The notes under the pieces: generated by a model
Told to the model about the DNA's origin: nothing
The model's input: only the letters and a program-made list of their open reading frames with translations
The model's database searches: none
Origin: Candidatus Dormibacteria bacterium
Lineage (GTDB): Bacteria > Chloroflexota > Dormibacteria > Aeolococcales > Aeolococcaceae
Reading direction: 5' to 3'
DNA length: 64,000 nt
NCBI GenBank assembly: GCA_051002895.1
Contig: JBPCLW010000042.1
Coordinates: 199,015 to 263,014, forward strand
In this document: piece after piece, positions 1 through 64,000 of the stretch
Position numbering within the stretch: position 1 is the first letter of the stretch
Layout of the letters: the number at the start of each line of letters is the position of its first letter
Translations under genes and position numbers: made by a program

Positions 1-1
1 T

Positions 2-481
2 CGCATCGATGGCCTTGATGCCGGTTTGCAGCGGGGTGGTCACGCCCTGGCGAAAGAGGACCCCAGGCGCAACGCGCTCGACAGGCATGGTGTCGGCGGT
101 GTCGATCGGTCCCTTGGCGTCGAGCGGCACACCAAGGGGATTGACAACCCGGCCGATCATCTCCTCGCCCGCGGGCACCTCGGCGATGCGCCCCGTGGTG
201 CGCACGGTGTCGCCCTCCTGGAGGTGCTCGAAGGGTCCCATGATGACCGCACCAACGCCGTCCTCACGGAGATCGAGAGCCAGGCCGAGGACCGCCTCAC
301 CATCGGCAGTCGCCGGGAAGTCGAGAAGCTCGCCGGCCATGGCGTTATCAAGCCCATAAATGCGCGCGATCCCGTCGTTGACCGAGGTGATCACACCCTC
401 GTGGGCATCGACGACCGGGGCGTCGAAGGACGCGATGCGCTTCTTGAGGATCTCCCCGATCTCGTCGCTGCGAATGGCCAT
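2..481 (-). CDS. atpA: F1 ATP synthase subunit alpha, N-terminal part (runs off window start)
   Basis: Manual translation MAIRSDEIGEILKKRIASF...DGIARIYGL..AMAGELL...GRVVNPLG.P.D.KGP...PLQTGIKAID; directly follows atpH. Confidence 0.97.
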   Translation of the reverse strand, partial: MAIRSDEIGEILKKRIASFDAPVVDAHEGVITSVNDGIARIYGLDNAMAGELLDFPATADGEAVLGLALDLREDGVGAVIMGPFEHLQEGDTVRTTGRIAEVPAGEEMIGRVVNPLGVPLDAKGPIDTADTMPVERVAPGVLFRQGVTTPLQTGIKAIDA

Positions 482-497
482 GCTTTGTCTTCTCCTC

Positions 498-1022
498 TCA
501 GGCCAGTGCGGCCTGAAGCTGCTGCAGATGGGTGCGCAGGCTGTCATCGATGACGCGGTCACCGATGCGGACGACAAGCCCGCCAAGGATGCCCGGGTCT
601 CTGATGAAAGAGATCAGCGCGGAACTGCCCAACCGTTGGTGCAGGGTCTCGGTAATGTGCGCCTCCAGCTGGTCGTCAACCGGCATGGCCGTGGTCACCT
701 CGATGCGGATGACGCCGCTACGCTGGTCGGTGAGGCCCATGTAAGCCTCGAGGATGTCGCCGATGGTGTGGGCACGGCGCCGCTCTACCAGTAAATGGGC
801 GAGGTTGCGGACCTCCCGAGAAGCGCCGTCGAGGAGGTCGAGAGCGAGGCGGCTCCGCTGTCCCAGCGGCAAGCGGGGATTGCGCAGGGCCAGGGCAACC
901 TCCGGGTTGGCGAGCGTCTCCGCAGCGCGGGCCAGTTCGGTGCCGTACTCATCGACCTTGCCGGCCTCAGCAGCGAGCGCGAAATAGGCCTCGGCGTAGC
1001 GGCGCGCAATCGGCAACGCCAT
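498..1022 (-). CDS. atpH: F1 ATP synthase subunit delta
   Basis: ARRYAEA start, DPGILGGLVVRIGDRVIDDSL C-terminal motif; operon position. Confidence 0.96.
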   Translation of the reverse strand: MALPIARRYAEAYFALAAEAGKVDEYGTELARAAETLANPEVALALRNPRLPLGQRSRLALDLLDGASREVRNLAHLLVERRRAHTIGDILEAYMGLTDQRSGVIRIEVTTAMPVDDQLEAHITETLHQRLGSSALISFIRDPGILGGLVVRIGDRVIDDSLRTHLQQLQAALA

Positions 1023-1528
1023 CAGTTCGCCCCTCCCCGATCCTGGGGAAGCTGATCAAGAGAACGCTCCACGAGAGCTCGCTGCCCGTCACGATCGAGG
1101 GACTGGGAGAGCACGCGCCCAGCGGCGTCAACCACCACAGCGCTGGTCTCACGGCGCAGGTCACTGATGGCGCGATCGCGCTCGGCACTGATGTCCTCAC
1201 GTGCCCGCGCCAGCAGCGCGGCGCAATCATCCTGCCCACGGCGCCGCACATCCTCGGCCTCAGCAGTCGCCTCGGTGTGAGCGCGGGCGAGGATCGCATC
1301 CGCCTGATCATGGGCCGCCTGGATCTGCCCCTCGACCTGCTTCTGCACCTCGGCGAGCCGTGTCGTCGCCTCCCGGGAGGCGGTCAGTTGCGTCTCGATG
1401 AGGGTGCGCCGGTCCGCCATGTTCTGCTTGGCAAAGGGCACCAAACCACGAGCCTTGTAGACGAGCAAAGCCCAGATCCCGGCCCCCACCAGCAGCGCTC
1501 CCACGGCATAGATGGCGTCGAGGCTCAT
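1022..1528 (-). CDS. atpF: F0 ATP synthase subunit b
   Basis: N-terminal TM helix plus Ala/Arg/Glu coiled coil; between second b-type gene and delta. Confidence 0.88.
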   Translation of the reverse strand: MSLDAIYAVGALLVGAGIWALLVYKARGLVPFAKQNMADRRTLIETQLTASREATTRLAEVQKQVEGQIQAAHDQADAILARAHTEATAEAEDVRRRGQDDCAALLARAREDISAERDRAISDLRRETSAVVVDAAGRVLSQSLDRDGQRALVERSLDQLPQDRGGAN

Positions 1529-2040
1529 GAGCCCAGCACCGCCGACACCGCTGTGTTGTCCACAGCCACACCAGGGCCGAGCCGCAGCGTCACCGCCACG
1601 ACAAGGTCAACGGTCTGCTCGCGTAACTGCCGCAGTGCTGCCTGGCGCTCAGCGGCGATCTCGGCGAGCGCCCCCCCCACGATCTCGCCCGCCTGACGCC
1701 GGGCATCGAAGCGAGCCGCCTCGGCCTCCGCCACCGCTGCCCGCCGAGCCTCCCCCACCGTTGTCCGGGCCCGCTCACGGGCCTCGCCGAGCATGCGCTC
1801 CACCTCGGCGACGACGTGGCTGAGTTGTTCCTCGGTCATTGCTCCCGCCCGCGTACCCTCGGCGATCCGTCGCTCCCGGTCCTCGATGACCCCCACGATC
1901 GGCTTCCAGACCAGGAACCAGAGCAGGGTCGCGGTGACGATGAAGATGCCCAGTTGGATCAGCAGCGTGAGGTTGAAGTCGAGCAGACCGGAGCACTGCT
2001 GTTCCGGGTTGCTCTTGCAGGCGAGAGCGAGGAGAGGCAA
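1525..2040 (-). CDS. atpF: F0 ATP synthase subunit b/b' (second b-type subunit)
   Basis: FNLTLLIQ..IF..L.FLVWKPI..VIEDRERRI motif then coiled coil. Confidence 0.88.
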   Translation of the reverse strand: MPLLALACKSNPEQQCSGLLDFNLTLLIQLGIFIVTATLLWFLVWKPIVGVIEDRERRIAEGTRAGAMTEEQLSHVVAEVERMLGEARERARTTVGEARRAAVAEAEAARFDARRQAGEIVGGALAEIAAERQAALRQLREQTVDLVVAVTLRLGPGVAVDNTAVSAVLGS

Positions 2041-2046
2041 GCCAGG

Positions 2047-3131
<1,085 letters not shown>

Positions 3132-3145
<14 letters not shown>

Positions 3146-3536
3146 GGGTAGCCTCCGCGGCGACCTGACGGGCGCCGATGACCGCGACCCCGCCCAGCGA
3201 GACCGGGAAGAGCAGGAACCCGGCCACCACGGAGAGCGGCTGCAGGCCGCGTGCGGCCATGAGCAGGCCAAGAAGGCTACCGATGACGGCGAATCGGCTG
3301 ATGAGCATCGAGGTGAGCGGACCGGGCGCGTCGTCCCGCCTCCGCCGTGCGTAGCGGGTCAAGGCGCGTCTCAACAGCAGCACATCGGCGACTCCGAGAG
3401 CGGCACCAACGAGAATGCCAGGAGCGCCGGAGACGTGTCCGGAGAGCGCGAGGATGAGGGCGATCGTGACAGCCGCACTGGCCGTGACGGCTACCGTCGC
3501 CGCTGCGAGCTGGCGGTGGTCGTCGAGGACGGTCAT
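3132..3536 (-). CDS. atpI: ATP synthase subunit I-like membrane protein
   Basis: About four hydrophobic helices, immediately upstream of atpB. Confidence 0.75.
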
Positions 3537-3564
3537 GAACGTGAGCGGTTGGCCCGCACTCCGG

Positions 3565-3786
3565 TCAGCGGTAAACCCGCATGACCATGCGGTACACCCC
3601 AAAGCCTCCAGTGACGAAGCCGACGACGATGCCCGCGACGAGCGGCAGTGCGTTCCCCCCGAGAAGCCGAGACCCCAGAAGCCCGAGCCCCACCCCGACG
3701 ACGATCGACACTGCGAACAACACGCCGATGCCGGTCACCAGGGCCAGCGCCCGAGTTGCCTCCTGGTCGCCTCGTTCCGAGTTCAC
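3565..3786 (-). CDS. AtpZ/AtpI-family small membrane protein
   Basis: Two Gly-rich TM helices, first gene of atp operon; GTG with AAGGGAGG SD. Confidence 0.75.
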   Translation of the reverse strand: MNSERGDQEATRALALVTGIGVLFAVSIVVGVGLGLLGSRLLGGNALPLVAGIVVGFVTGGFGVYRMVMRVYR

Positions 3787-3861
3787 GCGACCTCCCTTGT
3801 CAGGCGGGGCGAGCATAGCAACCCAGGGCGGCTCGCCGTCCAGGAGCCCAATCGATGCTGC

Positions 3862-5034
3862 TCAGTCGCGCTCATCGATGCGCGACGGCCGCGCGGGGAG
3901 GGCCTGATCTAACGAGACCCAAGACTCAGGCTCCTGCTCCTGCTCATGGTCGGCGGCCGCTGGTCGTCCGGCCACGGCGCCGGGTTCAACACGCTTCTGC
4001 CGGCGATGGTTGCGATAGAGGAGCCCGAACACGCCCAGGGCGAGGAGGACGATGGCGACGTCGAGAATCTTGCGATGCCCGAAGATGGCGAGCCCAAGAG
4101 CGCCCAGTACGCCGGTGGCGAGATAGAAGGTGAGCGCCGTCTCCATGGCGCTCATCCCCCGCGCTTTGAGGCGGTGGTGGAGGTGGCCAGCATCGGGAGT
4201 GGCAGGGCTGACGCCAGCTCGGCGCCGCCGGACGATGGCGAATGCCGTATCGCTGATGGGAACCCCCAAGGCGACGATCGGCACGAGAATGGAGAGTCCA
4301 ACGGCGACCTTGGCCACACCGACGATGGTGATGACGGCGAGAGCGACACCAAGGAAGTTGGCGCCGCTGTCTCCCATGAAGACGCGCGCCGGGGGCAGGT
4401 TGAAGACGAGGAATCCCGTGCAGCAGCCCATGAGCGCGCCCGAGAGCACGATGACTCCGCTCTGTACGTCGCCGGGCCCGCTGACGCGGTTGATGGCGGC
4501 GAGCATGGTGATGACTGCCACGATGGCGACAACTCCGGCAGCAACTCCGTCAGACCCGTCGAGGAAGTTGATCGATACCTGCATCCCCGAGACCCAGAGC
4601 ACGGTGGCCGGGAACGCCAGCCAGCCAAGATTCAGGAGATGGCCACCGGGCAGAGCGATGAAGGGAATGTTGATCCCCATCGCAAAGAGCGCCACGCCGG
4701 CACCGGCGATGATGATGAGCTTCTGCCACCAGGGCAGATCGACGACATCGTCGACAGCCATGGCCACGGTCACGGCACCGCAGACGATGAGCAACGGCCA
4801 GCGCGCTGCCACGCCGCCACCGAAGACGAGAACAGCCGTGGCGAATCCCGCGAACATTGCCAGTCCGCCCAGTCTCGGCGTGGGCTGAGCGTGGAGATGG
4901 CGCGCGTCGTCGGGTCGAGCGACCGCCCCCAAGCGCTGGGCCAGCCACATGGAGCCGACGACGCCGGGAATGCACACCACCGATGCCAGGAGGAAGGGCG
5001 GCAGAGCGGGCAGCCAGGCGGCGGTGGCGAGCAC
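3862..5034 (-). CDS. MraY/WecA/TagO-family polyprenyl-phosphate GlcNAc-1-P transferase
   Basis: PTPRLGG, VDD, INFLDGSDG, FNLPPARVFMGDSG, HLHH motifs. Confidence 0.92.
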   Translation of the reverse strand: MLATAAWLPALPPFLLASVVCIPGVVGSMWLAQRLGAVARPDDARHLHAQPTPRLGGLAMFAGFATAVLVFGGGVAARWPLLIVCGAVTVAMAVDDVVDLPWWQKLIIIAGAGVALFAMGINIPFIALPGGHLLNLGWLAFPATVLWVSGMQVSINFLDGSDGVAAGVVAIVAVITMLAAINRVSGPGDVQSGVIVLSGALMGCCTGFLVFNLPPARVFMGDSGANFLGVALAVITIVGVAKVAVGLSILVPIVALGVPISDTAFAIVRRRRAGVSPATPDAGHLHHRLKARGMSAMETALTFYLATGVLGALGLAIFGHRKILDVAIVLLALGVFGLLYRNHRRQKRVEPGAVAGRPAAADHEQEQEPESWVSLDQALPARPSRIDERD

Positions 5035-5049
5035 GGGTCGAGCCGGCGC

Positions 5050-6375
5050 CTACGAGCCCGAGTAGGGAAGCGGGAACCGCCGACACAACTCGCGACTGCG
5101 ACGCCGCACCTCGACACGTACCGCGTTGTCCGAGAACCCGGTCAGCATGCGATGGATGAGGTCGGCGATCTCGTCCATCTCCGCCTCTCGCATGTTTCGG
5201 GTGGTGACCGAGGGTGAGCCGAGGCGCAGTCCGTTGGGATTGAAGGGGCTCCCCCCATGGCCCCGAAAGGCATTCTTGTTCAGGGTGATCCCCACCTCGT
5301 CAAAGACGCTCTGGGTCTCCTTGCCGCGCAGCCCGTGGGGACGCAGGTCGATGAGCATGAGGTGGTTGTCGGTCCCTCCGGTGACAAGCGTCACTCCGCG
5401 CCCGGTGAGACCGGCAGCGAGGGCACGAGCGTTGCTGACCACGCGGGCCGCGTACTCGCGGAACTTCGGCTGGGCGCATAGGTTGAGCATCACCGCCTTG
5501 CCGGCAATGGCGTGATTGAGCGGGCCACCCTGCATGCCAGGGAAGACCGCCCTGTCGATCGCCGAGGCGTGGGCCTCCCGACTGAGGATCATCCCTCCCC
5601 AAGGGCCACGCATCGTCTTGTGGGTGGTCAGGGTGACCACGTCGGCATGGGGCACCGGACTGGGATGGGCGCCACCAGCAACGAGCCCGGCGAAATGGGC
5701 CATGTCGACCATGAGCAATGCCCCGACGGAATCGGCAATGCGACGGAAGGCGGCGAAGTCGAGGATGCGCGGATACGCGGTGTAGCCGGCGACGATCATC
5801 TTGGGACGCGCCTGCTCAGCGCGCCGCGCCACCACGTCCATGTCGATGAGGCCGGTCTGCTCCTCGACGTGATACGCCTCGAAGTTGTAGAGCTTGCCGC
5901 TCAAATTGACTGGGGCACCGTGGGTGAGATGGCCGCCGTCATCGAGCGCCAGCGCCATGACGGTGTCGCCGGGTTGGAGGAGCGCCGTGTAGACGGCGAG
6001 GTTGGCGCTGCTACCGCAGTGCGGCTGAACGTTCACATGCTCGGCACCGAAGAGGGAGCGTGCCCGGGCGATGGCGAGAGTCTCGATCTCGTCGACAACG
6101 TGGCAACCGCCGTAGTAGCGCTTCCCGGGGTAACCCTCAGCGTACTTGTTGTTCAGCCATGACCCCACCGCCTCGAGGATCGCCGGTGACGCGATGTTCT
6201 CCGAGGGGATGAGTTCCAGCGTCTCCTCCTGACGCTCGAGTTCAGCATCGAGAAGTCGCGACACTTCGGGATCGCTGGAGCGCAGTCGTTCCTTGGTCGC
6301 GAACCCACGGGGTTCCTCGAGCACGGCATTGCCTCCTCGTGTCTCCACCGGGACCGCGGTGTGCTGCTCGCTCAT
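5050..6375 (-). CDS. glyA: Serine hydroxymethyltransferase
   Basis: LIPSEN, NKYAEGYPGKRYYGG, TTHKTMRGP PLP lysine; GGAGGAG SD before MSEQH. Confidence 0.98.
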   Translation of the reverse strand: MSEQHTAVPVETRGGNAVLEEPRGFATKERLRSSDPEVSRLLDAELERQEETLELIPSENIASPAILEAVGSWLNNKYAEGYPGKRYYGGCHVVDEIETLAIARARSLFGAEHVNVQPHCGSSANLAVYTALLQPGDTVMALALDDGGHLTHGAPVNLSGKLYNFEAYHVEEQTGLIDMDVVARRAEQARPKMIVAGYTAYPRILDFAAFRRIADSVGALLMVDMAHFAGLVAGGAHPSPVPHADVVTLTTHKTMRGPWGGMILSREAHASAIDRAVFPGMQGGPLNHAIAGKAVMLNLCAQPKFREYAARVVSNARALAAGLTGRGVTLVTGGTDNHLMLIDLRPHGLRGKETQSVFDEVGITLNKNAFRGHGGSPFNPNGLRLGSPSVTTRNMREAEMDEIADLIHRMLTGFSDNAVRVEVRRRSRELCRRFPLPYSGS

Positions 6376-6420
6376 GGCTCCTCCCCTGCTGCGACGCCGG
6401 AACGCCGGCATCGTGGGCCC

Positions 6421-7026
6421 TCAGCCCCCTAGATACGGGGCGAGCTCATCGATGAGGATGAGGCCCTCCCGGAGCACGCGTGGAGGCGTCGACAACGTCT
6501 CGATGATAGTGGACGCCAGGCCAGCCCCGGGTCCACCGTCGAGGAGGGCATCGACGTCAGCGCCGAGAGCCACCCTGGCCTCGTCAGCGGTCGCGGCCGG
6601 GGATTCTCCGTGACGATTTGCGCTGGTGCTCGCCAGCGGACCGGTCATCTCCAATAGCCGGCGCAACAGCGGGTGGGCGGGAACACGCACCATCAGGGTG
6701 GCAGCGCGCCGGGGAATCGCCAGGCGCTTCCCTTTGCCGAGAGGGCAGATGAGAGAGAGCGCCCCCGGCCAGAAGCGCTCGGCCAGGCGCTCGGCGGTGT
6801 CCGACATCCGCACCAGCCCGTGGAGATCAGACCTGGTCCCCGCAAGCAGACTCAGTTCCAGGTCGGGCGGGCGCCGCTTGAGCCCCTCGATGCGCGCCAC
6901 CGCCGCAACGCTGTCGGCGCCGCACGCCAGCCCGTACACAGTGTCCGTGGGAATGATAATCACCCCCCCGGCAGCGACCACGCCTGCCACCCCATCGAGA
7001 GTGTCGACAAGTTCGGGATCGGCCAT
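6421..7026 (-). CDS. tsaC: L-threonylcarbamoyladenylate synthase (YrdC/Sua5 N-domain)
   Basis: PTDTVYGL, K.R, FWPGALS, STSAN motifs. Confidence 0.94.
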   Translation of the reverse strand: MADPELVDTLDGVAGVVAAGGVIIIPTDTVYGLACGADSVAAVARIEGLKRRPPDLELSLLAGTRSDLHGLVRMSDTAERLAERFWPGALSLICPLGKGKRLAIPRRAATLMVRVPAHPLLRRLLEMTGPLASTSANRHGESPAATADEARVALGADVDALLDGGPGAGLASTIIETLSTPPRVLREGLILIDELAPYLGG

Positions 7027-7038
7027 GGACGCTGAAGG

Positions 7039-7902
7039 CTACCCCGGACCAGGCGCCGGCGTGACCTCGACCACCCGCGAGCGACCCGTCAGGTCAGTGG
7101 TGATGGTCACTTCCGATCCCGGCCACCGCGATCCCAGCAGTCCGGCAACGGCGTCGGCCCGGCGGGGATCCACCTCCACACCGAGCCAACTCGGAGTTGC
7201 CACGAGAGATGCCATCAGCGCGCGATAACAGAGGAGACCGTCACTGCCGCCGTCGATGGCGAGCGGGGGCTCGTAGTCGGCCACGTCGCGCTCCAGTTCG
7301 GCCAGTTCGGCAGAGGTCCCGTAGGGAGGGTTGCTGACCACTATGTCCATAACCTCCAGATCGTGCGCCCAGTCTCCGACGCGAACGTCGACGCGGTCCG
7401 CCACACCGTGTGCCCGCGCGTTGGCTGAGGCTACGCTCGCCGCCTCGGAGCTGAGGTCGATCGCCACGACACTAGCCCCAGGGATCTCCGCAGCGATCGT
7501 GACGGCAATGCACCCGCTGCCAGTGCCAAGATCAGCGATCCGCGGGGCCGGCCCGATACTCCGCGCGGCGACCAGAGCCCGCTCCACCAGTGACTCCGTG
7601 TCGGGCCGGGGAATCAGCACATCTCCGCTGACCCGGAAGCTGCGGCTGTGAAACTCCTTCTCGCCGGTAATGTGAGCAATTGGCTCGCCTTTCCCCCGGC
7701 GCCGCAGCAAGTCACGGACCCGGGTCAACTCGGTATCGGTGAGGCGGCGATCGAACTGCAGGTAGACGTCGAGACGCCGCAGTCCCAGGCCGTGCGCGGC
7801 AAGGAGCTCGGCATCGAGGCGCGGTGAATCGCTGCCGTGACTACCGAGATATCCGGTGGAAAGCCGGACCACCTCGATGAGCTCACGTCCCTCCGCTGCC
7901 AT
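7039..7902 (-). CDS. prmC: Release factor glutamine methyltransferase
   Basis: [25 protein letters not shown]; follows prfA. Confidence 0.96.
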
Positions 7903-8974
7903 CGGCCTCCAGCAGACGGCGCGCCTGATCCTCCTCGAGCAGCGCGTCGAGGATGGGATCTAGCTCGCCGTCGAGCACCCGGGCGAGCTGGTGGATATCG
8001 AGGCCGATGCGATGGTCGGTAATCCGCGATTGGGGAAAGTTGTAGGTGCGGATCTTCTCGCTGCGGTCACCACTGCCGACCATGGAGCGGCGGGTCGTGC
8101 GCAGGTCCGCCTGGCGCTCCGCCTCGGCCAGATCGAAGAGTCGCGCGCGCAGGACGCGCAGGGCCTTGGCCTTGTTCTTGTGCTGAGACTTCTCGTCCTG
8201 GCAGGTGACCACCAATCCGGTGGGCAGGTGAGTGATCCGCACCGCCGAGTCCGTGGTATTGACACTCTGCCCACCAGGTCCGGTGCTGCGAAAGACGTCG
8301 GTCTTGATGTCGGCCTCGGCGATGTCAACGTCGACCTCGTCCGCCTCAGGGAGGACGACGACGCTCGCCGCAGACGTGTGGATGCGGCCTTGAGACTCCG
8401 TCTCGGGAACGCGCTGTACCCGATGCACCCCGGACTCGAACTTGAGGCGCGAGTAAGCGCCCTGACCATGGACCTCGAAGACGACCTGTTTGAAGCCACG
8501 CGGCCCTGGGCCGCTCGACTCCATGACCTCGATTGGCCAACGCTGGCGCTCTGCGTAGCGACCATACATCCGAAAGAGATCGGCGGCGAAAAGAGCGGCC
8601 TCGTCACCGCCTGTGCCGGCGCGGATCTCGACAACGACGTCGCGATCATCCTTGGGATCACGCGGAAGTAACAGCTTGTGCAGCGCCGCAGCCGCCTCTT
8701 CCTCGACCGCGCGCTGACTGTGCTCCTCCTCCTCGGCGAGGACGACGATCTCTGCCTCGGTCTCACTGCGCGCCATCTCCCCCGCGGTACCCGCGGCTAC
8801 GTGGGCTGAGCGCCAGCGGCGCGCCGTCTCGACCACCTCACGCAGGCGCGCCTGCTCCTGGGAAAGGTCCTGCACATGCTCGCGATCGTCATAGACAGCA
8901 GGATCAGAGAGTTCCTCATCAATCTCCCCGAAGCGTGCCTCGATGGCGTCAAGTCGGTCCTCGAACGTGGCCAT
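7883..8974 (-). CDS. prfA: Peptide chain release factor 1
   Basis: GGQ motif, RVPETE (PxT), IRTYNFPQ. Confidence 0.98.
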
Positions 8975-9018
8975 CTCAGTGCACCGCAGGGGTCAGGAGG
9001 ACGTCGCGAATGCCGGGA

Positions 9019-9234
9019 TCAGGCCTTGGCGCTGGCCTTCTCGGCGCGCCGCCGGAAGCGCTCGACCTGGCCGCCGCTATCGAAAATGCGCTGCGTGCCG
9101 GTGTAGAAGGGATGGCATACCGAGCAAACCTCGGTCTTCAGCGCGGTCAGGACCGACCCGGTGGTAAAGGTGTTGCCGCACAGGCAGGTGACGACAGCGT
9201 CGGTGTGGTACTCAGGGTGAATTGCAGTCTTCAT
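9019..9234 (-). CDS. rpmE: 50S ribosomal protein L31 (Zn-binding form)
   Basis: MK..IHP.Y, CxC and CxxC, HPFYTG. Confidence 0.97.
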
Positions 9235-9383
9235 GGCACGATCAAACGGCGGACAGGGGATTCGCCGAGCATATCACCAGGGTCGGCGCCGCTGCGCCAC
9301 CACCATCGGACCCTGCCATGCGGAGCAGCGCGGTGGTCATGGCAATCGTGGCGGGATTGCGAGAGGACGCCCGCTCGGCCGGC

Positions 9384-9938
9384 TCAGGCCCCTGGCCCCG
9401 CGGAGCGTGCTTTCTCGACAGCGGTGAGCGCTTCACGGAGCGAGTCGATCCACTCGCCCTGATGCTTGGCGACGAGCCGCACGCACCAGGCGAGCGCCTC
9501 GGAGCGACTGCGAGCCACACCCGCGTCGATGAGAGTGTCGAGCACATTGCGATCCCCGAGGCGGAGCCGCGTCATCACCGGAACTCCGAGAGTGGTGAAG
9601 TGCTCGGTGATCTCCCCGCAGCGCGCGCCCCATGAGACCTTGCGCCCGAAGAGACGTTGCGCATCCTGGGCGACCCGGATCCGAGCGTCCTTGGTCTCGC
9701 CGCGGTGACGATCAATGCGCGCCGAGCGAGCCGCAGCCCGGGCGGCCTCAGATGCATCTGTCTCGAGTTCGACGTCGGGGAGCGTGCCGACGATCAGGAT
9801 CTCGTCGCGATCACCGGTGACCTCAGGAGCGCTGGTGTAGAGCTCATTGGGCAGGCGTCCGGCAAACCAGCCGCGAATCTCCTCCTCGGTAAACGTGGGT
9901 GGTGCCGTCGGGTGCGGGTCGGGGTGTCGAAACTTCAT
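9384..9938 (-). CDS. Conserved hypothetical protein with C-terminal ribbon-helix-helix-like segment
   Basis: 184 aa ORF; PVMTRLR..DRNVLDTLIDAGVARSRSEALAWCV resembles CopG/RHH pattern. Confidence 0.75.
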   Translation of the reverse strand: MKFRHPDPHPTAPPTFTEEEIRGWFAGRLPNELYTSAPEVTGDRDEILIVGTLPDVELETDASEAARAAARSARIDRHRGETKDARIRVAQDAQRLFGRKVSWGARCGEITEHFTTLGVPVMTRLRLGDRNVLDTLIDAGVARSRSEALAWCVRLVAKHQGEWIDSLREALTAVEKARSAGPGA

Positions 9939-9991
9939 GAATTACATGATTACACACAATCTCCAGGGTGTCGATTCGACCTGTGCAACCA

Positions 9992-11014
9992 CTAGCGCAC
10001 CCTCGACGCCTCGTCGGGGTCGAGGGCGACGTGATGCTTGGTGAGTATCTCGCGCACGGTCCCGCTCTGTGCCCGCATGACCAAGCTGTGGGTCTCCGCC
10101 CACCAGTTGTGATACTGGACGCCTTTCAACAAGCCACCGCCGGTGATGCCCGTCACAGCCACGGAAATTTCCTTGCCGGGGATGAGGTCGGCAATGGGCA
10201 GGGCCGCCTCGGGATCGATGCCAGAGGTGCGTAAGGCCGCTGCCTCGTCCTCGTGGCGGGTCCAGGGGCGACACTGCATCTCGCCGCCGAGGCAGCGGAT
10301 AGCACAGGCCGCGAGAAGGGCCTCGGTGGTTCCCCCAGAGCCGATGAGCACGTCAATCCCGGAACCGGGCCACGCCGTCATCAAAGCGGCACCGACGTCG
10401 CCATCACTGATCAGCGCAAGCCGTGCACCTACGCCGCGCACCCGCTCGAGCAGTGCCTGATGGCGGGGCCGATCGAGCATCACCACGGTGAGATCCTGGA
10501 CCTGGACGTTCATGGCGAAGGCGATGCGGTGGAGATTGTTCTCAGGAGTATCGGTAACGTCGATGGAACCGCGCGCCTGGGGCCCGACGGCGATCTTGTG
10601 GAGATACGCACAGCGAGGCGGTTCGATGATGCCGTCGGGCTCCACGGCGGCGGCGATGGAGAGGGCCTGCGACAGACCCTTGGCCACCAGACTGATGCCG
10701 TCGACGGGAAGGACGGCAAGGTCGATGCGATCGCGCCCCACACCAATGCGTCGTCCCCGAACCAGAGTGCTGTTCGCCGAGTCCGGGCCAATGACGACCT
10801 GGCCATCGAACGGCATACCGAGGAGCGCCTCCTCCATCGCGCGCTGGCCGGCATCACGCGTCCCGGCCTTATCGCCGCGGCCCAGCCACCGGCCGACCGA
10901 CAGCGCCGCAGCCTCGGTGGCACGCAGCAGTTCCAAACCACGATGGCTGTCACGACTGACCCGCGCCGGCGAGAACGCATCGCCGGCGCGCTCGGCGGTA
11001 TCCATCGCCGCCAT
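9992..11014 (-). CDS. glpX: GlpX-family (class II FBPase) protein, metal ligands degenerate
   Basis: ATEAAAL..GRGDK, LDRPRH, ISDGDV, GGTTE, TGIT.G.LL.GV; lacks GEGE and DP.EGT. Confidence 0.85.
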   Translation of the reverse strand: MAAMDTAERAGDAFSPARVSRDSHRGLELLRATEAAALSVGRWLGRGDKAGTRDAGQRAMEEALLGMPFDGQVVIGPDSANSTLVRGRRIGVGRDRIDLAVLPVDGISLVAKGLSQALSIAAAVEPDGIIEPPRCAYLHKIAVGPQARGSIDVTDTPENNLHRIAFAMNVQVQDLTVVMLDRPRHQALLERVRGVGARLALISDGDVGAALMTAWPGSGIDVLIGSGGTTEALLAACAIRCLGGEMQCRPWTRHEDEAAALRTSGIDPEAALPIADLIPGKEISVAVTGITGGGLLKGVQYHNWWAETHSLVMRAQSGTVREILTKHHVALDPDEASRVR

Positions 11015-11024
11015 TATCCGCAGC

Positions 11025-12788
<1,764 letters not shown>

Positions 12789-12831
12789 TCAGCGCACCCC
12801 TGTTCGCCTAAGAGGACGCCGCGGATCCGAG

Positions 12832-13452
12832 CTAGCCCCGCGGCTCGAGGACGACAAGACGGGTGTCATCGGCGCCGGCAAGGCTCCCGGAGAGGCTGAG
12901 CTTGGGCTGGGGGGCCCAGGCATCCTCGGCGAGGCCCATCTCCTTGGCGAACTTCTCGACCGGCTCGTACCCGCCACTTCCCGCCACGATTGGGGAGCGG
13001 TAGCGAGCGGGGATAACGATGGCAGGCGATACGGCATTGACAAGCTTGGTTGCGGCGGTGGCGCCGAGAGCATCAACGCCCCCGACGGGGACGACGAGGA
13101 CGTCGATGCGGCCGAGCTCGTCAACCTCCTCCTCGGTGAGCTGCCGATTGAGGCGGCCGAGAACCGCGACGCGTACATCGTCGATGTCCAGACGAACGAT
13201 GGTGGTGTCGCCTGCGGGCAACCCATTCACCGCGACGCCCCGGACCTCGAACTCTCCAGGGCCGCTCACCTCCTGAGCCTCTCCCTCGCGCGGACGCAGG
13301 CGCTCGGGCTGCAGTTCTCCGTCCGTCCGCACAACGATGTCAGCCTTGAGCTTGCCAAGACCACTCAGAGAGTCTTGGGGTGGGTCAAGCACGACCTGGC
13401 AGTCCCGGCCGCGAAGCCGGAAGCAGGAGAGGCCGTGGTAGGTAATCTCCAT
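12832..13452 (-). CDS. MBL-fold protein (UPF0173-like) lacking metal-binding motif
   Basis: ITYHGLSCF...LDP, GPGEFEV.GV, IDVLVVPVGG, P..VIP.. fold pattern; no HxHxDH. Confidence 0.75.
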   Translation of the reverse strand: MEITYHGLSCFRLRGRDCQVVLDPPQDSLSGLGKLKADIVVRTDGELQPERLRPREGEAQEVSGPGEFEVRGVAVNGLPAGDTTIVRLDIDDVRVAVLGRLNRQLTEEEVDELGRIDVLVVPVGGVDALGATAATKLVNAVSPAIVIPARYRSPIVAGSGGYEPVEKFAKEMGLAEDAWAPQPKLSLSGSLAGADDTRLVVLEPRG

Positions 13453-13488
13453 CGCGAGCGATGCTACCACCGCGCCGCTGAGCAGCTG

Positions 13489-14619
13489 TCAGCGGGTGCT
13501 GCCGACGATGACGACGACCGTGCGTGACGCACCGGCGGTGCCGACTATCACCTGGAGCTGCTGCCCCGCTTCGACACCGAGCGCCGTGGCATCAAACGGC
13601 TTTGCCGGGCCGATGGGTACTCCATTCACCGCGGTGACGATGTCGCCCGACCTGATACCGGCCCTCGCAGCGGGGCCATCGGGATCAATGGACCGCACCA
13701 GCGCCCCCCCCGCCAGCCCGGCGGCGGCGGCGGCGGCCGGATCGAGGATCGCCGAGTCGGCGCCCAAGGTCGCGCGGTTGCTGTGCGCGCCCGACCCAGC
13801 ACTGCCGGCCAGCGCCGCCGCTGCCGCCCCGGACAGCGCAATGAGCCCCGCCGGTGGGGTGGCCGCAGTGATCGCCACCACCACGCCGATGACCTTGCCG
13901 GTGCCGTCCACCACCGGCGCACCGTCTGCTTGGGGTTCGGGGCTGGCGTTTACGGTGAGGGCGTCGACAACCGAGATGTTGGCGGATCGGTCGATCTCCA
14001 CGGCCCGTCCCGTGGAACTCACGGTGCCCACCCCAAGTGAGCTGGTGGCACCGAGCGGCGGACGAGAAATCGCCAGGGCGAGATCTCCCGGAGTCGGCGC
14101 CGACGCCGCGAAACTGAGTGGGCTGAGCCCGCTGGCACCGGTGGCGCGGATCGCCACCAGGCCGTGCGCGACATCGGTAGTGATCACTTGAGCGTCATAG
14201 GCGTGACCGTCCGCGGTGCCGACGCGGAGGCGAGTGGCCCCCTGCAATGCGTGGGCGCTGGTGACAACGAGCCCGTCAGCACTCACCACGAATCCGTTGA
14301 CGAGGCCGGCACTGCTGTCGAGGAGACCGCTCGCCGCCACCGGCCGGGTGGCGATGGTCACCAGCGACGGACGGGTGGCGGCGGCGATGTCGTTGACGTT
14401 GCGCGCGCCACCCCCACTCCCGTTGAGATCCCTGATCGGGGTGGAGACGATCTGCTGCACCGGACCGAACCGGCTGTACACCGCCCAAGCGCCCAGGCCA
14501 CCTCCGATACAACCGATGACCGCGCTGAGCACCACCGCGGCGAGCAGTCGCGGGCCACCGCGCCGACGCTCGGTGTCAGAGGGCGCTGCCTCCGGCTTCT
14601 GCGTGGCTGCCTCGCTCAT
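13489..14619 (-). CDS. Membrane-anchored HtrA/S1C protease homologue with PDZ domain, triad degenerate
   Basis: TM helix, GFVVSADGLVVTSAH, G.VIGV, PDZ GPAARAGIRSGDIVTAVNG. Confidence 0.82.
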   Translation of the reverse strand: MSEAATQKPEAAPSDTERRRGGPRLLAAVVLSAVIGCIGGGLGAWAVYSRFGPVQQIVSTPIRDLNGSGGGARNVNDIAAATRPSLVTIATRPVAASGLLDSSAGLVNGFVVSADGLVVTSAHALQGATRLRVGTADGHAYDAQVITTDVAHGLVAIRATGASGLSPLSFAASAPTPGDLALAISRPPLGATSSLGVGTVSSTGRAVEIDRSANISVVDALTVNASPEPQADGAPVVDGTGKVIGVVVAITAATPPAGLIALSGAAAAALAGSAGSGAHSNRATLGADSAILDPAAAAAAGLAGGALVRSIDPDGPAARAGIRSGDIVTAVNGVPIGPAKPFDATALGVEAGQQLQVIVGTAGASRTVVVIVGSTR

Positions 14620-14623
14620 GCCC

Positions 14624-15550
14624 TCACCGCGCCTCAGTTCGCTTCTGCAAGTAGCGCACGATTCCTGCGGCATTGCTGTGGACTCCGTTGAGGATCTCAA
14701 AGCGCTCGAGTAACTCCGGCGCCAGACCATCGGGCGCCTGCGCGAAGCGGTCGGCCAGTGCCGCGGCGACGTCGGTCATGCCGGCCTCAGCGCTCCCCCG
14801 GATGACCTCGGCGGCGACCTCCACCCATTGCCGGAGGGACTCCCCCGCCTCCACAAGGGTCGCATCGGGGTCGGCGACCGGGCCATAGTGAGTCAGGACC
14901 ACCTGTTGTGGCCGCAGCTGGCGAAAACGCTCCAGACTGGCGAGCGCCTGCTCGAGGTCGAAGTCTGGGGGCGGAGTTGCTGGGCGCAGCCCGACGCCGA
15001 GGTCGGGAAGGTCGACCCCCACGGCATCCCCAACGAGCAGCGTCCCCGTGTTCTCATCGAGAACCGCATGGTGATGCTGGGCGTGACCGGGAGAGTCCAC
15101 CAGGCGAAGGTGACGACCATTGCCGATGTCGAGAATGTGCCCGTCAGGGGCAGCGACGACCCTCTCCTTGGCGACCGGAAGCATCCTCCCATAGAGCCCA
15201 TCGAGGAGCGGGCCGTATACCCGCGACGCGGAGTCGATGAGCCGCGAGGGATCAATGAGGTGACGAGCGCCCCGCTCGTGGACAACGACGGTGGCATTGG
15301 GAAAGGCCGCGGCGACATCACCCACGGCGCCTGCGTGGTCGAGATGGATGTGAGTGACCACCAGCCAGCGCAGATCCTCCGGCCCAAGCCCGACGTCGCG
15401 CAACTGCGTCACCACACCCCCCGCGGAACTCTGCGACCCCGTCTCCACCAGTGCCGGCTGCGGGCCCTCGATGAGGAATCCGGCAGTCATGTGTTCCATG
15501 CCGCCGAGCAGGGTGTCGAACTGGTGAATTCCCGGCGCGATCTCCTCCAT
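14624..15550 (-). CDS. MBL-fold metallo-hydrolase (intact)
   Basis: THIHLDHAG, SPGH, GDAVG, LTHYG ligands all present. Confidence 0.92.
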   Translation of the reverse strand: MEEIAPGIHQFDTLLGGMEHMTAGFLIEGPQPALVETGSQSSAGGVVTQLRDVGLGPEDLRWLVVTHIHLDHAGAVGDVAAAFPNATVVVHERGARHLIDPSRLIDSASRVYGPLLDGLYGRMLPVAKERVVAAPDGHILDIGNGRHLRLVDSPGHAQHHHAVLDENTGTLLVGDAVGVDLPDLGVGLRPATPPPDFDLEQALASLERFRQLRPQQVVLTHYGPVADPDATLVEAGESLRQWVEVAAEVIRGSAEAGMTDVAAALADRFAQAPDGLAPELLERFEILNGVHSNAAGIVRYLQKRTEAR

Positions 15551-15581
15551 GGCGCCGGTCAGCGTAAACGAGCCGGGTCTC

Positions 15582-18500
15582 TCACGGGGTCGCCGATGGC
15601 GGGGGCGAAGCCCCCGGGAGCAGATCACGCAACTTCTTAGCGTCGTCCTTTACTTTGGCCTGCTCCGATCCAGCGGTCGCAAGGTCACCCTTGGCATAGG
15701 CGGCATCCACATTGGCCTGATGTTGGAGGAGATCGTTCAGCAGTGCGAGCTCTTGGGGAGTGAGATTCTGGCTGGGCCCAGGGGTTGCCCCTGGCGCAGG
15801 GGTTGGCGTCGTTGTTCCCGGTGAGGGGGTGGCGGTGGGCGACGGCGACGGCGTCCCCCCCGAAATGGGCAGAGGCAGGCCCGGGATTGGCTCCTTGGTC
15901 TTGAACAGATCCTGGAGCGCTGATGGGAAGTCATCCCCATAGCCGATGGCGTTCTGGGTTCCGACAATGATGTGGAGCAACTGCGGGAACGTTCCGCCGC
16001 CACTACTGCTGTTCGCCAGAACATAGAACGGCCGCACATAGAGGAAGGAGTTGTTGTTGAAGGGCAGCGTGATGACGTTGCCGAGGATGACCTTGGATCC
16101 CCGCTGCCCCAACAGGGTGATGTCCCGGCTGATCGCTTGGTTGGTGTTGATGTTGTTGTCGAATTGCAGAGGGCCGAGAACGTTGGCGGCGTTGTTGAGC
16201 GGGACGGCGATGAGCTTGGGGTGGTTGGTCACGGTGTAGTCGCTCTCCGCCGCCAGCCACGCCGTCATATTGTTCGCCGGCGTGCCGTTGCCGCTCTGGC
16301 CCGGACTGAAGGTCTGGAGGAGAACGAACTCCGGCTTGTTCGCACCCGGCGGTGTGATCTCGACGTAGTACGCCTGACTGGGCTGTTTATTGGAACTCCC
16401 GCTGTTGTCGGTGACGTACTCGTCCGCGGGGCGATACAGATCGTTCTTGTTGAAGTAGGCGCCGGCATCGGTGACGTGCACCGCTGCGTAGGCTTGGACC
16501 TGTGCCTGGAAAAGATCCTCCGGATATCGGAGGTGCTGCTTGAGGGTAAGCGGCATCTCGCCGAGCGGCGTGAGCAGCCCCGGATAGATCGCGTTCCATG
16601 CGGCGGTCAGCGGCTCGTTGAGGTCGACGGCGTAGAGGGTGACCGCACAGGTGCGGGCATCAACCACCGCCTTGACAGAATTCCGCATGTACGAGGTGCC
16701 GTCGCTCTGGCGGAAGGACTCAGGAAACCGGTCCGTCTTGACATATCCGTCGGCGATCCAGACGAGATGATTGCTCGCCGGATCGGCGACGAGATAGGGG
16801 TCCTGGTCGAGAGTGAGGAAGGGCGCCACGGTCTGGACCCGATCCTTGATCTCCCGGTGCAGGAGCACACGGCTGTCGCCGGTCACCGAGTTGGTGAGGA
16901 AGAGGTCGAGTCCCCCGAATTGGCTGATCGAGGTGGCCAACTTGTCGAGGCCGCTGATGGGGAATCCGGCCATGCCGGGACCGGCGTGGTTAGTCTTGTC
17001 GACACTGCCCACCGGATAATCGAACTCATCCTGGCTGGTGTTGACGACCACCGGCTGGGTGGTCGACGCGCCGCAATAGAGACGAGGGTCGCCCTGCTTG
17101 CTGCCGTTGAACGTGAGCGCGGCCGGCGCGTCCGGGGCAACCTGGGACAGCGGCTGGCCGCCGGCGAGAATGGCCGGCTTGCCCTCTGCTCCGATGCGGT
17201 TGACGGACACAGCAGTGATGCCATAGCCGTGGGTGTAGATGAGGCCCTTGCTGATGAAGTTCTGGTTGGGAAGGTCGGCTTCGGCCACCTCGCGGGGACC
17301 AAGCATCACCTGGCTTTCTGTCCCATCAGCGTTCCGGTAGCGATCGACGGTGATGGTCGGATAGTTCTGATAGCTCCGGCTCCGGTCGATCTGCGCGAAC
17401 GTGTCGGGGAGCTGCCGATAGTCCTGGATGCGCACGTTGCGCAGCGTTCCCGGGTCCGCCGCAATGTCGGCGAGGGTGGGCGCGGCGACGTTGCCGAATG
17501 GCCGGGTGGAGATGTCGAAGTTGGAGGGGTTGGTCTCCTTGGTATTGAGGCCCCAGGCATACCTGCTTGTCGAGAGAAAGTCGACGATGGGGTCCTTCTG
17601 CGCCGATTGGGCGTTGGGGTTCACCGTCGTCGACTGGTAGATCGCGCCGGGGACGCTCTGCAGCAGACCGGAACCGGCGAGCCAGACCACCATGAGGGCA
17701 ATGAGCGCTGCGCCCGTCCCCCGCGAGGCGGCGCGGCGGCGGGTGACAACGATGATCAGCGCGAAGACCGCAAACGCCAGCGCGGCGATCTGAAGGAAGC
17801 CGAACACCGGACGGTTGACGTTTCGCTGGCTAGCGTCAAGCCCGACGTACGAGGGATCGTGCGTCGCTGTCGCCAGATGGTAGACACCAAAGTGAGCCCC
17901 CAGCGACGCCAGGACGAAGACACCCACCAGGGCGATGCCGACGTGGAGCAGACCGAGGCGCAAGCCCTGCTCTGCAGTGCGGCCCTTCACCGGGTTGAGC
18001 GGGAAGTCGATCTCGTCGGGGGCGTTGATGACGACAGCCGAGAAGACCGTCAACCCCACCGCGCCAACGAGGCCGATGATGACGCCTCCCCAGAGCAAGG
18101 CCGAAAACGCGTCGACGACCGGCAGCGTGAAGACGAAGAACCCGAAGTCCTGGTGGAAGACCGGGTCCTGGGCACCGAAGGACTGGCCATGGAGGAAGAG
18201 CAGGACCTCCTGCCACTGTCCCGCCAGCGAACTCCCTCCAGCGATGCCTGCGACAACCGCGATGCCGATTCCCACCCATTTCGCCACCCGGGCTGCGCGC
18301 TCATCCAGGCAGGAGGCGATTCGAACCCAAAGCGGAACGCTCAGACCGATGAGGCCGGCGAGGATCGCGAAGCCGATGAGGAAGAGCACACCCTCGGTGA
18401 TGAGCGGCGTCCAAAAGACATTGCTGTGACCAAGGCTGTCGAGGAAGAGAAAGTTGACCCGCTGACCGAGCAGAGACGCTGCGGCAATGAAGACAGCGAT

Positions 18501-18653
18501 CGTGACCACCAGAATGATGCCGGCGATGCGGCGGCCGCGGGACGGCGGCCGGCGGTTGAGGACGCGAGGCCGACGCCGCTTGAAGAACTGCTCAGGGTCG
18601 AAGCCGAAGGAGGTCACAAGGCGGGAGTGTAGGTCTTTCTCGCCCGCGGACAC
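15582..18653 (-). CDS. UPF0182-family membrane protein (start may be GTG at 18617)
   Basis: DPVFHQDFGFFVF.LP, YTHGYG, APFL.LD.DPY, Y.RNSVKAVVDA, HLRYPEDLF motifs; Pro/Thr-rich tail. Confidence 0.92.
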   Translation of the reverse strand: MSAGEKDLHSRLVTSFGFDPEQFFKRRRPRVLNRRPPSRGRRIAGIILVVTIAVFIAAASLLGQRVNFLFLDSLGHSNVFWTPLITEGVLFLIGFAILAGLIGLSVPLWVRIASCLDERAARVAKWVGIGIAVVAGIAGGSSLAGQWQEVLLFLHGQSFGAQDPVFHQDFGFFVFTLPVVDAFSALLWGGVIIGLVGAVGLTVFSAVVINAPDEIDFPLNPVKGRTAEQGLRLGLLHVGIALVGVFVLASLGAHFGVYHLATATHDPSYVGLDASQRNVNRPVFGFLQIAALAFAVFALIIVVTRRRAASRGTGAALIALMVVWLAGSGLLQSVPGAIYQSTTVNPNAQSAQKDPIVDFLSTSRYAWGLNTKETNPSNFDISTRPFGNVAAPTLADIAADPGTLRNVRIQDYRQLPDTFAQIDRSRSYQNYPTITVDRYRNADGTESQVMLGPREVAEADLPNQNFISKGLIYTHGYGITAVSVNRIGAEGKPAILAGGQPLSQVAPDAPAALTFNGSKQGDPRLYCGASTTQPVVVNTSQDEFDYPVGSVDKTNHAGPGMAGFPISGLDKLATSISQFGGLDLFLTNSVTGDSRVLLHREIKDRVQTVAPFLTLDQDPYLVADPASNHLVWIADGYVKTDRFPESFRQSDGTSYMRNSVKAVVDARTCAVTLYAVDLNEPLTAAWNAIYPGLLTPLGEMPLTLKQHLRYPEDLFQAQVQAYAAVHVTDAGAYFNKNDLYRPADEYVTDNSGSSNKQPSQAYYVEITPPGANKPEFVLLQTFSPGQSGNGTPANNMTAWLAAESDYTVTNHPKLIAVPLNNAANVLGPLQFDNNINTNQAISRDITLLGQRGSKVILGNVITLPFNNNSFLYVRPFYVLANSSSGGGTFPQLLHIIVGTQNAIGYGDDFPSALQDLFKTKEPIPGLPLPISGGTPSPSPTATPSPGTTTPTPAPGATPGPSQNLTPQELALLNDLLQHQANVDAAYAKGDLATAGSEQAKVKDDAKKLRDLLPGASPPPSATP

Positions 18654-18677
18654 CGCCGATGAACGGGCTCCGCTTGT

Positions 18678-18974
18678 TCAGCGACGCTGAAGCAGTAGCC
18701 GCACGTCGAAGGGATCGCGACGCCGGCGAATGCGCCGGGACGCCTCGGGCCGAACCTGCACCATGTAGGGCTCCTGATGACGGAGCACCTCCTCAATGGC
18801 CTCGGCAATGAGCATCCCCGCCTGAACCGTGGGCACGCGCTCTGCCAGCGCATCCGCCATGCGATCCGTCACCAGCGTCAGATCGAGTTCATGTGCCTGC
18901 TCGAGTAGGTTCAGGCAGTCATCGAGGCGACGCAGCCGAACGCGCCGCTCCTCTCCCCCATCCGGCTGGATCAT
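18678..18974 (-). CDS. Hypothetical protein (paralogue of 45899..46327)
   Basis: 98 aa from MIQPDG; TACTTT -10 hexamer 7 nt before ATG; shares motif with a second ORF. Confidence 0.7.
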   Translation of the reverse strand: MIQPDGGEERRVRLRRLDDCLNLLEQAHELDLTLVTDRMADALAERVPTVQAGMLIAEAIEEVLRHQEPYMVQVRPEASRRIRRRRDPFDVRLLLQRR

Positions 18975-19023
18975 GAGCCAGAAAGTACCCCAAAACCACC
19001 GAGCCGGGTATCCGCCTCGAACC

Positions 19024-22000
19024 TCAGGCGGAAGCCGCCGCCCGCTGCCGCCGGGCCGCAACCCGGCGATCTGGGGTGCTGCGGGGGGGCGCCGCTGACG
19101 GTGTCTTGCCGAGGATCCGTCCGAGGTATTCACCGGTCGCACTGCGCGGCTCCCGGGCGACGTCCTCCGGGGTACCCGTCACCAGGACCTCGCCGCCCCC
19201 GTCGCCGCCATCGGGGCCGAGGTCGACGAGCCAGTCCGCGGTCTTGATGACATCGAGGTTGTGCTCGATGACGATGACCGTGTTGCCGGCGTCGACGAGC
19301 CGGTGGAGCACGAAGAGGAGGCGCTCGACGTCAGCGAAGTGCAGTCCGGTGGTGGGCTCATCGAGGATGTAGAGGGTTCGTCCCGTGTCCCGCCGAGAGA
19401 GCTCCGTAGAGAGTTTGACCCGCTGCGCCTCACCGCCAGAGAGTTGCGTTGCCGGCTGGCCGAGTCGGATGTAGCCAAGGCCGACGTCCTGGAGGGTCGT
19501 CAGCCTGCGCAGGATCCTCGGCTGATTGGCGAAGAGTTCTCCGGCCTCGTCGACGGTCATGGCGAGCACGTCGGCAATCGACCTGCCCCGGAATTTCACC
19601 TCGAGCGCCTCCTTGTTGTATCGACGCCCCTTGCAGACCTCGCAGGCAACATAAATATCGGGCAGGAAATGCATCTCGATCTTGATCATTCCGTCGCCAG
19701 CGCAGTTCTCGCAGCGGCCGCCGGCGACGTTGAAGGAGAAGCGCCCCGGCTTGTAGCCGCGGACCTTCGCCTCGGGCAGCTTCGCGAAGAGGTCGCGGAT
19801 GTCGGTAAACATCCCCACGTAGGTCGCAGGATTGCTCCGCGGGGTGCGGCCGATGGGGGATTGATCGACATCGATGACCTTGTCGATGTGCTTCATGCCG
19901 TCAACGCCCGCATGAGCACCGGGCCGCTGCTTCGCCTTATAGAGAGACTGGGCGAGACGGCGGTAGAGGATGTCGTTGACCAGTGTGGACTTACCGCTAC
20001 CGCTGACCCCGGTAACGCACGTGAAGGTGCCGAGGGGGAAACGTGCGTCGACGTCCTTGAGATTGTTCTCCGTGGCACCGCGAACGGTCAGATCCCTGCC
20101 GGTTCCGGTCCTGCGCTTGGCGGGGATAGCCACTGCCCGCTCCCCACGCATGAACTGCGCAGTAATGCTGTCTCTGCTTCTCAGCACATCGTCGAGCGGT
20201 CCGGAGGCGACGATGTGACCACCATGCTCGCCGGCTCCAGGACCAACATCGACGACCCAGTCGGCCGCCCGGATGGTTTCCTCGTCGTGCTCCACGACGA
20301 GGAGGGTATTGCCGATGTCGCGCAACGCCACGAGCGTGGCTAGGAGTTTGTGGTTGTCGCGTTGATGGAGGCCGATGGAGGGTTCGTCAAGGATGTAGAG
20401 GACCCCCATCAGCTTGCTGCCAATCTGGGTGGCCAGGCGAATGCGCTGCGCCTCACCCCCCGAGAGGGTGGCCGCTCCTCGGTCGACGGTGAGGTAATCA
20501 AGGCCGACGTCGTGGAGAAAGCCGAGGCGGTCGCGGATCTCCTTGAGAACCTGGGTGACGATGGTCTGCTCACGGTCGCTGATTCGCAGGGTCTCGAGCC
20601 GGCGCAGTGCAGCGAGGACCGAATGCCCGCAGAAATCCATGATCGACATGCCGTCGACCGTCACCGCCAGATACTCCGGCTTCAGACGTCCGCCGTTGCA
20701 AGCAGGACAGGGCTTCTGCATCATGAGACGCTCGATCTCCTGCTTCACCCAGTCCGACTCCGTTTCCCGGTAGCGGCGCTGCAGATTGGGTATCACGCCC
20801 TCGTAGTTGGCATCGTAGGAGTGGCTGCGGCCGGAGTTGGAGACGTAGCGCATGCGGATCGTCTCCTCCTTGGGCAACCCATAGAGGATGACCCTCTGCT
20901 CCTTGCTGGCGAGGTCGCGCCAGGCAACGTTCATGGGGATCTTGAAGCGGCGGCAGACGGCACGGAGCACGTCGAGCATCCAGATCTGCGACGGTCCCTT
21001 GGTCCAGCCCGAGAGGGCCCCCCCGTCGATGGTCAGGCCGGGGTCGGGAACGACGCTTTCGGGGTCGACCTCCATGCGCATCCCGAGTCCGGTGCAATCC
21101 GGGCAGGCGCCATGAGGCGAGTTGAAGGAGAAGTTCCGTGGAGCCGGCTCCTCCATGGAAATGCCGCAGTAGACGCACGCGTAGTCCTGGCTGAAGAGTT
21201 GCTCCCCAAGCGCTAGAGCGCTTGGGGTCGCCTCGTCTTCAACAGAGGGACCCGGTCGCCCCTTGTCGGCACCCACCAGGGGGCTCGGGGGGGCCCCCTG
21301 GTCCGCCTCGCGGGGTGAGACCGCGCCGGGTAACGGCTGGTCAACCGGGATCAGGAGGATCAGGCCATCGCTCAGCTTCGCCGCCTGCTCCAGGGAGTCC
21401 GAGAGTCGCGAGCGAACCTCCCCGGAGAGGGCGATGCGATCGACGATGACCTCGATGTCGTGCTTGTACTTCTTGTCGAGGGTGAACTTCTCGCTGAGGT
21501 CGCGGATCTCGCCGTCGACGCGCACGCGAACGTAGCCCTTGCGCCGCGCCTCCTCGAAGATCTCCCGGTGTTCACCTTTGCGGCTCTGCACCATGGGCGC
21601 GCTCACCAGCAGGCGCGTCCCCTTGGGGTAGGAGAGGACCTGATCAGTGATCTGTTCCAGTGACTGCTTGCTGATCTCCCGACCGCAGTTCGGACAGTGG
21701 GGATGCCCGATGCGCGCGTACATGAGCCGCAGGTAGTCGTAAATCTCGGTGACGGTCCCCACCGTCGAACGTGGATTCTTGCTGGTGCCCTTCTGGTCGA
21801 TGGAGATGGCGGGCGAGAGGCCGTCGATGTGGTCGACATCGGGCTTCTCCATCTGACCGAGGAACTGCCTCGCATACGCGGAGAGGGACTCCACGTAACG
21901 CCGCTGTCCCTCCGCGTAGATGGTGTCGAAAGCAAGGCTCGATTTCCCGCTCCCCGAGAGTCCGGTGATGACGATGAGACGGTCACGGGGGAGGCTGAGA

Positions 22001-22059
22001 TCGACGCCCTTGAGGTTATGCTCGCGAGCACCGCGGATCTCGATTCGGTCGTGGGGCAT
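19024..22059 (-). CDS. uvrA: Excinuclease ABC subunit A
   Basis: Two Walker A motifs ([16 protein letters not shown]), Zn fingers, LSGGEAQR twice. Confidence 0.99.
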
Positions 22060-22175
22060 GACGCTCCACTGTAGCGAGAGCGACCCAGAGGACGGCCCAC
22101 CTCAGGTGCCGGGGCATCATCCCCAGACCGGCGAACCCCAAGCATCAAGGTTACCCGCAGGCACAAGATGGCCTG

Positions 22176-22997
22176 GTGAGCGATCAGGAGCTCCCGCTGG
22201 TGGGCGGTGACGTGACGGATGGGCTTGTACGTGTCGGCAACACGGTGCGACGTCCGCGCCAAGGTCATTCGAAGAGCGTGGCTGCCTATTTGCGCCACCT
22301 ACAGGCCGTGGGCTTCACCGCCGCGCCACGACATCTCGGGGTCGACGTCCAGGGGCGGGACATCCTCGACTACATCGATGGTGACGTGCCCTCATCCGAA
22401 CCCGAGGCTTGGTCAACCACCGACCACGTTCTCGTGGAGATCGCGCGGTTCCTGCGCCGCCTGCACGACGCTTCGTCAGGATTCGTGGCGCCCCCGGGGG
22501 CACGCTGGTTTGGTGACGATATCCGTGTCCTCGACATGCCCACCCAGTTGGAGATCCTCTTCGACATCCCGGAACTCGTCACCCACTGCGACGTCACCCC
22601 TCAGAACGTCGTCTTCCGCCAGGGCGTGCCGGTGGGAATCATCGACTTTGACCTCACCCGACCGACGACCCGACTGCTCGACGTCATCAACACCGCCATG
22701 CACTGGGTGCCTCTGACGGACCCCGACGACCGTGCGGAGCCCCTCGCCAGCGTCGACGCGCCGGCTCGGCTGCGGGCATTCGTCACCGCCTACGGTCTCA
22801 GCGCGAACGAACGATCGCGCTTCCTGGACCTAGCGAATCGCGCGGCACAGCGCAGCTGGCACCGCATGCGCGCCAACTCCGAGCAGCTCGGCGGCGGCTG
22901 GCGTCACCTGTGGGACGAGGGAGTCGGCGACCGGATCCTCCGCCGCCGGGATTGGCTCACCGCCGAACGCGTCGTCCTGGAACACGCCCTCCGCTGA
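22176..22997 (+). CDS. Aminoglycoside phosphotransferase/choline kinase-like protein
   Basis: V.R.G.TVRRP, HCDVTPQN, IIDFD motifs. Confidence 0.85.
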   Translation: MSDQELPLVGGDVTDGLVRVGNTVRRPRQGHSKSVAAYLRHLQAVGFTAAPRHLGVDVQGRDILDYIDGDVPSSEPEAWSTTDHVLVEIARFLRRLHDASSGFVAPPGARWFGDDIRVLDMPTQLEILFDIPELVTHCDVTPQNVVFRQGVPVGIIDFDLTRPTTRLLDVINTAMHWVPLTDPDDRAEPLASVDAPARLRAFVTAYGLSANERSRFLDLANRAAQRSWHRMRANSEQLGGGWRHLWDEGVGDRILRRRDWLTAERVVLEHALR

Positions 22998-23055
22998 CGC
23001 AGAAAGAGCCGCCGGCATGCTCGCCGACGGCTCTTTCCATGTGTACAACCTGCGC

Positions 23056-25566
23056 TCAGGAGTCGCTGGGCGCCGCGGCGGCGACCTCGGCCTTCTCCTT
23101 CTTCTCCTTCTTGGTCGATTTCGGCAAGAGGTTCATCTTTACCTCGCCGTCGATGAGATCGATGACCACGGTATCGCCAGGGCCATGTTTGAGCCGCAAC
23201 AACTCCTCGGAGAGCGGGTCCTCGATGACCCGCTGGATGACGCGCCGCAAAGGGCGGGCGCCGTAGATCTTGTCGAAGCCCTCCTCGACGATCCAATCCT
23301 TGGCGGCATCGCTGACGCTGAACGTCAGCTCCTGCGCGGCCAGATGCACGCCGACCTTGGCGAGCATGAGACTGACGATCTCGCGCATGTTTTCATGGGT
23401 CAGCCGCTGGAACACGACGACGGCGTCAACTCGGTTGAGGAATTCTGGCCGAAAGGCCTTCTTGAGCTCTTCCATGATCGAATCGCGCATCTTGGTGTGC
23501 TCATGATTCGTCGAGCGCTCATCCGGCACCGCCGGCTGGAAGCCCATCGACATATTGGCTTTCAGGTTGGACACACCAATGTTGCTGGTCATGATCACGA
23601 TGCAGTTCGCGAAGTTGACCGCCTTGCCCTTGGCGTCACTGAGACGACCATCTTCGAGAATCTGCAACAGCATGTTGAAGACCTCGGGATGCGCCTTCTC
23701 GATCTCGTCGAAGAGGACGACACTGTAGGGACGGCGGCGCACGGCCTCGGTGAGCTGGCCGCCCTCGTCGTACCCGACGTAGCCGGGGGGCGATCCCACC
23801 AGACGAGCCGTGGAGTGACGCTCCATGAACTCGCTCATGTCGAGGCGAATGATGGCGTCCTCGTTATCGAAGAGGAAGGACGCAAGGGATCTCGCCAACT
23901 CTGTCTTGCCGACCCCGGTCGGACCCAGGAACATGAATGAGCCAATGGGTCGCTTGGCGTCCTTGAGTCCGGCGCGGGCGCGGCGCACCGCCTGAGAGAT
24001 GACCTTGACCGCTTCATCCTGACCGATGAGGCGCTTATGCACCTCATCCTCCATGTGCAGCAGCCGCGAGGTCTCCTCCTCGACGAGCCGGGACACGGGA
24101 ACGCCCGTCCAAGAGCTGATGATCTCGGCGATGTGTTCCTCGGTGACCTCGGGCACGGTCTGCCCCAGTTCATCGCGCCAGGTCATCTCCATGGACACGT
24201 ACTGCTCCTTGAGCTTCTTCTCCTTGTCGCGGAAGCTCGCGGCGGTTTCGTAGTCCTGGCCGGCGATCGCCTCATCCTTCTGGCCCTGCAGTCCACGGAT
24301 CTGCTTCTGCATCTCCCGCAGATCATCCGGCGTCGTGGTCAGCTTCATGCGCACCCGGGCGCTCGCCTCGTCGATGAGGTCGATCGCCTTGTCAGGTAGC
24401 GATCGATCGCTGACATAGCGAACCGAGAGCTCAGCCGCGGCACGGAGTGCCAGATCAGTGATGGTGACCCGGTGATGCTTGTCATAGAGAGCGCGAATGC
24501 CGTGGAGAATGTCGATGGTCTCAGCGAGGCTGGGCTCGTCGACGTGCACAGGCTGAAAGCGGCGCTCGAGCGCCGCGTCCTTCTCGATGTACTTGCGGTA
24601 CTCATTGAGGGTGGTCGCGCCGATGCACTGGATCTCGCCCCGCGCCAACGCGGGTTTGAGGATGTTGGCGGCGTCGATGGCGCCCTCGGCGGCACCGGCT
24701 CCCACCAGGGTGTGCAACTCGTCGATGAAGAGGATGACCTCGCGCGACTGGCGGATCTCATCGAGAATCTTCTTCAGCCGCTCCTCGAACTCCCCCCGGT
24801 ACTTGGTTCCGGCAACCAGCGCGCCCATGTCGAGGGTGAGGACTCGCTTTCCCATCAAGGACTCGGGAATGTTGCCCAGGATAATCGCCTGCGCGAGGCC
24901 CTCGGCGATGGCTGTCTTGCCCACACCGGGCTCACCGATGAGAGCGGGGTTGTTCTTGGTGCGCCTGCTGAGGATCTGGACGACGCGCTCGATCTCCATG
25001 GCCCGACCGATGACAGGGTCGAGCTGGTTCTTCTGGGCCAACTCCGTGAGATCGCGGCAAAACTGGTCCAGCAGCGGGGTCCGACTGGGCTTCTTCTGCG
25101 CCTCCTTGGCCTCCTCCTCGAGGCCTGACTCGTGAAGCAGCCGCTCGATCTCGGCGCGGACCCTCTCGAGATTGGCGCCAAGGTCCTCGAGGACGTGAGC
25201 CGCAATGCCCTCCCCCTCGATGAGTAGGCCAAGCAGAAGGTGCTCAGTGCCGACGTAGTTGTTGCCCATGCGGCGGGCCTCTTCGAAGGAGATCTCGATG
25301 ACCTTCTTCACCCGAGACGTGGGGATGATCTGCTGAATGATGATGCGCTCGTTGCGACCGAGAACCGACTCGATCGTGCTACGCACCTTGTTGATCTCGA
25401 CGCCCAAGTTGTTGAGAACCTTGGCGGCAAGCCCCTCACCTTCGCGCAGCAGCCCGAGCAGAAGATGCTCGGTGCCAATGTACGAGTGATGCGAACGCTC
25501 AGCCTCCTCCTGCGCCAGGGTGAGTACCTTTTTCGCTCTCTCGGTGAACCTCTCGAACGGGTACAA
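23056..25566 (-). CDS. clpC: ATP-dependent Clp protease ATPase ClpC
   Basis: FERFTERA N-domain repeats, GEPGVGKT and [11 protein letters not shown] coiled coil, MGF ClpP-docking loop; TTG start with GGAGG SD. Confidence 0.97.
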
Positions 25567-25758
25567 GACTGCCTCCGTGTCCCGGCCGGCCCTCCCAGTG
25601 GTAGGTGGGGGTCAGTACGGAACTGCTGTGACCTCCCTCATTATGCCCATCGACCCGGCGAGCGAAGCACCCTGGCGATCGCCGATCGGACGGCCACGCG
25701 CCCACTCGGCGCTCATCGAGAATCTCCCAGCCGACTTCCTCGACGGGATCGACGCGCT

Positions 25759-27120
25759 TCAGGCCGTCGGCTCGCCCTCCGGGGGCATGTCGGCGCCGGC
25801 ACCTGTTCCAACGTTCTCCACGGTCTCCCGATCGGGTTCGTCGTCAGCCGCCGCCTCCTCAGCCGCACCTGCCCCGCCCGCAGGCTCCGAGGTCTGGGAG
25901 GCATCGGCGTCACCCCCGCCTTCCGGGGCACCCTCGGTCGCACTGCTCGGCGCAGGCGGGGACGGGGACTCGTCGTCATCGTCCTCACTGAAGTCGTAGG
26001 AAGGTGGCACGTACTCGCCAGGATCCTCGGGGCCGCCGCCATGGAGCTGGCGTAGCGATAGAGAGATGCGCCGGCGCGCCTTGTCAGCGCTGAGCACCAT
26101 GACGCTGATGTTCTCGCCGATTTTGACCACGTCCTCGGTGCGCTCGACATGGTCCCAGGAGAGTTCGCTGATGTGGAGAAGCCCCTCGACACCGTCGGCG
26201 ATTTGCAGGAAGGCGCCGTACTTCTTGGTCTTGGTGACCTCGCCCTCGATAACCTTCCCCGGGGGGAGGCGGTCCTCGATGGTGTCCCACGGGTCGTCGC
26301 TCATCTGCCGCAGTGAGAGGGAGATGCGGGAGAGCTCGGGGTCGAGTTTGATCACCTTGACGTCCACGTCGTCACCAACGGTGAGCATGTCGCTGACGTT
26401 GTTGATCCGATCCCAACTCAGCTCGCTGATGTGGATGAGGCCATCTGCGCCGCCGAGATTGACGAAGGCGCCGTAACTGGTGAGGCCGCTGACCTTGCCG
26501 TTGATGAGGTCGCCGACCTTCAGCTTCTCGAAGAGCTCCTCTCGCTGACGGGCTCTGTCCTCGTCCTGGGCGGCGCGCTGCGACACGATGAGGCGGTTGC
26601 GCTTGCGGTTGACCTCGAGAATCTTTACCGGGATCTTGGTCCCCACCAGCTCCATGAGGTTCCCGGAGAATTGGCGGGCGACCTGTGACGAGGGCAGGAA
26701 CCCACGCAGACCCATGATGTTGACGATGAGCCCGCCCTTGTTCTGCTCGCGGACTTCGGCGTCGAGGATCTCGCCCTCGGACTCCTTCTCAGCGACCGCC
26801 TGCCAGATGGATTCAGCACGCGCCTTGCGCAGCGAGAGGACGACACGCCCCTCCTCGTCCTCAGGCTGGAGAACGTAGACCTTGATGACCTCGCCCTCGT
26901 TGAGCTCGACGGCGGCCTCGTTGCGGCCGCTCAGCTCACGGTTGGAGATGATGCCCTCGGACTTGGCCCCGATGTCGACGAGAACCTCATCGGGATCGAC
27001 CCGGACCACCATGCCCTCGACGATGTCGCCGTAGGCCAGAGCCCGGATTGCGTGCGCCTCCTCATTGAGGAGGTCTTCCATGGTGAGGTTCTCTTCAGGT
27101 GCCGTTGCGGTCGGAGTCAA
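25759..27120 (-). CDS. rpsA: 30S ribosomal protein S1 (four S1 domains plus acidic tail)
   Basis: VDIGAKSEG, GFLPSSQ, YGAFV.LGGADGLIHISELSW; TTG start with AAGGAG SD. Confidence 0.95.
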   Translation of the reverse strand: MTPTATAPEENLTMEDLLNEEAHAIRALAYGDIVEGMVVRVDPDEVLVDIGAKSEGIISNRELSGRNEAAVELNEGEVIKVYVLQPEDEEGRVVLSLRKARAESIWQAVAEKESEGEILDAEVREQNKGGLIVNIMGLRGFLPSSQVARQFSGNLMELVGTKIPVKILEVNRKRNRLIVSQRAAQDEDRARQREELFEKLKVGDLINGKVSGLTSYGAFVNLGGADGLIHISELSWDRINNVSDMLTVGDDVDVKVIKLDPELSRISLSLRQMSDDPWDTIEDRLPPGKVIEGEVTKTKKYGAFLQIADGVEGLLHISELSWDHVERTEDVVKIGENISVMVLSADKARRRISLSLRQLHGGGPEDPGEYVPPSYDFSEDDDDESPSPPAPSSATEGAPEGGGDADASQTSEPAGGAGAAEEAAADDEPDRETVENVGTGAGADMPPEGEPTA

Positions 27121-27258
27121 ATCTCTCCTTGATCTTTCGCCTGGAAACGCCGAGGGAAACTCGCCGGGCCGAAGCGGCGGGCACATGCCCAGCAATCTGC
27201 CGCCCAAAGGCGAAGAACGGGCGCGTTTGCTCCGTTGCCAAGCGACGGCCCGAGTGTA
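27121..27258 (-). promoter_or_regulatory. rpsA promoter (extended -10 TGaTACACT) and structured 5' leader of about 125 nt
   Basis: TACACT at 27258-27253; complementary arms AACGG/CCGTT, TTCGCCT/AGGCGAA, GCGGC/GCCGC, GGGCA/TGCCC, CGAG/CTCG. Confidence 0.55.
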
Positions 27259-27329
27259 TCAGGCCGGCCCCGCCGATTTCTCGGGAATTGTCCGGCTCAT
27301 GTCCGTTCATGAACGGAATGATGCTCTGC

Positions 27330-27536
27330 ATGAGGGTCACCATCAGCTGCGAGGACTGCGGTCACCGGCACCGCCTGGAGCGGCGCGTCAGCGAGCCAGG
27401 GACGATCCACATCGTGTGCCACGCATGCGAACTCCCGCTCCAAGCGGTCCTTGAGGAGCCGCCCCCCGGCGCGGGACAGACACACGCAGTCTGGAGCGAC
27501 ATCTTCGATCTCTCCTCCGCCCGATCGGTGCGCTAG
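27330..27536 (+). CDS. Small zinc-ribbon-like protein
   Basis: 68 aa with CEDC...CHAC; fills the gap upstream of clpS. Confidence 0.65.
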   Translation: MRVTISCEDCGHRHRLERRVSEPGTIHIVCHACELPLQAVLEEPPPGAGQTHAVWSDIFDLSSARSVR

Positions 27537-27573
27537 CCCACACCACGGTCCGGGGCTCGTCTAGGCTACATGC

Positions 27574-27867
27574 ATGGCTGTGTCGATCGAGACGAACCCC
27601 GCCGACGTGAGCAACGATGCTCCCTCTCACGAGCGTGAACCTCGCTGGAGCGTCGTCGTCTGGGACGATCCGGTGACTTTGATGTCGTATGTGGTGTTGG
27701 TCTTTCGGCGGCTCTTTGGCTACGATCACGAGACCGCAACCAAGCTCATGCTCCAGGTCCATCACGACGGCCGGGCAGTCGTGGCCACCCAGCCGCGGGA
27801 GCAGGCCGAGGTGTCGGTGAGCCAACTCCACGGCTTCGGCCTCCAGGCTACGCTGGCCCCCGAGTGA
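27574..27867 (+). CDS. clpS: ATP-dependent Clp protease adaptor ClpS
   Basis: W.VVVWDDPV.LMSYV, LMLQVH..GRAVV. Confidence 0.94.
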   Translation: MAVSIETNPADVSNDAPSHEREPRWSVVVWDDPVTLMSYVVLVFRRLFGYDHETATKLMLQVHHDGRAVVATQPREQAEVSVSQLHGFGLQATLAPE

Positions 27868-28310
27868 TGGCCGAGGTCCGTAAACGCGGAGCTCGGGTGC
27901 ACCTTCACCTCGACGGTGACGAGCGACAGGCCATCCTTTCAATTGTGGATCAGCTGAACGGTGAACTCGGGCAGCGGCCAAGGACCCGCTTCATCGCCTA
28001 CGACGACTCCACCCTTCAGGAGGAATATGGACGCCTGGTGGGCCCGGACGAGGCGCAGAAGCGCGACCAGGACATCACCGTGGTCCGCGACTCCCTCAGT
28101 GCCGGCGAAGACGTCACCACGCTCACCGAAGCGCAGTCGATGGCCTGGGTTCGCGCCCTCAACCACCTGCGCCTCGCCGCAGCCGACGTCGCTGGCATCG
28201 AGTCGTCGGACTGGCAGGGCCAACTCGCCGCCTCGGCCCCGCCAGCCGTGCGCGCGGTGCTCGCCCTCGGGTACCTCCAGGAAGAGATGGTCGCCGCACT
28301 TGAGGGCTGA
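27867..28310 (+). CDS. DUF2017-like protein
   Basis: LTEAQSMAWVRALNHLRL and LGYLQEEMV.AL motifs; coupled to clpS as in Actinobacteria. Confidence 0.75.
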   Translation: MAEVRKRGARVHLHLDGDERQAILSIVDQLNGELGQRPRTRFIAYDDSTLQEEYGRLVGPDEAQKRDQDITVVRDSLSAGEDVTTLTEAQSMAWVRALNHLRLAAADVAGIESSDWQGQLAASAPPAVRAVLALGYLQEEMVAALEG

Positions 28311-28362
28311 CTGCTCTCGATACGGTTCGTAGCCGACCTCGACCATTGCGGCATCTGCAGAC

Positions 28363-29229
28363 TCAGTACCGCGTCACCTTCATCGAGAAGTCGAGCGCAG
28401 TGGCACTGTGAGTGAGGGCCCCGACGGAGATGTAATCGACCCCGGCGAGCGCGTACGCGCGAGCGTTCTGGGGGGTGACACCGCCCGAGACCTCGACCTT
28501 TGCCCGCTTGCGGATGATGCTCATCGCCTCGCGCACCTGGCCCGGCGCGAAGTTGTCGAGGAGAATGCGTGGCGCCTTGTCAGCGAGCGCATGCTCGAGT
28601 TCTTGGAGGTTGCTCACCTCGACATTGACCTCAGCCTCGGGGTAGGCCTTGCGGGCGGCGCGCAGGGCCGGGCTGATGCCCCCTGCGAGGGCGAGATGGG
28701 TGTCCTTGATGAGAACGGCGTCGAAGAGGCCGAAGCGATGGTTGACGGCGCCGCCCACCCTGGTTGCGTACTTCTCGAGCGCCCGCAAACCCGGGGTGGT
28801 CTTGCGAGTGTCGAGCACCTGGCACTTCGTCCCGGCGACCGCTTTGACGTAACGGCCGGTCATGGTGGCCACGCCCGAGAGGTGCTGAAGGAAGTTCAAG
28901 GCCACCCGCTCAGCAGTGAGCATCGCTCGCGCCGGGCCGAAGAGCCGGGCGACGATGGCGTCCTCCTGGACCTTCTCGCCGTCCTTGCACTTGGCGTCGA
29001 AACGCAGGTCAGCGCTGACGAGATGGAAAACTCGCTCCGCCACGCTGAGGCCGGCGATGACGCCATCCTCCTTGCAGACGATCTTCCCCCGGCACGTCAT
29101 GTCGCCGGGGATGACGGCTTCGGTGGTGACGTCGCCGGGGCCGATGTCCTCGCCGAGGGCGGCGTGGATCAGCGGATCCAGGTTCTCGGATGCCAGCGCG
29201 TCAGTGATCGGCTGCAACGTTGCGGTCAT
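28363..29229 (-). CDS. nadC: Quinolinate phosphoribosyltransferase
   Basis: AL.EDIG.GDVTT, DTRKTTPG, HR.GL.DAVLIKD, LLDN, EVSGG. Confidence 0.97.
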   Translation of the reverse strand: MTATLQPITDALASENLDPLIHAALGEDIGPGDVTTEAVIPGDMTCRGKIVCKEDGVIAGLSVAERVFHLVSADLRFDAKCKDGEKVQEDAIVARLFGPARAMLTAERVALNFLQHLSGVATMTGRYVKAVAGTKCQVLDTRKTTPGLRALEKYATRVGGAVNHRFGLFDAVLIKDTHLALAGGISPALRAARKAYPEAEVNVEVSNLQELEHALADKAPRILLDNFAPGQVREAMSIIRKRAKVEVSGGVTPQNARAYALAGVDYISVGALTHSATALDFSMKVTRY

Positions 29230-30781
29230 GAGTGGTGGCTCCCCTCGTGGTGTGCATGACGGTCACGCCATGCCATTGGTGACTGGTGTCAGGGTGGTCG
29301 TCGCGGTAGTGCGCTCCGCGGGACTCCTCGCGGTACAAGGCAGCGTTGGCGATGCAATATGCGGCCACGGCTGAGAGGTGCGCGCTGCGGCCGCTGAGGC
29401 TTCCAATCGGAGTGGCGACGATGTCGTCCAACTCACCAAGCGCGGCGCGCAGCCCCTTACCGTGGCGCACTATGCCGCAGTCACGTCCCATGACGCGAGC
29501 GATCCGCGAGCGCGCCTCCGCAGCCGGGGGGTCCTCGAGCGGAGCCGAACCGACGTCTGCCACCGGCAACGCCGAGGGTGCCACCTCTGCAAGACCGCGG
29601 AGCGCCGCCTCCATCGTCCGTGGACCAAAGACGGCACCCTCGAGCAGCGAGTTGCTGGCTAGGCGGTTGGCACCGTGAACACCCGTGGATGCCACCTCAC
29701 CGCACGCGTAGAGGCCAGGAACCGACGTGGCACCATCGATGTCAGTTCGTATCCCGCCGATCATGTAGTGCGCCGCGGGAGCAATGGGAATCGGGGTTGC
29801 GGTGATGTCGATGCCATGGTCGATGCAACGAGCCGCAATGGCTGGGAAGCGCACTGCTGTATCCCCACCGACCGGCCGGCAATCGAGGAGCACCGACTTC
29901 TCGCCAGTTCTGGCCAGCTCCTGCCAGATCGTGCGGGCGACGATGTCGCGCGGAGCCAGTTCGCCCCGGGGGTCGGTGTCGAGGAGGAAGCGCCGCCCCG
30001 CTCGATCAGTGACAACGGCACCGGCACCGCGCAATGCCTCGCTGATGAGGAACGCGGGGCTGCCAGAAATTGCGAGCACCGTGGGGTGGAACTGGACGAA
30101 CTCGCAGCTCTCCACCTCGGCGCCCGCCTCGTAAGCAAGGCCGACCCCTTCCCCCCTTGCCGCTTCCGGGTTGGTGGTGTGCCCGAAGAGGTGCCCGCTT
30201 CCACCGGTCGCGAGGATCACCGCGCCGGCCCCAAGGTGACTGATGCGGCCGCTGCGCGTGTCGACTGCGGCGACACCGGAACAGCGACCGGCATCGTCCA
30301 GCAGGACACGGGTGACGACGTGATGTTCGAGAAGATCGACGCCGGCATCACGAACTTGGCGCACCAGTGCCTCCTCGATCTCGCGACCGGTGCCATCGCC
30401 GCGCGCATGGAGCACCCGGGGCCGCGAGTGGGCCGCCTCCTGATGCAGGTTCCACGTACCGTCGGGGTTGCGGTCGAAGAGCACACCCCACGCACTGAGA
30501 CGGCGGATGGCCGCCCCCGCCTCCTCAACGAGAATCCTGACGGCGTCGACGTCGCAGAGCCCCCGACCGGCGGCAAGGGTGTCCTGAAGGTGGCGCTCCG
30601 GGGAGTCGTCAGCAGCCACGGCAGCGGCGATCCCCCCTTGGGCCCATTCCGTGCATCCGTCGGTGAGCCGCCCGCGGGTGACCACGAGCACCCGTCCATG
30701 TTCGGCTCCGACGACCGCTGCCGAGGCACCGGCGACACCGCTGCCGACGACGATGACGTCGGGACTATTCGAGGTGGTCAT
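29201..30781 (-). CDS. nadB: L-aspartate oxidase
   Basis: GSGVAG, WAQGGIAA, QFHPT, ELAPRD, GVHGANRLASNSLLE, ESRGAHYR. Confidence 0.95.
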   Translation of the reverse strand: MTTSNSPDVIVVGSGVAGASAAVVGAEHGRVLVVTRGRLTDGCTEWAQGGIAAAVAADDSPERHLQDTLAAGRGLCDVDAVRILVEEAGAAIRRLSAWGVLFDRNPDGTWNLHQEAAHSRPRVLHARGDGTGREIEEALVRQVRDAGVDLLEHHVVTRVLLDDAGRCSGVAAVDTRSGRISHLGAGAVILATGGSGHLFGHTTNPEAARGEGVGLAYEAGAEVESCEFVQFHPTVLAISGSPAFLISEALRGAGAVVTDRAGRRFLLDTDPRGELAPRDIVARTIWQELARTGEKSVLLDCRPVGGDTAVRFPAIAARCIDHGIDITATPIPIAPAAHYMIGGIRTDIDGATSVPGLYACGEVASTGVHGANRLASNSLLEGAVFGPRTMEAALRGLAEVAPSALPVADVGSAPLEDPPAAEARSRIARVMGRDCGIVRHGKGLRAALGELDDIVATPIGSLSGRSAHLSAVAAYCIANAALYREESRGAHYRDDHPDTSHQWHGVTVMHTTRGATTHDRNVAADH

Positions 30782-30789
30782 CGGCGCGG

Positions 30790-31149
30790 TCAGGAGACGG
30801 CCGCTTCCTGGCGGATATGATTCATTGCGTCAACATGCACGATCCGGGGAACGTGGCCGCGCAGTTCGGCCTCGTCGTACTGCCCGTAGGTCATGACGAT
30901 GACGAGGTCGCCGGGAGACCCGAGGTGGGCCATCGCTCCGTTGAGCGTTACCTCGCCCGGGCCGGCCGCTATGGCGTACGTGACGGCCCGGGAGCCGTTG
31001 CTCACATTGACAACGTGGAGTTGCTCGCCCTCGATGATCTCCGCCACCCGCATGAGGTCCGGGTCGATGCCGCAGGACCCGACATAGTCACGATCGGCTC
31101 GGGTCACCGTGGCACGATGGATCTTTGATCTCAGGACGATGCGCTGCAC
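30790..31149 (-). CDS. panD: Aspartate 1-decarboxylase
   Basis: SKIHRATVT, YVGS self-cleavage site, NG.R..TY, LNGA.A. Confidence 0.95.
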   Translation of the reverse strand: MQRIVLRSKIHRATVTRADRDYVGSCGIDPDLMRVAEIIEGEQLHVVNVSNGSRAVTYAIAAGPGEVTLNGAMAHLGSPGDLVIVMTYGQYDEAELRGHVPRIVHVDAMNHIRQEAAVS

Positions 31150-32089
31150 CCCGTCGCACTCCAGGTATCGGTCCCGGTGGCGGGGACCCCTCTCGATCGA
31201 CAACCGGCGGGTCATCGACGCCCGGTGCGATCACGTCGATGAGCCGGGTGCCGCCTATTCTAGCAGCCACGAGAATTTCGCATCGAACGCACCCATCGCC
31301 GGCGTCACCGAACGTGTCGGGGTCCACCACAGCGACGTAGTCGACGCGCAGGTCCGGACTAGCTGCGAGTTCCGCAAACACGATGTCGCGGAGCCGGCGC
31401 GGGCTCCGTTCCCCTGCCCTCCAATTCTGGGCAGCCACGGCGAGAGCACGGGGGACGGCGAGGGCCTGGGTCCGATGGCCAGCGCTGAGATGACGGTTAC
31501 GGCTGGAGAGTGCCAACCCGTCAGGGTCGCGGACCAGCGGACAGATCACCACCGTGCAGCCGAGCCCGAGGTCGAGGACCAGGCGCCTGACAACGGCGCA
31601 CTGTTGCGCGTCCTTGCGGCCGAAGTAGGCGCGGTCCGGCCGAGCTGCGGCGAGAAGCTTTGTCACCACCGTGGCGACGCCATCGAAGTGGCCCGGCCGG
31701 TAACTGCCCTCGAGGACCTCGGTGAGGCCGCCACCGACATGGACGGTAGTGACCGCACCCCGCACATACATGTCGGCGACCGACGGCGCGAACACCACGT
31801 TCACCCCCTCCGCCGCGCACCTCTGGAGGTCGATCTCCAACTCCCGCGGATAGCGCCCGAAATCCTCGCCGGGAGCAAACTGGGTTGGGTTGACGAAGAT
31901 GCTGACGACAGTGCGATTGTTCTCCTCGCGCGCTCGCTGCATGAGCGACGCATGCCCGCGGTGCAGCGCGCCCATGGTCGGTACCATCCCCACCGTCATC
32001 CCACTGCCGCGTACGCGGTCGCTCCAGTGCTGAAGCTCCGCGGGGGTGCGGAGGATGATGGGGCCGCGGTCAGCGGTAGCTATGCTCAT
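31088..32089 (-). CDS. panC: Pantoate--beta-alanine ligase
   Basis: VPTMGALH.GH, SIFVNPTQF, RPGHFDGV, FGRKDAQQ, GLALSSRN, RLID. Confidence 0.96.
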   Translation of the reverse strand: MSIATADRGPIILRTPAELQHWSDRVRGSGMTVGMVPTMGALHRGHASLMQRAREENNRTVVSIFVNPTQFAPGEDFGRYPRELEIDLQRCAAEGVNVVFAPSVADMYVRGAVTTVHVGGGLTEVLEGSYRPGHFDGVATVVTKLLAAARPDRAYFGRKDAQQCAVVRRLVLDLGLGCTVVICPLVRDPDGLALSSRNRHLSAGHRTQALAVPRALAVAAQNWRAGERSPRRLRDIVFAELAASPDLRVDYVAVVDPDTFGDAGDGCVRCEILVAARIGGTRLIDVIAPGVDDPPVVDREGSPPPGPIPGVRRGAAHRPEIKDPSCHGDPSRS

Positions 32090-32864
32090 CGTCAGGGAAG
32101 GTCCCCGCCGCAACCTCTGCCGCATACGTCTGTGCCGCTGTCACCGCCTGAGCACCGAGGTCGGCGTACGCCTTAGCGAACTTCGGCATGGGATCCTGAG
32201 TGAGGCCGAGGAGGTCATGGATGACGAGCACCTGTCCGTCACAGTCCCGACCGGCACCGATGCCGATGGTGGGAATGCTCAGTTCCCTGGTCACCTGTGC
32301 TGCCAGGCTCCGGGGCATGCCCTCGAGAACCAGGCTGAAAGCGCCGGCTTCCTGCAAAGCCCGCGCGTCATCGAGAAGGCCTTGGGCGGCCTTGGCCCCA
32401 CGACCCTGGACGCGAAAACCACCAAAGGTGTTGACGAACTGCGGGGTTAGACCGAGGTGACCCATGACCGGGATGCCGCGTTCGACCAAGAGCGCCGTGA
32501 ATTCGATGATGCGCCCTCCCCCCTCGACCTTGACGGCGTGTAAGCCTGCCTGAAGGAACGCTGCTGCGTTCCTGATCCCCTGCTCGTCCGATGCGTGGTA
32601 CGCGTTGAAAGGCATGTCCCCCACAAGAAGCTGGTCGGAAGCGCCGCGGGCCACGGCCCGGGCGTGGTGGAGCATGTCGTCCATGGTCACCGGCAGGGTG
32701 GTGCGATGCCCGAGCATGAGCATCCCCAGAGAGTCGCCGACGAGCAGCACCGGAATCTCGGCGCGGGCGAGGATCCGGGCCGTCGTGTAGTCGTAGGCGG
32801 TGAGCATCGCAAATCGCTCACCGGCCAGCTTTTTCTCGAGAAGTGTCTGGATCGTGACAGACAT
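32070..32864 (-). CDS. panB: 3-methyl-2-oxobutanoate hydroxymethyltransferase
   Basis: LTAYD, LVGDSLG, GDMPF, VK.EG, GHLGLTPQ, IGIGAG..CDGQVLV. Confidence 0.97.
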   Translation of the reverse strand: MSVTIQTLLEKKLAGERFAMLTAYDYTTARILARAEIPVLLVGDSLGMLMLGHRTTLPVTMDDMLHHARAVARGASDQLLVGDMPFNAYHASDEQGIRNAAAFLQAGLHAVKVEGGGRIIEFTALLVERGIPVMGHLGLTPQFVNTFGGFRVQGRGAKAAQGLLDDARALQEAGAFSLVLEGMPRSLAAQVTRELSIPTIGIGAGRDCDGQVLVIHDLLGLTQDPMPKFAKAYADLGAQAVTAAQTYAAEVAAGTFPDDEHSYR

Positions 32865-32914
32865 GGCCAGAACGCGGTTAGGCGACGCGAGCAGTCACGA
32901 GGCGACGGCCGACC

Positions 32915-34795
<1,881 letters not shown>

Positions 34796-34869
34796 GAGCC
34801 GCAGTCTAGCACCTGGTCTGAACTGCTCCTGAGTTCGGAACCGCAAAGGCGAGCGGGCGCTGCACTCCG

Positions 34870-35589
34870 CTACTCACTGGCCGCTTCCGCAAATTCCGCC
34901 TCGGCTACCGCCGCCAGTGAGCCCGCATCGGCCTGTGCTGCATCCGCCAGTGCCAGCAGGCGACGGTGACACCCCGGCAGGATGCTCTCGAGCAGAGGCA
35001 TCACCTCGTGGCGGATGCGGACGCGCCGGTGCCGAGGGTCGCGGTTGCCGGGATCGTCGAGTGGAATGATTCCGAGTGCAGCGCAGTAGGCGACGGTCTC
35101 GGTCCGGCGCACCCGCAGCAACGGACGCACCAAGCGTCCGCGCCGAGGAGCCATGGCCACGAGACTGCGCGCTGTACCGCCGGTGAGTAACCGGTACAGC
35201 ACCGTCTCCGCTTGGTCGTCGGCAGTGTGGCCCAGCGCGATGGCGGTGGCGCCCAAGCGGTCGCTCACCGCGGCGAGGGCACGCAGCCTGCCCCGACGGG
35301 CTCGCATTTGCAACGACCCGCTGCCAGTGAGATCGGCGACGGCAGCGTGGAACGCCAGGCCCCTCGCTTCGGCGAGTCCAGCGACGATCGCCGCCTCGGC
35401 GGCTGACCCCTCGCGCAGGCCGTGGTCGACATGCACCGCATGGAGCGTCCAGGCACGCGGCGGCGCGAGCCGGCCCAAGGCATCGAGCAACGTGGTGGAA
35501 TCGGGCCCCCCGCTCACCCCGATGACCACTGTCTCCCCGGGGGTGAGCACCGCGAACCGATCAGCAGCCACGGCGACCTTGCGGCGCAC
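34870..35589 (-). CDS. tilS: tRNA(Ile)-lysidine synthase, short form (start uncertain)
   Basis: SGGPDS PP-loop, [23 protein letters not shown]; upstream of ftsH. Confidence 0.9.
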
Positions 35590-35648
35590 CCGGGCGATCT
35601 CGGGAGCGCGTTCACGCTCGGGCAGGCGAGATTTGGTGCGCGCGGTCG

Positions 35649-35721
35649 TGGCGGTACCTGGACTCGAACCAGGGACATACCGGGTATGAGCCGGGTGCTC
35701 TACCAACTGAGCTATACCGCC
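35649..35721 (-). tRNA. tRNA-Met (CAT), elongator type
   Basis: Cloverleaf GGCGGTA/TACCGCC, GCTC/GAGC, loop CT-CAT-AC, TTCGAGT; CCA not encoded. Confidence 0.9.
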
Positions 35722-35789
35722 ATGGGGGCCGTCCCGGCTGCGAAGGGGCTCGCAGCGGCCGAGCCCGACTGGTCGCGCCAAGGAGTGAG

Positions 35790-35861
35790 TTGCGGCGGTT
35801 GGATTCGAACCAACGACCTTCGGGTTATGAGCCCGACGAGCTTCCACTGCTCCACGCCGCC
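35790..35861 (-). tRNA. tRNA-fMet (CAT), initiator
   Basis: TCGGG-CTCATAA-CCCGA anticodon arm with three G-C pairs, A11-U24, 1-72 mismatch (G/A). Confidence 0.93.
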
Positions 35862-35894
35862 TCGCCAGTTTAGCGAAGCGGCCGTCGCCGAGGC

Positions 35895-36344
35895 TCAGTG
35901 GGGAAGGACGAGCGGAGGAATCGTCGGCGTGGGACTGGGGGGGGTAGGAGTGCTGCCGACGGGGGGCGCCGAGGTCGGCGTCGGCGTGGGTGAATACACC
36001 GGGAGTTTGGCATCCACTCCGCCCTTTCCTGGGTTACTGGCCCCGGGCCTGATGACGTAGACGGTCTCACCGGGGAGTACGTAGCCGAGCTTGCGAGCCT
36101 GCTCCTCGAGCCAGGCCTTGGTCTGTGCCTGAGCGATCTCCCGGCGACGATCATCGATCTGCTGCTGCAGCACCCCGTTGCCGTTGCGCAAGTGAGTCAC
36201 CTGGCTGTCGAGAGCGTGGCTCTGAGCACTGGCGCTGTACACCGCAAAGGCGATCCAGCCGCAGATCGCTGCAACGATGCACGCAAGGATGCGGCGCGCC
36301 GCTGCGGGGCGGGAGATCGCGGAGGCGGGGCGGCTGCGAATCAT
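35895..36344 (-). CDS. Septum formation initiator family (DivIC/FtsB-like)
   Basis: TM helix, coiled coil, LEEQARKLGYVLPGETVY motif, Pro/Thr tail. Confidence 0.85.
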   Translation of the reverse strand: MIRSRPASAISRPAAARRILACIVAAICGWIAFAVYSASAQSHALDSQVTHLRNGNGVLQQQIDDRRREIAQAQTKAWLEEQARKLGYVLPGETVYVIRPGASNPGKGGVDAKLPVYSPTPTPTSAPPVGSTPTPPSPTPTIPPLVLPH

Positions 36345-36474
36345 GTCGGCCCTCAGAGAAGACGTGTGCAGGGGTCGGCCGGATGGAGGCATAGCATGAG
36401 GGTTGTTGCCGAAGTTGACAACAGCTTGCGCACTAGGTCAGCGAGAACAGTACTGCGAATGCGGTCGTTGAAGG

Positions 36475-37371
36475 TCAACGTGGCTCCATGACTTCCTCAT
36501 GCTTGGTCGCATCCCAGCGCCGGCGCCACTCCTCGGCACTGAGGTCATGAAGGTCCGTCGCATCGGCTCGAGCCTGCTGCTCCAAAGCGCGAAAGCGCGC
36601 CGCGAAGTCTTCGCTGCGTCCCCGCAGCGCGTCCTCGGGATTCACCCGGAGCCGCCGGGAGAGGGCCACCATGGCGAAGAGCAGATCGCCGACCGCCGCC
36701 TCGATCTCCCGTGCCGGCTGCGGCGGTGGGGGGGCATGACCGCGGCTCGTCGGGGCCGAGCGGCGCTCCCCTTCGGTCGCGGTCCAATCGGCGCCGCGGG
36801 GCGCTGGCAGTGCTGATGGCATCACCTCGCGCAGACGCCGCAGAGCGGCATCGATCCAGGCGAGAGCGCTCTCCGCCGTGGGGCTTTCGTCGAATCCGAG
36901 ACGCGCCGGACGCTTCTGGACGCCCTGAGCATGGGCCAGGGCAGGCAGCGCGTGGGGGACGCCATCGAGCACCGACAGCCTCTCCCCTTTCTCTGTGCGC
37001 TTCAGTCTCTCCCAGTTGACCACCACGTCGGCGGCACCCTCGACCCTGAGATCGCCGAAGACATGAGGATGGCGATGAATCATCTTCAGCCGCGTCGTCT
37101 CGGCGACATCACCGATGTCGAAGGGCTCGCCACTCCCCGCGGCAATCGCCGCGTGCATGAGAACCTGCAGAAGAACATCACCGAGCTCCTCGCGAAGCAG
37201 GGCACTTCCGCCCTGGTCGATGGCCTCGAGCAGTTCGTACGTCTCCTCGAGCAGATACGGGCGCAGGCTGCGATGGGTCTGCTCGTGATCCCAGGGGCAG
37301 CCGCCTGGTGCCCGGAGACGGTCGACGACCTCGATGAGGTTCCGTAGGGACTGGGCTGCTTGATCGCGCAT
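36475..37371 (-). CDS. mazG: Nucleoside triphosphate pyrophosphohydrolase MazG
   Basis: LR.PGGCPWD.EQT, EETYE, EELGD, RHPHVF, WE..K..E; follows mfd. Confidence 0.94.
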   Translation of the reverse strand: MRDQAAQSLRNLIEVVDRLRAPGGCPWDHEQTHRSLRPYLLEETYELLEAIDQGGSALLREELGDVLLQVLMHAAIAAGSGEPFDIGDVAETTRLKMIHRHPHVFGDLRVEGAADVVVNWERLKRTEKGERLSVLDGVPHALPALAHAQGVQKRPARLGFDESPTAESALAWIDAALRRLREVMPSALPAPRGADWTATEGERRSAPTSRGHAPPPPQPAREIEAAVGDLLFAMVALSRRLRVNPEDALRGRSEDFAARFRALEQQARADATDLHDLSAEEWRRRWDATKHEEVMEPR

Positions 37372-37494
37372 TGTCGAACTGTCGCAGATGGGTCCCCGCC
37401 GGCGGGCGTCTCGAGCACGGCAGAATCGGCTGATGTCAAGCCAGGACGAGGTCGAGGCTCACGTCTCCGATCGACTGCGGCGGATGCTGGGACG

Positions 37495-40400
37495 CTACGT
37501 TGCCGCACCCGCGGGGACCCTCTCGCGGACGCGAGCGAGGCGACCAAGTTCGCGGAGCACGCGCATGAGCATCTCCTGCCACTCCCCATCGACGCGCCGG
37601 CCCGGCGGCGGGATGACGTAGAGCCGCGACGGTGAGCTGCTGACATAGGCGCGGTACTGGCGGGCCACGGATTCCAGATCGACGCCGTGGGCCAGCGGCA
37701 TCTGCACCACGACGCCTCCGCGGGCGCTCTCCACGGCGGTGACGCCGGCGGCGGAGGCGAGCAGGCGCACCCGCAGTGAGGCGATGAGCGCCTCGGTCTC
37801 GGCGGGCAGTGCGCCGAAGCGATCCACCAGACCCCGGGCTGACTTGTCGAGCTCGCTCTCGCTGGCACAGGCTGCCAGCTCCTGGTAGCAGCGCAGCCGC
37901 AGGGTCTCGTCGTCGATGTAGTGCGCGGGCAGAAAGGCGGGGATGGGCAGGGCAACCGTGACCTGCGAGGGCGCTTCGACGAGGGGCTTACCCTGGAGCG
38001 CGGTCACCGCCTGGCGGAGCAGGTGGTTGTAGAGCTCCAGGCCCACCGAGGCGATCTCCCCATGCTGCTCCTCACCGAGCAGGTTTCCCGCACCGCGAAT
38101 CTCCAGGTCGCGCATCGCCAGCTTGAATCCGGCGCCGAGATCCTGGAGTTCGCCGATGACCTCCAGACGCTTGTCGGCACGCTCGGTGAGAGCCTTGTCC
38201 GCCGGGTAGAGGAGGTACGCGTAGGCTCGCTGCCCGGAGCGACCAACGCGACCGCGCAGTTGGTAGAGCTGGGCGAGGCCCAGACGATGAGCGTCGTTGA
38301 TGACGATGGTGTTGGCGTTGGGGATGTCGAGCCCGGACTCGATGATGGTGGTGCAGGCAAGGACATCGACCCCCCCCTCGATGAAGCGGTTCATCACCGC
38401 GGCCAGCAGGTCCTCGTGCATCTGCCCGTGAGCGAGCGCGACCTCCGCCTCGGGGGCGAGACGGCGCAGCCACTCACCCTCGCGCTGCAGGGACTGCACG
38501 CGGTTGTGCACATAGAAGACCTGCCCCCCGCGGGCCAACTCGCGAGTGATGACCTCGCGCACCAGGTCGTCCTCTCGCGCGGTGACGTACGTCTTGATCG
38601 GCTGCCGCTCCTCGGGCGGTGTCTGGATCACGGAGAGATCGCGAATGCCCGCCAGCGACATGTGCAGGGTCCGGGGGATCGGCGTCGCCGAGAGGGAGAG
38701 GACATCAACGGCGACCCGGAGTTGCTTGAAGCGCTCCTTCTGGAGAACGCCGAAGCGCTGCTCCTCGTCGATGACGACCAGCCCGAGGTTCTTGAACTCC
38801 ACACCCTTCTGAAGCAGGCGGTGGGTGCCCACGACGATGTCAACGGTTCCCATCCTCAGGCCGAGGAGCGTGTCCCGCGCCTCCTCCTCGCTGCAGAAGC
38901 GCGAGAGCTGCCGGACGGTCAGCGGGAAGGCGCGGAGACGCTCGACAAAGGTGAGGAAATGCTGCTGGCAGAGGACCGTCGTGGGCACGAGCACGGCAAC
39001 CTGGCGGCCCTCGGTGATGGCTTTGAAGGCCGCTCGCAGCGCCAACTCGGTCTTGCCGAATCCCACGTCGCCGCAGACCACGCGGTCCATCGGCTTCGAC
39101 GCCTCCATGTCGCGCTTGATCTCCTCGAGCACCATGAGTTGGTCGGGGGTCTCCTCGAAAGCGAAGGAGCGCTCCAGTTCGTGCTGCCAGTCGGAGTCGG
39201 GGCCGTACGCGTGGCCTTCCGCCATCTCACGCTGGGAGTAGAGGCCAATGAGTTCACGGGCGACCTCCTCGGTGCGCTCCTTGACGCGACGCTTGGTCCG
39301 CTCCCACTCCCCGGTGCCAAGACGCGAGAGTGTCGGGGTGGTGCCTGCGCCGCCTACGTAACGGTCAACTCTGTCTAGATGTGCGACTGGTACGAAGAGA
39401 CGGTCGCTATCGCCGTACTCGAGGATCATGTACTCGTGGGTGGCGCCGGAATCGTCGTCGACCTTGCGCATCTCCACGAACCGACCGATGCCGTGATCAC
39501 GGTGAACCACCACATCGCCGGGCGAGAACTCCAGGGTGAATGCCTGGGCCGCAGCGCGACCGGTGGCAGCGCTGCGGGCTCCACGTGCCGATGTCGAGAG
39601 CGCCCGACGGCTGCCCCGGGCGAGCCCGGAGCGGCGGCGCTTGCCGATCCCGAACAGTTCCTGATCCGTCCAGATCGCCACTCCCAGCGAGGGGGCGAGC
39701 AACCCGCCGCTCAATTCGCCCTCGACCACTCGGAGGGTTCCTGGCGCCAGGTTCGCGGTGAGCAGTTCATCGATCTCTCCTGAGGGGAGGCCCTGTTCCT
39801 CGCAGAGTTCCTCGACACGATGCTGCTGGCGGGTCACCGCAATCGCGGTACCCCCGGCCTCCATCTCGCGCCGCATCGCAGCGGCGCTGGCGGAGAAGCG
39901 ACCGGGAAGCGCCTCGACGCCGCGCCAGCCGAGGTCGTGAGCCGCCTCCTTCAAGGCATCGCGCATCAGTGCTACACCGCCGACAAGGCGCTCCGCCAGC
40001 CACTCACAACTGCGAGTTCCGTTCCAGGCGCCGGCGGGGAGTTCACCGCGAGCCTCCTCCTGCCGGTGCAAATTCTCCAGCTCGTCGGCATTGCGGCGGG
40101 CGGCGCGCAGCAGCGCCTCGCCCCCTCCCGCGCAGAGGACGATGACATCGTCGCCGAGATGATCGAACAGTGTCGGGGGATCCTCACCGGCGAGGTAGGG
40201 AAAGAAGAGGTCGACCCCCTCGTCGTAGGTTCCCATCTCCAACTGGGCACGATCACGCTCCCAGGCCTCGCGGACGTCAGGCCGGCAGGCGCCGACGTCA
40301 AGTTCCTCGAGGTAGCCCAATGCCGACCGCACATTCTCCTCGCGAAGATCGAGCTCGCGCGCCGGCCGTATCTCGACAGCGTCCAGCTTGGCGACCGATA

Positions 40401-41016
40401 CCTGGGTATCGACATCGAACAGACGGATCTCATCAACGTCGTCGCCGAACCACTCAGCGCGCCACGGCCGGCTGCGGTCGAGGCCATAGACATCGACGAT
40501 GCCACCGCGCACGGCGAAGTCACCCGCGCTCGACACCGCACTGACGTGGCGATAACCCATGGCAACCAGCTGGTGCAAGAGAACGTCGCGGTCAACATGC
40601 TGACCGCGCTCGATACGCAGTGTGGCGTCGGCAAGCGCCACCCGCGCCAGTGTCGGCCGCAGCAGTCCTTGCGGCGACGCCACCACGAGAAGCGGCGAAT
40701 CGTCACTGCAGAGCCCCAGTGTGCGCACGCGGCGGCGGGTGACCTCTTCGGAGGGCGGCACGCGGTCGAATCCGGGGGTGTCGGCCGACGGCCATTCCCC
40801 GAGACGATCGTCCCCACCGAGCAATCGGGCGTCGGCTGCATGCGCCTCAGAGTCCGCACTCACCAGCAGCACTCGCCGCCTCTTGCGCTCGCGGAGCCAG
40901 ACGGCAAGCACCGCCATGGCCCCGGTGGGCACGCCGCCGAGTTCGACGCCGCGACGCTCCAGCGCAGCCGCCAAGCCCGGGGTGGTGTCGAGGCGGGTGA
41001 GCAGCGTGTCAGGCAC
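37495..41016 (-). CDS. mfd: Transcription-repair coupling factor
   Basis: VRGGIVD, VVH.DHGIG, GDVGFGKTE, DEEQRFG, QLYQLRGRVGR, DLEIRGAGNLLG. Confidence 0.98.
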   Translation of the reverse strand: MPDTLLTRLDTTPGLAAALERRGVELGGVPTGAMAVLAVWLRERKRRRVLLVSADSEAHAADARLLGGDDRLGEWPSADTPGFDRVPPSEEVTRRRVRTLGLCSDDSPLLVVASPQGLLRPTLARVALADATLRIERGQHVDRDVLLHQLVAMGYRHVSAVSSAGDFAVRGGIVDVYGLDRSRPWRAEWFGDDVDEIRLFDVDTQVSVAKLDAVEIRPARELDLREENVRSALGYLEELDVGACRPDVREAWERDRAQLEMGTYDEGVDLFFPYLAGEDPPTLFDHLGDDVIVLCAGGGEALLRAARRNADELENLHRQEEARGELPAGAWNGTRSCEWLAERLVGGVALMRDALKEAAHDLGWRGVEALPGRFSASAAAMRREMEAGGTAIAVTRQQHRVEELCEEQGLPSGEIDELLTANLAPGTLRVVEGELSGGLLAPSLGVAIWTDQELFGIGKRRRSGLARGSRRALSTSARGARSAATGRAAAQAFTLEFSPGDVVVHRDHGIGRFVEMRKVDDDSGATHEYMILEYGDSDRLFVPVAHLDRVDRYVGGAGTTPTLSRLGTGEWERTKRRVKERTEEVARELIGLYSQREMAEGHAYGPDSDWQHELERSFAFEETPDQLMVLEEIKRDMEASKPMDRVVCGDVGFGKTELALRAAFKAITEGRQVAVLVPTTVLCQQHFLTFVERLRAFPLTVRQLSRFCSEEEARDTLLGLRMGTVDIVVGTHRLLQKGVEFKNLGLVVIDEEQRFGVLQKERFKQLRVAVDVLSLSATPIPRTLHMSLAGIRDLSVIQTPPEERQPIKTYVTAREDDLVREVITRELARGGQVFYVHNRVQSLQREGEWLRRLAPEAEVALAHGQMHEDLLAAVMNRFIEGGVDVLACTTIIESGLDIPNANTIVINDAHRLGLAQLYQLRGRVGRSGQRAYAYLLYPADKALTERADKRLEVIGELQDLGAGFKLAMRDLEIRGAGNLLGEEQHGEIASVGLELYNHLLRQAVTALQGKPLVEAPSQVTVALPIPAFLPAHYIDDETLRLRCYQELAACASESELDKSARGLVDRFGALPAETEALIASLRVRLLASAAGVTAVESARGGVVVQMPLAHGVDLESVARQYRAYVSSSPSRLYVIPPPGRRVDGEWQEMLMRVLRELGRLARVRERVPAGAAT

Positions 41017-41626
41017 GCGGCTTCACCTCGGGGATGCCTCCCTCGCTCGGCGAGGTCGGCGCTCGATTGAACTCCGCAGCAGCAGGCTCGAGGCCGAACC
41101 TGACGATGGCGATGACCGCCGCGGCGGCGCGCTGTACGACGTTATCGACGGCGGGGCGCTCCTCATGCCGGAAACGGTGGAGCACGTGGTCGACGGTGTC
41201 CTCACCCGCCGCAGGCCGGCTGACACCGACACGCACGCGCATGAACTCCGGCGTCTGCCACGAGCGAATCAGCGAGTCCACGCCCTTCTGCCCCCCGGCA
41301 GAACCGCCGCGACGCAGCCGCAGCCGCCCCAGCGGGAGATCGACATCATCGTGGATCACGATGGTGTCGTCGGGTCGGACTGCAAATGCACGGATGAGGT
41401 GAACTCCGGCTCGACCCGAGAGGTTCATGAAGGTCTTGGGTCTGGCGGTCACCAGGTCGTAGCCCTCTACCGCACCAATCCGCACCTTGGCCGGACCCTC
41501 ATTCCGGGGCGCGGCGAAACGGCCGCGACTCTCCAGCGCATCGAGGACCATCCAGCCCATGTTGTGGCGGGTGTTCCGGTACTCGCCTCCGGGGTTGCCA
41601 AGACCGATGACGAGCGTCGCCATCAC
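41009..41626 (-). CDS. pth: Peptidyl-tRNA hydrolase
   Basis: GLGNPG..Y..TRHN.G, TFMNLSG, HDD.DL. Confidence 0.95.
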   Translation of the reverse strand: MMATLVIGLGNPGGEYRNTRHNMGWMVLDALESRGRFAAPRNEGPAKVRIGAVEGYDLVTARPKTFMNLSGRAGVHLIRAFAVRPDDTIVIHDDVDLPLGRLRLRRGGSAGGQKGVDSLIRSWQTPEFMRVRVGVSRPAAGEDTVDHVLHRFRHEERPAVDNVVQRAAAAVIAIVRFGLEPAAAEFNRAPTSPSEGGIPEVKPRA

Positions 41627-42063
41627 GGTGCTGCAAGGACGGGAACGTCGTCGCCGGGGAGCAGACGCTGGGTCTCCGTGGTCATCGCCGCGGCACCCAC
41701 CGCATCCTCGTGGTCGTGTCCCAGACAGTGGAGCAGGCCATGGATGGCGAGGAGCCGAAGCTCGGCGGCGGGATCGTCGGCTCGCTGCAACCGAGCCCGT
41801 GGAACTGAGATGGCGATGTCTCCGACCCAGCCGGGGTCATCGCCGACGAAGGCAAGGACGTCGGTGACAGCGTCGGTGCCGCGGTGGGCGCGGTTGAGGT
41901 GGTGGAGCTCATGATCGTCGGTGAGACGCACCGCGAGACCGGCGCGCGCAGACACGCCGAGCGCATCTCCGGCGCCCCGCAGGAGGGGCCCGAGCGCCGC
42001 GCGGCGTACCAACGTGCGTTCGTCGGCGGCGAGTGTCTCGCCGCGGTGCAGGGTGACGCGCAT
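41623..42063 (-). CDS. ybeY: Endoribonuclease YbeY
   Basis: LN..HRG....TDVL.F, GDIAIS, HGLLHCLGHDH. Confidence 0.93.
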   Translation of the reverse strand: MRVTLHRGETLAADERTLVRRAALGPLLRGAGDALGVSARAGLAVRLTDDHELHHLNRAHRGTDAVTDVLAFVGDDPGWVGDIAISVPRARLQRADDPAAELRLLAIHGLLHCLGHDHEDAVGAAAMTTETQRLLPGDDVPVLAAP

Positions 42064-42074
42064 CTCAATGCATG

Positions 42075-42100
42075 AAAAAGGGCCCGCCGAACCGGGCCCT
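42075..42100 (-). terminator. Rho-independent terminator/attenuator between rpsU and ybeY
   Basis: Minus strand AGGGCCCG-GTTCGG-CGGGCCCT followed by TTTT. Confidence 0.75.
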
Positions 42101-42122
42101 CTGATTGTGAGCGAACGAACTC

Positions 42123-42305
42123 TCAGCCGGACTTGGCGCGTCGCTTCTTAGCGGCGACCAGCTTGCGCTTGCGGCGGATCGACGGCTTCTCGTAGTGCTC
42201 GCGGCGACGAACTTCCGAGAGAACCCCGTTCTGCTTGATCTTCTTGTTGAAGCGCCGCAGGGCGCTCTCAAAGGTCTCGCCCTCGCGGACCTTCACCTCC
42301 GACAC
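42123..42305 (-). CDS. rpsU: 30S ribosomal protein S21
   Basis: [24 protein letters not shown]; AAGGAGG SD. Confidence 0.97.
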
Positions 42306-42437
42306 AGTGAGTGCTCACCTCCTTCGCGCCGCACCCGCGGCGTGGTTCTCTGGGCGCCCTCGCACCACTGGCACGACCGGCACGGTCCAGAGTAGCAGCC
42401 CGTGTGGGCGCGGGGGCGTCGCCGGGCACCCACTAGC

Positions 42438-42914
42438 TCACTCGAAGGGATTCTCCGCCGGGGCCAGGGCGACATTGACAACTGCCGGCCTGCAGGGATC
42501 GCGGCGAATGTGCCCGTCACGATTGCTGACCTCGACCCAATGTTCCTGGGAGCCGAGGGTGTGGCGCTCAAAGAAGCGCGCCTGCGAGTGCGGCAGTGAC
42601 ACGAGGAACCTCATGACTGCGTGTTCGGAGAGATACTCCAACGGCAACGGCGAGTTACTGCCCTCCTCAAACACAATCACCGGCCCCTTGAAGCCGCGGA
42701 AGATGTGCAGTTCGTACTCGCCGATGAGGGTGCCCTCATGGCGGACCTGGTGCACGCTGAAGTGGACCTCGCTGGGCAGATTCACGCTGATCGCTGCCGC
42801 AGAAGGCACAGTTTGGGGGCGGGGTTGGGACGGTCCGCGGACGATCCCCTGAAGGGGCTCGGACTCAAACGAGGCAAGATGACTATCAAGGTTTGTCCGT
42901 GTGCGAGAGTCCAT
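42438..42914 (-). CDS. Hypothetical protein
   Basis: 158 aa ORF filling the gap; TAGTCT hexamer 8 nt upstream of ATG; no recognised family. Confidence 0.65.
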   Translation of the reverse strand: MDSRTRTNLDSHLASFESEPLQGIVRGPSQPRPQTVPSAAAISVNLPSEVHFSVHQVRHEGTLIGEYELHIFRGFKGPVIVFEEGSNSPLPLEYLSEHAVMRFLVSLPHSQARFFERHTLGSQEHWVEVSNRDGHIRRDPCRPAVVNVALAPAENPFE

Positions 42915-43013
42915 CTCGGCTGAGACTAGGGATGCGCGGCGGACATGGAACGGACGATGAAGGCAGAAGCCTGTTCAGACTTCGTTCGAGAGTGGCGCTC
43001 GGGTTCTCCAGTG

Positions 43014-43027
43014 CGAACGGATGTGCG
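43014..43027. promoter_or_regulatory. Possible LexA (SOS) box
   Basis: CGAACGGATGTGCG, one mismatch to CGAAC-N4-GTTCG, just upstream of the helicase -10 (TACACT 43038-43043). Confidence 0.4.
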
Positions 43028-43050
43028 AAGCACACGATACACTTGAGGCC

Positions 43051-45891
43051 ATGACCCTGACGCTCGATGACCGCCAGCGTCAGGCGATTGATCACGGTGC
43101 CGGGCCCTGCCTGGTGCTCGCCGGACCGGGCAGCGGCAAGACGCGTGTGATTGTCCAACGCTTCCTGCGGCTCATCGCCGCGGGAACGCCCGGGGACAGG
43201 CAGGTGGTTCTCACCTATACGCGAAAAGCTGCTGTGGAGATGCGCGAGCGCGTCGAAAGCACGATCGGCCCCCTCCCCGACGACCCACCGCTGACGAACT
43301 ACCACTCCTTCGCACAACAGGTGCTCCGGCGTTGGGCGTGGCGCCTCGGTATCTCCCCCGCCTTCCGCATCGCCGACCCCGCCGAACGCTGGCTGGAGGT
43401 CGACGCCATTCTCAGCGAACTGCGGCCGATCACCCTCCACAATCCGCTGCGCCCCCAGGATCTGGTTGATGGGATTCTCGACCTCATTGGTCAGGCTAAG
43501 CAGGAGTTGGTCACGCCGCCGCAGTACGCCAGGTGGGCGGAGCAGCGGACGGAGGAGTGCCGAGACGAGGCGGAGCGCTTTCTGCTCCGCCGTCATGTGG
43601 AATGCGCCGAGGTATACCGGCAACTCGAAGAGCGCTACAAGCGGCGGGGCATTCTCGATCATGACGACACCATCCTTCACGCTCACACCCTGCTCTCCGA
43701 GTATCCCGACGTCCGCGCCGCCGTCTGCGACCCCGTCGAGATGGTCATGGTCGACGAGTACCAGGACACGAACTACGCGCAAGCACGACTCGTCGAGGCT
43801 CTCGTCCGCGATAACGGAAACCTCCTCGTGGTCGCCGACGACGACCAGTCGATCTACAAATTTCGCGGCGCCTCCCTCGCCAACCTCGATCGCTTCGCCC
43901 GGCTCTACCCAGATCACGTTCGTGTCGTTCTCAGCAACAACTATCGCTCCACCAGCCAGATCGTGGCTGTTAGCCGTGCCGTCATCACGGCTGCTCAGCC
44001 AGAGTCGCGCATCGACAAGCACCTGGTTGCAAAACACGGTACGGGTGCCAGCGTCGAGGTATGGCGCGGCGACGATGATCGCTCCGAGATGCGGGCGGTG
44101 GCAACCGAATGCCGACGGCTCATCGGCTTGGGCACGTCCGCAGGCGACATCGCCTGGCTCTTCCGCCGTCACGACGACATGCGTGGAGCCATCCGCGCCC
44201 TGCAGGAGGCGGGAGTCCCCCACCTCGTCCACGGGGGACGGGGATTCTTCCAGCAACGCGATGTCAAGGATGTCATCGCGCTGCTCAGCGCCGTTCTCGA
44301 TCCCAACGATTCGCAGTCGCTGCTCCGCTGCCTCAACCTCCCCCACTACGCGGTGGGCAACCCCGGCCGTCTCGCCCTCTCGCGGGCCGCAGTCGAGAAC
44401 GACATGCCCCTAGCCTCGGTCATCGCTGCAGGCGGTGGCGACCTCGACGCTGCCGACAGCGCGGCAGCAAAGCGCTGCGTTGAGACACTCGTCAAGTTGC
44501 ATGGCCGGGTGACCCGCGACGACGTTCGCGATCTCTTCTATGCGGTGCTCGAGGAGTCGCGATTCCTCGGCGCTCTCGAGGATATGGAGAGCGCTGCGGC
44601 AGCCCAGATCGGTGCCAACCTCAATCGTCTCGGAGAACTCCTCGAGACCTTTGCCGACTGGAGCGACGACCGCAGCTTGGCGCGTGCATTGCGGTACCTG
44701 AGTGTGCTCCGCGCCTGCGGAGGCGCCGACGAAGTGCCCCGCGCAGAGGTTGGGTCCACCGGCCTGACCCTGATCACTGCCCACTCGGCGAAGGGTCTGG
44801 AATGGCCCGTGGTCATCATGTCTCGCTGTATTGAGTCGCGCTGGCCCGGCACTCCGGGAGCCGCCTCCCGTCTCGGCCTGCCCGATGACCTCGTTCCCGA
44901 TACCCCGCCTCCCGGGGACGGTCACCGCGACGAGGAGCGTCGGCTCTTCTACGTCGCTCTGAGCCGTGCCCGCGACCGGCTCATCCTGACCTCCGCGCGC
45001 CGATATTCGCACTCCTGGCAGGACGAGAGGGTGACACCATTCCTCGAGCCGTTGGACCACCTCGAGGGTGCGGTGACCAAGAGGGCCCTTCCCCCGGGCG
45101 GCCCCCCGCAAACCCTGCGTCCCGCCGAGATGCTTGGGGTGCCACCGGTCCGGGTGCGGGCATCGATCTCCGACCTTGTCGCCTTCAAGGACTGCCCCCG
45201 GCGTTATGCCTACCGCGCCGTATATCACCTCCCCGTGCCGGAATCCCTACAGCGCTGGTACGGGGTTCTCGTCCACGACGTCTTGCAGAGCGCCGCGACC
45301 CAGCGCCGGAGTGGCCTCGACGTTGGCGGGGATGCGGTGATTGCCCTGTGGCGGGAGGCCTGGGACACGGCCCGCGGACCCAAGGGAGCGGGAGCCGACC
45401 TCAGTGCCCTCGGTGAGTCCCAACTGTCCCGGTACGCGGCGTCAAGCGCCTGGTACAGCCGCCGTATCGTCGGGGTCGAGGAACCCTTCGTCATCGATGT
45501 CGACAGCGCCGATATCAGTGGCCGCTATGACCGCCTCGACGACGGTGAGCAGGCACCCATCGTCGTCGACTACAAGACCGGGCCACCACGGACCGAGGCC
45601 GAGGCGAAGCGGGACCTGCAGGTGCGGGGTTACGCGCTGGCCATGGCGCGGCGCACACGCGCGGAGCGCGTCACCGTGGAATTGCACTGGCTGCAGACTG
45701 CCGAAGTCACCAGCGTCACCTTCGATCGCTCCGGACTTGGTACTGCGTCCGGCCATATCGACGGCGCAGCGCGTGAACTCGCCGCAGCTGCACAAGATCG
45801 GGACTTCCCCACCAAACCGTCAGCCTGGAAGTGCCGCAACTGCGACTACCGGACAATCTGCGATGAGGGGCGCAACGCCGGAGGGAGCTGA
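43051..45891 (+). CDS. UvrD/PcrA-like helicase fused to RecB-like PD-(D/E)XK nuclease with four-Cys cluster
   Basis: AGPGSGKT, DEYQD, QSIYKFRGA, NYRS, H.AKGLEW, EERRLFYVA..RAR; CPRRY...GRYDR...VDYKTG...Q...Y...CRNCDYRTIC. Confidence 0.93.
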   Translation: MTLTLDDRQRQAIDHGAGPCLVLAGPGSGKTRVIVQRFLRLIAAGTPGDRQVVLTYTRKAAVEMRERVESTIGPLPDDPPLTNYHSFAQQVLRRWAWRLGISPAFRIADPAERWLEVDAILSELRPITLHNPLRPQDLVDGILDLIGQAKQELVTPPQYARWAEQRTEECRDEAERFLLRRHVECAEVYRQLEERYKRRGILDHDDTILHAHTLLSEYPDVRAAVCDPVEMVMVDEYQDTNYAQARLVEALVRDNGNLLVVADDDQSIYKFRGASLANLDRFARLYPDHVRVVLSNNYRSTSQIVAVSRAVITAAQPESRIDKHLVAKHGTGASVEVWRGDDDRSEMRAVATECRRLIGLGTSAGDIAWLFRRHDDMRGAIRALQEAGVPHLVHGGRGFFQQRDVKDVIALLSAVLDPNDSQSLLRCLNLPHYAVGNPGRLALSRAAVENDMPLASVIAAGGGDLDAADSAAAKRCVETLVKLHGRVTRDDVRDLFYAVLEESRFLGALEDMESAAAAQIGANLNRLGELLETFADWSDDRSLARALRYLSVLRACGGADEVPRAEVGSTGLTLITAHSAKGLEWPVVIMSRCIESRWPGTPGAASRLGLPDDLVPDTPPPGDGHRDEERRLFYVALSRARDRLILTSARRYSHSWQDERVTPFLEPLDHLEGAVTKRALPPGGPPQTLRPAEMLGVPPVRVRASISDLVAFKDCPRRYAYRAVYHLPVPESLQRWYGVLVHDVLQSAATQRRSGLDVGGDAVIALWREAWDTARGPKGAGADLSALGESQLSRYAASSAWYSRRIVGVEEPFVIDVDSADISGRYDRLDDGEQAPIVVDYKTGPPRTEAEAKRDLQVRGYALAMARRTRAERVTVELHWLQTAEVTSVTFDRSGLGTASGHIDGAARELAAAAQDRDFPTKPSAWKCRNCDYRTICDEGRNAGGS

Positions 45892-45898
45892 GCCCAGA

Positions 45899-46327
45899 TC
45901 AGGCCGCGGGGTGGAAGTGACGCCAAGTTCCCGCGTGCAAGGACTCGTCGGGGAGCTCGACATCGTCGGGCAACTCGGTCCGCCAGGGCAGCATGAGATC
46001 GAACACGATCTCCTGAATGGTCCAGAGCATGTCCATGACCTCGGTGACCTTGGCCTGACGCCGATTGAGGACCTCTTCGACATGGCGGTGCGCGGCCTCG
46101 TCGCCGGTGAGACGTACAGCCTTGCAAGCGAAACCAAAAACGCGCTGGGCCCGCCCGGCGACCTCCGGGGGCACCTCCTTGATACCCTGGAGATGGGTCT
46201 CCTCGCACAGTTCGATGGCGCTGTCGAGGCGCTCGATCAGACGGCGAAGGCGCGTCCGCTCGACCGCGTCCTGGCGATGGCGCTTTCGGGCGACATGCAC
46301 CTCTTGGGTGGCGTTCTCAATCAACAA
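45899..46327 (-). CDS. Hypothetical protein (paralogue of 18678..18974)
   Basis: TTG start with AAGGAG SD; 142 aa; shared RLD..I.L.E..H motif. Confidence 0.7.
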   Translation of the reverse strand: MLIENATQEVHVARKRHRQDAVERTRLRRLIERLDSAIELCEETHLQGIKEVPPEVAGRAQRVFGFACKAVRLTGDEAAHRHVEEVLNRRQAKVTEVMDMLWTIQEIVFDLMLPWRTELPDDVELPDESLHAGTWRHFHPAA

Positions 46328-46430
46328 TGGAGCTCTCCTTGGCGCCGCAACGCCCGCCGTCACAACCTCGGGACAAGACTATCGATCTCGGTCATTGACA
46401 TCAACAGCCAGAATCGGGTCACATTGATGC

Positions 46431-47345
46431 ATGGATCGCATCAATGTCGACCTACTGCGAACGTTTGTCGAGGTCGCCCGGCTGGAACACCTCGGTCGTG
46501 CCGCTGACGTCCTCCAGAATGATCAGTCAACGGTCAGCCGCAAGATCGGCCGCCTGGAGAAGGAGGTCGGCGTCCCGCTGTTCGAGCGCATCGGCCGCTC
46601 GATTCGGCTCACCCAGGCTGGCAAGCGGCTGGTCGGCCGGGCCGAGCGCATGCTGACCGACATCCGCGACGCCGTCGCCGAGGCCGCCGGGACAGTCTCC
46701 GCAGAGGCCGGGAAGGTCCACATCGGCTTCCTCCATACTGTGGGCGCCCGCTGGCTCCCCGAGCGCCTGGCCCGCTTCCTCAGCTCGTACCCCGAAGTCA
46801 GCTTTGTCCTCACTGAGGGCACGACCTCCGAGGTCGTCGCCGGCCTACTTGACGGCCGCTTCGACATTGGCATCCTCGGCCCCCCCCCGGTCAACACCCC
46901 GGAACTCCACGTGCTGCCCCTCTTCCGTGAGCGCGTCTCGGTGGTGGTCCCGGCCCAGCACCGCCTGGTGGGACGCTCCTCGGTCACCCTCCACGACATC
47001 GCCGACGAGCAACTCATCCTCCCGCGCTCCCGCAGCGGTCTGCGCCGGGTTATCGATGACGCCTTTGCCCGCCAGGGGCTCGCCGAGCGCGTAGCCTACG
47101 AAGGAGACGATTTCACCATCGTCCAGGGTCTCGTCGAGGCCGGACTCGGCATCAGCCTGTTGCCGATGCCGCTGCCGATGCCCTCGAGCCGGGTTGCCGT
47201 CATACCGCTTCGTGATCCACCCATCGCGCGCACCATGGCGCTGTGTTGGGATGAGCGACGCACGCTACCGCCGGCGGCGGATCTCTTCATCCATCGGCTG
47301 AATATCGACCCGGGTGAGTCCTACCAGGGCCCCGGTTCCGGCTAA
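46431..47345 (+). CDS. LysR-family transcriptional regulator
   Basis: LRTFVEVAR...AA..L...QSTVSRKI..LE.EVGVPLFER.GR..RLT.AG plus substrate-binding domain. Confidence 0.96.
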   Translation: MDRINVDLLRTFVEVARLEHLGRAADVLQNDQSTVSRKIGRLEKEVGVPLFERIGRSIRLTQAGKRLVGRAERMLTDIRDAVAEAAGTVSAEAGKVHIGFLHTVGARWLPERLARFLSSYPEVSFVLTEGTTSEVVAGLLDGRFDIGILGPPPVNTPELHVLPLFRERVSVVVPAQHRLVGRSSVTLHDIADEQLILPRSRSGLRRVIDDAFARQGLAERVAYEGDDFTIVQGLVEAGLGISLLPMPLPMPSSRVAVIPLRDPPIARTMALCWDERRTLPPAADLFIHRLNIDPGESYQGPGSG

Positions 47346-47467
47346 ACGGGTACTCAGTGGCAAGCCCTTTCATGGACGCAGCGTGACCCTGCTGAAGATT
47401 CGACCCTGAAACTCAATCGCCAAATTACCTTCGCAGAAGAATCGCGTCGCGTCCGCCGCTCACTAGC

Positions 47468-48784
47468 CTACGGCGCCAGGCGATTGATGTCCCGCGGGAA
47501 AAGAGTGGTCTCACGAATGTTCTGCGCGTTGACAAGGCGGGCAACAAAACGCTCGAGGCCAATTGCAAAGCCACCGTGCGGGGGCATCCCATGGCGGAAG
47601 GCCATGAGATATTCGGCGTAATGCTCGGGGTTGTCACCCCGCTCCGTGAGCGCTGCGACGTAGTCCGCGTAGCGGTGCAGCCGTTGGCCGCCAGTGACCA
47701 ACTCGACACCACGGAACAGCAGATCGAAGCCCCGGGAGAATCCCGGTCGAGAGGGATCGGGATGGGTGTAGAAGGGCCGCTTCCTAATCGGATACCCGCG
47801 TATGAATACGAACGCCGAATTGTGCTCCCTCAACGCCCATTCACCAAGCCACCGCTCATTCGCCGGGGACAGATCGGGCTCATTGGCCAGGTCCTCTCCA
47901 GTTGCGGCGGTGATGAGCGCCTGCGCCTCACTGAAGTGGATGTCGGGGACAACGTCGGGGACGTCGGGCAGCTCGACCTTCAGGACGTCGAGCGCGGCGC
48001 GTGCATGCCCCTCGAGTCCCCCCATCATCCCCGCTAGTACCGTCGTGAGCACGCTCATCACGGTGTACTCGTCATCGATGAAGCCCATCTCCGCATCCAG
48101 GGACACGTACTCGTTGACGTGTCTCGCAGTATCGTGGGGCTCGGCGCGAAACACTGGTCCGACCTCATAGACGCGCTCGAAGACGCCAACCATGATCTGC
48201 TTGTAGAACTGCGGACTCTGCGCCAAGTAGGCGCGTCTTCCGAAGTAGTCGAGGGTGAACGTGGTCGCTCCAGACTCGGTTGCCGACGAGACTATCTTCG
48301 GCGTCTGTATCTCGGTGAACGAGTGTTTCTCGAGTGAATGGCGGAAACCTGCCATGGATGCCGCCTGCATTTGGAAGTACGCCCTCAGGCGAGGATGGCG
48401 GAGCGCCACGGGTGCGGCGTCAAGGATGGTGGGCAGCTGGGCCTTGATGACTGGGCGGTACAGGTCGAACGGCGGGGGTTCCTCCGCTTCACACAGCACC
48501 ACGACCTCAGGATCATGGAGTTCCACCCCGTTGGGCGCCTGCTCGACGGCGGTGACCGTCCCGGTGACGGCAATGACCGAATCGTTGACCAAGGACGCGA
48601 CCTGCCCGACCACAGCCGGGTCGGTGATCACCACCTGGGCGATACCCCGAGCGTCACGGACGATGAGGAAACTGACCTCGGAAAGCTGACGGAACCGGTG
48701 CAGCCAGCCACGCAGTACGACGCGTTCGCCGACGTGACCGGCCAGCTCGGCTGTCCAGATGCGGTCGTAGAGTGCGTGGGCCAT
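47468..48784 (-). CDS. aspS: Short (archaeal/Deinococcus-type) aspartyl-tRNA synthetase, probably non-discriminating
   Basis: OB fold, YLAQSPQ.YKQ, FRAE, GGQR.H, MPPHGGFAIGLERF; 438 aa without GAD insertion; QAP.G loop. Confidence 0.9.
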   Translation of the reverse strand: MAHALYDRIWTAELAGHVGERVVLRGWLHRFRQLSEVSFLIVRDARGIAQVVITDPAVVGQVASLVNDSVIAVTGTVTAVEQAPNGVELHDPEVVVLCEAEEPPPFDLYRPVIKAQLPTILDAAPVALRHPRLRAYFQMQAASMAGFRHSLEKHSFTEIQTPKIVSSATESGATTFTLDYFGRRAYLAQSPQFYKQIMVGVFERVYEVGPVFRAEPHDTARHVNEYVSLDAEMGFIDDEYTVMSVLTTVLAGMMGGLEGHARAALDVLKVELPDVPDVVPDIHFSEAQALITAATGEDLANEPDLSPANERWLGEWALREHNSAFVFIRGYPIRKRPFYTHPDPSRPGFSRGFDLLFRGVELVTGGQRLHRYADYVAALTERGDNPEHYAEYLMAFRHGMPPHGGFAIGLERFVARLVNAQNIRETTLFPRDINRLAP

Positions 48785-48866
48785 GAACCGGGGATTCTAC
48801 CGGGCGATCGCCGCTGGAATCGCGCCCCGGGCCGGCAGGCAGGCACCGCTAGACTTGGTCGACCTC

Positions 48867-50522
48867 ATGGCCCTCGTCCTCTTCGCTATCGCTGCACTGC
48901 TTTTGGTCGGCGCCGCCATCGCGGTGGCGTCGAGTAGCCGCCGACGCGTTCCTAACGCGAGCACAGGAGCGCCCGAGCGGGGATGGGCCGCCGCCCGAAC
49001 CGACGCCGCCGACGTCGTCGACCGGGCCCGCCGGGCGGCGCTCACCATCCGTGAGGCCGTCAGCGTCGAGGTCGACATGCGCCACGAAGCGCTGGAGGCG
49101 CGCACCGCTGCCCTTGATGAAAAGGAGCGGAGCTGGGAGGAGCGCCGCGGCATCTTTGAGGAGCGGCGCTTCGCCCACAAGAAGCGACGGGAGGAGATCG
49201 AAGCCCGCAGCGAGACCGTGAATGAGCAGCGCAGGGGCGCCGCGACGACCATCCTCGACCGGGCCGTGCTGACCCGAGACACGGCCGTGCACCTGATACT
49301 CGACCGCCTGCAGGCTGAGCTCGCCGCCGAGCACGCGGAGCAGGTCGAGCGGGCGGTGAGCAACCGCATCGGCGATGTCCTGCCCGCCACCCGAACCCTG
49401 CTGGTCGCGGCGATGGAGCGCCAGAGCGGTTCCCACGCCGACACCGCACCCCGGCTCTCTCCGCTGCCCTTCGCGGGGGTCGACGATGTCCAACGCGAGC
49501 GCCTTCTTTCCGCGCTCGCTGTCGTTGCCGAGGGCACCACCACCGACCTCGCCGTCGACGAGGAGCGCCAGCAGGCGACGCTGCGTGGCCTCGATCCCAT
49601 CGGTCGGGAGGTCGCCCGCCAGGCAGCTCTCGAAGTCCTCGACCGACGCATCCAGGCCGAGGCGGTGCCCCCGCTCCTGCAGCGCACCCGTGCATCGCTG
49701 GCGACGCGCATCTCTGAGATCGGTGAGCGCTCGCTCTGGGAAATGCAGATGTGCGGCCGCCCGGAACTGGCCGAACTCATGGGTGTCCTCCACTACCGGT
49801 TCTCCTATGGACAGAACGCGCTGCTCCACTGCAAGGAGACGGGGTACATCTGCGGGGCTCTCGCCGCTGAGCTGGGCATGACCCAAGCCCAAGCACGTGA
49901 GGCGGGGATGCTCCACGACATCGGCAAGGCCGCCGACCACGATGTCGAGGGATCGCACGCCATCATCGGCGGTGAGCTCCTCCGCCTCATGGGCACGGAC
50001 CAGGGAATCGTTCATGCCGTCAAGGCGCACCACTTCGATGAGGAGCCCTCAACCGACCTCGCCATGCTCACCATCTGCGCCGACGCCATCAGCGCCTCGC
50101 GGCCCGGTGCCCGGCGCGACACCCTGGCCGCGTACCTGGCCCGACTCGAACAGCTCCAGACCATTGCCACGCGGCACACCGGGGTGGAACGCGCCTTCCC
50201 CCTCCAGGCAGGCCGCGAGGTGCGCATCTTCGTACGCGCCCGCCAGGTGAAGGACGAGCAGATCGCCGGCCTCTCCCACGAAATCGCTCGAGAAATCGAG
50301 GACGAGATGCAGTACCCGGGGGTCATCAAGGTCCTGGTGATCCGTGAGACCACGGCGACGGCCACCGCTCCCGCCCAGGTGGGCCGCGCGGCAGTGGAGA
50401 CGCCAGGTCTCGCCGTGGCCGCATCATCTGCACCGAAGCGGCGCCGCCGCAAGCGCAAACGGCGAGAGGGTAGTGACACCGGCTCCGGGGAGACCTCAGT
50501 GGTCACCGCCGAGCCGGCCTAA
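48867..50522 (+). CDS. rny: RNase Y homologue with degenerate KH domain
   Basis: TM helix, coiled coil, R.SYGQN.L.H, LHDIGKA, AHH, ADAISASRPGAR, QAGREVR, YPG.IKV.VIRE. Confidence 0.88.
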   Translation: MALVLFAIAALLLVGAAIAVASSSRRRVPNASTGAPERGWAAARTDAADVVDRARRAALTIREAVSVEVDMRHEALEARTAALDEKERSWEERRGIFEERRFAHKKRREEIEARSETVNEQRRGAATTILDRAVLTRDTAVHLILDRLQAELAAEHAEQVERAVSNRIGDVLPATRTLLVAAMERQSGSHADTAPRLSPLPFAGVDDVQRERLLSALAVVAEGTTTDLAVDEERQQATLRGLDPIGREVARQAALEVLDRRIQAEAVPPLLQRTRASLATRISEIGERSLWEMQMCGRPELAELMGVLHYRFSYGQNALLHCKETGYICGALAAELGMTQAQAREAGMLHDIGKAADHDVEGSHAIIGGELLRLMGTDQGIVHAVKAHHFDEEPSTDLAMLTICADAISASRPGARRDTLAAYLARLEQLQTIATRHTGVERAFPLQAGREVRIFVRARQVKDEQIAGLSHEIAREIEDEMQYPGVIKVLVIRETTATATAPAQVGRAAVETPGLAVAASSAPKRRRRKRKRREGSDTGSGETSVVTAEPA

Positions 50523-50566
50523 CCGTCGACACGCATCCACCGCCGCGACCGTCACGTAAGAGCCAG

Positions 50567-51004
50567 GTGATGACCTCGGCTCACACTACCGCCACTGGCT
50601 TGCGCATCCCCGTCCCAGCATCGGGAACCGCACGCAATGCCACCTGGATGGCGCGACTCGTCGGGGCTGCCCTGCTCATCGCCATCGGGGTCATTCATGT
50701 GGGCCTCGCCTCGATGTACATCGATCAGGCCGCGTACATCGGGATCCTCTTCTATGCACTTCTCCCCGCCGGGCTGATTGCGGCCGCCCTCATCATCGCC
50801 GGGATCCGCGGTGGATGGATCCTGGGAGTTCTTATCGCCGCCGGCGCCATCATCGGGCTGCTGCTGTCCAGCACCATCGGCCTTCCCCAATTCATGGACA
50901 GCCTCACCGCACCGGGAGCAACCCCGTCACTGCTCGTCGAGATCGCCTACATCGCGGTGTTCATCGTCAGTGCCCGCGTCAAGCGCAGCCCGCTAGGCCC
51001 CTGA
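50567..51004 (+). CDS. Small four-TM hypothetical membrane protein
   Basis: Four hydrophobic segments; IH, YIGILF, TIGLP and VE motifs. Confidence 0.75.
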   Translation: MMTSAHTTATGLRIPVPASGTARNATWMARLVGAALLIAIGVIHVGLASMYIDQAAYIGILFYALLPAGLIAAALIIAGIRGGWILGVLIAAGAIIGLLLSSTIGLPQFMDSLTAPGATPSLLVEIAYIAVFIVSARVKRSPLGP

Positions 51005-51008
51005 GGGA

Positions 51009-51815
51009 CTATCCGCGCAGGAAGCTGCTGATCACCTCGATGCTGGACTGAGGGTCCTCGTGGAAGAAGAGATGGCCGGCACCGGCAAGGAAGTGGTGCC
51101 GTGCAGTTGGGATGGCACGGACGAGCAGGCGGGCGCTCTCGACAGGGACGAGCGCATCGTCGGTCCCGTGCATGACCAGTGTGGGCGCGCTGATCTCCGT
51201 CAGCCGCCCGCTGATGTCCGACTCGCGAGAGGCACGAAACTGGGCGCTGAATCCGTGGGGATCGAGGAGATGGCCGGCACGGTAGCCAACCTCGGCCTCG
51301 ATAAAGCCGGGCTGCGCACCCTGGAAACGGGCGGAATAGAGGACGGTGCAGGCACGGCGATATGCGTCCTCGGGAGTGTGCGTCCCCATGCCGAGGAGCG
51401 CGGCGGTGGCGGCCGGATCCGCGGGAACGGCGTTGTATCGGCCAGGGCCGGTGGCCGCGAGCACGAGCCGGTCGATGCACTCTCCGTGCAGCACAGCGAC
51501 GTATTCGGCCGTCATGCCCCCCATCGACGCACCGAACAGATGGAAGCGCTGCGAGCCGGCGGCCTGGGCCACTGCCACGCAGTCCGCAGCCAGGCGCTCC
51601 ATGGAGTACGGCCCTCTGGGAACATCGGACTCCCCGGTTCCACGTGGGTCGTAGACAACGGTGCGATGACGCTGAGCAAGGCCGGGAATGATGGGAGCGT
51701 AGATGTGGCGGGTGGCTCCCAGACCGGGGATGAGGAGGAGCGTCGGGCCCTCCCCTTCCATGGTGTACCCGAGCCGTATCCCATCGTCGGTCAGGGCCAG
51801 GCCGGTGGTGGTCAC
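51009..51815 (-). CDS. Alpha/beta hydrolase
   Basis: DPRGTGES, GASMGG nucleophile elbow, HGTDD, GAGH. Confidence 0.92.
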   Translation of the reverse strand: MTTTGLALTDDGIRLGYTMEGEGPTLLLIPGLGATRHIYAPIIPGLAQRHRTVVYDPRGTGESDVPRGPYSMERLAADCVAVAQAAGSQRFHLFGASMGGMTAEYVAVLHGECIDRLVLAATGPGRYNAVPADPAATAALLGMGTHTPEDAYRRACTVLYSARFQGAQPGFIEAEVGYRAGHLLDPHGFSAQFRASRESDISGRLTEISAPTLVMHGTDDALVPVESARLLVRAIPTARHHFLAGAGHLFFHEDPQSSIEVISSFLRG

Positions 51816-51877
51816 CTCACCAGCATGGGGGGCAGCGCAGCGAGCACGTTCCCGCCGGCGAGGGGCACCATCAGTGG

Positions 51878-52633
51878 ATGCCGCGCTACCTCGTCCCTGC
51901 ATCCGCGTTCGAGGGAGACACCCTGCGGGTCGACGGTCACCTCGCCCGCCACCTCGCCCGTTCCCTGCGGGTGATCCATGGCGAACGGATCACCGTCGTC
52001 GACGACGCCGGCGTGGAGCATGGTGTGGTGATTGATCAGGTCTCCGCCCGCCTGCTCACCGCGCGCGTCGCCTGGAGCAGACCCGCAGCTGGGGAGCCGG
52101 CTCTTCAGCTGCACGTCGTGCATGCTCTCATCCGCGAATTCGCCGACGTTGTCGCTGACCTCACCCATGCTGGCGCCACAGCCATCTATCCAGTGCTCAC
52201 CAGCCGAACCGTCGTCCGGCCCCCGGCCAACCGCTGCCGGGGCCAAGTGGAGCGTTGGCAGACCGTCGCCGCCGAGGCCGCGCAACTGGCCGGCCGGGTC
52301 CGGGCCCCCGCTGTGAGTACGGTAGGGCGCCTCGCCGATGCCATGGCGGCTCTGCCGGAGCGAACGCGTATCCTCGCCTGTACCGTGGATGCACAAGCGC
52401 CACTCTCGCGCATCGACATCGACACCGCAGCTCCCCTGGCGTTGGTCATCGGCCCCGAGGGCGGCCTCGAGGCCGCGGAGCTCGCCGAGCTCATGGCCAG
52501 GGGAGCTACCTCCGTCCATCTCGGACCACGTGTGCATCCAGCCCGCAACGCTGGATCGCTCGCCCTCTCTCTGGCGCTCGCGCGCACTGGCTGCCTGGAC
52601 CACGCCCCACCTCCGCCACCATGGCCGGGGTGA
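51878..52633 (+). CDS. rsmE: 16S rRNA m3U1498 methyltransferase
   Basis: HL.RSLR, EAAQ..GR..P, IGPEGG, LGPR. Confidence 0.9.
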   Translation: MPRYLVPASAFEGDTLRVDGHLARHLARSLRVIHGERITVVDDAGVEHGVVIDQVSARLLTARVAWSRPAAGEPALQLHVVHALIREFADVVADLTHAGATAIYPVLTSRTVVRPPANRCRGQVERWQTVAAEAAQLAGRVRAPAVSTVGRLADAMAALPERTRILACTVDAQAPLSRIDIDTAAPLALVIGPEGGLEAAELAELMARGATSVHLGPRVHPARNAGSLALSLALARTGCLDHAPPPPPWPG

Positions 52634-53928
52634 GCGCCACCGGCACTCCTCGCGTGGCGTTCACCACCCTCGGCTGCAAAGTGAACTACGCGGAAATGGC
52701 CGATCTCGCCGGGGTGCTCGCCGCCGACGGCTGCGAGATTGTCGGTGACAGCGACTCCGCAGATGTCCGCGTCCTCAATTCCTGTGCTGTGACCCTGCAG
52801 GCCGACGCCACGACCAGACAGCGCCTGCAACGTCTGCGCCGTCAGGATCCGGATTGTCACCTCATCCTCACCGGCTGCAGCGTCGACGCCAATCCCCAAC
52901 GCTACCTCGCCTCCGACAGCCGGGGCGAGCGAGTGGCGATCCCCGGGGTTGACGCCGTTTTCAGCAACGTCGAGAAGCCGGCCATTGCCACGCACATCCG
53001 CGGCTTGCTGGGAGATCGGCGCGGGACCGTCGATCTCCCAGCCGCGACGCGCAGCCGGGCGTTCCTCAAGGTGCAGGACGGCTGCGACCACCGCTGCACG
53101 TACTGTGTCGTCTGGCGGGCTCGCGGCCCCTCGGTGAGCCTCCCGCTCGACGAGATCCTCGAGAAGGCGCAACGGGCCGTCGACCGCGGCCAGCAGGAGA
53201 TCGTCCTCACCGGCGTCGACCTGGGCAGCTACGGCCGTGAGCGTGGCAGCAGCCTGGCGGTTCTGGTGCGCGAACTTCTGGTCAGCATTGGCGGCAACGC
53301 TCGAATCCGGCTCAGCAGCATCAATGCCAACGACATCACCGCGGATCTGGCTGCGCTCAATGCGGAAGCGCGGCTCTGCGCTCACTGGCACATTCCCCTG
53401 CAGAGTGGCAGCGATCGCATCCTCAAAGGAATGCACCGCGGCTACCGACGCCGCCAGTACCTGCGCGCGGTCGCAGCGCTACGTGATGCCGACCCGCATA
53501 CGGAGATCACCAGCGACGTCATGGTTGGATTTCCTGGCGAGACCGAGGCCGATCACGAAGACACACTGAGCCTTGTCCGCGAGGTGGGATTCCTCCATAC
53601 CCATACCTTTCGGTGGTCGCCACGACCGGGCACCCCGGCGACGTCGCTCAACGAGCGGGTCGCCGACGCCATCGCCCACCGCCGTAGCCGAGAGGTCCGT
53701 ATCGCCACCGGTCACACTGGACGGGCGGCGCGCGAGCGGGCACTCAAGCGACGCCACCATGATGTGGTGTGGTGCCGGGTGGACGGGGAGGTCGCCGAAG
53801 GGCTCACGGACACCTGGCACACTGTCCTGGCCGCAGCGGGGCCGGAAACAAGAACCGGGCGGCTGCAAAGAGTGGAGGTCACGGGGATCGAGGGAGAGCG
53901 CCTCCGCGCTAGGCTCTCTTCGCCATGA
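52630..53928 (+). CDS. mtaB: Radical SAM tRNA methylthiotransferase, MtaB-like
   Basis: TLGCKVN..E, NSCAVT, KVQDGCDHRCTYC, LQSGS, DVMVGFPGET; after rsmE. Confidence 0.88.
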   Translation: MSATGTPRVAFTTLGCKVNYAEMADLAGVLAADGCEIVGDSDSADVRVLNSCAVTLQADATTRQRLQRLRRQDPDCHLILTGCSVDANPQRYLASDSRGERVAIPGVDAVFSNVEKPAIATHIRGLLGDRRGTVDLPAATRSRAFLKVQDGCDHRCTYCVVWRARGPSVSLPLDEILEKAQRAVDRGQQEIVLTGVDLGSYGRERGSSLAVLVRELLVSIGGNARIRLSSINANDITADLAALNAEARLCAHWHIPLQSGSDRILKGMHRGYRRRQYLRAVAALRDADPHTEITSDVMVGFPGETEADHEDTLSLVREVGFLHTHTFRWSPRPGTPATSLNERVADAIAHRRSREVRIATGHTGRAARERALKRRHHDVVWCRVDGEVAEGLTDTWHTVLAAAGPETRTGRLQRVEVTGIEGERLRARLSSP

Positions 53929-54275
53929 TTGAGAACCGCTGCATCTTCTGCAGCATCGCCGCCGGTGACATCAAGGCTGACCGCGTCCACGAGGATGACG
54001 CCGTGATCGCCTTTCGCGACACCAATCCCCAGGCCCCGGTCCACATCCTCGTTATCCCCCGTGAACACATCGCATCGGCTGCCGATCTAACGCCCACTCA
54101 GGACGCTCTCTGGGGCCGACTCCTCCATGTCGCCCAAGCGCTGGCACAGGGCGAGGCCATCCACGACGACGGCTACCGAATTGTGGCCAATGTGGGCAGG
54201 AACGGCGGCCAGACCGTCCCCCACCTCCACCTCCACCTGCTCGGTGGACGGCAGATGAAGTGGCCTCCAGGTTGA
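53925..54275 (+). CDS. HIT family nucleotide-binding protein
   Basis: CIFC, PQAPVH.LVIP, GQTVPHLHLHLLGG, WPPG. Confidence 0.96.
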   Translation: MIENRCIFCSIAAGDIKADRVHEDDAVIAFRDTNPQAPVHILVIPREHIASAADLTPTQDALWGRLLHVAQALAQGEAIHDDGYRIVANVGRNGGQTVPHLHLHLLGGRQMKWPPG

Positions 54276-54329
54276 GCGGCGAGAGCATAAACATGGCCCA
54301 AGGAGCCATGGCGCCTGCGCCGCCAACCC

Positions 54330-55445
54330 TCACTCTGGGTCGAAGAATCCCCTGAGATTCTCGAAGAACCCCTTCCTCACCTTGGCGGGCTGACCGCTGC
54401 GACCCTCGAGCTGCTCGTACAGTTGGCGCTCGGCGGCGGAGAGGTGGTGGGGAATCACCACCCGGATGACGTTGAGTTGATCCCCCCGCCGGCCGCTCCT
54501 CACATGGGGAACGCCCCTGCCGGCGAGCTTGATGACCTTGCCGTGCTGAGTCCCTGGGGGCACATCGAGCTGCAGGTCGCCGTCCAGCGTGGGGATGGTG
54601 ATGCTGTCACCGAGGGTCGCCTGGGGCACGGTGACGGGCAGTTCGTAGACGATGTCCGTCCCCCGCCGCACCAGGTGCTGATGCGGAGAAACTCGAAAAC
54701 CGATAAAGAGGTCGCCGTTGCTGCCGCCCCGCAGCCCCGCCTCGCCCTCACCGCGCAGGCACACCTGCACGTCCTGATCCACGCCGGCGGGGATGGTGAC
54801 ATCAAGGGTCTTGCGCTCCTCGACGCGGCCCTGACCGTGGCAGGTCGGACAGGGTGTGCTGACGATGTGCCCCTCACCCCGGCAGCGCGGGCACGCGGCA
54901 GCCTGCACCATCTGCCCGAAGATCGATTGGACGACCCTCCGCGTCTGCCCGCTGCCTCCGCAATCGGGGCACTTCGTCGGTGACGTGCCCGGAGCCGCGC
55001 CGCTCCCCGAGCAGGCCGTGCAGGTGCCTGAGCGGGGGACCTCGATCGTACGCGTGGCACCGAACGCGGCCTCCTCGAAGGTGACGTCGACGATCAAGCG
55101 CAGATCAACCCCGGGCTGCGGGCCCACCTGGCGCCCGCCTCGACGATTGCCACCGAAGAACATGTCGAAGAGGTCAAATGCGGAATCGAAGCCGAAGCCG
55201 GACATGTCCGGCGCCCCCGATGTAGCGTGCCCGTACATGTCATAGCGCTGCCGCTTCTCGGGGTCGCTGAGCACCGAGTACGCCTCGCCGATCTCCTTGA
55301 ACCGCTCCTCGGCGACCTTGTCGCCCTGGTTGCGATCTGGATGAAACTCCAGCGCAAGCTTGCGGTACTGCTTCTTGAGCTCTTCGGGCGTGGTGTTCCG
55401 GCCGACACCGAGAACGTCATAGTAGTCGCGCTTGGTGGTGGCCAT
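54330..55445 (-). CDS. dnaJ: Chaperone DnaJ
   Basis: DYY.VLGV, HPD, four CxxCxGxG repeats. Confidence 0.98.
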
Positions 55446-55975
55446 CAGTCTCGGGCGCGAACCTGCGCATGACGAGGATGGGCGACCTGGACGAGAGCCG
55501 GCCGAAGCAGGCGATCGTGAAGACGGTAGCCGGGTTGGAGCTCGGCGATGACGGTGTCCTCACTGACCTCATCGGACTCCTCGCCGCCGATCGCCTGGTG
55601 CTGAGCGGGATCAAAGACCGCCCCGACGGTCGCTACTGGGCTGACACCCAGACTCCCAAGCGCCGCCTCGAACTGCTCAACGACCATGCGCAGGCCGCTG
55701 AGCAGGGTCTCGTCGCCGTCAGGGGCATGCTCGACGGCACGCCTCAAGTTGTCGAGCACCGGTAGGAGCGCATGCACGGCCGCCTCACTCTCATAGCGAC
55801 TTCGATCAGAGAGCTCTTGGGACTTGCGACGTTTGAAGTTTTCGAAGTCGGCGGCCAGGCGGAGGTATTGGAGTTGCCGCTCCTCGAGCTGCTCGTCGAG
55901 ACTGGCCCCGGGGATCGATGGGTCAGTTTCCGCCGCGTCCACCTCCCCGAGCAACTCCGCGTTCTCGTCGTTCAT
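55445..55975 (-). CDS. grpE: Nucleotide exchange factor GrpE
   Basis: [38 protein letters not shown]. Confidence 0.96.
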
Positions 55976-56006
55976 CTGAGGGTCTCGTGGTCAGTGGTCA
56001 CCGTCA

Positions 56007-57044
56007 CTAGGCCATCACCCGACTCAGAGCCTGGCCCACCTGCAGGGCGACGAAGCGTACTCGGGGGGCGACCTGTGAATAACGCATGCGGGTGGGGCCG
56101 AGCACCCCTATCGTGCCGCTTCGGCCGGTGCTGCCGGCCCGATAGCTGGTGAGCACCATGCTGCACTGGCTGAGTTGCTCCACGCCGGTCTCACGGCCAA
56201 TCATGATGTGAACTCCCCGGTCCTGTTCCAGCGCCGCGAGCACCTCCCCGAGAATGCGCTCCTCCTCCAGCACTTCGAGCACTTCCCTGAGCCTCTCGAT
56301 GTCGCCGAACTCAGGTTGGTGCAAGAGATTGCGAACGCCATCGTGGACGATGAGCATGTCCTGCCGCTTCTCCACCGAGCGCATGAACAGAACGATGGCA
56401 GCGACGATTTCCGTTCGCAGCGGGTGGGTATCGTCGGTACTCCTCAGCTCACCAATGGCGGAGCCATCAAGGCCGCCAAGCTCGCCGTTCAGCTGTCCAG
56501 CAAGGAGCGAGAGTTCGCGCTGGTCGGAGTCACGACCCAGCTGCAGTGTCTGCTGACGGATGACGTTGCCGTCGAGGACGAGGATGAGGAGAGCGTGATC
56601 GGCGTCGAGCGAGACGAGATCGAGATGCTTGAGGGCGGCGGCATGGGACCGGGGGCCTGTCACCAGGCTCAAAGCGTCAGCCGCCAGTGCCAGAGCGGAG
56701 GCAGCACGCTCGAGAACGCCCTCGATGTCGAGCGGAAGGTTGCGCAGAAGGGGCTCCATCAGCCGACGAACCGCAAGTGGGAGCTGTTCCTCCTCCATGA
56801 GGAAATCGACGTAATAGCGGTATCCGAGGTCGGAGGGGACGCGTCCCGCGGACGTGTGGGGCTGGAGCAGGTAGCCGACATCGACCAGCGATGCCAACTC
56901 GTTGCGGATCGTCGCCGACGACCACGAGGTGAGGTGGGCGGCGAGGGCGTGCGATCCCACCGGTACCCCGGTCTCCGTGTAGTCGGAGACGACGGCCTTC
57001 AGGATCTGCTGCTTGCGCTCATCGAGCGGAAGGGAGCGTTCCAT
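56007..57044 (-). CDS. hrcA: Heat-inducible transcription repressor HrcA
   Basis: PVGS, SSATIRNE, QPHTSAGRVPS..GYRYYVD, GVLGPTRM.Y. Confidence 0.97.
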   Translation of the reverse strand: MERSLPLDERKQQILKAVVSDYTETGVPVGSHALAAHLTSWSSATIRNELASLVDVGYLLQPHTSAGRVPSDLGYRYYVDFLMEEEQLPLAVRRLMEPLLRNLPLDIEGVLERAASALALAADALSLVTGPRSHAAALKHLDLVSLDADHALLILVLDGNVIRQQTLQLGRDSDQRELSLLAGQLNGELGGLDGSAIGELRSTDDTHPLRTEIVAAIVLFMRSVEKRQDMLIVHDGVRNLLHQPEFGDIERLREVLEVLEEERILGEVLAALEQDRGVHIMIGRETGVEQLSQCSMVLTSYRAGSTGRSGTIGVLGPTRMRYSQVAPRVRFVALQVGQALSRVMA

Positions 57045-57137
57045 GACCTCTGCCGCGGCAGGGCGATGACTGGCCTTGTCGGGCCGCCCTGACGTGATGG
57101 AATATGTTCTCGGTCGCGGGTCTGAGGTTAAGCCTCA

Positions 57138-57164
57138 CTGGCACTCAGGGTCGCTGAGTGCTAA
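57138..57164 (-). promoter_or_regulatory. CIRCE element (HrcA operator)
   Basis: TTAGCACTC-N9-GAGTGCCAG on minus strand, directly after extended -10 TGgTACGCT (hexamer 57170-57165). Confidence 0.93.
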
Positions 57165-57361
57165 AGCGTACCACGCCCTGGTACGTCGGACCTGCCCACC
57201 TCGACAGGCATGTGATCGCCCACAGACGGGTTGAGAAGCTGGAGCACCTCCTCGGCCTTCCAACGCTCCATCGCCATTGCCGTCTCCCACGAGACCCCGG
57301 CGCGTACGAGTTCATCGATGACGCTCGCGGGTGCTGACTGGTGGGCGGGAAATCGGGTCAT
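57161..57361 (-). CDS. Small hypothetical protein
   Basis: 66 aa ORF with amphipathic core VIDELVRAGVSWETAMAMERWKAEEVLQLL between hemW and hrcA. Confidence 0.5.
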   Translation of the reverse strand: MTRFPAHQSAPASVIDELVRAGVSWETAMAMERWKAEEVLQLLNPSVGDHMPVEVGRSDVPGRGTL

Positions 57362-57557
57362 GCCGACCGCAATCGTGCGGTATCGAGGCCCCTTCCCGGA
57401 ATGGCGCGAACACTCTGTGACCCCACTGTCGTGCCCCTGCCCCGGCGTCGAGTCCCCCGTTACACAGCCGCCACAACCCCACTCTGCAGGCCCAACGAAG
57501 ACGGACGGCCGCACCGCCCAAGTGCGGCATGGCAGCAGGTAGGTGACCGCAGGGAGG

Positions 57558-58712
57558 TCAGGCGACGAGGCGGCGAATGACCTCGTCGAGAACCTCCTGG
57601 CCGCGGTCTGTGACGGCGACTCGCGTGCCGGCCCGGTGAAGCAGGCCGACGTCCACAAGCTCTGCGACCACCCCCTGGCGCTCGACAGGGAGCTCGACCC
57701 CCTCGGTCAGGCGCAACCCCAGGAGAATGTGTTCCTCAGCAGCCGCCTCGTCATTGACGTCCTCGCTGCCACTGACGACTCCGGGAAACGCGCCGGCACT
57801 CGCCAGGTAGCGCGGGAGCGAGCGGCCGTGCCAGTAGCGCACGGACTCCGCTGGGCCGCCGTCTCCGAGGCCCAGGGCGCGAGCCGTTTCCGGGCCGACA
57901 TGGCCGTGGGCTCCGAGGCCGGCGGCGAGGTAGGTGCCACGGTTCCAGTATCTGAGGTTGTGACGCGCTTCCTGGCCAGGGCGGGCAAAGTTGCTCACCT
58001 CGTACTGGGCGAGCCCCGCACTCCCCAGTACCTCCACGGCAATACGATGTTGGGCAAGAGCGGAGTCGGTGGCCACCGTGGCCACGCGACCGTGGCGCAC
58101 CGCCGCGTGCAAGGGCGTGCCTGGTTCAACGGTGAGTTCGTAGGCGGAAACGTGATCGCCCCCCGCGGCGACCACTGCCTCCAGTGTCTGCCTCCAACGT
58201 TCGTCATCGAGCCCCGGCACTGCGTAGATCAAGTCAGTACTGACACGAACGAACCCGGCAGACCGGACCTCGGAGATGGCCTCGAGAGCGCGTCGACCGT
58301 CATGGACACGGCCGAGGAATCCAAGGACATCCGCGTGCAGGGATTGCACACCAAGAGAGACCCGGTTGCACCCCGCATCTCGCCAGTGCTGCGCCCGGAC
58401 CACGCTCGTGCTCGAGGGATTCGCCTCCAGAGTGACTTCTGCGTCTGATGCGATGTCGAAGGCGTCACTGACCGCGTCCAGGATGCCGGCGATGCCACCG
58501 GGGTCGATGAAGCTTGGCGTGCCCCCGCCGATGAAGATAGTGTCGAGGCGCTGCGGCCCTATCCGTGAGCCGATGCCGCGAATCTCTGCGCAGAGGACGG
58601 CCACATACTCGCGCTCGGCGTCGCGTCCAGGAAGCGAAACGAAGTCACAGTACTCGCACTTCCGTTCACAGAAGGGCACGTGCAGGTAGAGCGACGAGCA
58701 GGACTCGATCAT
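57558..58712 (-). CDS. hemW: Radical SAM heme chaperone HemW
   Basis: LYLHVPFCERKCEYCDF, GGGTPS, EANP, RVSLGVQS, YEVSNFA, HN..YW. Confidence 0.93.
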   Translation of the reverse strand: MIESCSSLYLHVPFCERKCEYCDFVSLPGRDAEREYVAVLCAEIRGIGSRIGPQRLDTIFIGGGTPSFIDPGGIAGILDAVSDAFDIASDAEVTLEANPSSTSVVRAQHWRDAGCNRVSLGVQSLHADVLGFLGRVHDGRRALEAISEVRSAGFVRVSTDLIYAVPGLDDERWRQTLEAVVAAGGDHVSAYELTVEPGTPLHAAVRHGRVATVATDSALAQHRIAVEVLGSAGLAQYEVSNFARPGQEARHNLRYWNRGTYLAAGLGAHGHVGPETARALGLGDGGPAESVRYWHGRSLPRYLASAGAFPGVVSGSEDVNDEAAAEEHILLGLRLTEGVELPVERQGVVAELVDVGLLHRAGTRVAVTDRGQEVLDEVIRRLVA

Positions 58713-59434
58713 GTGTGCCGCTCTTGTGCCCCGCGCCCGCGCCGGCCGCGACCATCGCCGGGAACCCCCTTCGCCGGCCCCTGAGCACCGCGGGTTCCCC
58801 GGAGGACTCGCCCCACCGGGGGGTAGACGACCGCCGCGGCCGCGAAACCCAGAACGTCGGCCACGACTAGGGCGGGGAACAGCCCCACCGGCCCCTTCCC
58901 GCCCGAAGTGCCATTGCCGGCGCCCACGATCTGCACTGCGCCCGCGGTGGCCAGGGCACAGGCAAACGCCAGCACCGCGGCATAGGCGATCCACTCGAAG
59001 AAGCGGAGCCGCCGCCGCTTGGCAATGCGGCTGGCGATGGGCGCCGCGACGAACACGGCTGCCGCGAGATAGATGATCGCTGAGGGGAGCGCAGGGATCA
59101 CCGCTGCGGTCTCGAGGACGATCGAGGGGGTCCAGGAAGCCTGGGTAACAGTGATCACTACAGACAGCAGGAGCAGAACCGCAGCGGTCGTCGCCGAGAG
59201 CACGAGGAAGTCACGACGACGCCATTCCGGTCCGGCGGGAGTGAGCGGCTTGCGGGCCATGCCCCGCAACCGACTGACAATTCCCCCGCTCTCGGCTGTG
59301 GGCGCCGATGTTGATGGTTGAGGCGCGGTTGCGACCTCGTCCCCGTCCTCGGTGTCGAGCTCGCGCGGAGCACTCGTCGCCCGTCGAACCGACGCCGACG
59401 TGCGCTTGCGCTTCTTCTTCGGTGCCGGCGCCAT
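58709..59434 (-). CDS. Hypothetical membrane protein with basic N-terminus
   Basis: KKKRKR N-terminus and about four TM segments; 4-nt overlap with hemW start. Confidence 0.7.
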   Translation of the reverse strand: MAPAPKKKRKRTSASVRRATSAPRELDTEDGDEVATAPQPSTSAPTAESGGIVSRLRGMARKPLTPAGPEWRRRDFLVLSATTAAVLLLLSVVITVTQASWTPSIVLETAAVIPALPSAIIYLAAAVFVAAPIASRIAKRRRLRFFEWIAYAAVLAFACALATAGAVQIVGAGNGTSGGKGPVGLFPALVVADVLGFAAAAVVYPPVGRVLRGTRGAQGPAKGVPGDGRGRRGRGAQERHT

Positions 59435-59449
59435 CAGCCTGTCTCCTCG

Positions 59450-61252
<1,803 letters not shown>

Positions 61253-61426
61253 CGCCGCATCCTAGGGAAGGGGGCAGCAAGGCCGTCGGATGCGAGATCT
61301 CAGCTGGGAAGAACTGATGATAGAGTGGGTCAAAGGCCCCGAACCTGGCGCGCAGTTCGTGATCGACCCAGTGCGCTGTCCAACGGCCACAGAACCGGCG
61401 GCCATGAACGGTTCCCAGGAAGGTGT

Positions 61427-62101
61427 ATGAAAGCGGCCCGTCAGCGAATCCTGCACATCGAGAACCACATTCATCACCAGCTCGTGATGCACGGCATCAC
61501 CGCCTTGCGCATCGTCGTCGGCGCGATCTTCCTGGGCTTCGGACTCCTTAAGTACTTCCCCGGTGTCAGTCCAGCCCAAAATCTCACCGAGACCACGATG
61601 AATATCCTGCTCTTCGGGTTGGTTCCCGGACGGGTGGCAGTCGTCATGGCGGCAACCTTGGAGTGCTTCATCGGCATTAGCCTGCTCTCGGGTCGAGGAA
61701 TGCGTGTGGCCCTCTGGCTGCTGGGTGTCGAGTTCATCGGCATCCTTTCACCTTTGATCCTGCTGACGGGTCGCCTCTTCGCGGGTCCATACCACGCCCC
61801 AACCCTGGAAGGTCAGTACGTTCTCAAGGACGTCATCCTGGTCGCAGCCGGCTTGGTGATCGCCGCGGGCACGTTCCGTGGCGGACGAATGGTCCGCGAC
61901 GACCTCGCGCCTGCCTCGCCCCCCTCGGACGATGTCCGCCCCAACCCCGAGAAGAAACTGGGCATGGTCCTCGACAGCATCAGCGACGACAACTTGATCA
62001 GCGAGCTGTGCGAGCGCAACCACATCTCCGAATCGGAGTTTCATGAATGGCGCAAGACGGCCCTTGCTGGCGCCACCAAGGCCCTCGGCGCAGAGGACTA
62101 G
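61427..62101 (+). CDS. DoxX/DUF417-like membrane protein fused to a C-terminal HTH
   Basis: LRI..G.IFL.FG.LK.FPG.SPA, E..IG, GQYVLKD; then PEKKL..VL...ISELC....ISESEFHEWRK; AGGAAGG SD. Confidence 0.8.
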   Translation: MKAARQRILHIENHIHHQLVMHGITALRIVVGAIFLGFGLLKYFPGVSPAQNLTETTMNILLFGLVPGRVAVVMAATLECFIGISLLSGRGMRVALWLLGVEFIGILSPLILLTGRLFAGPYHAPTLEGQYVLKDVILVAAGLVIAAGTFRGGRMVRDDLAPASPPSDDVRPNPEKKLGMVLDSISDDNLISELCERNHISESEFHEWRKTALAGATKALGAED

Positions 62102-63444
62102 TGCGCTAGGCCGCCCGTGACTTCTGGAACTCCCCCAACCTTCGGCCCCTCGATTACTCGGGACGGCGCCGCAATTCGACGCTGAAGGGGTCCCGTCATG
62201 CAGCGGGGACCTCCGCGAAACCTCACGAGCTCCTGGCCAGGGACAGTGATCACCGTGGGCATCTGCTTGGCGTTCACGTCCAATCGGCGGGTGGCAGCCC
62301 CGAGATCCCGGACCCCCTCGAGGTCGTCTCGGGCGCTGATGACGCGGTACCCGACGCTCGCGAGCTCACCGATGGTGGCCGTATTGTGTGCATACGCGAC
62401 GAGAACATTGGGCGCCACGAGGAGCCCATTGGCTCCCTCTCTCCACTGCTCACGGCTCTGCACCACGGGATCCGTACCGCCGCAGACAACTGGGGTCAAG
62501 CGCAACTCGGTCAACAGCCGTGGGAAGTCCCACTGGGCCGGCGCCTCCTTGAACGGCGCATCGCGAACGAAGAAGGTTGCATCGCTGATCAGCCGCTCGT
62601 TCACCAGGCACCTTCGGTCACCTGCGAATGTAAAAACGGTGTCGAGGTGCATGGAAGCACGGTCAGCTGGAATGACCACTTCGATGACCCGTTCAATCGG
62701 ACTTCCCTTGGCCAGCAACTCCCGAAGGAGATAGTCCAGCCCCATCTGCGACGTCCGTTCGCCGGTCCCCACCATCAGCGTCTTGGCGTCGACGACGAGG
62801 ACATCGCCCCCCTCGATGGCCGCATCCTTTCTCCCATCCGAGAAATGACGGTCTTGCCAAGGCCGCATGTGGTTGCGTATGTCCAAGATCTGCGTGTTGG
62901 CGAAGCGTGGGTGGCGCGCCACGTACTGCGCCAGCAATCCCTCCCGATGTCGCGGCTGCATTGCCGGATGGCCCAGAACGATCCCCCCCGGTACTTCCGC
63001 CATGAGGTCGCGGGTGAACACCAGATTGGGCAGGGGATGAAACAGATACTCGGGGCTGGCGTTCGGCGTTGCCGGAGGCAGAACACCGGACACCAATACC
63101 GGCGGTAGCTCGGCCGGGTTCACCGCAAGTAGCCGCTTCCCGACATCGACTCCAAGCCCTTCGAGGGCGGTAACAGCAGCCACGAGTTCGCGCCGAGCTG
63201 CGTCATCCCGGCAAACGTCCCCGAGGAGGTCAAGGATCTCCACAACGCCTCCGGGTTCCGCGAACGCGCGGAGGACATCGGTGAAGCGGTCATGCTCCTC
63301 TCGGGCCAGCCCCAGGTCGATGACGTCTTCGACCAGAATGCGCTGTGCCGCGTCCGCCCCACCCTGAACCGCGTCCAATTCAGGGCCAGGGCGGTGCACA
63401 AGGACCTTCTCGAGCAGGCCCGTCTCATTTTCCACCGGAGGCAT
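62098..63444 (-). CDS. arcA: Arginine deiminase family protein
   Basis: ETG.L.KVLVHRPG.E, EHD.F, PNLVFTRD, IEGGD, MHLDTVF, REQW, GGPRCMT. Confidence 0.85.
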   Translation of the reverse strand: MPPVENETGLLEKVLVHRPGPELDAVQGGADAAQRILVEDVIDLGLAREEHDRFTDVLRAFAEPGGVVEILDLLGDVCRDDAARRELVAAVTALEGLGVDVGKRLLAVNPAELPPVLVSGVLPPATPNASPEYLFHPLPNLVFTRDLMAEVPGGIVLGHPAMQPRHREGLLAQYVARHPRFANTQILDIRNHMRPWQDRHFSDGRKDAAIEGGDVLVVDAKTLMVGTGERTSQMGLDYLLRELLAKGSPIERVIEVVIPADRASMHLDTVFTFAGDRRCLVNERLISDATFFVRDAPFKEAPAQWDFPRLLTELRLTPVVCGGTDPVVQSREQWREGANGLLVAPNVLVAYAHNTATIGELASVGYRVISARDDLEGVRDLGAATRRLDVNAKQMPTVITVPGQELVRFRGGPRCMTGPLQRRIAAPSRVIEGPKVGGVPEVTGGLAH

Positions 63445-63559
63445 CCCCCTGGAGGGTACGTCGGGTTGGGCGGACAGCGGACGGACAAAGCCCCCTGTTA
63501 TAGCCAGACCTGACAACAACACGGGCTCCCACGGCGGGGCCGGGAGGGTGCGTGGGAAG

Positions 63560-64000
63560 ATGGCCGCCGCTGTGTTCGACCTCCTTCGCGCCATACCCAC
63601 CCGCCGGATCGACCCCGCCCGTCGCCTGCTGGTCGGCCAACTCATCATGTTCACGGGCATCGCCGCCCTCTTCCCCGTCGTGCCCCTGTATGTCGCCGCA
63701 CATGGGGGCTCGTCGCTCGACATCGGCCTCTTCATCGCCGGCCCGATGGTCGCGAACACCCTGGTGCAGATCCCCGCCGGACGGCTCGTCGACAGGATCG
63801 GGCGCAAACCAGTGCTGGTGGGATCCCGCTTGATCTACAGCGCGGTCTCCCTGCTCCTCTTCGCAGACATCGGCCCACTCTGGCTCCTGGCCCTCTTCCG
63901 TTGCGGTCAGGGAGTGACCGGAGGCGCCTACGTCCCCGCTCTCCGTGCCGCACTTGCCGACCTCACCCCGCCGGAGCGGCGCGGCGAGCGCTATTCCCAG
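63560..64000 (+). CDS. MFS transporter, N-terminal part (runs off window end)
   Basis: Manual translation contains motif A GRLVDRIGRK, FR..QG, AALADLTPPERRG. Confidence 0.9.
   Translation, partial: MAAAVFDLLRAIPTRRIDPARRLLVGQLIMFTGIAALFPVVPLYVAAHGGSSLDIGLFIAGPMVANTLVQIPAGRLVDRIGRKPVLVGSRLIYSAVSLLLFADIGPLWLLALFRCGQGVTGGAYVPALRAALADLTPPERRGERYSQ

Follow-up and report, generated by a model that had tools for sequence, protein, structure and literature searches.

GlpX, the class II fructose-bisphosphatase (FBPase), is treated as an ordinary housekeeping enzyme and, in pathogens, as a drug target. Candidatus Dormibacteria is an uncultured soil lineage whose carbon metabolism has been inferred from annotation only. 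Pseudophosphatases and other pseudoenzymes are conserved homologs of enzymes that lack the catalytic residues and keep the ligand pocket; pseudophosphatases in general belong to a different fold and family from GlpX. Our literature searches found no GlpX-family pseudoenzyme and no non-catalytic GlpX lineage. The window analyzed here, a stretch of 64,000 nucleotides of Dormibacteria DNA, carries next to pyrG a GlpX paralog in which part of the catalytic site has been replaced (Table 1). This locus raises the question of whether the product still acts on phosphorylated sugars, serves a catalytic GlpX as a subunit, is linked in function to the neighboring CTP synthase, binds a sugar phosphate that it does not cleave, or comes from a gene in decay.

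Table 1. Degenerate GlpX paralog, its neighbors and the motifs discussed in the text, with positions in the window.
Feature	Residues	Position	Strand	Description	Basis
rpmE, prfA, prmC		7039..9234	-	Housekeeping block, next after AbmR-like gene (context)	ORFs, profile matches
AbmR-like gene		9384..9938	-	ATP-binding transcription factor, 53 nt downstream of paralog	NF058631, 234 bits vs 160 cut-off
Degenerate GlpX paralog	340 aa	9992..11014	-	Putative pseudo-FBPase	ORF, PF03320, TIGR00330, AF2 model, PDB match
pyrG		11025..12776	-	CTP synthase, directly upstream of paralog, co-directional	ORF, profile match
KAGTR	49-53	10856..10870	-	Arg53 in place of metal ligand/Thr-activating Asp (Mtb D27 / Ec D33)	Alignment, published site list (available part)
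IGPDSANSTL	75-84	10763..10792	-	Remnant of metal-ordered GEGEKDxAPML loop, two residues shorter, E51 to P77	Alignment
AVLPVDGI	100-107	10694..10717	-	Degenerate M1 metal site (DPxDGT); D79 to L102 and Thr84 to I107 lost, D82 to D105 kept	Alignment, site list (available part)
YLHK	137-140	10595..10606	-	Tyr137 of 6-phosphate triad, kept	Alignment
RPR	182-184	10463..10471	-	6-phosphate clamp R182/R184, kept	Alignment
DGD	204-206 (ISDGD 202-206)	10397..10405	-	Furanose-hydroxyl binding motif, kept	Alignment
GGTTE	227-231	10322..10336	-	Glu231 = Mtb E208, kept	Alignment

Gene family and predicted structure

The paralog is a full-length reading frame of 340 amino acids with no stop or frameshift, as a preliminary description of this DNA had stated. 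Translation may instead begin at an ATG three codons further in, given that the database copy P0001 has 337 amino acids. The protein matches the Pfam family FBPase_glpX (PF03320) over profile positions 4-307 of 307 with 330.7 bits (E 9e-99), above the gathering cut-off of 27. Unlike class II GlpX, it scores below the cut-off of the NCBIfam equivalog TIGR00330 (236.9 bits against 259.3). HMMER aligned it end to end with GlpX of Mycobacterium tuberculosis (Mtb; 6ayy, E 1.2e-70), to which it is 41-42% identical. When the AF2 model (pLDDT 89, pTM 0.85) was compared with the PDB by Foldseek, Mtb GlpX was the best match (TM 0.87/0.93-0.96, rmsd 1.3-1.7 A). According to the model the GlpX fold is fully retained, so that the window protein shares both Pfam family and predicted fold with the class II FBPases of M. 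tuberculosis (Rv1099c, 6ayy/7txb), E. coli (3d1r) and F. tularensis (7js3).

Catalytic site

Residues were assigned by setting the window protein on the catalytic-site list of Mtb GlpX given in the available part of PMC5892879. Against that list, four of the ten residues are replaced (Mtb to window: D27 to R53, E51 to P77, D79 to L102 and T84 to I107, Thr84 being the nucleophile) and six are retained (D82 to D105, Y114 to Y137, R159 to R182, R161 to R184, D183 to D206 and E208 to E231). The motifs KAGTR, IGPDSANSTL and AVLPVDGI read exactly as first described, and the loss of metal-binding and catalytic residues claimed from them is confirmed at the positions of D27, E51, D79 and T84, with the D82 position kept. 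The high-affinity metal site M1, made up of DPxDGT and the Glu of GEGE, is broken: the window protein has LPVDGI, with Leu102 for the first Asp and Pro77 for the Glu. Unlike class II GlpX, it thus has no Thr nucleophile, no activating Asp, no first Asp of DPxDGT and no Glu of GEGE, and its metal-ordered loop is shorter. The substrate contacts were likewise said to be kept, and YLHK, RPR, DGD and GGTTE are all present; the RPR 6-phosphate clamp, IxDGD, the Tyr and the Glu of GG..E are common to both proteins.

The column of Ile107 is exactly the one at which 6ayv and 6ayu differ from the wild type in the HMMER alignment, and these entries are the T84A and T84S variants of Mtb GlpX, as given in the available part of PMC5892879. 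According to the same text T84A is completely inactive, yet it was crystallized with F6P bound, while T84S retains part of the activity. The highlights of PMC5485559 give the binding affinity of T84A as the same as that of the wild type, and PMC10289334 reports T89A of F. tularensis as completely inactive. The engineered T84A protein, the top structural match of our model, likewise lacks a hydroxyl at the nucleophile position, but it is a point mutant that keeps all metal ligands, whereas the window protein belongs to an evolved, conserved lineage that has also lost three of these ligands and gained Arg53. Two of the lost sites have an acid as the very next residue (D54 behind R53, D78 behind P77), and ligands may possibly have shifted to these neighbors. 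Where Arg53 lies relative to the pocket is deduced here from published descriptions of Asp27/33. Since the catalytic center is lost and the pocket is kept, it is probable that the protein holds a sugar phosphate without cleaving it.

Distribution and selection

Scored by profile, with thresholds for copy type that were checked against directly read sequences, the degenerate type occurs in about 105 of the 121 class genomes sampled, namely in 28/28 of family f1, 34/36 of f2, 33/36 of f3, 10/11 of f4 and 0/10 of f46. Sixteen degenerate copies, from 16 genomes of four families, fall on one side of a branch with UFBoot 100 and SH-aLRT 94 and group together in 100% of 200 bootstrap trees. The degenerate form is a single old paralog clade of the class. 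All 120 database homologs at 72-100% identity carry the same degenerate pattern. The related short contig L115 holds a canonical/degenerate chimera, so assembly artifacts do occur in the GlpX family.

In 15 genome pairs used for both copies, the median ratio of degenerate to intact dN is 1.14, with omega between 0.01 and 0.23. For 58 coding sequences (57 metagenome loci and the window) the median omega is 0.225, with 1642 of 1653 pairs at a dS of 0.05-1.5; pyrG in the same loci has an omega of 0.132. Purifying selection on the degenerate copy is about as strong as on true GlpX. It had been proposed at the outset that loss limited to one genome, with neutral dN/dS, would speak against a pseudoenzyme; the loss is neither, because the clade is widespread, spanning four families, and selection on it is purifying.

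The retained pocket residues are invariant in 7 of 7 cases in 182 family-level sequences, compared with 98 of 306 core positions, and Tyr137, Arg182, Arg184, DGD, Asp105 and Glu231 do not vary among close relatives. Both Arg182 and Arg184 are invariant in the 16 class-level copies as well as in 182/182 family-level sequences. Position 53 is R in all 182 family-level sequences and R or K in 15 of the 16 class-level copies. Among the catalytic columns that used to be invariant, this change from D to R or K (15/16 copies) alone brings in a residue that is newly conserved throughout the clade.

It is scarcely credible, on this evidence, that the gene is a decaying duplicate (an incipient pseudogene) or an artifact of assembly or annotation. 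Lost catalytic residues would fit decay, and the chimera on L115 is an assembly artifact from the same gene family, but the reading frame is open over its whole length, omega lies well under 1, the clade covers four families, its pattern recurs in the 120 database homologs, and the contig region is syntenic with relatives. A lone decay in this genome was rejected, as database homologs and class genomes have the same degenerate pattern. The gene is real and functional.

Intact GlpX and other fructose-bisphosphatases

The second, intact glpX envisaged in the preliminary description is present on another contig of the same genome (G000:C46, L001:1450-2505). It encodes a homolog of similar length from the same family, 43-44% identical to the window protein, with 427 bits against PF03320 and 345.9 bits against TIGR00330 (cut-off 259.3). 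All motifs and all ten catalytic-site residues are intact, unlike in the window protein, and its locus is a different one with no pyrG linkage. Judged by its sequence, this protein performs the FBPase role.

Degenerate and canonical copies occur together in 13 of 16 genomes read in detail, and two GlpX-family matches were found in 24 of 28 f1 genomes. The degenerate copy stands alone in four of the 28 f1 genomes (G156, G186, G237 and G243, 89-93% complete), in which a PFK gene is present and searches for FBPases of class I, III or V found none. Either these MAGs are incomplete, or a PFK-family enzyme covers the step, or the degenerate protein has residual catalysis. In f4 it is alone in all three genomes read, with a single match in 10 of 11 genomes, and a class V FBP aldolase/phosphatase occurs in all three f4 genomes tested. 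Family f46 has canonical GlpX and no degenerate copy. The presence of the degenerate copy is independent of canonical GlpX.

These patterns bear on the idea that the dead paralog joins catalytic GlpX (a 222 tetramer in the structures solved) in a mixed assembly and modulates the activity of that enzyme. The available part of PMC5892879 describes GlpX enzymes as homotetramers, the fold appears to be fully kept, and most genomes read hold both copies. Such a regulatory subunit is nevertheless improbable, as the degenerate copy is kept without canonical GlpX in f4 and in the four f1 genomes, f46 has the reverse arrangement, and the two genes are never neighbors in the loci read. The non-catalytic partner subunit offered earlier as one reading of this gene is weakened by the same contrast between f4 and f46. 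Because the paralog is kept where a class V FBPase replaces canonical GlpX and is lost in one family, it would not be an obligate GlpX subunit.

Variation within the clade

The Thr column, which is T in 31/31 canonical sequences, is V, I or A in the degenerate copies of f1, f3 and f4 and S in those of f2. At the E51 column, f2 copies have E in two of three cases and D in one. The D79 column varies by family (L, I, M, T, K, G, Y or F); Asp is kept there in the copies of the four f1 genomes lacking canonical GlpX, in 21 of 57 metagenome copies and in 7 of 120 database copies. Within f1, D or E follows R53 in 56/57 metagenome and 108/120 database sequences and follows position 77 in 36/57 and 117/120, respectively. 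The former metal loop differs between families in length and sequence. Among the sugar contacts, f4 has Y to L, D183 to E and E208 to D, and f3 has E in place of both D181 and D183; going by these alignments, the sugar-contact residues are conserved less than class-wide. The degenerate forms of f2 and f4 score above the NCBIfam equivalog cut-off.

Some of this variation would suit a neo-functionalized enzyme, whether a weak FBPase/SBPase or one that hydrolyzes or transfers another phosphorylated sugar, with a center formed by Arg53, D54, D78, D105 and E231. Residual or altered catalysis is possible because the degenerate copy stands alone in four f1 genomes, where searches turned up no other FBPase. 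Selection as strong as on the true enzyme points the same way, as do the Asp kept at D79 in part of the clade, the conserved acids beside the lost ligands in f1, and the Ser at the Thr site in f2, T84S being partly active in Mtb according to the text available. Even so, we consider this explanation unlikely, while giving it some weight. Across the clade, neither the nucleophile position, which is I, V or A in f1, f3 and f4, nor the residues beside it show a conserved hydroxyl, and exchange of the Thr for Ala is reported to kill the enzyme in two species in the accessible parts of the two papers. The D79 residue and the metal loop differ between families, which is unexpected for a conserved new active site, and most genomes also contain a canonical FBPase.

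Genomic context

In the window the pyrG stop codon and the ATG of the paralog are 10 nt apart. Directly upstream of the degenerate copy, pyrG was found in 15 of 16 class genomes inspected, and in 13 of those 15 the spacing is -8 to +99 nt, with a 4-nt overlap in five. Many metagenome loci have about 1.4 kb between the two genes, and the ORFs of three such inserts that were scanned matched no Pfam family. The downstream neighbors vary (Clp protease, radical SAM, M23 or M50 peptidase, AbmR, ferritin, or ORFs of no family), and a search of the relatives' loci found no constant downstream partner; pyrG is thus the only constant neighbor. All five f46 loci keep pyrG and lack the gene in the slot between pyrG and rpmE, and the paralog is dispensable in f46 because it was lost from this slot. 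The only matches of an Rfam scan over the whole window were two tRNAs, both far from the paralog. A promoter and terminator scan of positions 8900-13600 gave a single promoter-like site, which lies upstream of the AbmR-like gene; this yield does not exceed that from shuffled sequences. A search of sequencing runs for positions 9384-12776 listed no RNA data set containing them.

The gene order pyrG-glpX-rpmE is of the Bacillus type. The preliminary description regarded it as ancestral at this locus, a view that is weakly supported: within the class the place beside pyrG is kept (15/16), but pyrG lies near a canonical glpX in only one of 15 examined genomes of the phylum outside the class. A pyrG-glpX order general in the phylum was rejected on the latter count.

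The pair could also reflect a physical or regulatory link by which the paralog, as partner or regulator of CTP synthase, conveys sugar-phosphate status to pyrimidine synthesis. Its constant place beside pyrG, mostly at short distance or overlapping and with variable genes downstream, would fit such a link. Adjacency alone is weak evidence, however, and may be inherited gene order; about 1.4 kb intervenes in many metagenome loci, and f46 retains pyrG without the paralog. A complex prediction for PyrG and the paralog returned a score of 0.00 with no answer given, which speaks neither for nor against binding. We regard a role as partner or regulator of CTP synthase as very doubtful. Co-expression with CTP synthase, as suggested by gene order, would be the only constant link of the paralog.

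Degenerate GlpX in other phyla

Among the best 150 matches, 122 representatives cover the five metal/nucleophile positions, and 39 of these are degenerate homologs from other phyla, meaning that two or more of the five positions are changed; RPR and DGD are mostly kept. They include P0126, P0135, P0139, P0140 and P0164 and carry the source label 'class II fructose-bisphosphatase'. They are scattered over the tree and fall outside the 19-row clade to which the window's protein belongs, form clusters of one to eight members and lack the D to R change. They look like independent events. On the tree of representatives, the degenerate ones need at least 14 label changes.

Proposed function and implications

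We cautiously favor the reading that the window protein is not an FBPase and is instead a sugar-phosphate-binding pseudoenzyme of the GlpX fold. Such a protein would bind F6P, FBP or a similar ligand non-catalytically. A sensor role for this binding, as put forward in the preliminary description, is at most a candidate. The basic side chain at position 53 would supply the positive charge once given by the metal, and this charge might either hold the phosphate or neutralize the remaining acids. The protein would form an assembly of its own rather than an obligatory part of catalytic GlpX.

A broader and more speculative picture, which we think rather unlikely to hold as a whole, is that of a class-wide, metal-free fructose-phosphate receptor derived from a dead GlpX, in which Arg53 would replace the metal and FBP or F6P would be held uncleaved. 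Expressed together with CTP synthase, as the product of an overlapping gene pair, it would inform nucleotide or growth control of the state of central carbon metabolism, and the GlpX scaffold would have been made non-catalytic repeatedly in bacteria.

Window-type proteins carry the source label FBPase II, and the f2 and f4 forms pass the equivalog cut-off, so metabolic reconstructions may count an FBPase that probably is none. No GlpX-family gene besides the degenerate copy was found in f4 or in the four f1 genomes. With Asp naturally exchanged for Arg at the metal site, the protein offers a ready-made test of how the pocket of a metal-dependent phosphatase may become a ligand receptor. If the favored reading is true, this would be the first natural example of a GlpX fold kept for binding and not for catalysis.

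Catalytic site and predicted structure

The GlpX-like ORF matches the Pfam family FBPase_glpX (PF03320) along almost the full length of the profile (330.7 bits, E 9e-99) and scores 236.9 bits on the NCBIfam glpX equivalog TIGR00330, under the cut-off of 259.3. The three degenerate motifs and four kept elements named in the preliminary description were all found at their places in the ORF. The best solved relative is Mycobacterium tuberculosis (Mtb) GlpX 6ayy (E 1.2e-70), whose catalytic site comprises D27, E51, D79, D82, T84, Y114, R159, R161, D183 and E208 according to PMC5892879. In the HMMER alignment used for mapping, D27, E51, D79 and T84 are lost (R53, P77, L102 and I107 in the window protein), and D82, Y114, R159, R161, D183 and E208 are kept as D105, Y137, R182, R184, D206 and E231. 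With the nucleophile and three metal ligands, the protein has lost exactly the residues for the cleavable 1-phosphate; the six that it keeps are those for the 6-phosphate and sugar ring together with two acids from the former metal site. This split agrees with the site roles in PMC10289334, in which metal site M1 is formed by DPxDGT and the Glu of GEGE, Thr is the nucleophile, RPR binds the 6-phosphate and IxDGD the ring hydroxyls. Changing the nucleophile from Thr to Ala fully inactivates the enzymes of Mtb (PMC5892879) and F. tularensis (PMC10289334).

A 16-sequence alignment yielded a confident AlphaFold2 model (pLDDT 89, pTM 0.85). Superposition of this model on Mtb GlpX gave TM 0.87/0.93-0.96 at an rmsd of 1.3-1.7 A, and its top structural match is the engineered Mtb T84A protein. 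Residues 107-111 are predicted to form the short helix that follows the DG motif and stabilises the 1-phosphate in GlpX (PMC10289334). The paralog is a GlpX-fold protein that lacks the published nucleophile and three metal ligands. Judged from these residues, it would have lost fructose-bisphosphate (FBP) hydrolysis and would still bind a sugar 6-phosphate. Arg53, which by the published role of Asp27/33 should adjoin the former 1-phosphate and metal site, may replace the lost metal charge.

Coordinates of features in the window and in related genomes and metagenome contigs
Feature	Source	Coordinates	Strand	Remarks
Degenerate GlpX paralog	Window	9992-11014	-	Uninterrupted ORF, 340 codons
AbmR-like ATP-binding transcription factor	Window	9384-9938	-	NF058631 234 bits vs cut-off 160; 53 nt downstream of the paralog
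Promoter-like site	Window	9974-9946		Sole such site of the scanned region; precedes the AbmR-like gene
Two tRNA genes	Window	35649-35721; 35790-35861	-	Only Rfam matches in the window
Class V FBP aldolase/phosphatase	f4 genomes	G041:C39:4245-5321; G053:C31:125809-126885; G110:C22:55359-56435		PF01950
ORFs of about 240-400 aa between pyrG and degenerate glpX	Metagenome contigs	L049:1733-2956; L065:1808-2989; L060:1623-2348		No Pfam family
Chimeric GlpX ORF	Metagenome contig (1729 bp)	L115:309-1301

Phylogeny and distribution

The degenerate pattern is common to all of the 120 best database homologs (72-100% identity; one is the window's own protein), several of which, from Candidatus Dormibacteraeota or Dormibacteria MAGs, are named 'fructose-bisphosphatase class II family protein' by their sources. 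A phylum sample of 151 genomes, including two unpublished ones that entered only the tallies or served as a single outgroup row, held 16 genomes from four families (f1, to which the window genome belongs, f2, f3 and f4) of the window's class. When the GlpX-like genes of all 16 were read, each genome had a degenerate copy and 13 had a canonical copy as well. The 16 degenerate copies form one side of a branch in a maximum-likelihood tree of 47 sequences (UFBoot 100, SH-aLRT 94), a grouping recovered in 100% of 200 bootstrap trees; a quick tree was also made. A degenerate-clade profile, with types assigned by score ranges validated on the sequences read, placed about 105 of 121 class genomes in the degenerate type, or 99 of 113 without eight unpublished genomes, none of which is the sole basis of any statement here.

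Site states of the degenerate copy (Mtb numbering) and genomes of degenerate type by profile score
Family	D27	E51	D79	T84	Other changes	Degenerate type
f1	R	P/V/S	L/I/M/T	I/V/A	None	28/28
f2	R/K	E/D	K	S	None	34/36
f3	R/K/S	P	Y/F	A	DGD to EGE	33/36, 3 ambiguous
f4	R	Variable	G	V	Y to L, D183 to E, E208 to D	10/11
f46						0/10

GlpX-like matches with one in-frame stop were seen in the class-wide survey (TAG in G162, G166, G170, G178 and G242; TGA in G236) and in the phylum sample (TGA in G072, G035 and G098). In each case the open frame spans the full match, and the stop is probably the terminal one of a shorter f3 protein, overrun by the alignment. The L115 ORF is fully canonical in its N-terminal half (GEGEKD, DPVDGT) and fits the degenerate-clade consensus from LDRPRH on, with an AbmR-like gene next; it would be the product of misassembly at the conserved motif or of true recombination.

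Relation to intact GlpX and other FBPases

The assembly to which the window belongs (1.88 Mb, 56 contigs, 90.5% complete) contains a second, intact glpX on contig C46 (PF03320 427 bits, TIGR00330 345.9 bits) with every canonical motif. FBPases of classes I, III and V were searched for in it and not found. The preliminary description had suggested a non-catalytic partner subunit. In f4, the degenerate copy occurs alone (3/3 genomes by PF03320; a single match in 10/11 in the class-wide profile survey), and a class V FBP aldolase/phosphatase (559-568 bits) is present in all three genomes tested; it is absent from genome G029 as from the window's genome. In family f46, which shares its order with f1, the only GlpX is canonical and not linked to pyrG (7/7 read), and no GlpX-like sequence lies in the slot of roughly 1.3 kb between pyrG and rpmE (5/5 loci, L153-L157). 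The two paralogs were thus gained and lost separately, which counts against an obligate hetero-oligomer.

In four f1 genomes (G156, G186, G237 and G243; 89-93% complete) the GlpX family is represented by the degenerate copy alone. Searches of these genomes for FBPases of classes I, III and V found none; all four have a PFK-family gene, and G176, a fourth member of the same genus, has a canonical copy. The degenerate copies of the four lone-copy genomes retain Asp at the D79 position, as do 21/57 metagenome and 7/120 database copies, and most f1 sequences have an acid after R53 and after position 77. In f2, an acid persists at the E51 position (E in 2/3, D in 1/3) with Ser at the Thr site, and the Mtb T84S variant is partly active (PMC5892879). 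Because of these lone-copy genomes, the retained or adjacent acids and the f2 Ser, residual or altered catalysis is possible in part of the clade.

Selection and residue constraint

Substitution rates across relatives are non-neutral. Nei-Gojobori dN of the degenerate copy relative to the intact copy had a median ratio of 1.14 (15 pairs of six f1 genomes), and omega was 0.01-0.23 where dS was unsaturated. In a second set of 58 full-length CDS (57 metagenome loci and the window; dS 0.05-1.5 in 1642/1653 pairs), median omega was 0.225 for the degenerate copy (1642 pairs) vs 0.132 for the adjoining pyrG; high GC3 probably compresses dS, so the contrast between the two genes can be trusted more than either absolute value.

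Arg53 and all seven retained pocket residues show no variation in 182 family-level sequences (6 genome, 56 metagenome and 120 database copies, sets that may overlap), against 98 invariant positions of 306 in the core; the hypergeometric p of about 3e-4 exaggerates the significance, since the sequences are related. At class level, 73 of 124 canonical columns conserved at >=90% are retained in >=75% of the 16 degenerate copies, and the lost columns cluster in residues 23-126. Only one catalytic column that was formerly invariant has acquired a new fixed residue: position 53, with D to R/K in 15/16 copies. The reading of a decaying copy is countered by the pattern shared among the 120 homologs, the single clade and the low omega. 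The degenerate copy is a conserved lineage, maintained by selection and independent of canonical GlpX.

Genomic context

A Bacillus-type gene order is known for the pyrG-glpX locus. Within the class, pyrG lies directly upstream of and co-directional with the paralog in 15/16 genomes (exception G083). Outside the class pyrG is near canonical glpX (+-8 kb) in only 1/15 genomes (G086), so the locus proposed in the preliminary description is at most a possible ancestral arrangement. A look-up of sequencing runs for window 9384-12776 listed no RNA run. Between the pyrG stop and the chosen paralog start lie -8 to +99 nt in 13/15 loci, with a 4-nt overlap in five of the 15 and a 10-nt gap in the window; two distances depend on the start codon chosen. 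About 20 of 77 metagenome loci have a spacing of roughly 1.4 kb, and no Pfam family was found in the ORFs of the three inserts scanned.

Genes downstream of the paralog vary between families. The f3 order is argS, an MBL-fold gene, pyrG, paralog, one variable gene, rpmE, DUF1385, prfA and prmC. An AbmR-like gene follows on the same strand, directly or within about 2.8 kb, in 33/77 metagenome loci. The AbmR family is named for a mycobacterial regulator; relatives of the window genome are labelled Dormibacteria or Chloroflexi.

Degenerate GlpX beyond the class

Searching 1.84 billion representatives with the clade profile returned 8101 GlpX-family proteins (E <= 1e-3). Of the best 150, 122 span all five columns for metal and nucleophile; 74 of these are fully canonical and 39 have two or more changes. 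Degenerate forms are enriched in these 150 because the query profile is itself degenerate. The window's clade, which comprises 19 rows with support 99, takes in three of the 39. The remaining ones are dispersed through the tree, the starred branches requiring at least 14 label changes; among them is a second group of 12 rows, 10 of which are degenerate. Of ten degenerate clusters looked up (1-8 members each), six had source names, all class II FBPase or FBPase II, and five had organisms: Bacillota, Deltaproteobacteria, Krumholzibacteria and Magnetospiraceae MAGs, and Pseudonocardia isolates. The last, cluster P0140, are cultured and carry a GlpX homolog with 6/11 scored site positions changed, labelled class II fructose-bisphosphatase in RefSeq.

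Pseudoenzyme paralogs as such are well known; our literature searches found no description of a non-catalytic GlpX. Degenerate copies of f2 (L009, 298.9 bits) and f4 (L012, 260.5 bits) exceed the TIGR00330 cut-off, so the equivalog model reads them as true class II FBPases in automatic annotation. From the scatter of degenerate sequences across the tree, loss of the GlpX centre with RPR and DGD retained seems recurrent, and Pseudonocardia could be a tractable organism for work on dead GlpX. The window's clade is the large, old and well-conserved case.
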